Origin: a virus
Lineage: Duplodnaviria; Caudoviricetes
Strand: one strand, 5' to 3'
Virus record (IMG/VR): IMGVR_UViG_3300002484_001904
Span: 1-27,374 of that record
Length of the DNA: 27,374 nucleotides
Shown here: positions 1-27,374 of the stretch, piece after piece
Numbering within the stretch: position 1 is the stretch's first letter
Layout: every line of letters starts with the position of its first letter
Translations under genes and position numbers: made by a program
The notes under the pieces: generated by a model
The model's input: the letters and a program-made list of their open reading frames with translations, nothing else
Told to the model about the DNA's origin: nothing
Database searches by the model: none

Positions 1-5
1 CGGAT

Positions 6-536
6 ATGGCGGGACGGCAGATGGGGAGGCAGTACAGCGAAGCGGTGGCACCGGGTATCGGCGCCGGCTTTGATGCGGCCGGACGCTATGGTAGCGGGCT
101 GTACCAAAACCAGATGGACATAAGCCGTGCTGCGCTCGCACAGGGCCTCGGCGACATAAATACGACCATCTATGGTGGAGCGTATAACAATGAGCGTGAC
201 CGCATGCTGCAGGCTGCACAGTTGGCGCCCGAGATTGCGCCTATGTCGTACCTGGACGCAGCGCAGATGCTGAACGTCGGAGAGCTCTATGACACGCAGG
301 CTCAAAAGGAACTGAGTGCAGACATTCAGCGTCACCAGTTCAACCAGGAGCAGCCGTATGATGCGCTGTCTCGCTACATGGCCTCCATAGGGGGAGGATC
401 TTATGGCTCATCGAGCAACGAGGACTACAGCACGCCGTCGACCCTGCAAAACCTAGCAGGCGGCACAATGGCTGGTCTAGGCTTCTTGCAGTCAATGGGC
501 GGGCTTGGCGGTATCGGCGACCTGTTCAGTTTTTAA
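6..536 (+). CDS. C-terminal part of a putative DNA-ejection (pilot/DNA transfer) virion protein; true start probably upstream of the window
   Basis: Gly/Gln/Ala-rich ORF with 'AGRYGSG', 'Y..ER..MLQAAQLAP' and 'Q.PY..L..Y' patterns recalled from podovirus ejection proteins; lies in a structural module. Confidence 0.55.
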   Translation: MAGRQMGRQYSEAVAPGIGAGFDAAGRYGSGLYQNQMDISRAALAQGLGDINTTIYGGAYNNERDRMLQAAQLAPEIAPMSYLDAAQMLNVGELYDTQAQKELSADIQRHQFNQEQPYDALSRYMASIGGGSYGSSSNEDYSTPSTLQNLAGGTMAGLGFLQSMGGLGGIGDLFSF

Positions 537-545
537 GGTAATATC

Positions 546-1526
546 ATGGCTGAAATCAAAGACTATAACGTAGTAGCTGGCAGCAACGACGGCGCCTCGC
601 CTGGCGGGTTCGCAGAGGGCGCCGCGCCAAGCGTAACAAACAATGTTTGGCGTGAGACCGCTGCAAGGCTTAAGCGGCTGTGGACCGACGACCACGCTGT
701 AACCTCGCTCGGGGGCGGAACTACCGCGTACACGTTAGCGGCGAGTCAGACCATAAGCGCATACGCAGCCGGTGACCATTTTGCTGTTGTATGCAATGCG
801 ACCAATACCGGCGCGGTAACTTTGGACGTCGATAGCGTCGGCGTAAAATCTGTTGTGACCACAAGTCAGACCGCACTAGCTGCCGGGCAACTGGTAATAA
901 ACGGCATTTATATATTCAGCTACGACGCTACGAGTGACGTGTTTATTGTGCTCAATCCCAACCTTGAGATACACGACCAGACGGCAGTAACTACACTCGG
1001 AGATGCCAACTTTATCCCTGTGCACGACGGAGCGCAGAAAAAGATAACGGTCGCTAATGCTAGATTGCAATTAAGCTCTGAAATAGCCACGTCGTTTAAT
1101 GTCCTGCTAACCACGGACATAACAGGAAATTCAAGCAGTATATGGACAACAGTAGATTCGACTTGGGGGACGGAGCGATGGGACGCTGCCGGTACCTTTT
1201 CGGGCTATAAGTGGACGCCGGGAGCTGCTGGCAAGTATTTTTTACACGCAGCAATGCCGCTCAGGGGTGCTGCAACCGACCTAGCAGCAGATACAGATTT
1301 TGGTATCAGGATTCTGCAGCGAAACAGTAGCGACACTATTCTGACCGCTCTAGCAAGTCATCAGTCAACGTCTGTCGGTGGAAATGTAGTAGCGACCGTG
1401 TCTGGCAGCATAGCCGATTCGGCGAACGATAATTACTACGAGGTGCAAGCGTATGTTACCTCAGCAAACTGGGAAACATACGCGGCCACGGGTCAGGGCG
1501 TATTTGGCGGATGGAGGATGTTTTAA
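546..1526 (+). CDS. Putative tail fibre protein
   Basis: The N-terminus 'FAEGAAPSVTNNVWRETAARLK' and 'NTGAVTLDVDSVGVK' resemble podovirus tail-fibre anchor domains. The beta-rich C-terminal domain contains 'WTPGAAGKYF' and ends 'FGGWRMF'. RBS AAGG at ~535. Confidence 0.65.
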   Translation: MAEIKDYNVVAGSNDGASPGGFAEGAAPSVTNNVWRETAARLKRLWTDDHAVTSLGGGTTAYTLAASQTISAYAAGDHFAVVCNATNTGAVTLDVDSVGVKSVVTTSQTALAAGQLVINGIYIFSYDATSDVFIVLNPNLEIHDQTAVTTLGDANFIPVHDGAQKKITVANARLQLSSEIATSFNVLLTTDITGNSSSIWTTVDSTWGTERWDAAGTFSGYKWTPGAAGKYFLHAAMPLRGAATDLAADTDFGIRILQRNSSDTILTALASHQSTSVGGNVVATVSGSIADSANDNYYEVQAYVTSANWETYAATGQGVFGGWRMF

Positions 1527-1834
1527 TGGCATCATTTAGAGATAAACTAATTCATCTTGTCGGCGAGGGTGGCTGGGAGTTAGCGCAGAACCGTAACACT
1601 GGAAACATAGACATTGAGTGGAGCCGTGCAGGTAGTCCGCCGACTAATGCAGAGGTGGATGCGGTAACAGATGCCGACGCCGACGCTACCGCGGCGACCG
1701 CAGGACTGAAGCGCGGATTTGAGTTAAGCAAAAAGGACAAGGTACTAATCAAATGGATAGCTTCTAGAACTGGAGGAGGTACTGCTTCCTCTATTAAACA
1801 AGAACTAAAGACTATCTGGAACAACACTAACTAA
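1526..1834 (+). CDS. Putative tail-fibre assembly/XkdW-like small protein
   Basis: ATG at 1526 overlaps the fibre stop (TAATG), with GGAGG at 1513-1517. It has an 'I.EW....PPT.AEV' motif and sits directly after the fibre gene. Confidence 0.5.
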   Translation: MASFRDKLIHLVGEGGWELAQNRNTGNIDIEWSRAGSPPTNAEVDAVTDADADATAATAGLKRGFELSKKDKVLIKWIASRTGGGTASSIKQELKTIWNNTN

Positions 1835-1835
1835 C

Positions 1836-3692
1836 ATGCCTATCGCCCCCTTCTCTGGGAGCTTCCTCCAGTTTGGTAATAAATCCCCATACAGCTGGGG
1901 TAACCTACCATCTGGGCGGGTAACTGCTCCTATGAGTGGCCCTCAGAGGAGTGGCTTACAGGATATAGGAGGACGCTTCTTAACCACTAATATGCCTACT
2001 AACGTAAATGAGAGGCAGGCTTGGCTAGACAACGAGAACAAGTGGTTAGCAGATAACTGGAGGAACCCTGAGTATAACCAATCTAGAGTAGACTCAGGAT
2101 ACTACAAGACATACCATAGATTTGATGCTAGTAAGCCATTCGCTGGTCTAATTGGGGGTAGTACTAACCCACAAGCATCAGCTAAGTATGGTGCTAACAT
2201 CTACGACGCATACATGACAGACCCCAGGTACGCTGGTCATGACCGTAGGAACGACTCCTCTGAGTGGATGAGGGAGAACAACGTAGACCCTCGATGGGCT
2301 ACTGACTTAGAGAAGGCAATGGCCGCTGACTTCGCATTAAGGAAGGTGCAAGGGAAGAACCAAAGAGCTAAGAGGTCCTTTGGACTCTCTGAAATAGTAG
2401 GCTTAGGTCTAACACTAGCAGCCCCCTATGTACCAGGTGGACCTTGGGTTAGCGGGGCTGTAGGTATGCTAGGTGGAGGCATATCCTCAGACTTCAAGTC
2501 CCCATTGGCTATGGCTGCTGGGGCTGCAGGAGGGTATTTTGGGGGGGGCGGCACTGTGTATGGGTGGAAACCACCCACATTGGGTCAGATGCTGAGCGGA
2601 AACTTCAACGGAGCTTCCAACATAGGCGGAGTAGCTACTGGTAGTGGTGTCCCTTGGAATATTGTGGATGATATTCCTAACTCTATGAACTATGGAGTTA
2701 GCAATATTATGTCAGCTCCCGGTATAGCAGCAGGAGGAGGAAGTATGGGTTGGTTAGGAGAGTTAGGAAAGAGTATTTGGGGTAGTGCAACTACATCAGG
2801 TGGGTTCTTAAATAACATGGCTAGTGAGGTAGGAGGAGCCTACCTAACTAATCGGTTACTAGGAAACTCACAAGATGACTACCAACGGAGGGTAAACCAA
2901 CTCTCTAATGACCCAATGTATAGTAGAACTCCAGTAGATGTATATGGACCGGGTGGCTCAGGGGTATTTGGGGATGGGACAGCTAGAGCTTCCCTAAGCC
3001 CTGAATTAGCTACTCAGCTAGATAACTACTACTCTACTGCTAACAGACAGTACCAAACTGCACAGGACTTCGATAGAGCGGGCCACTCACAGGCTTACCT
3101 AGAGAACCTTCACGCGCGAGCTGCACCGGGACAAGAGGAGCAAGTAAACAGACTCTTTGACAGTCTCTATGGGTCTGGTCTACAGGGGAGCACCTTAGGT
3201 GCACAGAGAGAGGCGGAAGCAGCTAAGGCTCTGCTGGACTATAACGCTGGTATGGCTATCCAAGCAGATGCAGAGGGGTATGCTAGACAGCAAAGCTACT
3301 ACAACGATTACTTCAGTACTGTTGGTAAGGCAGTAAACTTAGCTAACTCAGCTAACGTTATGCTTAACGCAGGCTCAGACTTCGGAGCAGCTCAACAGAA
3401 TTATTACGGATTACAAGCACAGTTAGGGGCGGCCCAGGATAGAGCAGCGGGTGAGAGGGCATTTGGTGCTAACTTAGGAGTAGGAGCTTCTAACACCATC
3501 GAACGTTTGTTGGCTGGTTTGGGTAATCTAACCTCTTCTACCTCCAGTTCCACCCCAGTGACTGGGCTGTACCAGGCAGGTGGAGGACCGCAAAGCTACT
3601 ACGGTGGAGGTGGGTACCGCGGAGGTGGTCTCACCACGGCACAGGGCGCAGGCTCTGGCGCATCATACCGCCAAGCAGCTGGGTATAGGTAA
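1836..3692 (+). CDS. Putative internal virion/ejection protein (Gly-rich, hydrophobic mid-section)
   Basis: 618-aa ORF with Gly/Ala-rich amphipathic segments; first of three large ORFs in the position typical of podovirus core proteins. Confidence 0.55.
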   Translation: MPIAPFSGSFLQFGNKSPYSWGNLPSGRVTAPMSGPQRSGLQDIGGRFLTTNMPTNVNERQAWLDNENKWLADNWRNPEYNQSRVDSGYYKTYHRFDASKPFAGLIGGSTNPQASAKYGANIYDAYMTDPRYAGHDRRNDSSEWMRENNVDPRWATDLEKAMAADFALRKVQGKNQRAKRSFGLSEIVGLGLTLAAPYVPGGPWVSGAVGMLGGGISSDFKSPLAMAAGAAGGYFGGGGTVYGWKPPTLGQMLSGNFNGASNIGGVATGSGVPWNIVDDIPNSMNYGVSNIMSAPGIAAGGGSMGWLGELGKSIWGSATTSGGFLNNMASEVGGAYLTNRLLGNSQDDYQRRVNQLSNDPMYSRTPVDVYGPGGSGVFGDGTARASLSPELATQLDNYYSTANRQYQTAQDFDRAGHSQAYLENLHARAAPGQEEQVNRLFDSLYGSGLQGSTLGAQREAEAAKALLDYNAGMAIQADAEGYARQQSYYNDYFSTVGKAVNLANSANVMLNAGSDFGAAQQNYYGLQAQLGAAQDRAAGERAFGANLGVGASNTIERLLAGLGNLTSSTSSSTPVTGLYQAGGGPQSYYGGGGYRGGGLTTAQGAGSGASYRQAAGYR

Positions 3693-3755
3693 CCCATACC
3701 AATCTGGCTCCTATCGCTAAACAACAACATACAGATAAGTTCCTGAGGAACATTT

Positions 3756-5294
3756 ATGGCAAACGCACAAGTACAACCTAGCTTCTTCGCTAGTAGAACT
3801 CCTAGGGAAACTCGGCAGGCTATACAGTCTCAGGATAGAGCTGCTGATATAGAGCTAGGGAGCAAGAGCTTCACCCAATTGGGTGGAGTTATGGGTGCTC
3901 AAGCTGGTAGAATGCTAGGTAACGCAGCTGCTGGACCTGACCCTCGACAGGTTAGAGCTATGAAGATGCAGAAAGCTCAGCAGGAGGTAGATGCTTCTGG
4001 GATTGATATGCAAAGTGACCCTCAGGGGTACTACTCAGCCGTAGTAGGTTCGCTGCAGAAGCAAGGGCTAGAGGGGGAAGCTCACCAGATATATGAATTA
4101 GCTAAGGACGAGAGGTCTAAGGCTGCTACAGCTCAGCTAGAGCAGGATAAGCTTAAGCTTGATGAGGAAGAGCTTGCGTTTAGGAAAGATGAGCTTGCAA
4201 AGTCTCACCCTAACCCCCTAGTTAAAGTAGCTAGTGACCTCAATAGTGTAGTAACTGCTATGCTAGAAAGTGGGTCTGACCCAGAAGAGGTATCCAACCT
4301 CCTTAACTCCCTTAAGAATGGCGTAGCCGACCACGATGTTACTATTGACAGCATAATAGGAGGACTACCTGCTAGTAGGCAGGATTATATAGAAAGTAAG
4401 CAGTTACAGCTAGGTGCGCCAGATGAGCTTAAAGACTATGTAACTATAGTACCCCCTGACACTGACACATCCAACTCGCAGAACGTAGATAAAGTGTATG
4501 GTCACATTAACTCTCCTGCAGTTAGGCAAGCTATTGCAGATGGTGGGGTTGATTTAGACGACTTAAAGACAAATGAGATAGCTAAGCTAGAGAGGCAGTA
4601 CGATAAACTAGTGGAAGCAGGAGTATCTCCAGAAAAGGCAGCGATAGCTGTATATGGTAGAGCAGGGGTAAGCATAGACTCTAAAGCTGGTGGTCTAACT
4701 ACAGCTAACCGTAGTGAAATACAGAATAGGATAGTATCTAACTCAGCCCTAGCTAAACAGCTAGAGAATGTTATACCTTTAATTGGGGAGCAGACCGTAG
4801 GCTTATGGGCATCTCTTGGGGAAGAGTGGGGTGGGATAGGGCAGCAACTTCCCGTAGTTAAATCCCTTCTAAATGTCCTAGATACCCCATTCCAAGCAGA
4901 CAACGTAAAGACAGCTCAGGAGGCTAGAGCTAAGTTTAGAGGCATTGTTGGTCCCTTAGCTAGGTATGTAATCTCCAACCAGGGGCGAGTGTCCAATCAG
5001 TCAGTTGAGTGGGCTAACAAAGCAGCTGCTATGTTAGAGAAAAAGACTCAGCCTGACGTAGCTAGAGCTACTATGAAAGGGCTTCTGCAAGGAGTTAGGG
5101 AAGCTATACTTTTAGACAGAGATGTGATTAGACAGGACAACGTACTATCTAGTTTTGATAATCCTGAGAATGTGGATACAGCAGCCGTGCCGGGTGGCGC
5201 AGTTGTGATAGCTACTGGTGTTGAAATGCGAGATGGTGAAAAAGTGCTTGTAGATGATGCAGGTAACGTACTAGCAAAGGTTAAACTTAAATGA
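3756..5294 (+). CDS. Putative internal virion protein
   Basis: 512-aa helical/coiled-coil ORF with a 'G..LG....GPDPR' motif and GAGGA RBS; coupled to the next ORF by ATGA. Confidence 0.55.
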   Translation: MANAQVQPSFFASRTPRETRQAIQSQDRAADIELGSKSFTQLGGVMGAQAGRMLGNAAAGPDPRQVRAMKMQKAQQEVDASGIDMQSDPQGYYSAVVGSLQKQGLEGEAHQIYELAKDERSKAATAQLEQDKLKLDEEELAFRKDELAKSHPNPLVKVASDLNSVVTAMLESGSDPEEVSNLLNSLKNGVADHDVTIDSIIGGLPASRQDYIESKQLQLGAPDELKDYVTIVPPDTDTSNSQNVDKVYGHINSPAVRQAIADGGVDLDDLKTNEIAKLERQYDKLVEAGVSPEKAAIAVYGRAGVSIDSKAGGLTTANRSEIQNRIVSNSALAKQLENVIPLIGEQTVGLWASLGEEWGGIGQQLPVVKSLLNVLDTPFQADNVKTAQEARAKFRGIVGPLARYVISNQGRVSNQSVEWANKAAAMLEKKTQPDVARATMKGLLQGVREAILLDRDVIRQDNVLSSFDNPENVDTAAVPGGAVVIATGVEMRDGEKVLVDDAGNVLAKVKLK

Positions 5295-8200
5295 ATGAAA
5301 AGTTTGACCCAGAAGGAAGCGGTTATGATTATAAGACTGCAAGAGAAGATGGGCTAGCGCCAGATGAAACTGGGCATTGGCCTAGTAGGTCTCCCAAGTC
5401 AGGGCAACTTCTAAAAGGGCGAAAGCATTCGACATATCCTAAAACAGTTGCAGGGGAAGAAGCAGCGGGGTATAGAATTAGAAAAGGTGAGGATGGTAGG
5501 TACTATTCTAAAAAAGATAGTGATGCAAGTCTGCGTGAAAGAGCAGATGCGGTTGCGGCCACGTTAACTCCACAAGAACAAGGGGTTATTGATTACCACA
5601 GGGGGAACCTAAAGTTAGGGGCTACCCATAATGGTGCGCCTATGACTGCTCTTACAGTTGGCCCTAAAGTTCACACTGGCCCTCATGCAGGTAAATTCGC
5701 ATCGGTCCCTAGTTTCGTGCCGGGGGTGAATGACAGTAAACCTATGTCCGAAGATCAGGCATTGGATTATTGGCAAAAAGAAATTGATGCCGGTAAGTGG
5801 CCTATTTATAACTCAGGCGAAGCACTGAATGAGCGAAGCGCGGACATTCATACCATTATGGAGGTAGATACTGAAGGCTATGTCCCGCCTTCTGCAGCGA
5901 ACGTCACTCCCTCGTTTGAAATATCTCAAGATGCTCTAGACCAGTCCAGTGATGGTGAGCTTATTCAGATGTTTAACCAACAGCAGAAGTTCAATAGGGC
6001 AGCTATAGAAGAAGCTAACATAGAAGAGTATATAGAGGCCCAGATGAAGAGGTGGTCGGCGCAGCGTAGCGGACGGCCAGGGGCATGGCGTGTGTATCGT
6101 AACGCAGACGGTAGCTACTACATTTCCACTGCAGAGCAGAAAGCGCGGCGAGAATTTCGTAGTCAGCGCGAGGATTGGGTGAATTCGTACAGAGAAGAAG
6201 CCCATGAGATTGGAACTTCCTTAAGTGAGGCTGAGATAGCTGAGGCGCAGTTTGGAGGTAGGTTTGACCGTGATAGAGACACTGGTCTAATTACTGAGTT
6301 CAACGACCCAAGACTACGTTTCGACGCAATGCGTAGCCACGAGAAGTTCGTAGAGATTGCAGATAAAATTACAGCTAAGTATCCAGGGTCTGAGATAGTG
6401 AGGCTGGAAGACCCAGTGAATGGAACTGCTATTGCTCTTAGACTCCCTGGAGAGGAGACGTTTATGCTGTTTGATTCAGATAGAGTAGCTACGTTTAGTG
6501 ACTGGGCTGAGGCTGGTGGTTACATAGCTAACCTAGAAGTAGGTACTGCTGTAGCTGCTACCTTAGCTACTAAGAACCTGAGTTTCCTAACCAGAGTACC
6601 CACTATGTCACTAGCTGGGGGAGCTGGCGCGGCTTTAGATGAGAGTTTGGAGCATTTTCGTGGGTATCAATCTGACCCTATAGATGATATATTTGCCAGC
6701 AACGTAGTGCCAGCTATGGTAGCGGGTGCCTTAGGTGAGGTAGTCACAGCACCTGCTAATGTAGCCGCTAAGAAGCTTCGAAAACCTTGGCGGAAGTCAT
6801 TAACCGATGAGGAGAAGCGAGGTAAAGCTCAGTTCTCTCCAACTCCTGGAGGGATAGAGTTTAGTATAGACAACAGTGACGTTCTTGGGCCTTTCCCAGG
6901 AGCGTTTGAACCTACGTCTGGTGCTATGGAGCGTATGGCTATATCCATAGACCGAGTAGCTAGGCTAAAGCAAGCTAAGCAGGCAGCTGATGCGATAAAT
7001 GACCTAGAGAGTTTTAAGACCCACATTGACGCTAATGCAAGTGGTCTTACTGATTCAGACGTAAACGCACTGGCTGAGGCAGCTATTGCAGAGTTTAAGA
7101 GTGCTGTTGTAGGGGCCAAGGAACTATCTAGAGAAGCGGGGGGAAGGGGTCTCGGTAGGGGATACGTGGCTTTCAAGAAGATATATTCTACGCACATAAC
7201 TAGGAAGTACGCTAGAGCGGATGCTGAGGCAGTGGGGGCGAAGTTTAGCTCAATTGGGGCTAAGGATAAAGCTGACGAGGTTCTAGAGGGAACAGTAGCC
7301 GCAGGTACAAAAACTGTTACGACGCCAGCTAGCGTGGTAGTTATGCCCGGTGCTAGAGGTAGGGTCACTCTTAGGACTCCTGCTACCTCAACAACTGTAC
7401 CAGCTGATATACAGCTGCAAGACCTAACTCCTGAGTTTAGGAAGCAACTAGATAAGCTTAGGGCTATGCCAGATATAGTTATGGATGGTAAGGATCCTGC
7501 AGCAGAGCAGATGAGGCAGCTTAGGACTAACTTCTTTGAGCTTAAGACTCCTAAACCAGGAGAGAGGTATACGCCAGAGAATAGGTTAGCTGAGCAGATA
7601 TGGGAAGAGCTTACTAAGTCTATGGAAAACCCCACAGCTGGTGGATTGAACTATCGTGTCAGGCTGAAAGCAGCTAATCTAGCTAACTCTAGGTACGAGC
7701 GCATAATAGAAGTAGGAGAGATAGCTAGGATAGGCAAAGAGTATAACCCAGGTAGACTAATGGAGATGGTTAGGGTAGGCAATGCGTTCCCACTAAGAAC
7801 CTTAAAGAGGGTCATGGCAGATGAGCACTGGCAGGAATTCAATCAGGCGTGGAAAACACAACTACTGAGGTCTGGTAAAAACATTAGAAAGACTCTAGAG
7901 GAATTTGATACTGACCCTGAAGCATTAGAAGTTATGTTAACTCCCTCAGAAGTAATAAACTTCAAGGAGATTGGAGATAACATAGCTAGAATTGAAGAGG
8001 TAGTGAACAAAGTTAAGACCTCTGTTCTTGGCAGAAGTAACAACCCCAAAGAGATTCTAAATACTGGTAACATCGATACTATAGAAGAGTTGATAGCTGC
8101 TGGTGGAGGTAAGAATTCTAAGACTGGGAAATCCTTGAGGTGGTCTGTCATAGATTCTATCATAGATTCTGCTCATAAACTTTACGAAGGCAAAACTAAC

Positions 8201-8665
8201 ATGAACGCCAGAGCCGCTATTGCTAAGATAGATAGCTTAAAGAAGTCTGGAGTATTAGAGGCAGTAATGCTTCCTGAGGAAGTAAGAGGATTAGAAAACA
8301 GAGCGTTGATGTACTCGCTGTTTGCTAAGCTACCGGACGCTGGTGCATCTATTAAGGCAGCAGAGCTGGGTTCTAAGATAGGTTCAGCACTTAACCCAGT
8401 AAAATTACTTGGGTTTACTAAGGCTAATCCAATCCCTATCTTCTCAGCCTTAGGTAAAACCTTAGAAGGAATGTCTGATAAACTACAGCAGAGGTTTGTA
8501 GGTGCTCTGCTTATGAATGAAACTGCACAGAAGATAATAGAGAGTAGGTCGATATCTGATATAGACATAACTGCCCTCAGACTAATAGCAAATATAACTG
8601 CTCAAACGGCAGCTCAAGTTATCAATGATTTACCTAGAGCTGAGCAGCACTCACTACCACACTAA
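5291..8665 (+). CDS. Large internal virion (DNA-ejection) protein with extra N-terminal domains
   Basis: 1124-aa Ala-rich helical ORF, the last and largest of the ejection-type trio; hydrophobic Gly/Ala stretch in the middle. Confidence 0.55.
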   Translation: MNEKFDPEGSGYDYKTAREDGLAPDETGHWPSRSPKSGQLLKGRKHSTYPKTVAGEEAAGYRIRKGEDGRYYSKKDSDASLRERADAVAATLTPQEQGVIDYHRGNLKLGATHNGAPMTALTVGPKVHTGPHAGKFASVPSFVPGVNDSKPMSEDQALDYWQKEIDAGKWPIYNSGEALNERSADIHTIMEVDTEGYVPPSAANVTPSFEISQDALDQSSDGELIQMFNQQQKFNRAAIEEANIEEYIEAQMKRWSAQRSGRPGAWRVYRNADGSYYISTAEQKARREFRSQREDWVNSYREEAHEIGTSLSEAEIAEAQFGGRFDRDRDTGLITEFNDPRLRFDAMRSHEKFVEIADKITAKYPGSEIVRLEDPVNGTAIALRLPGEETFMLFDSDRVATFSDWAEAGGYIANLEVGTAVAATLATKNLSFLTRVPTMSLAGGAGAALDESLEHFRGYQSDPIDDIFASNVVPAMVAGALGEVVTAPANVAAKKLRKPWRKSLTDEEKRGKAQFSPTPGGIEFSIDNSDVLGPFPGAFEPTSGAMERMAISIDRVARLKQAKQAADAINDLESFKTHIDANASGLTDSDVNALAEAAIAEFKSAVVGAKELSREAGGRGLGRGYVAFKKIYSTHITRKYARADAEAVGAKFSSIGAKDKADEVLEGTVAAGTKTVTTPASVVVMPGARGRVTLRTPATSTTVPADIQLQDLTPEFRKQLDKLRAMPDIVMDGKDPAAEQMRQLRTNFFELKTPKPGERYTPENRLAEQIWEELTKSMENPTAGGLNYRVRLKAANLANSRYERIIEVGEIARIGKEYNPGRLMEMVRVGNAFPLRTLKRVMADEHWQEFNQAWKTQLLRSGKNIRKTLEEFDTDPEALEVMLTPSEVINFKEIGDNIARIEEVVNKVKTSVLGRSNNPKEILNTGNIDTIEELIAAGGGKNSKTGKSLRWSVIDSIIDSAHKLYEGKTNMNARAAIAKIDSLKKSGVLEAVMLPEEVRGLENRALMYSLFAKLPDAGASIKAAELGSKIGSALNPVKLLGFTKANPIPIFSALGKTLEGMSDKLQQRFVGALLMNETAQKIIESRSISDIDITALRLIANITAQTAAQVINDLPRAEQHSLPH

Positions 8666-8743
8666 AACCATTAAACCTAAGTGGGCAGTCAATAAAGTTC
8701 CTGTAGGAACATTTGGTAGTCACTTCTTCTACAACGACGTTAG

Positions 8744-9076
8744 ATGAAATACTTCATACTACTACTTACTATATGTAGCTGTGCTCCCTTAGCACCAGCT
8801 ATCCCACTCGAAGACGAAAAGAAGCTACTGTTTGCTTTAGGGAGTTCTGTACCAGAGAGGTTCTGTGGACCTTGGAGTAGAAATGTAGCTAGACTGTTAC
8901 TTCACCCTAGCGGACCTAAAGCACTCCTAGTGTGGATAGAAGCTCACCCACAGGATAAAGTAGTAGCTCAGTTTACGTGGGACTTCATTAGAGTGTTTGA
9001 GTTGTATGATGCTGTAAACCCAGAGGGAGTTTCTAATTCCCTCTGCCTGAAAGCCCCTAGGGGTAGCCTCACCTAA
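8744..9076 (+). CDS. Putative lipoprotein (possible lysis or exclusion accessory)
   Basis: MKYFILLLTICSC has the shape of a signal peptide with a lipobox-like Cys; last + strand gene. Confidence 0.4.
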   Translation: MKYFILLLTICSCAPLAPAIPLEDEKKLLFALGSSVPERFCGPWSRNVARLLLHPSGPKALLVWIEAHPQDKVVAQFTWDFIRVFELYDAVNPEGVSNSLCLKAPRGSLT

Positions 9077-9320
9077 ACTTCTTATGGAGGTACATAGAGG
9101 TCCAGCACCCAAGTACCCCACCAAAAGCTACAAATAGTATAGCTATATAGCCTATAGATACTACGTTTATTACTACTGCTACCTCAGCAAAAGCTAGCCC
9201 CACCGACCCAAAAGGTACCCAAAGCCACTTACTATGTATGACGTTGAGCTGCTGAAAAGCCCTCAATGACACTAGACAGAAGCTGGCAGCAACTAGGAGT
9301 AGCCACGCAGTCACGACCAC
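9069..9320 (-). CDS. Small multi-pass membrane protein
   Basis: 83 aa, three hydrophobic segments, 'LRAFQQLNV' motif; overlaps the phosphoesterase stop. Confidence 0.6.
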   Translation of the reverse strand: MVVTAWLLLVAASFCLVSLRAFQQLNVIHSKWLWVPFGSVGLAFAEVAVVINVVSIGYIAILFVAFGGVLGCWTSMYLHKKFR

Positions 9321-10078
9321 TCCTTAAGTAGATACTTCATTGATACTTCCATTAGGTCGTACTCTCCTCTACGCACCTCGTGCTTCATAAATATACCTGA
9401 CCAAGATTGTGTGTTCTTCTGTGGACTTAGGTAGTCTTGGTCCTCTTGGTAGAACCTCCCACATACTAACCCTATTCTACGCTCACCTAGAGCAGTGTAT
9501 ATACTACCTGTTTGCCTATGCTGTTGGTGTCCCATAGAGAAGCTATGTCCTATTAGCTTAAGCTTATTCTCAATGGTACCCGCCACAGCATTAGAGGTTA
9601 ATGACTGCGGGTTGTTGAAGTAGTGAGAGTAGAGAATACCATCTAGTTTAATTATATTCAAGAAGGGTACCACTTTAACCCCTAACTCCTTCAAACCTAA
9701 TGACTCTAGGGTTAGCATGCTCCTAAACACTATGTTGTTAGGGTCGTCTGCTGCTCTAAGTATTCTTTGTTCGTGATTACCAACAGTAAATATTATCTTA
9801 GGGTCATACCCTTTAGGTTGTCTTATGTTCCTCAGGAACATATCCATAGCAACCCACCCGCACTTTATGTCGTCTGAGTAACTCTTCTTCTCCCACCCGA
9901 AGCTACCTGGCTTATCGTAAGAGTTTAAAGACCTCATATCCCACCAATCACCAGCTATTATTATTACGTCAGGCTTCTTATCTGCTAGATAAGTACCTGC
10001 TGCCTCTATGTGAGATGTGTCTGACTCAGGAGTTATTTGAGTATCTGGTATGAAGGCATGCTTCTTAGTTGATATCAT
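9311..10078 (-). CDS. Calcineurin-like metallophosphoesterase
   Basis: Motifs D-T-Q (IPDTQ), GDWWD, GNHE, SHYF and GHQQ. Confidence 0.85.
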   Translation of the reverse strand: MISTKKHAFIPDTQITPESDTSHIEAAGTYLADKKPDVIIIAGDWWDMRSLNSYDKPGSFGWEKKSYSDDIKCGWVAMDMFLRNIRQPKGYDPKIIFTVGNHEQRILRAADDPNNIVFRSMLTLESLGLKELGVKVVPFLNIIKLDGILYSHYFNNPQSLTSNAVAGTIENKLKLIGHSFSMGHQQHRQTGSIYTALGERRIGLVCGRFYQEDQDYLSPQKNTQSWSGIFMKHEVRRGEYDLMEVSMKYLLKEWS

Positions 10079-10082
10079 TATA

Positions 10083-10307
10083 TTAGAACCAAGGACTGTT
10101 ATCTTTAGAAGTTGCTTTACTATAACCCCAAGGTGGGTCTTTAAGTTTAAGTTCTAAATCTTGAATCTTAGCAGTAGCATACCCATCTAGGTACCCAGCT
10201 TTAAATGCAGCTTTCATATCAATGTGGCCTACGTCTTCCTTCAGGTAGGACATACCTGTGTACTGCCACAACCAGTTCTTAAACTTCTTAATGTAAACCT
10301 TTTTCAT
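10083..10307 (-). CDS. Hypothetical protein
   Basis: 74-aa ORF packed in the operon; 'AFKAGY' motif common in small phage proteins. Confidence 0.55.
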   Translation of the reverse strand: MKKVYIKKFKNWLWQYTGMSYLKEDVGHIDMKAAFKAGYLDGYATAKIQDLELKLKDPPWGYSKATSKDNSPWF

Positions 10308-10331
10308 CGATGTTACCAGTATTTAGCCATA

Positions 10332-10517
10332 TTAATCTACCTCCTCTATCTGTAGAGGTCTGTGGTGGTACAGAGGACAACTATCATCTGTACACATCTC
10401 TGTTTGATATCTCCACGTACCATTACCATGTAATGAGTCGTGTATGCACTGCCTACACATTTTAGTAATAGCTTCTAGTAGAGCTGCTTTAACACTCCTA
10501 CGAGTACGCTTAGCCAC
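10332..10517 (-). CDS. Small Cys-rich (zinc-binding) protein
   Basis: Probable GTG start at 10517 with an AGGAG RBS; 'AITKMCRQC...C....CPLY..RP' pattern. The longer ORF call from 10643 overlaps the next gene. Confidence 0.6.
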   Translation of the reverse strand: MAKRTRRSVKAALLEAITKMCRQCIHDSLHGNGTWRYQTEMCTDDSCPLYHHRPLQIEEVD

Positions 10518-10890
10518 CTGTATTCTCCTCATCTGTTCCCCGGCGTAAACTATAGTAACATGGTCTACATAAATTAGTCTCAAACTCTTGATAACATTTA
10601 TCTGTCCACCACTCAGGTCTATACATACTTTCGCATTTCTCACATTTCTTTCTAGGTAACGGAGGACCTTTTACTAGGTTTTTATCCTTAAGAAACTTCA
10701 CAGGAGATAGGCAACCATCCCAACTCCTACTGGGAGTACCCTTACGTTTATACCGACCTGTTCTAGGAATATACCACCACTCCTCGTTAATTAGTACTTG
10801 GTGGTTTCCCCAATTTATTCTATAAGGAACTCCGTACCTATAACAAGTGTTAGTTATGTTAGCTAGACTAGTGTAGTAACTCACCCGCAT
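10510..10890 (-). CDS. Hypothetical protein with C-terminal CxxC...CxxC
   Basis: CEKC and CRPC motifs; overlaps the RNR stop, and the start may be the GTG at 10884. Confidence 0.55.
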   Translation of the reverse strand: MRVSYYTSLANITNTCYRYGVPYRINWGNHQVLINEEWWYIPRTGRYKRKGTPSRSWDGCLSPVKFLKDKNLVKGPPLPRKKCEKCESMYRPEWWTDKCYQEFETNLCRPCYYSLRRGTDEENTGG

Positions 10891-12545
10891 GAACCTCCTT
10901 TCCCAGTTAAGTCACACACATCAACCTCCTCATACACTACTCCTTTGTGTTTGATTGCATCTTCGTAAGGGATTTCGGTGAGGGGCTGACCTCCTCTAGA
11001 GCCATCTGGGTACACTGTGAGTCCTCTAAGCCTAGGAGCGTACTTGCTAAGTGTTTCTGCAAATCCTTGAATTTTTCCCTCGCTAATTTGCTTGGGGTTT
11101 TTAATGTTAATAGTGGACGAAATTCCCATATCAACGTAATCCTGTATGTCGGCCTGGAACTTAATTCTTTTTTCGTAGTTTTCAGCCAAGGAATATGAGG
11201 TTTCAATGTCATCTTCTTTTACTCCAAGTTCATTAATCATAAGTTCAGCTCTAGGGTCTATTACGTATTCGTAGTGCCACTTAGAGCCTTTAACTAAGTA
11301 CCTACGTTTAAACGCTACAGAAAATAGTGGTTCAATGCCACTGCTAGTGCTAGCGATAGTACTAATAGTGCCGGTAGGAGCAATAGCTCTATAAGCACAT
11401 GGTTTCGATAGGTACAACCTCTCACAGTGCTCATCAGCCGCTTTAACACTCTCATCTCTGTACACCTCCAACCACTTATGTAGCTCTTTAGTTACTTCAT
11501 ACCCAGAACCTCTTTTGAGTAACCACTCGTGGATACCCATAAGTCCAAGTCCGAGCCTACGGTTACTCTCCCTAACTTCTCGTACCTTATCGTATGGGAG
11601 GTCGGCGCGTACAGTTCCACATACGAGGAACTTGCTTCCCAACCTAACAATGTCAGTGAATTCCTCCAGAGTTTCAATAGCTCCCATGTTAACACTGCCC
11701 AAGTTACAAACATCACTATCGTCAGCTGAAGTAACCTCAGTGCAAGCGTTCCTAAGTGTTTCATTACTCTTATCTCCGAAGTTAAAGCTAAACCCAGGTT
11801 CCCCGGTATGTAGCGCTTGCCGGCAGTTATCTAAGAACAGAGGGTTTAAGTGTCTATCTTTATCATTTAGCCAGTCGTCGTCATAATTGACTGATATGTT
11901 TGACGTGTCCATTGGGGCGGGGAAGTCTGGATTACTATTACGCACGTCTGATAGAGATACACCAGTAGCTACCGGGATATCATGCCAGTTCTTCAACGTT
12001 AGAAAATCTTCTATGTCTTCATGCTGCCAATTCAAGGATGCGTATATAGCACTACGTCTAGACCCCCCTTGCATGACGTTACGGCCTATCTCATTTATCA
12101 TTTGCATGAGGGGAATAGGGCCACTTGAGAGGCCACCTGTACGCTTAAGTGTACGACCTCTAGGGCGAACCACGCTGTAATCGACACCAATACCACCGCC
12201 AAGCATGAGACAACTATTCGCTCTCCATATAAGATTCGACCATTCTTCACGAGTATCCTCCTCTGCTTTTAGTAAGAAGCAGTTGTTAAAAGCATGCAAA
12301 TCTCTTCCAGCGTAATATAAGTAGCGACCACCAGGAATGAAACGCATAGTAGATATGTAGTTGTAAAGCTCATCCTGCTCAGAGGTTGAGAGCAGGGGCT
12401 GTAGAGTTCCCGCACTTCCTCTACCACATACGTCAGCGACCACCCGGCGGCTAAGATTATCCCAAGTATCACTATGCCCAAAGGCAAATTTAAGGTAAAA
12501 CACATTGTTGGCTATCTCCGTTTTAAATACGTTAATACTACTCAT
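10881..12545 (-). CDS. nrdJ: Class II (adenosylcobalamin-dependent) ribonucleotide reductase
   Basis: Motifs FIPGGR, NCF, GGGIG, QGGSRRSA, GEPG, NACTE (N-x-C-x-E), CNLGS, RRLGLG, IAPTGTIS and TVYPDGSR, plus C-terminal cysteines. No small-subunit gene nearby. Confidence 0.88.
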   Translation of the reverse strand: MSSINVFKTEIANNVFYLKFAFGHSDTWDNLSRRVVADVCGRGSAGTLQPLLSTSEQDELYNYISTMRFIPGGRYLYYAGRDLHAFNNCFLLKAEEDTREEWSNLIWRANSCLMLGGGIGVDYSVVRPRGRTLKRTGGLSSGPIPLMQMINEIGRNVMQGGSRRSAIYASLNWQHEDIEDFLTLKNWHDIPVATGVSLSDVRNSNPDFPAPMDTSNISVNYDDDWLNDKDRHLNPLFLDNCRQALHTGEPGFSFNFGDKSNETLRNACTEVTSADDSDVCNLGSVNMGAIETLEEFTDIVRLGSKFLVCGTVRADLPYDKVREVRESNRRLGLGLMGIHEWLLKRGSGYEVTKELHKWLEVYRDESVKAADEHCERLYLSKPCAYRAIAPTGTISTIASTSSGIEPLFSVAFKRRYLVKGSKWHYEYVIDPRAELMINELGVKEDDIETSYSLAENYEKRIKFQADIQDYVDMGISSTINIKNPKQISEGKIQGFAETLSKYAPRLRGLTVYPDGSRGGQPLTEIPYEDAIKHKGVVYEEVDVCDLTGKGGSCG

Positions 12546-12705
12546 AAAAATGTTCCTTAGGAATATTATTGTGTTTTCTTTGGTACTTAGTTCTGTCTCT
12601 CTGTACTATAGACCTAAACTCTGAAGAACGCAACCTACGTTCCTGTACTCTCTGTTCAGCACCCTTGCGGTGCATTCTTTTACTTCTATCATTTGGGCTA
12701 CTCAC
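12538..12705 (-). CDS. Small basic protein (55 aa; not in ORF track)
   Basis: GTG start with a GGAG RBS; MSSPNDRSKRMHRKGAEQRVQERRLRSSEFRSIVQRDRTKYQRKHNNIPKEHFYE; overlaps both neighbours and fills the gap exactly. Confidence 0.6.
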   Translation of the reverse strand: MSSPNDRSKRMHRKGAEQRVQERRLRSSEFRSIVQRDRTKYQRKHNNIPKEHFYE

Positions 12706-13027
12706 CACTACTCTCCTTCTTTTTAAGTAATTCTATGTATTCTATTAAATAACCTATAGCTTCATACGCTGCTCCAGATACCTGGTACCCTCCTCTCTTA
12801 TGATGTTTAATTATCTCATTTACGAATGCTTCGAAGTCCTCCATGTTGTTCATGTTTCGGTTTGCTCCTTCTTCCGCTTCGCACACCGCACTGTTCAACA
12901 AATTTTCAAACTCTTTGTCGGCCAGCCAATCTACGAAGTGGTCGTTGTAGATACCCATCTCTTCTGCTTTCTCAACAGCAATATCGATAGCTTGGTCTAC
13001 GGCCCACTCTCTAAATAAGTTACTCAT
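12698..13027 (-). CDS. Hypothetical acidic protein
   Basis: 109-aa ORF with GAGG upstream. Confidence 0.6.
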   Translation of the reverse strand: MSNLFREWAVDQAIDIAVEKAEEMGIYNDHFVDWLADKEFENLLNSAVCEAEEGANRNMNNMEDFEAFVNEIIKHHKRGGYQVSGAAYEAIGYLIEYIELLKKKESSGE

Positions 13028-13040
13028 TCATTGTATTACC

Positions 13041-13205
13041 TCAGTAGTTAGGTACATCAAATCTATCCAAGTTATCTAGTATTTGGTCATTGAGTAGTTT
13101 AACTAACGACTCAGCATCTATGTTTAATATGTCTAATATTTCTTCCATTTCGTATCTATCTACTATAGCACCTATTACCGCTTGAGTCAAGTAATCATCT
13201 TCCAT
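13041..13205 (-). CDS. Small acidic protein (54 aa; not in ORF track)
   Basis: MEDDYLTQAVIGAIVDRYEMEEILDILNIDAESLVKLLNDQILDNLDRFDVPNY; fills the gap and overlaps the stop of the upstream ORF. Confidence 0.6.
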   Translation of the reverse strand: MEDDYLTQAVIGAIVDRYEMEEILDILNIDAESLVKLLNDQILDNLDRFDVPNY

Positions 13206-13383
13206 CGTCTTCATAAATACTTAAGTGGTGTTCTAACTTAAGTATTCTAGCCTCCGCTTTTTTAAGTTTACGTTTTAGTTCATCTACACAAGAGAGAGGG
13301 TCTTCACCTTCTTCTCTCTCCTCTAGAAACTTCTTTAAAGAACGCTCCAAGGAGCTTAGGTAAGTAGTCATTAGATTCTGCAT
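13195..13383 (-). CDS. Hypothetical coiled-coil protein
   Basis: 62-aa ORF in the operon. Confidence 0.5.
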   Translation of the reverse strand: MQNLMTTYLSSLERSLKKFLEEREEGEDPLSCVDELKRKLKKAEARILKLEHHLSIYEDDGR

Positions 13384-13450
13384 GAGCAGCAGAGAGGTCT
13401 ACTGACCCTATAATGTGAATTCCAAAACATTTTAATGCACCTTAGTACTA

Positions 13451-13939
13451 CTATTTAATCCAAGCTTCTGGAATATTTCTGCCATCTCTTCCGCAGATTG
13501 CATGGGGTATCCCAACTCCTTCAGCCCATTCACTATTTCTGACCCTTGACTTAGCCACTCTATTAGCTGCGGTTGTAAGGAAGCCATCGTCTTGAAATAG
13601 TAGTCTGAGGTCAAGGTCTGGATATCTATCCCTAACTGCCACAAGCTTTTTTCTATCTGCTGCAGTGAGTCTGCCTTTTGCTTCAATGACAACTCCTGTC
13701 CCTCTAATGAAGAAGTCAGGTGTATAATGTCTTTTGACCATTCCTGATATTTCTCCGCAACTTGGGCAGAGTAGTGTGAGGTTGCTTGGGCTAAACCAAG
13801 CAAATCTTTCTCTTTCGTAGTCATATGCAACTCCTTTATTTCTTAAAGTATCTGCTATTTTACGTTCAAAGATAGACCTAAATCTACCCTTACCACTTCT
13901 TTTCTTTCTGCCCTTACCTCTACGTTTTTTAGTAGTCAT
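13451..13939 (-). CDS. T7 endonuclease I-like Holliday junction resolvase
   Basis: Motifs FRSIFE, YTPDF, IEAKGR, DRKK, LRLLF and WAE; basic N-terminus. Confidence 0.88.
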   Translation of the reverse strand: MTTKKRRGKGRKKRSGKGRFRSIFERKIADTLRNKGVAYDYERERFAWFSPSNLTLLCPSCGEISGMVKRHYTPDFFIRGTGVVIEAKGRLTAADRKKLVAVRDRYPDLDLRLLFQDDGFLTTAANRVAKSRVRNSEWAEGVGIPHAICGRDGRNIPEAWIK

Positions 13940-14694
13940 CTTGCTAAATCACTTAGTAAAGTAAGTTTAGCAAGTCTCTCAGAATATATAGCCTCCCAGC
14001 TGGGGTAGGTATATGTAGCCTCATACATTTGCTGTACTACCCTCGTAGTCTCTACTACTGTTAAATTATTAAGTAACTTATCTGCTTTTACCTTACCTAT
14101 TCCCTTTATACCTCCTATAGAATCAGTTTGGTCTCCCACTAGCATCTGCCAATATACAAACTTAGCTGCTTCTACCTCATCTACATACTCAAACGTATTA
14201 TTCAGGAAATTGAAGTGCCACCCCTCTATCTGTAAGAGGTCCTTATCTACTCCTATTATGCAGTATTCCTCTACCCCATCATGTAGTAAAGAAGTAGCTA
14301 AGGAGCACACAGTGTCATCTGCTTCTGCGTTTCTAGCATCTTCCATACACCAAAACCACCTCTTAGAGCGGGCGGCACACTCCTCTTTCAAAGCTTGTAG
14401 CATTTCACCTACAAACATAGGACCCTTTTTTACAGCCCCTCTAACCTCCTTATATACTTCATGGGTGTCAAACGCACTTCTAAACCTAGGTCTTTCATCT
14501 CCAGTGAAGCATAAGGTAACACAGTAGTTGTTACCTACACCTAAACCCTCTAAGCAGGTATCAATAATGTGGTTAAAGTTCTCTACCACAGCACGCTCGT
14601 AGTGCTCAGCTGTAGGCAGAGATAAATAACCTATTCTTTGCAGAGCAGTATCAGCGTCAAAGATTAGGTGAGTACTTGGTGTTGTATCATCCAT
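13936..14694 (-). CDS. 5'-3' exonuclease (T7 gp6/flap endonuclease family)
   Basis: Motifs IFDAD, EADD, DKDLLQI and GDQTDSIGGIKGIG. Likely start is the ATG at 14694 (ORF track gives 14745). Confidence 0.88.
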   Translation of the reverse strand: MDDTTPSTHLIFDADTALQRIGYLSLPTAEHYERAVVENFNHIIDTCLEGLGVGNNYCVTLCFTGDERPRFRSAFDTHEVYKEVRGAVKKGPMFVGEMLQALKEECAARSKRWFWCMEDARNAEADDTVCSLATSLLHDGVEEYCIIGVDKDLLQIEGWHFNFLNNTFEYVDEVEAAKFVYWQMLVGDQTDSIGGIKGIGKVKADKLLNNLTVVETTRVVQQMYEATYTYPSWEAIYSERLAKLTLLSDLAR

Positions 14695-14782
14695 TATATT
14701 ATAAATGTTCCTAGTAGGAACTTTTTCAAAGTTCCGTCGGCACATAGTGCCTCTTATGAATATTTTATTACGCGGCTTCCTC

Positions 14783-15394
14783 TCAGGCAGCCTGTTCCTC
14801 TTTCGCTGCCGCCATCTGTGCCTCTATATATGCTGCTATGTCAGCAGGACTCACAGCAGAATCCTCTTTAAGAGGATGGGTATGCACTACACCGTCTAAC
14901 AAAGCCTCTGCTTCTACTACATCTGAGTCACCAGTGAGATATGCTTCAAAAACTTTAGCTACGTCTATAACGTCGCTGGGTTCAACGGCGGGGGATGCAG
15001 CTACTTTGACTTCATGCTCTACAGCCGGTGTTAAGTAATCTACAGCTGCCTTCAAAGCTACTGCTCTACAGATAGACCTCTGAGTGTGTATAGGAGGGTT
15101 CCCTGGTTTATCGTGCGCTGCACGGGCCGCTCCTTGGGCACCTCCACCAGTAGATGCATCGGCGGGAGGTACCCTAGGTCCAGCACCTGCCTCAAGAAGC
15201 TCTACCTTCCCTTTAATATTGTGGTATGTCTTACCCCCAGACTCTTTGTCTACGTAGGCAAACTTAACCACATCACCCTCGGATACATCTGAGTAGGCGA
15301 CAGATGGTGTCCAAGCTGAGAAAAACCTCTCATCGTCTAGGGTGATAAACTTATCACGTTTACTTACTATAATTCCTGTAGCAGTCATAGTCAT
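14783..15394 (-). CDS. Putative single-stranded DNA-binding (OB-fold) protein
   Basis: N-terminal beta-rich 'EGDVVKFAY...YHNI', a flexible linker, a helical 'QRSI.R..AL..AV' domain and an acidic tail; lies between polymerase and exonuclease. Confidence 0.5.
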   Translation of the reverse strand: MTMTATGIIVSKRDKFITLDDERFFSAWTPSVAYSDVSEGDVVKFAYVDKESGGKTYHNIKGKVELLEAGAGPRVPPADASTGGGAQGAARAAHDKPGNPPIHTQRSICRAVALKAAVDYLTPAVEHEVKVAASPAVEPSDVIDVAKVFEAYLTGDSDVVEAEALLDGVVHTHPLKEDSAVSPADIAAYIEAQMAAAKEEQAA

Positions 15395-16238
15395 CTTGCA
15401 GTACTCCTTTCTTATGAAGAATAGATATAGTATCTTCTCTGGTTAACTGAGACATCTCTTGCCAGTTAGACCCATATGTAATATCGTAGTTTATATGAGT
15501 AGTTAGCTGGTAGTTAAACAACTCTAACACTGTCAGAGGTAATCTAGCCACCGCCAGCTCTATGGCCATAAGAGAAGTATAGAACATCTGTGCCCTAATG
15601 TCAAGTAAAACAGAATCATGTACTGTAGTTACTAGGTGGTCAATAATTGGAAATCCTTTTACGTTTACTAAGTTGTTTACTACCAGAGGAACGAGGTCCC
15701 CAGTAGCAAACCCTTGTATTGGATAGTTTTTAGCCTCAGTAGCTGAGAAGTATTTACCACCAGTGTACCCACCTTCCTTAGCTATTAATTTATACTCTCT
15801 TTTGGTAGGTGTGATATCCCTAAAAGTAATAGGTTCTCCTGCTGTGTCAGCTGCTTTACACACAACTTGCAAACCTAAGTGAAATGAGTTAACGAGTGGA
15901 TATCTTTCGTAAAATGCTTTCATAAAAGCTACACATCTCTCTTTAGATATCTTAAGTTGTTTAGCCATAGTAGTTGGTGCAGCACCATACTGCGCCATGA
16001 AGGTCATGCGCTTAGCCTGAAACCTCTCTTCATCTGTTATTTTATCTTCATCCTTAGACAACCACTCTGCTGCATTGCGTCTATGTATATCAACACCTGC
16101 GTTTAGTTCATCTCGTAAAGTTATATCACCAGATATCTCAGCTAACGCACAAATCTCTAGCTGTGAGAGGTCAAACTCCACTAGCATACCTTCGTTTAAT
16201 CCATACCTACTTACTATGTACTTCCTGAAGTCACTCAT
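15360..16238 (-). CDS. polA: Family A DNA polymerase, C-terminal (palm/fingers) part
   Basis: Motif A FDLSQLE, motif B RFQAKRMTFMAQYG, NYPIQGFATGD, motif C TVHDSV. Confidence 0.92.
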   Translation of the reverse strand: MSDFRKYIVSRYGLNEGMLVEFDLSQLEICALAEISGDITLRDELNAGVDIHRRNAAEWLSKDEDKITDEERFQAKRMTFMAQYGAAPTTMAKQLKISKERCVAFMKAFYERYPLVNSFHLGLQVVCKAADTAGEPITFRDITPTKREYKLIAKEGGYTGGKYFSATEAKNYPIQGFATGDLVPLVVNNLVNVKGFPIIDHLVTTVHDSVLLDIRAQMFYTSLMAIELAVARLPLTVLELFNYQLTTHINYDITYGSNWQEMSQLTREDTISILHKKGVLQDDYDCYRNYSK

Positions 16239-16250
16239 CTTCCAATTCCT

Positions 16251-17471
16251 CTAGTGTTTAGGTAAATTCATTAGGTTAGGATACGCACATGATATCCTAC
16301 CAGTTGGTGTAACAGTGTGGCGATACTCTGGATGAAACAAATCATCTGAAGATGCCTTATCTACATACCCAGTATAATATGTCTTTAAGTCCTTGTTTAT
16401 CTTACGATATTCTAGTAGGTCAGATATAAACTGTATGTCATGAGCTTCCACTAACATAGTAGATATCTCTTCTAACGCCTCTTCATCTACCTTGGTGATG
16501 CGCTCTAAAGTACACCCCATTTTAGTTGGCATACAATGTATGTCAACTTCAGATACTTCTTTCTTTAATCTTTCCTTTCCTTCTCTACTACCAGACTTAT
16601 AAAATGTTCCTGTGGGAACATAACGAGTTTGTTCCGCCTTCCCGCCTAATATACAGAGCTTAACCTGTTGATTAGAATTTGGAGTTATCCTTTTATCATA
16701 CTTTTCTGGAAGTGTTAGACACATGAAGTCACATAAGTCACCCGCCAATTCATTTGACTTTTTTTCAAGACTAGCTTTCTTAGTAACTGCTCCCGCTCTA
16801 TCTAAATTAAGTCCGTTCATACTCATACGGAAAGTTATGTATCTCCACTGCATATGCTGTAACACTAGATTAAAAAAAGACTTATCACGTCTATCATTAA
16901 GTATCTCTACCTGCTTATTAAACAACTCTTTAGTTATTAAAACGTCCTGGTGTAGATATCTTTCAAGTATGTTGGAGTGTAAAGTAGACGGACATGTACC
17001 AGCTTTAATAGCTTCAGATACTTCACTATCCTTAGAGAGGTGTCCTAAACCTACGTCAACTAAAGACTTCTCTAGCGAAGGGAACTTATGGGTCTGTCCA
17101 GACATCATGTAAGCTGCTACAGATGTATCCCAGTATATACAGTTAGTATTAAATATAGTAGGTCTGCTCGCTCTCGCGAGGCCAAGAGGGTCGTTAAGTA
17201 ATTTTAAGTCAAAGGGTAGGTTATGTCCTACTACTATATCCGGGTTAGTAGATGCTAGCGTATCACGTAACTTATATACATCAGTACTGCAAAAGCACTT
17301 TGTTTTTCTTCCCGGAAATAATGTATACATGAGTGTTTCTCCTACTAAATATCTAGGTGGTTCACAGAATACACTCTTACCTCTCTCAATTAAAGTAGTC
17401 TCTACATCTAGTACACATATCGTACCTCCATCCAAAGCTTTGTGAAAATCATCTAGGTTATACTTAGACAT
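16251..17471 (-). CDS. polA: Family A DNA polymerase, N-terminal part (3'-5' exonuclease plus thumb)
   Basis: ExoI LDVET, ExoII GHNLPFD, WDT, ExoIII YLHQDV; ends TPTGRISCAYPNLMNLP. Confidence 0.9.
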   Translation of the reverse strand: MSKYNLDDFHKALDGGTICVLDVETTLIERGKSVFCEPPRYLVGETLMYTLFPGRKTKCFCSTDVYKLRDTLASTNPDIVVGHNLPFDLKLLNDPLGLARASRPTIFNTNCIYWDTSVAAYMMSGQTHKFPSLEKSLVDVGLGHLSKDSEVSEAIKAGTCPSTLHSNILERYLHQDVLITKELFNKQVEILNDRRDKSFFNLVLQHMQWRYITFRMSMNGLNLDRAGAVTKKASLEKKSNELAGDLCDFMCLTLPEKYDKRITPNSNQQVKLCILGGKAEQTRYVPTGTFYKSGSREGKERLKKEVSEVDIHCMPTKMGCTLERITKVDEEALEEISTMLVEAHDIQFISDLLEYRKINKDLKTYYTGYVDKASSDDLFHPEYRHTVTPTGRISCAYPNLMNLPKH

Positions 17472-18663
17472 CTCTAAACCTCGCTATATCTTTTAGTATA
17501 AACACTTCGTGTTTAGTTGTTTTACCAGTTAACTTATTCTTAGGTGTGTGTATGTACCTCATGTTAGGCTCCGATGGTATGCTGCCTATCATTATGATAG
17601 CGTCAGCTTCACCTTGAGCACCAGTCTTACTCATGTATAAGTGCTCCATTCCAGGGTACTTCATACCTACAGAGAGATAGTCAAGTTGACTAGATACAAG
17701 CACTGGGCAAGTATGCTTAGCTATGTTCCTCGCCCACTCACATAGTCCTCTGTATCTCTCAGCTTCATTTCCCTCCTTACTGCGCATACTACCAGATACC
17801 TTATAGAGTTGGTCAACAATAATAAGCTTAGGCTTGTGCCTAGTAATTTCTCTCTGTATTTTGTGTATGTTATTAGCGTCGTCAATAAATACTACGCGGT
17901 TCTCTAAGTCTACTACTTTCTTGAGGTCTATGATTGCTTGTACTGGGTTATCTAGTAAATCATCTTTCTTCCTCCCTAAGGCGGACTGTACAAACCTCTG
18001 CTTAACCTTATCAATACTTTCCTCGTTGTTAAACCAAAGCACCTTATCGTCACCAGACATTTGCTTAGCAATATACCAAGCACACTGCACCATAAAAGTA
18101 GTCTTACCCCCCTCTACATATGCTCCTACAATGATTAACTCTTTATTTAAAGGGCCTAAAATGTTCCCTAGGAACTTTAATGGCCACGTATACCCAGTTC
18201 TCTCTATAGACTTCAAGGAGTCTAGTAAACTTTTAGATTCCTCCGCTTGTAACTCTCTATCTAGCTTAACTGATTCGTATGTATACTCTTGAATACGCTT
18301 ATCGACACTAGCTACAGTAGCCTTACCTACGCTGTTAATAATGTCATCACATATTAAAGCAATGTCTGCTGCAGCTACCTTATCAATAAGTTTCTGCACT
18401 ATTGACGAGTCTTCTGTGTGGGCTTCATCTACCGTGTCAACGAACATATCAAATAGTTCATCGTGGGGGTGGTCGAGGTAATACGACAGAAGGAATGCAG
18501 ATTTATCTACCTCAGCTACCGTAATGTCTACAGTATCGAAGTACACTTTTAGGTGGTCGAAGTACTCAGCTGCCTCCTTAGGTAGCGACTCCCTAGGAAT
18601 ATATTTACTAGCTACCGAGTAGTTATGTCGAGTGCTTAAATACTTCATTAACTTAGGTAACAT
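17464..18663 (-). CDS. DnaB-family (SF4) replicative helicase
   Basis: Walker A GAYVEGGKTT, NEE, Walker B IIVDQL, SSQL, SKTG.QGEAD, and PKNK. Confidence 0.88.
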   Translation of the reverse strand: MLPKLMKYLSTRHNYSVASKYIPRESLPKEAAEYFDHLKVYFDTVDITVAEVDKSAFLLSYYLDHPHDELFDMFVDTVDEAHTEDSSIVQKLIDKVAAADIALICDDIINSVGKATVASVDKRIQEYTYESVKLDRELQAEESKSLLDSLKSIERTGYTWPLKFLGNILGPLNKELIIVGAYVEGGKTTFMVQCAWYIAKQMSGDDKVLWFNNEESIDKVKQRFVQSALGRKKDDLLDNPVQAIIDLKKVVDLENRVVFIDDANNIHKIQREITRHKPKLIIVDQLYKVSGSMRSKEGNEAERYRGLCEWARNIAKHTCPVLVSSQLDYLSVGMKYPGMEHLYMSKTGAQGEADAIIMIGSIPSEPNMRYIHTPKNKLTGKTTKHEVFILKDIARFRDV

Positions 18664-19550
18664 AATGCCTCCCCTACTTGAGCAGTTATGCCAGAAGTAG
18701 AATAGTCTTTCGGGTCCTTATCTACGTAGCTTATTACGGCTTCCTTACCAAAAGAACGAAACCTAGTTAGGAGGTTAGTCTGCGCTAGTCGAACTTGCTG
18801 GTTATCATTATCTAACATAATTATATACTTATCATATATATCTAGAATATGCTTAAGCTGCTTATTGTTTAGATTAATTCCCCGTAAAGCTAAAGAGTCA
18901 GTGAATGCACCTACTCTAACAGCTGATAGGTAATCCTCTACAATAGTCAAAGTTGAGTGTGCCGATGTTCTACCATATGTAAATGGGTCTACTACTACAT
19001 TCTTTGAATCGTAGTGTGAGCTTTTGTCTATCCAGGTACGTATCCACTTCTCTCCAGTACAGTGTCTAAGTTGATACATAACTAAACTACCGTTTAAGTA
19101 GTAAGGATATACCCAACATAAAATATCTTCACCAGGGGAGTAGGGGGAGTAGCATACCCCTATACCACTAGCCTCTACATCATTAACTGATAACTGAGGT
19201 ATTATACATTCTTTATCCCAGGTACTACAGTTAAAGTTGGTATCTTTTGGAACACAGAAGGGTGTTCTTCTATCAGAGCTTGGTGTAGAAGGTCCGTGTA
19301 GCACGCTACGTGCACTAAGGACTGCGCCAACGCCTGTTCCCGCATTGCCGCTCTCGTTGAAGATAGGTATAATTTCCCTAGTAAAACCGTGTTCGCCGCA
19401 GTGATGGCAATAAGCCAAGATAGTTCCATTCTCTGTTCTCCTAATATACATTCTATCGTTGTTGCGCCCCTGCTTGCAGTGGTGGACATTTACTTCCTCG
19501 CCCACTACGTCACTAGCATAAGGTACAAATTGGTCGTGAGGTATGCTCAT
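18648..19550 (-). CDS. DNA primase (Zn-binding plus TOPRIM)
   Basis: N-terminal HHC...YCHHC; TOPRIM motifs IVEDYLSA, MLDND and DPKD. Confidence 0.85.
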   Translation of the reverse strand: MSIPHDQFVPYASDVVGEEVNVHHCKQGRNNDRMYIRRTENGTILAYCHHCGEHGFTREIIPIFNESGNAGTGVGAVLSARSVLHGPSTPSSDRRTPFCVPKDTNFNCSTWDKECIIPQLSVNDVEASGIGVCYSPYSPGEDILCWVYPYYLNGSLVMYQLRHCTGEKWIRTWIDKSSHYDSKNVVVDPFTYGRTSAHSTLTIVEDYLSAVRVGAFTDSLALRGINLNNKQLKHILDIYDKYIIMLDNDNQQVRLAQTNLLTRFRSFGKEAVISYVDKDPKDYSTSGITAQVGEALCYLS

Positions 19551-19732
19551 GTCGTCGAGTCCTCAAGTAACTCAGTAAGCTGGAGTACCCTGAGGTCCCC
19601 AGTCACCCACTTAACTCTACCCCCGTATCTGGCCCAAGGCCAAGGCTCAGGTATAGCTACTCCTAACTCCGTTAGCTGGGAGATAGTATATACTATCTTG
19701 TTAAGCTCCCACGGCGTTCCTTTTACTTTCAT
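19547..19732 (-). CDS. Hypothetical protein
   Basis: AAGGAG RBS; first gene after the sigma70 promoter; ATGA-coupled to the primase. Confidence 0.6.
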   Translation of the reverse strand: MKVKGTPWELNKIVYTISQLTELGVAIPEPWPWARYGGRVKWVTGDLRVLQLTELLEDSTT

Positions 19733-19761
19733 GAAATTCTCCTTAAATAGCGTAAGCCATA

Positions 19762-19790
19762 ATGATAGCCTACTATCGCTGGTATGTCAA
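19762..19790 (-). promoter_or_regulatory. Sigma70-type promoter for the replication operon
   Basis: TTGACA-17 nt-TATCAT on the - strand, just downstream of a terminator. Confidence 0.75.
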
Positions 19791-19819
19791 GTACCCTCAA
19801 TTATGTTCCTAGCAGGAAC

Positions 19820-19858
19820 AAAAAAAAAGACCCCTCTACTATAAAAGTAAAGGGGTCT
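19820..19858 (-). terminator. Rho-independent terminator
   Basis: AGACCCCTTTACT-TTTAT-AGTAGAGGGGTCT hairpin followed by a long T run on the - strand, after the AAA+ gene. Confidence 0.85.
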
Positions 19859-19879
19859 AAGGGCCTGCTGTTATGATTA

Positions 19880-21049
19880 TTAATCTCCAAACACAGTGTT
19901 AACAAATCCGAGTACCATCTCCCGCTCGGACGGGTCATCGAGTCTATTTATGAATGCCATCATAAGAGACTTCTTGAAGTTACGGAGTGCGAGCGCATGC
20001 TGCACCCAAGACTTAAGTACGCGGAAACTTAGGATAATACTCAAAGTTTCCTGCGAGTACGCTTCTCTACTCAGTCGAGCCACCTCTACCATAGATTCAA
20101 GCAGAAGTGTTTCTGCCTCCGGGTAGAGTTTCTCCAAAGCAGCAACCTCAGTTGCTGCAGACATGAAGTCTACGTGAATGAAGGTCTGCACTCTATCTAA
20201 AGTAGACGTGTTTTGTGGTTGGGTACCAACAAACTTCCCTGACATATCACCCATACCTTTGGTGTTATCGGCAAACATGATAACTAAGTTATCTCCAGGG
20301 TGGACAAACTTACCTTCAACTGTTTTGCTGTTGTTGTTGGCAAGCATCATGCACCCGTCGTCCTCCAAAGGACGCTGCATACACATCATAATCTCAGGGG
20401 GAGCCGACCAAGGCTCATCCAAAAGCATTACCATGTTGTTCATTTGGTACGCTCTAGGAATAAGACCTTCCTCGAAGAAATCCCCCTTAGAGACATCAAT
20501 GTGGGTAACTCCCAGCATTTCATCTACGTCAGTTGCGCCATTAAAACCAAACCTAATGAAAGGTCTAGAAGTAATAGCAGCAAACTGCTCTGCACCTGTG
20601 GATTTACCAGTACTAGGTAACCCAGTAAGCATAACCTTAGGTTGGTAGATGTTCTCAACCGCACAAGCTAACCTAAACATTAGCTCAGGGTTGTGATGGT
20701 AGGTTGACATTTGGATAGGAATAAGCTTCTTCTCTTCGTCCGTGTACTCGTAATCCTTAAAAGAAGAAACCAGAATATCAAACTCTTCTGGCCAATCCTC
20801 CTTAGTACGCCCACACAGCTCACTGAGCATAACTTTTGTTCCTCCAGGAACAATTTCCTCGTCAACTACGACGTCTTCGACGTCCTTGAACCACCTGCTG
20901 CTGCCTTTCAAACCAACAGCGCTAAGCTTGTCGGCCATGCTACTAGCAGCCTTAGTGGTTCTCTGCTCCGCGACCATCGCCGCGACTTCTTTCGCAACTC
21001 TAGAAGTTGGTGTTGGTGTAACCACTGTTGTAGAAGTTGATATAACCAT
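19880..21049 (-). CDS. CobS/CbbQ/MoxR-family AAA+ ATPase
   Basis: Walker A GLPSTGKS, Walker B LLDE, ADNT.G.GD, QNTSTLDR, and a C-terminal S.R.L..W motif. Confidence 0.85.
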   Translation of the reverse strand: MVISTSTTVVTPTPTSRVAKEVAAMVAEQRTTKAASSMADKLSAVGLKGSSRWFKDVEDVVVDEEIVPGGTKVMLSELCGRTKEDWPEEFDILVSSFKDYEYTDEEKKLIPIQMSTYHHNPELMFRLACAVENIYQPKVMLTGLPSTGKSTGAEQFAAITSRPFIRFGFNGATDVDEMLGVTHIDVSKGDFFEEGLIPRAYQMNNMVMLLDEPWSAPPEIMMCMQRPLEDDGCMMLANNNSKTVEGKFVHPGDNLVIMFADNTKGMGDMSGKFVGTQPQNTSTLDRVQTFIHVDFMSAATEVAALEKLYPEAETLLLESMVEVARLSREAYSQETLSIILSFRVLKSWVQHALALRNFKKSLMMAFINRLDDPSEREMVLGFVNTVFGD

Positions 21050-21112
21050 CTTACTTTACCTCTGTTGATTGTATTGTAAAAGTACCTCTCTAATCTAATA
21101 AAGTGGTACAGA

Positions 21113-21144
21113 CTAAAGTACTCACGAAGTTTGAGTACTCTAGT
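21113..21144 (-). other. Intergenic stem-loop between the vWA and AAA+ genes
   Basis: ACTAAAGTACTCA-CGAAGTT-TGAGTACTCTAGT; the single mismatch is a G-U pair on the - strand. No U tract. Confidence 0.5.
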
Positions 21145-21161
21145 GCTGTCACACCTCCTTT

Positions 21162-23027
21162 CTACTTACGTAGAATACAGTCTTTAAGCGTAGAAATCAA
21201 GGCATCGGGTAGCTCCTGAAGCTTATTAACTACGTAGTTGTTTTTGTAAAACCTAATTACATTTGAATCTAAAATCCCTATCCCTAATATATCTACGTTA
21301 GGGTCATCTTCAACCTTCTTAACTACGTAGGTAGTGAAACTTGCACTATCACCCCTACCAGAAGCAGGACTGCCGTCCGACAGTACACATATAATTTTAC
21401 GTGGCTGCTTCTGTTGTAAGATGCGATGGTAAGCTACTAAAATGCTATCTCCATCAGCGTTTTCAACCATTAGTTTAGAAGTTTCTAGAAGATTGCGCCT
21501 AAGATTATTAGGCGTTATTGGAGTGTTAAACTCTTTAGCTATCGTATAACGATTATCCAAAGTATTCACCTCCGTAAACGCAGCAATCTCTACGTTAATC
21601 TTCAACGTTTTGCATAAGGATTCTAGCCCTATTGCAGCTGCAATGGCAGTGTTTATCTCCTCCCCGTACATAGAACCAGACGCATCTACTAGTACTAAGA
21701 GGGCACAGTCTAGCGCTTTGGATACGTCCTTATTTTTAAACACCTTATCCCTTAGGTTAGCGTTAGCACCAAGTACTCTGTGGAGTTTGGTTCCGTGTAT
21801 CTTCCCTTTCTTCTTATTGAAACCTACTTTTTTACGAGTCTCAACTTGAAGATACCTCTTAGCTCTAGCAGTCATAGACGATATATTCAAAGTGTTTAAT
21901 TTACTTTGAACATTCTCGTCAGTAGCTCCAGGTCCACCCCTAATAGAACTACTCTTAATCGCTTTAAAAGTGCGATGTAAGTTTACTACTGTGGTGGTAT
22001 CATCTGTATGTGGTGAATATACTTCAGAAAACCTAGTTGGTCTCCACCTAGAATAATCAATAGATATACCAGTTCCGGTAGTATCCATAGAATCTCGGTG
22101 GTCACTGTACGCTATATCCTCGTAGGGGATAGTATACGGCGGAACTTCTCCGTCTACACTCTCTCCTTCCTCGGTTACAGTACTTTCAGTTTCTTCAGAA
22201 CCTCCTTTTTCTTCGCCGGTATCCTCAGAAGGTTCCCCATCATCACAGGGGTCGCCGTCTTTGGACTCCTCACCTTCAGAAGACTCACCTTTTTCTCCTT
22301 CCTCATCTTCTCCCTCATCATCTGGGGGCTGGGGTGGAGGTGGGTCATCTTTAGGTTTCTTAGATTCATTGTAGTTAAATACCTTCTCAAGTATTTCATC
22401 TACAAAATCTAACTCAGCAACCGCAGTCTCTAACTCACAATACCTCTTGAAGTAATCGCTCGTTAGTATGCGGTACTGTTCCGCTTCGATATCGTTATGC
22501 CAGCGTGAGAATAACTTATCGACATTTTCTAGGGTTGGATTCCAGACGCTGCGAGCTAAAGTGTCAAAGGGTAGCAATACTTTCATTATGCTACCAAATG
22601 CATCTAATCCAGGATTAGACCACCCTTTAGTAGCTACCTCTCTAAGCATAGCTACCGAGGATACCTTATGCCAGTCATACATACCTAAGTATTTATAGCA
22701 TCTAAGCTTATCATTACGTCCGTCGTCTACTAAGTTAAATACAAACCCTCGCACACTATTTGTGTTTAGATTTTTAATAAACTTAGGATGCCAAACGTCT
22801 TTACATACGCCTAGGTGGTGTCCACACTCGTGGCCATTAACGTCAAACCACTGGATAATCTCCGCCTTCTCCCACTTAGGGTCAGGAGTCCTAACATAGA
22901 TAGTGCCCTCGTTTGTTCTAGGGCACTGGTTAGGGTCCTGCGGGCTGAGATACGCAGTGGCTAAACCCGCTTCCGCTGCTATAGCACGGTTCATACCTTG
23001 CACTGCATGACAGTCGTTAAACAACAT
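21162..23027 (-). CDS. CobT-like protein: N-terminal HExxH domain, acidic linker, C-terminal vWA domain
   Basis: HECGH, DDGR.D, an Asp/Glu-rich linker, MIDAS DASGS, N.DG, LSDG.P and GIGI. Confidence 0.85.
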   Translation of the reverse strand: MLFNDCHAVQGMNRAIAAEAGLATAYLSPQDPNQCPRTNEGTIYVRTPDPKWEKAEIIQWFDVNGHECGHHLGVCKDVWHPKFIKNLNTNSVRGFVFNLVDDGRNDKLRCYKYLGMYDWHKVSSVAMLREVATKGWSNPGLDAFGSIMKVLLPFDTLARSVWNPTLENVDKLFSRWHNDIEAEQYRILTSDYFKRYCELETAVAELDFVDEILEKVFNYNESKKPKDDPPPPQPPDDEGEDEEGEKGESSEGEESKDGDPCDDGEPSEDTGEEKGGSEETESTVTEEGESVDGEVPPYTIPYEDIAYSDHRDSMDTTGTGISIDYSRWRPTRFSEVYSPHTDDTTTVVNLHRTFKAIKSSSIRGGPGATDENVQSKLNTLNISSMTARAKRYLQVETRKKVGFNKKKGKIHGTKLHRVLGANANLRDKVFKNKDVSKALDCALLVLVDASGSMYGEEINTAIAAAIGLESLCKTLKINVEIAAFTEVNTLDNRYTIAKEFNTPITPNNLRRNLLETSKLMVENADGDSILVAYHRILQQKQPRKIICVLSDGSPASGRGDSASFTTYVVKKVEDDPNVDILGIGILDSNVIRFYKNNYVVNKLQELPDALISTLKDCILRK

Positions 23028-23156
23028 ATATATTTACTCCTTTCTGTTTGTTTTACCTATCTATATAGCATATATATTAGTATATACTATATAAATAGAT
23101 ATACAAGAACTATAGTATATCTATTAAATATGTTCCTAACAGGAACATATTTGTAA

Positions 23157-23354
23157 TTAGTTGTCCTCGCGATGGAAGGGTTCGTGCAGGTTGCCTCCGA
23201 GTTCTGTCACCTCCGTGATGAACTCGACAACCGAATCGTTTTTAACGTCGAATCGGCAGTATTGCGGGAACACTACAGAAGAATTGTGCCACAATCTACC
23301 ACTAACGTCGCGATGAATTAATTCACCACAGTGTTTACAGGTTTTATCCATCAT
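23157..23354 (-). CDS. Hypothetical early protein
   Basis: AAGGA RBS; CKHCG...WH motif. Confidence 0.55.
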   Translation of the reverse strand: MMDKTCKHCGELIHRDVSGRLWHNSSVVFPQYCRFDVKNDSVVEFITEVTELGGNLHEPFHREDN

Positions 23355-23394
23355 CTTTATCCTTCATAGTTATACCGTATCAAAAAATAGATAC

Positions 23395-23499
23395 GGCAAT
23401 GAGACTATCCAGAGACTAACAACAGTGACGTGAGGGACTAAAACTCGGTACCATCTGTTTGTATCGTAGTTTGATGTTAGCAGGTCGTCTCATTACCTT
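23395..23499 (-). ncRNA. Putative structured RNA element, copy 1
   Basis: Outer stem GGUAAUGAGAC/GUCUCAUUGCC and apical UGGUACCGA are shared with copy 2; G-U pairs point to the - strand. Confidence 0.6.
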
Positions 23500-23611
23500 A
23501 TTTACTTAAACGGGTTTTATATGCATTTAAGCGCATACGGGTCAGTAGTACAGTACCTCGTAGTTATCGAGGTCTGCGCCTACCTTATTGTTTCCTCACC
23601 AAAATAGGCAA

Positions 23612-23713
23612 GGCAATGAGACTATCCAAACATGTAACCAGGGCTTCCATTGACTGTACGTCGGTACCACTGACAGTGTAGAAGATAGTTAGGTTCAGTC
23701 GTCTCATTACCTT
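23612..23713 (-). ncRNA. Putative structured RNA element, copy 2
   Basis: Same three invariant blocks; inner helices UAACUA/UGGUUA, CUUCUA/UGGAAG and ACUGU/ACAGU. Confidence 0.6.
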
Positions 23714-23728
23714 TACTATTGTTGGTGA

Positions 23729-23950
23729 TTACTTGTTGAAAAACAATCGAATGATATCGTCAGCAAGCTCCTGATTATTAGGCTGGCGCTCGCTTGTCCG
23801 AAACATTTTCGCTCGCTTATTCCTCATCCTCCGGTCTTCTGCGATGTAGCGCATAGCATGTGCTGTGCGGCGCTTCTTACCGGATTTCTTACACCCCTTA
23901 CTACCCTTACTTTTGGTAGGCTTGGGGATATTGATAGTGTTATTAGCCAT
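23729..23950 (-). CDS. Small highly basic early protein
   Basis: GAGGAG RBS; 73 aa, Lys/Arg-rich; ends 15 nt before RNA element copy 2. Confidence 0.7.
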   Translation of the reverse strand: MANNTINIPKPTKSKGSKGCKKSGKKRRTAHAMRYIAEDRRMRNKRAKMFRTSERQPNNQELADDIIRLFFNK

Positions 23951-24036
23951 ATCATCTCCTCATTATATGCGGGTTAGAAGTTAAGCGCATATAGGCGTAT
24001 ATGCTAGCATTTACCAGCATATACGGCCATATCAGC

Positions 24037-24231
24037 TCATATAGACAATATATCATCTATATCCACTAGGGGCTGGCATGGTTCCTCAAAATCCAGCACC
24101 TCAATTGCTACCATATACTCCTCTAACTCACACTCTAAATCAATCTGATTTAGCCATTCACGCGCCATATCAAGACTGGTAGTCTGTGCGGTTACCCGGT
24201 CACAATTTAATGTGACATGGTAGAGTGTCAT
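24037..24231 (-). CDS. Small acidic early protein
   Basis: Likely start is the ATG at 24231 (MTLYHV...), ATGA-coupled to the upstream peptide ORF. Confidence 0.55.
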   Translation of the reverse strand: MTLYHVTLNCDRVTAQTTSLDMAREWLNQIDLECELEEYMVAIEVLDFEEPCQPLVDIDDILSI

Positions 24232-24317
24232 CGTCGTGTACCCAATATCATGAATACCTGAACAAACAGATACACGATACCAATACACGCTAAAAACGTC
24301 ATTAATGAATCAATCAT
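24228..24317 (-). CDS. 29-aa single-pass membrane peptide (not in ORF track)
   Basis: GGAG RBS; MIDSLMTFLACIGIVYLFVQVFMILGTRR. Confidence 0.55.
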   Translation of the reverse strand: MIDSLMTFLACIGIVYLFVQVFMILGTRR

Positions 24318-24639
24318 TATTATCTCCACTGTGCATTAGCGCACAAGGTGTCAGACTCTACCAGCTTGCCCAATAGCTTTATTGGGAATCTGACACGTTG
24401 TTAGTTAACGCATAATGTATTTCTCCATTGATTGTATATGAGCCACTTATGTTCCTGTAGGAACATAATTAAAAAGAAATCAAGGCCCGCAGGGGTCTCG
24501 CATGGCGGGCGCATGCGCCGAGCGCCTATAAATATTTTAGCTGTTTTTGGCTCTCAAGTTCCCAGATTTTATTATGGGAAGGTCTAATAAGTATAATGGA
24601 TAGCACTCAGTTCGAGTGCTATCGATATACATACTACGT

Positions 24640-25317
24640 TTACGTTGACGGTGGATAGATAGCCTGGATGTCGGTCACGGCCGCCTCTGCAGCCTCGGCG
24701 GGATTCTCCATTTCACCTAGGCACTTCAGCAGCCGCGTCAGCGCCTTTGCCAGCGCGGCAGCGTTTTTGACTTCAACCTCCGCTGCCGTGGGCGTAGGCT
24801 TAGCAGCCTCCCGCGCTTCGGCGATGGCTTCCCCGCACGCATCCTTTGTGAGCAGGTCTCCATTTTCATCGTAATGTGAGACCCCACACTCGAACATCCC
24901 GCGGATTGTACTCTTCGCGGAGCGGTAAGCCAGCGTGGTGTGTTCTGATACAAAAACCTTACCAGCCTTCGACCGTTTGATTGCTGAGTCCGGGATGTGC
25001 AGTTCAACCCACGCAACCTCGGCGTCATTCATGGCCTTTGCGCAGTCACTCCAGTTGTCGAAGTTGCTGATTGCGATGCGCCGCTGCCGGTTGAAGGTGT
25101 CCTCTGAGAATCCCCGGAGGCCGACGTAGATACCCACGATTTCCGTGAATTCCTGCGTCGGCGTCAGCACCTCTGCGGTCTCCTGAGCGTCATCAACGAC
25201 AACGTCAGCTGCGTCCGCGAACGGATTCGACTGCTCAACCTCAGCGTCATCAACGACAACGCCTTCGACCGACAAGCTATCTACCACATTGTAATATTTA
25301 GTTAGCTGATTTTTCAT
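24640..25317 (-). CDS. Hypothetical early protein (first ORF of the - strand block)
   Basis: AAAGGA RBS; 225 aa, acidic N-terminus, 'AYRSAKS.I...GV..DENG' motif; visibly more GC-rich than its neighbours. Confidence 0.75.
   Translation of the reverse strand: MKNQLTKYYNVVDSLSVEGVVVDDAEVEQSNPFADAADVVVDDAQETAEVLTPTQEFTEIVGIYVGLRGFSEDTFNRQRRIAISNFDNWSDCAKAMNDAEVAWVELHIPDSAIKRSKAGKVFVSEHTTLAYRSAKSTIRGMFECGVSHYDENGDLLTKDACGEAIAEAREAAKPTPTAAEVEVKNAAALAKALTRLLKCLGEMENPAEAAEAAVTDIQAIYPPST
25186..25261. repeat. 19-bp direct repeat inside the CDS (encodes VVVDDA twice)
   Basis: AGCGTCATCAACGACAACG at 25186-25204 and 25243-25261. Confidence 0.8.
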
Positions 25318-25927
25318 CCTTTTTCCTTTCTATTGATTATGTTCCTATCAGGAACATTTTAAGAGGTGTGGTATTTCTACCACACAATGTTGTAATTATA
25401 CAACATTTTACTGCACCCTGCCAGCGCAACTGTCACCACCTACGAAGGCACAGTAAAATGTTCCCCTCATAGAGGGGAACAACACGTTATGTAACTACTA
25501 TCAACAATGTGTCCTTGCGACCTGCAGCACCCGCGCATGGATTAAATAGTGTGGTTCAATGTTCACCGCGCTCTCAGCGGTCGGTAGGCTTTTATCTACT
25601 GTGTCGTCCACCTGTATCGTGGAACTGCATTCATGCCGACTGAGCGCGCTCCCTGCGCTCTCAAGTTTACCTGTACCCTATCACTACTTACCATGCGACC
25701 AAGTGTATTCGGTCCCCTAATCTCCGCCCGCCGAATAAACGGTCTTATGTTGGTCCTAGGGTCTATGCACGATACATCGCTAGCGTGCTGGCGTGCTGCA
25801 AATTGCCAAGCGCCTTTGGCGGCGCTCACTGGTGCAGCCCAGTGTCTTAGAGTCTAGCGGTAGCGACATGCTCCCTAGTGGAAGCGGCTGTCCGCGTCCC
25901 CGCACGCCTGCGGGGCAACATTAATAA

Positions 25928-25943
25928 TGCAATTCCCATGCCA
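25928..25943 (-). promoter_or_regulatory. Sigma54 (-24/-12) promoter motif
   Basis: TGGCATGGGAATTGCA fits TGGCAY-N5-TTGCW. Confidence 0.7.
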
Positions 25944-25982
25944 AGTTTAAGTCATTGATTTTACATGACGCTCAAGGCGGAG

Positions 25983-26032
25983 GTGACGCAGAGCGTCACA
26001 TTGTGACGTCACATTGTGACGTAGAGCGTCAC
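25983..26032. repeat. Nested GTGACG/CGTCAC palindrome array
   Basis: GTGACGCAGAGCGTCAC-ATT-GTGACGTCAC-ATT-GTGACGTAGAGCGTCAC. Confidence 0.8.
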
Positions 26033-26428
26033 TTTAGACTTTGCTAATATACCCAGGGCCGCGTATGTCAAATTATAGTTATTAATCAATGACTTAGCCC
26101 TACTGATAATGTTATCAGTAACTACGTATATTAGTATTGTCTAATATAATCGTAGAGCCTCTTTTTAGGCTCTGTGAGAGGCGCTATTCTCCACCCGCTA
26201 CCCTGATGCTCCGAGGGTGAGAACTCACTAATAAGATATAGTCTCATTTAGAATTATATCGTTTGAAATCAATAGGTTACGGGTAATTCTACGTTTTAGC
26301 TATTTCTTTATTAATCAATGACTTAAAATGATAGACTTATCATTAGTGAAGCTATTGATAATATTATCATTATACACCAGACAGACTTAATATTAGTAAC
26401 TGCTAATATACATTTAATTCAATTATTA

Positions 26429-26444
26429 TGCAATTAACGTGCCA
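26429..26444 (-). promoter_or_regulatory. Sigma54 (-24/-12) promoter motif
   Basis: TGGCACGTTAATTGCA is a near-perfect consensus match. Confidence 0.75.
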
Positions 26445-26455
26445 ACTAATTAGAT

Positions 26456-26475
26456 GTTAGTGAGTACTCACTAAC
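26456..26475. promoter_or_regulatory. 20-bp perfect palindrome containing the SlmA-binding consensus
   Basis: GTTAGTGAGTACTCACTAAC; the core GTGAGTACTCAC (26460-26471) is the E. coli SBS consensus. Confidence 0.65.
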
Positions 26476-26611
26476 CCACGTCATCCAGGCTTTATCCAGG
26501 CTTTAGTACTGGGTAGTGTGGTACCAAACCAGTCACATAGGTACCAATTTTGTTCCTGTAGGAACTTAATAACCAATCAATTAGTTGGATTGCCTGCGAC
26601 CGACTAATTAA

Positions 26612-26709
26612 AGGTACAATGAAGGTACATCAAAGGTACAATTAAGGTACAACGACAAGGTGCAGGTACAATCTATCCCCAGGTTATCCACAGGTACAGT
26701 GCAGGTACA
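26612..26709 (+). repeat. AGGTACA iteron-like repeats with an embedded DnaA box
   Basis: AGGTACA at 26612, 26623, 26634, 26645, 26664, 26692 and 26703; TTATCCACA at 26684-26692. Confidence 0.8.
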
Positions 26710-26956
26710 ACGCGGCCATGTCAATATATTGACAGCCTGGTGAAATATTGACGGGTACTCCCCCCGCTGGCCGGCTGGGTGATATATTTACCCTCAATTA
26801 CACAAGACGGGGAATATGGGGAACTTTATTAATTACTATAATAATCAATGACTTAACTTTAGAGGTACATAGTAGCCGACGGAGCGAAGCTCCTTATGAC
26901 TTGACTTCTTAATATTAGAGGTAATCTTCGATTACCAACAGTTGGAATGTCAAACC

Positions 26957-26984
26957 TTGACATTTCAACTTTATGTGCTATACT
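26957..26984 (+). promoter_or_regulatory. Sigma70-type promoter upstream of the tRNA
   Basis: TTGACA-16 nt-TATACT, with TG in the extended -10 position. Confidence 0.7.
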
Positions 26985-27104
26985 TAGTAATATAGTTAAT
27001 TTAATATACTAATAATATATTACTCTCTCTTAGAGAGAGAGTATTATTATATATATAATAATAATATATAGATATTAAACCTAACCTTTATATATATAGT
27101 CTAC

Positions 27105-27181
27105 AGCGGGGTGGAGCATTCCGGCAGCTCAGCTGGCTCATAACCAGCAGGTCGCAGGTTCGAATCCTGCTCCCGCTACCA
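27105..27181 (+). tRNA. tRNA-Met (CAT), initiator-like
   Basis: 77-nt cloverleaf: acceptor AGCGGGG/TCCCGCT, D stem GAGC/GCTC, anticodon arm GCTGG-CTCATAA-CCAGC, T arm GCAGG-TTCGAAT-CCTGC, encoded ACCA. Confidence 0.93.
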
Positions 27182-27353
27182 ATGCAAAATGTGCTTGAGG
27201 CCAATTTTTCGGTCAGAAATCGAATCACTTGGGAAAGGGAAAAAGGAGACGAGTACCGATTCGACAATGAAAATATTAATTGCTTGTGAAACGAGCGGAG
27301 TAGTGCGCGAAGCATTCGCTCGAATCGACGACGATACTACCTATTCCGTCTAG
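27182..27353 (+). pseudogene. Two short DNA-methyltransferase-like gene fragments
   Basis: The frame from 27182 reads ...FSVRNRITWEREKG. The ORF at 27267-27353 reads MKILIACETSGVVREAFAR... and stops after 28 aa. Family resemblance is recalled from memory. Confidence 0.4.
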
Positions 27354-27374
27354 TGGTCGTTGGGATAATCAAAC

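Follow-up and report, generated by a model that had tools for sequence, protein, structure and literature searches.

Tandem structured elements among the early genes of a marine ICP2-like podophage: candidate long-armed dual-guide RNAs

What could be the function of two ~105-nt units that lie in tandem on the minus strand of a phage genome, between small early genes and cobT, with an identical scaffold and diverged interiors? The window analysed here, the whole 27,374-nt stretch of IMG/VR record IMGVR_UViG_3300002484_001904, is a fragment of a marine ICP2-like podophage, 62% complete. The phage turns up in 20 runs that belong to 15 studies, 8 of the rows possibly representing its source; no RNA data set is listed among these, which has no bearing on expression. 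Its genes include primase, helicase, a split polA, endonuclease I, RNR and a CobT/CobS pair, and among named phages ICP2 comes closest in CobT (32-35%) and CRP-3 in RNR (57%). Judged by gene content, the CobT and CobS genes indicate that the elements lie within the early part of an ICP2-like genome. The polymerase genes (15360-17471) are adjacent ORFs of 406 and 292 aa, and no element could be made out between them. The word GATC is nearly absent from the whole window (3 against 68 expected), an avoidance that would fit a Dam-bearing gammaproteobacterial host.

The first-pass annotation had described three identical blocks of 16, 9 and 17 nt separated by largely different segments, and both parts of this description hold: all scaffold bases are the same in the two copies (42/42), and the arms between them have diverged with indels (Table 1). 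An 11-bp basal stem forms as claimed, with a pair probability of at least 0.98 in both copies. The GAC/UGGAUA internal loop said to cap it is present but smaller than proposed, since the GG of UGGAUA is paired (with C-U in copy A and C-C in copy B), so that a 2x3 GA/AUA loop remains. As had also been noted, the 73-aa ORF ends 15 nt 5' of the elements, and no ORF of 50 aa or more is listed in the element region itself. A fourth common block, CTATTTT, lies 4 nt beyond the 3' end of each copy and is possibly an end signal. The linker between the copies holds TATGCGCTTAA..GCATATAA (23537-23527 onward), and the same words recur 5' of the 73-aa gene (23991-23981); they may represent a promoter or operator.

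Table 1. Coordinates of the elements, their parts and other features in the window; the last two rows refer to related loci.
Feature	Coordinates	Strand	Remark
Copy A	23713-23612	-	102 nt; arms of 28 and 32 nt
Copy A, block 1	23713-23698	-	
Copy A, left arm	23697-23670	-	
Copy A, apex block UGGUACCGA	23669-23661	-	identical in both copies
Copy A, right arm	23660-23629	-	
Copy A, block 3	23628-23612	-	
Copy B	23499-23395	-	105 nt; arms of 30 and 33 nt
Copy B, block 1	23499-23484	-	
Copy B, left arm	23483-23454	-	
Copy B, apex block UGGUACCGA	23453-23445	-	identical in both copies
Copy B, right arm	23444-23412	-	
Copy B, block 3	23411-23395	-	
CTATTTT after copy A	23601-23607	-	candidate end signal
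CTATTTT after copy B	23390-23384	-	candidate end signal
Linker between copies	23500-23600	-	two hairpins
Extended stalk of copy A	23596-23728	-	7 bp + 5 bp past basal stem
73-aa basic ORF	23729-23950	-	no Pfam or PHROG family; candidate RNA partner
225-aa early protein	24640-25317	-	also in relatives without the RNAs
CobT-like vWA gene	21165-23027	-	downstream of elements
CobS-like AAA+ gene	19883-21049		downstream of elements
Palindrome TGTTCCT(N1-4)AGGAAC[AT]	3738, 8696, 9826, 12551, 14706, 16605, 18162, 19804, 20837, 23131, 24450, 25340, 26551		
Locus tied to end-region words, L016	507-556		
Locus tied to end-region words, L014	260-273		

It had further been proposed that the variable arms still pair with each other and that pairing on the minus strand reflects selection at the RNA level. 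For copy A the pairing claim holds, and the fold is specific to the minus strand. The minus strand folds with z -4.5, a stability equalled by 0/200 shuffles, compared with z -1.3 and 21/200 for the plus strand. When only the arms were shuffled, 27/1000 sequences were equally stable; the 24 arm-arm pairs were matched by 3/600 shuffles and the arm duplex energy by 36/3000, although random genome segments gave a weaker contrast (204/3000 as good). The resulting structure is a rod in which helices of 6, 6, 6 and 5 bp are separated by three 1x3 loops (C/CAU, U/CCC and C/CAA), and none of 600 shuffles of the copy A arms produced two or more such loops. In published accounts of the C-loop motif, its mark is a 1x3 loop with a long strand that begins with C (10.1101/2021.12.02.470923; PMC8570644), and we call the loops of copy A C-loop-like because their long strand begins in this way. 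For copy B the pairing claim does not hold. Arm-arm pairing did not rise above shuffles in this copy: 689/1000 arm shuffles were equally stable, and two other measures were matched by 155/600 and 820/3000. Arm-swapped chimeras fold at -26.7 and -27.0 kcal/mol, against -26.9 kcal/mol for copy B itself, the middle of its right arm is largely unpaired, and imposing the three-loop rod costs 8.7 kcal/mol above the minimum.

These folds bear on the idea that the elements are structured decoy or ruler RNAs, in which a C-loop-like hinged rod titrates a host RNA-binding protein or a defence sensor. The rod would hold the invariant apex and base about 23 bp apart, the arm sequence would be free provided that it pairs, and copy B would be a diverging or decaying duplicate. 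A rod specific to the minus strand with G-U pairs, and its three C-loop-like loops, are what such an RNA would be expected to show; the right arm of copy B also holds U-CCC-U, U-CAC-U and U-CUC-U, arm lengths agree within 2 nt between copies, and a place among early accessory genes would suit a host-interaction function. Against this, the arms of copy B pair at chance level and resist the three-loop rod, compensatory changes would be acceptable in a ruler stem whereas the basal stem does not vary at all, and no mimicked molecule was found. We regard a decoy as the main rival to the guide model, possible if on balance unlikely.

The stem of copy A extends past its base to about 23728-23596 (z -5.9, 0/200 shuffles) and begins directly behind the 73-aa gene's stop codon, and this extension may be a processing stalk. 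It brings in the alternative that the elements are not independent RNAs, being instead cis-acting processing or stability hairpins of an early polycistronic mRNA, of the RNase III type. There is precedent in the early precursor of T7, which is described as carrying five RNase III signals (PMC3867540), likewise long imperfect hairpins among podophage early genes. The stalk of copy A, placed immediately behind a stop codon, reaches about 50 bp, and strong hairpins between genes are numerous in this region of the relatives. Unlike the T7 signals, the elements combine an invariant loop and base with a variable middle and have no gene between them. Such hairpins would also leave the invariant apex and the 42 identical bases unexplained, the proximal boxes of RNase III sites being degenerate according to PMC3867540, and the element is absent from the relatives searched. 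This explanation appears improbable.

The scaffold can instead be read as a set of boxes. The apex block UGGUACCGA consists of a box D (UG), 4 nt and a box C (CGA), and the same boxes recur at the base, such that all four arms have CGA before and UG(G) after them: stem-CGA-29/31 nt-UG GUAC CGA-32/33 nt-UG GAUAG-stem. The first-pass annotation had compared the units loosely with dual-guide RNAs of the TIGR or box C/D type, and the CGA/UG boxes and the 9-nt loop lend this architecture more support than was claimed for it, without making the elements members of TIGR. Like the stem-loop tigRNAs, as described in PMC12045711 and bioRxiv 10.64898/2026.09.09.750476, the elements have a terminal stem, two variable segments each flanked by box C (CGA) and box D (UG), a 9-nt loop of the form UG-N4-CNA, a tandem arrangement and a phage genome as carrier. 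TIGR repeats have UG at the start and CCA at the end, and their boxes covary between edge and loop as a consequence of binding a symmetric dimer (PMC12045711); in the stem-loop units, box C (CNA) precedes and box D (UG/CG) follows each spacer, and the loop is modally 9 nt. Both copies follow the box rule (CNA before, UG/CG after, edge equal to loop) and the rule of a ~9-nt loop from box D to box C (UG-GUAC-CGA). They depart from the spacer rule of 8-12 nt, with 29, 32, 31 and 33 nt being about three times too long, and from the rule of a stem of at least 5 bp running directly outward from the boxes, since there is a 5-nt offset on the 3' side; for pairing of box C with box D the stem is 5 nt out of register, and the basal GG folds onto the left arm. 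Unlike TIGR units, whose stems are variable, the elements have stems that are identical between units, and in one copy (A) the arms pair with each other.

Based on base composition, and post hoc, the chance of a loop that starts with YG and ends with CNA is 0.007, and that of the same boxes recurring at the base is 0.0004. A sequence-free descriptor of the architecture found both copies and one further match (in ICP2) in 365,182 bases, and gave 2 matches across 10 shuffles of the window. The earlier remark that no Nop-domain protein is visible was borne out, with PF01798 absent from the window of this 62% complete record, a Pfam-based test that Tas proteins can escape. The IS110 domain PF02371 likewise had no match in the same 62% complete record. 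A search of the window itself for a tandem DNA target found no 9+9 match with at most 3 mismatches, and shorter matches were scattered.

Two other guide systems invite comparison. Box C/D sRNAs have the box consensus RUGAUGA / CUGA; unlike them, the elements have neither these boxes nor K-turn geometry, by inspection and in the folds. K-turns are given as a requirement of box C/D sRNAs in PMC11213020. Both these sRNAs and IS110 bridge RNAs are likewise portrayed with two guide-like strands in a closed stem (PMC11213020; PMC11208160), and the rRNA target of the former is also the candidate target of the elements (PMC11213020). The guides of bridge RNAs, at 4-9 nt (PMC11208160), are set against element arms of ~30 nt. 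Nop5, fibrillarin and IS110 recombinase had no representative in the window, and the host is bacterial. When rRNA antisense matches near the D boxes were sought, as for a box C/D RNA, one arm stood above shuffles and three did not. By analogy, the elements could work like a tigRNA or a box C/D RNA; we do not assign them to either, and TIGR membership is rejected because the arm length is wrong and a Nop protein was not found in this 62% complete record.

The same apex block UGGUACCGA also holds the word UGGNACC and the palindrome GGUACC, and each suggests a different function. In the T-box literature (PMC11404447; PMC7583486), UGGNACC is the consensus of the T-box antiterminator bulge (PMC11404447), a word that the elements share, and T-box Stem I contains C-loop-like hinges, as does the copy A rod. 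It had been suggested that the elements sense or sponge tRNA; in the form considered here, the apex UGGU would pair with the ACCA end of uncharged tRNAs and sequester or shield them. Two facts behind this suggestion are sound: UGGUACC matches the consensus exactly, with a chance of about 0.0006 over three placements, post hoc, and the phage's own tRNA does end in ACCA. This tRNA (27105-27181, plus strand) has a CAU anticodon, an encoded CCA and an unusual D loop, and is initiator-like by eye. The remaining evidence goes the other way and leaves the T-box resemblance weak overall. The word sits in an apical loop, whereas the T-box bulge is 7 nt long and lies between helices A1 and A2; Stem I, the specifier and the Stem III motif are missing from the single-hairpin folds; and antiterminators without Stem III had no appreciable tRNA binding in the work described in PMC7583486. 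Furthermore, the elements have no interdigitated T-loops or terminator, they do not lie 5' of an amino-acid gene, and Rfam returned no T-box match at E<=10. Across the predicted ensemble, the U and the second G of the word show partial pairing; adding the phage tRNA to the fold brings 0.0 kcal/mol in a model blind to loop-end contacts, and the symmetry between base and apex is left unexplained. Membership of the T-box family is rejected, and T-box-like sensing is distinctly improbable. Because the post hoc chances are similar (0.007 and 0.0004 against 0.0006), at least one of the two resemblances, the T-box word or the TIGR-like boxes, is probably a coincidence.

The palindrome had prompted the suggestion that the elements could dimerize through a kissing loop formed by GGUACC, and it could also mark a DNA-level site or a recent duplication with no function as RNA. 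The loop is self-complementary and yields -11.6 kcal/mol as a free duplex, and the genome does contain several repeated DNA motifs and short duplications. By our own estimate, however, a palindromic hexamer within a 9-nt block is expected in about 6% of cases, and the window contains 13 copies of GGTACC compared with 13.9 expected. Copy A folds on one strand only under RNA parameters and loses its rod under DNA parameters, which speaks against a DNA-level site, and a neutral duplication would not leave three blocks invariant while the arms diverge. This group of explanations also seems improbable.

Motifs of the tRNA D-loop, the Thr anticodon and the thrS operator provided further comparisons for the apex. 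Mimicry of a tRNA D-loop and Thr anticodon found no support: the longer words are absent from the four tRNAs compared, and copy B has no anticodon stem. An attC-like interpretation did not survive inspection.

A dual-guide RNA would require targets. A BLAST search of the region and its units, of the kind proposed for the variable segments, found no outside target among phages, plasmids and E. coli, the best E being only 0.7. Using E. coli rrnH as rRNA target (positions in E. coli numbering), the best rRNA site for the right arm of copy B was 23S 437-476, at -35.8 kcal/mol, in a duplex that spans most of the arm and loops out 8 target bases. This energy was reached by 0/60 mononucleotide shuffles, 0/40 shuffled targets, 7/350 dinucleotide shuffles and 0/48 natural chunks, the chunks being unmatched to the G-rich strand of the rRNA. 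A second scoring gave 7/600 for 23S and 23/600 for all rRNA, and overall the arm lies above shuffles with p about 0.01-0.04. The site was top for this arm in 28/34 23S sequences (near-full sequences out of 48, mutually related and so not 34 tests). In folded copy B, the 437-476 tile was the best of 191 (-10.8 net); folded copy A gained nothing on binding any of the 191 23S tiles.

The other arms gave less. The lowest energy for both left arms was at 23S 2223-2257, which we take to lie just 5' of the P loop, with joint values of 85/3600 and 1/40; the left arms of the copies are homologous, and their common site is therefore not independent. This site was best in 22/34 and 27/34 of the 23S sequences, and with the second scoring the left arm of copy B preferred other sites. 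For the right arm of copy A, a 13-bp helix interrupted by one bulge is predicted near 23S 1127-1141, its top site in 9/34 sequences. Taken singly, the left arms of A and B and the right arm of A did not exceed shuffles (10/60, 12/60 and 51/60; for the last also 28/40), nor did they with the second scoring (145/600, 272/600 and 481/600). The sum of all four arms was reached by 3/40, Fisher's p over all arms was 0.19 for all rRNA, 0.053 for 23S and 0.14 for the antisense control, and 3/60 control segments had p<=0.05. The combined rRNA signal of the four arms is thus borderline, at p 0.05-0.19, in one among several target sets tried. The right arm of copy B also has a 13-nt antisense match within a 1124-aa gene of the window (6870-6882), reached by 1.3% of 300 shuffles, odds similar to those for rRNA. 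Pairing of the right arm of B and the left arm of A was strongest with E. coli- and Pseudomonas-like sequences. We treat rRNA pairing as a lead, not a result, and consider it doubtful that rRNA is the specific target of such guides.

How widely does the element occur? The claim of novelty stands, with no match in Rfam 15 at the gathering threshold, and the view that these are undescribed structured elements, most likely RNA, is supported. The proposed covariance-model search was less rewarding: a model from both copies, with a poor consensus structure, found nothing below E 0.7 in 6 related loci, and in 10 further loci it recovered only L020, from the same phage. Pattern searches of viral contigs gave 0 stretches, another 11 without the architecture, and 88 stretches forming 69 distinct segments, many of them near-copies of one locus, of which the best 25 by end-pairing lacked the architecture. 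Metagenome contigs yielded 4 stretches (2 from this phage, L019 and L020, and 2 representing one chance sequence), and genome contigs 0 and then 25, none with a closing stem. Across these viral, metagenome and genome contigs, no homologue was found outside this phage. The elements of L019 and L020 are identical in sequence, 4 runs with patchy cover contained no variants, and the phage is near clonal. The element looks like an accessory gain, as far as sequence comparison can tell, because the flanking genes are retained in relatives that are about 40% identical in CobS, and these yielded no match to the element. No published description was found in the literature searched, including 6 supplement files of PMC10690425, which held no match; the TIGRFinder tables may bear on spacer-length outliers. 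What appears to be new here, by analogy with known systems, is the box symmetry together with the long arms, in a layout of the known box C/D-TIGR dual-guide kind. We stop short of naming a new category, since its expression, partner and function are so far only proposed.

Among possible protein partners, the 73-aa basic protein had been put forward. It has four matches, namely itself, a 1044-aa repeat protein and two distant homologues (60 and 64 aa), with the common motif RYIAE.RR.RNK in these two. The 225-aa early protein has a motif Y.SAKS.....E.G and 21-25% identity with proteins of the ICP2-like loci L014, L016 and L017; a structural model of this neighbour, the one protein folded in the search for a Tas partner (pLDDT 67, 4 sequences), reached a best Z of 6.5, with no Nop or Tas among the listed families. 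In the relatives, tandem duplicated small early genes were noticed (L016 1398-1860, L014 2228-2461) with a C-terminal motif F...KF..ACG in common.

Several repeats elsewhere in the window deserve mention in their own right. A palindrome, TGTTCCT(N1-4)AGGAAC[AT], occurs about 13 times, in many cases at gene junctions, and 0 times in five related loci; it is possibly an operator or a transcript-processing hairpin. Exact repeats of at least 18 nt number 3 in the window and 0 in 30 shuffles. Three long inverted matches (8057-8077 / 10306-10326, 21 nt exact; 1378-1399 / 6108-6129, 22 nt with 1 mismatch; 6014-6046 / 14813-14845, 33 nt at 85%) each have one arm inside the 1124-aa gene, and through the last, two unrelated proteins carry almost the same peptide (ANIEEYIEAQM / ADIAAYIEAQM). 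The non-coding end region (25940-26860) contains AAGTCATTGATT four times, seven GGTACA repeats (26613-26704) and the 17-nt word GTGACGCTCTACGTCAC, identical and present twice in the distant relative L016. These repeats are probable origin or packaging signals.

Taken together, our tentative preference, held at rather under an even chance, is that the elements are long-armed dual-guide RNAs, whatever their target. The guide reading is preferred because the frame is invariant, the boxes are twofold symmetric, the arms of copy B are free and one duplex is above chance. In its favour, the 42 invariant scaffold bases include even a plain Watson-Crick stem while the arms have diverged, and the arms of copy B carry no sign of selection for mutual pairing; against it stand the closed, well-paired rod of copy A and the sample of two copies from one near-clonal phage. 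According to this guide model, two paralogous small RNAs would be made early in infection. The constant frame of basal stem, CGA/UG boxes and 9-nt apex would be bound by a dimeric RNA-binding protein, which may be encoded by the host or in the remaining third of the phage genome, and the two ~30-nt arms would pair with a target nucleic acid. In copy A, where the arms are closed on each other, the protein would have to open them. Host 23S rRNA is the candidate target, with the right arm of B directed to 437-476 and both left arms to 2223-2257, and RNA bound at these sites could interfere with the assembly or turnover of 50S subunits, or divert them, as the phage takes over. This narrower version, in which snoRNA/TIGR-like guides with ~30-nt arms act on host 23S rRNA at 437-476 and on the strand leading into the P loop with a non-Tas partner, is a good deal harder to credit than the guide model at large.

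Even as a decoy, the locus would present three C-loop-like motifs in tandem, in an RNA fold that is undescribed. The bacterial and viral relatives among guide RNAs (TIGR and IS110 bridge RNAs) use guides of about 9 nt against DNA, and rRNA guides of the box C/D type are described for archaea and eukaryotes. If the guide reading is true, TIGR-type boxes with arms three times longer and possible rRNA complementarity would extend this family towards RNA targets. E. coli K-12 has the candidate 23S sites in conserved form, and a real rRNA target would be categorically new: an RNA guide would direct a partner outside the known Tas proteins to the bacterial ribosome, which would offer a route for phage takeover of ribosomes.
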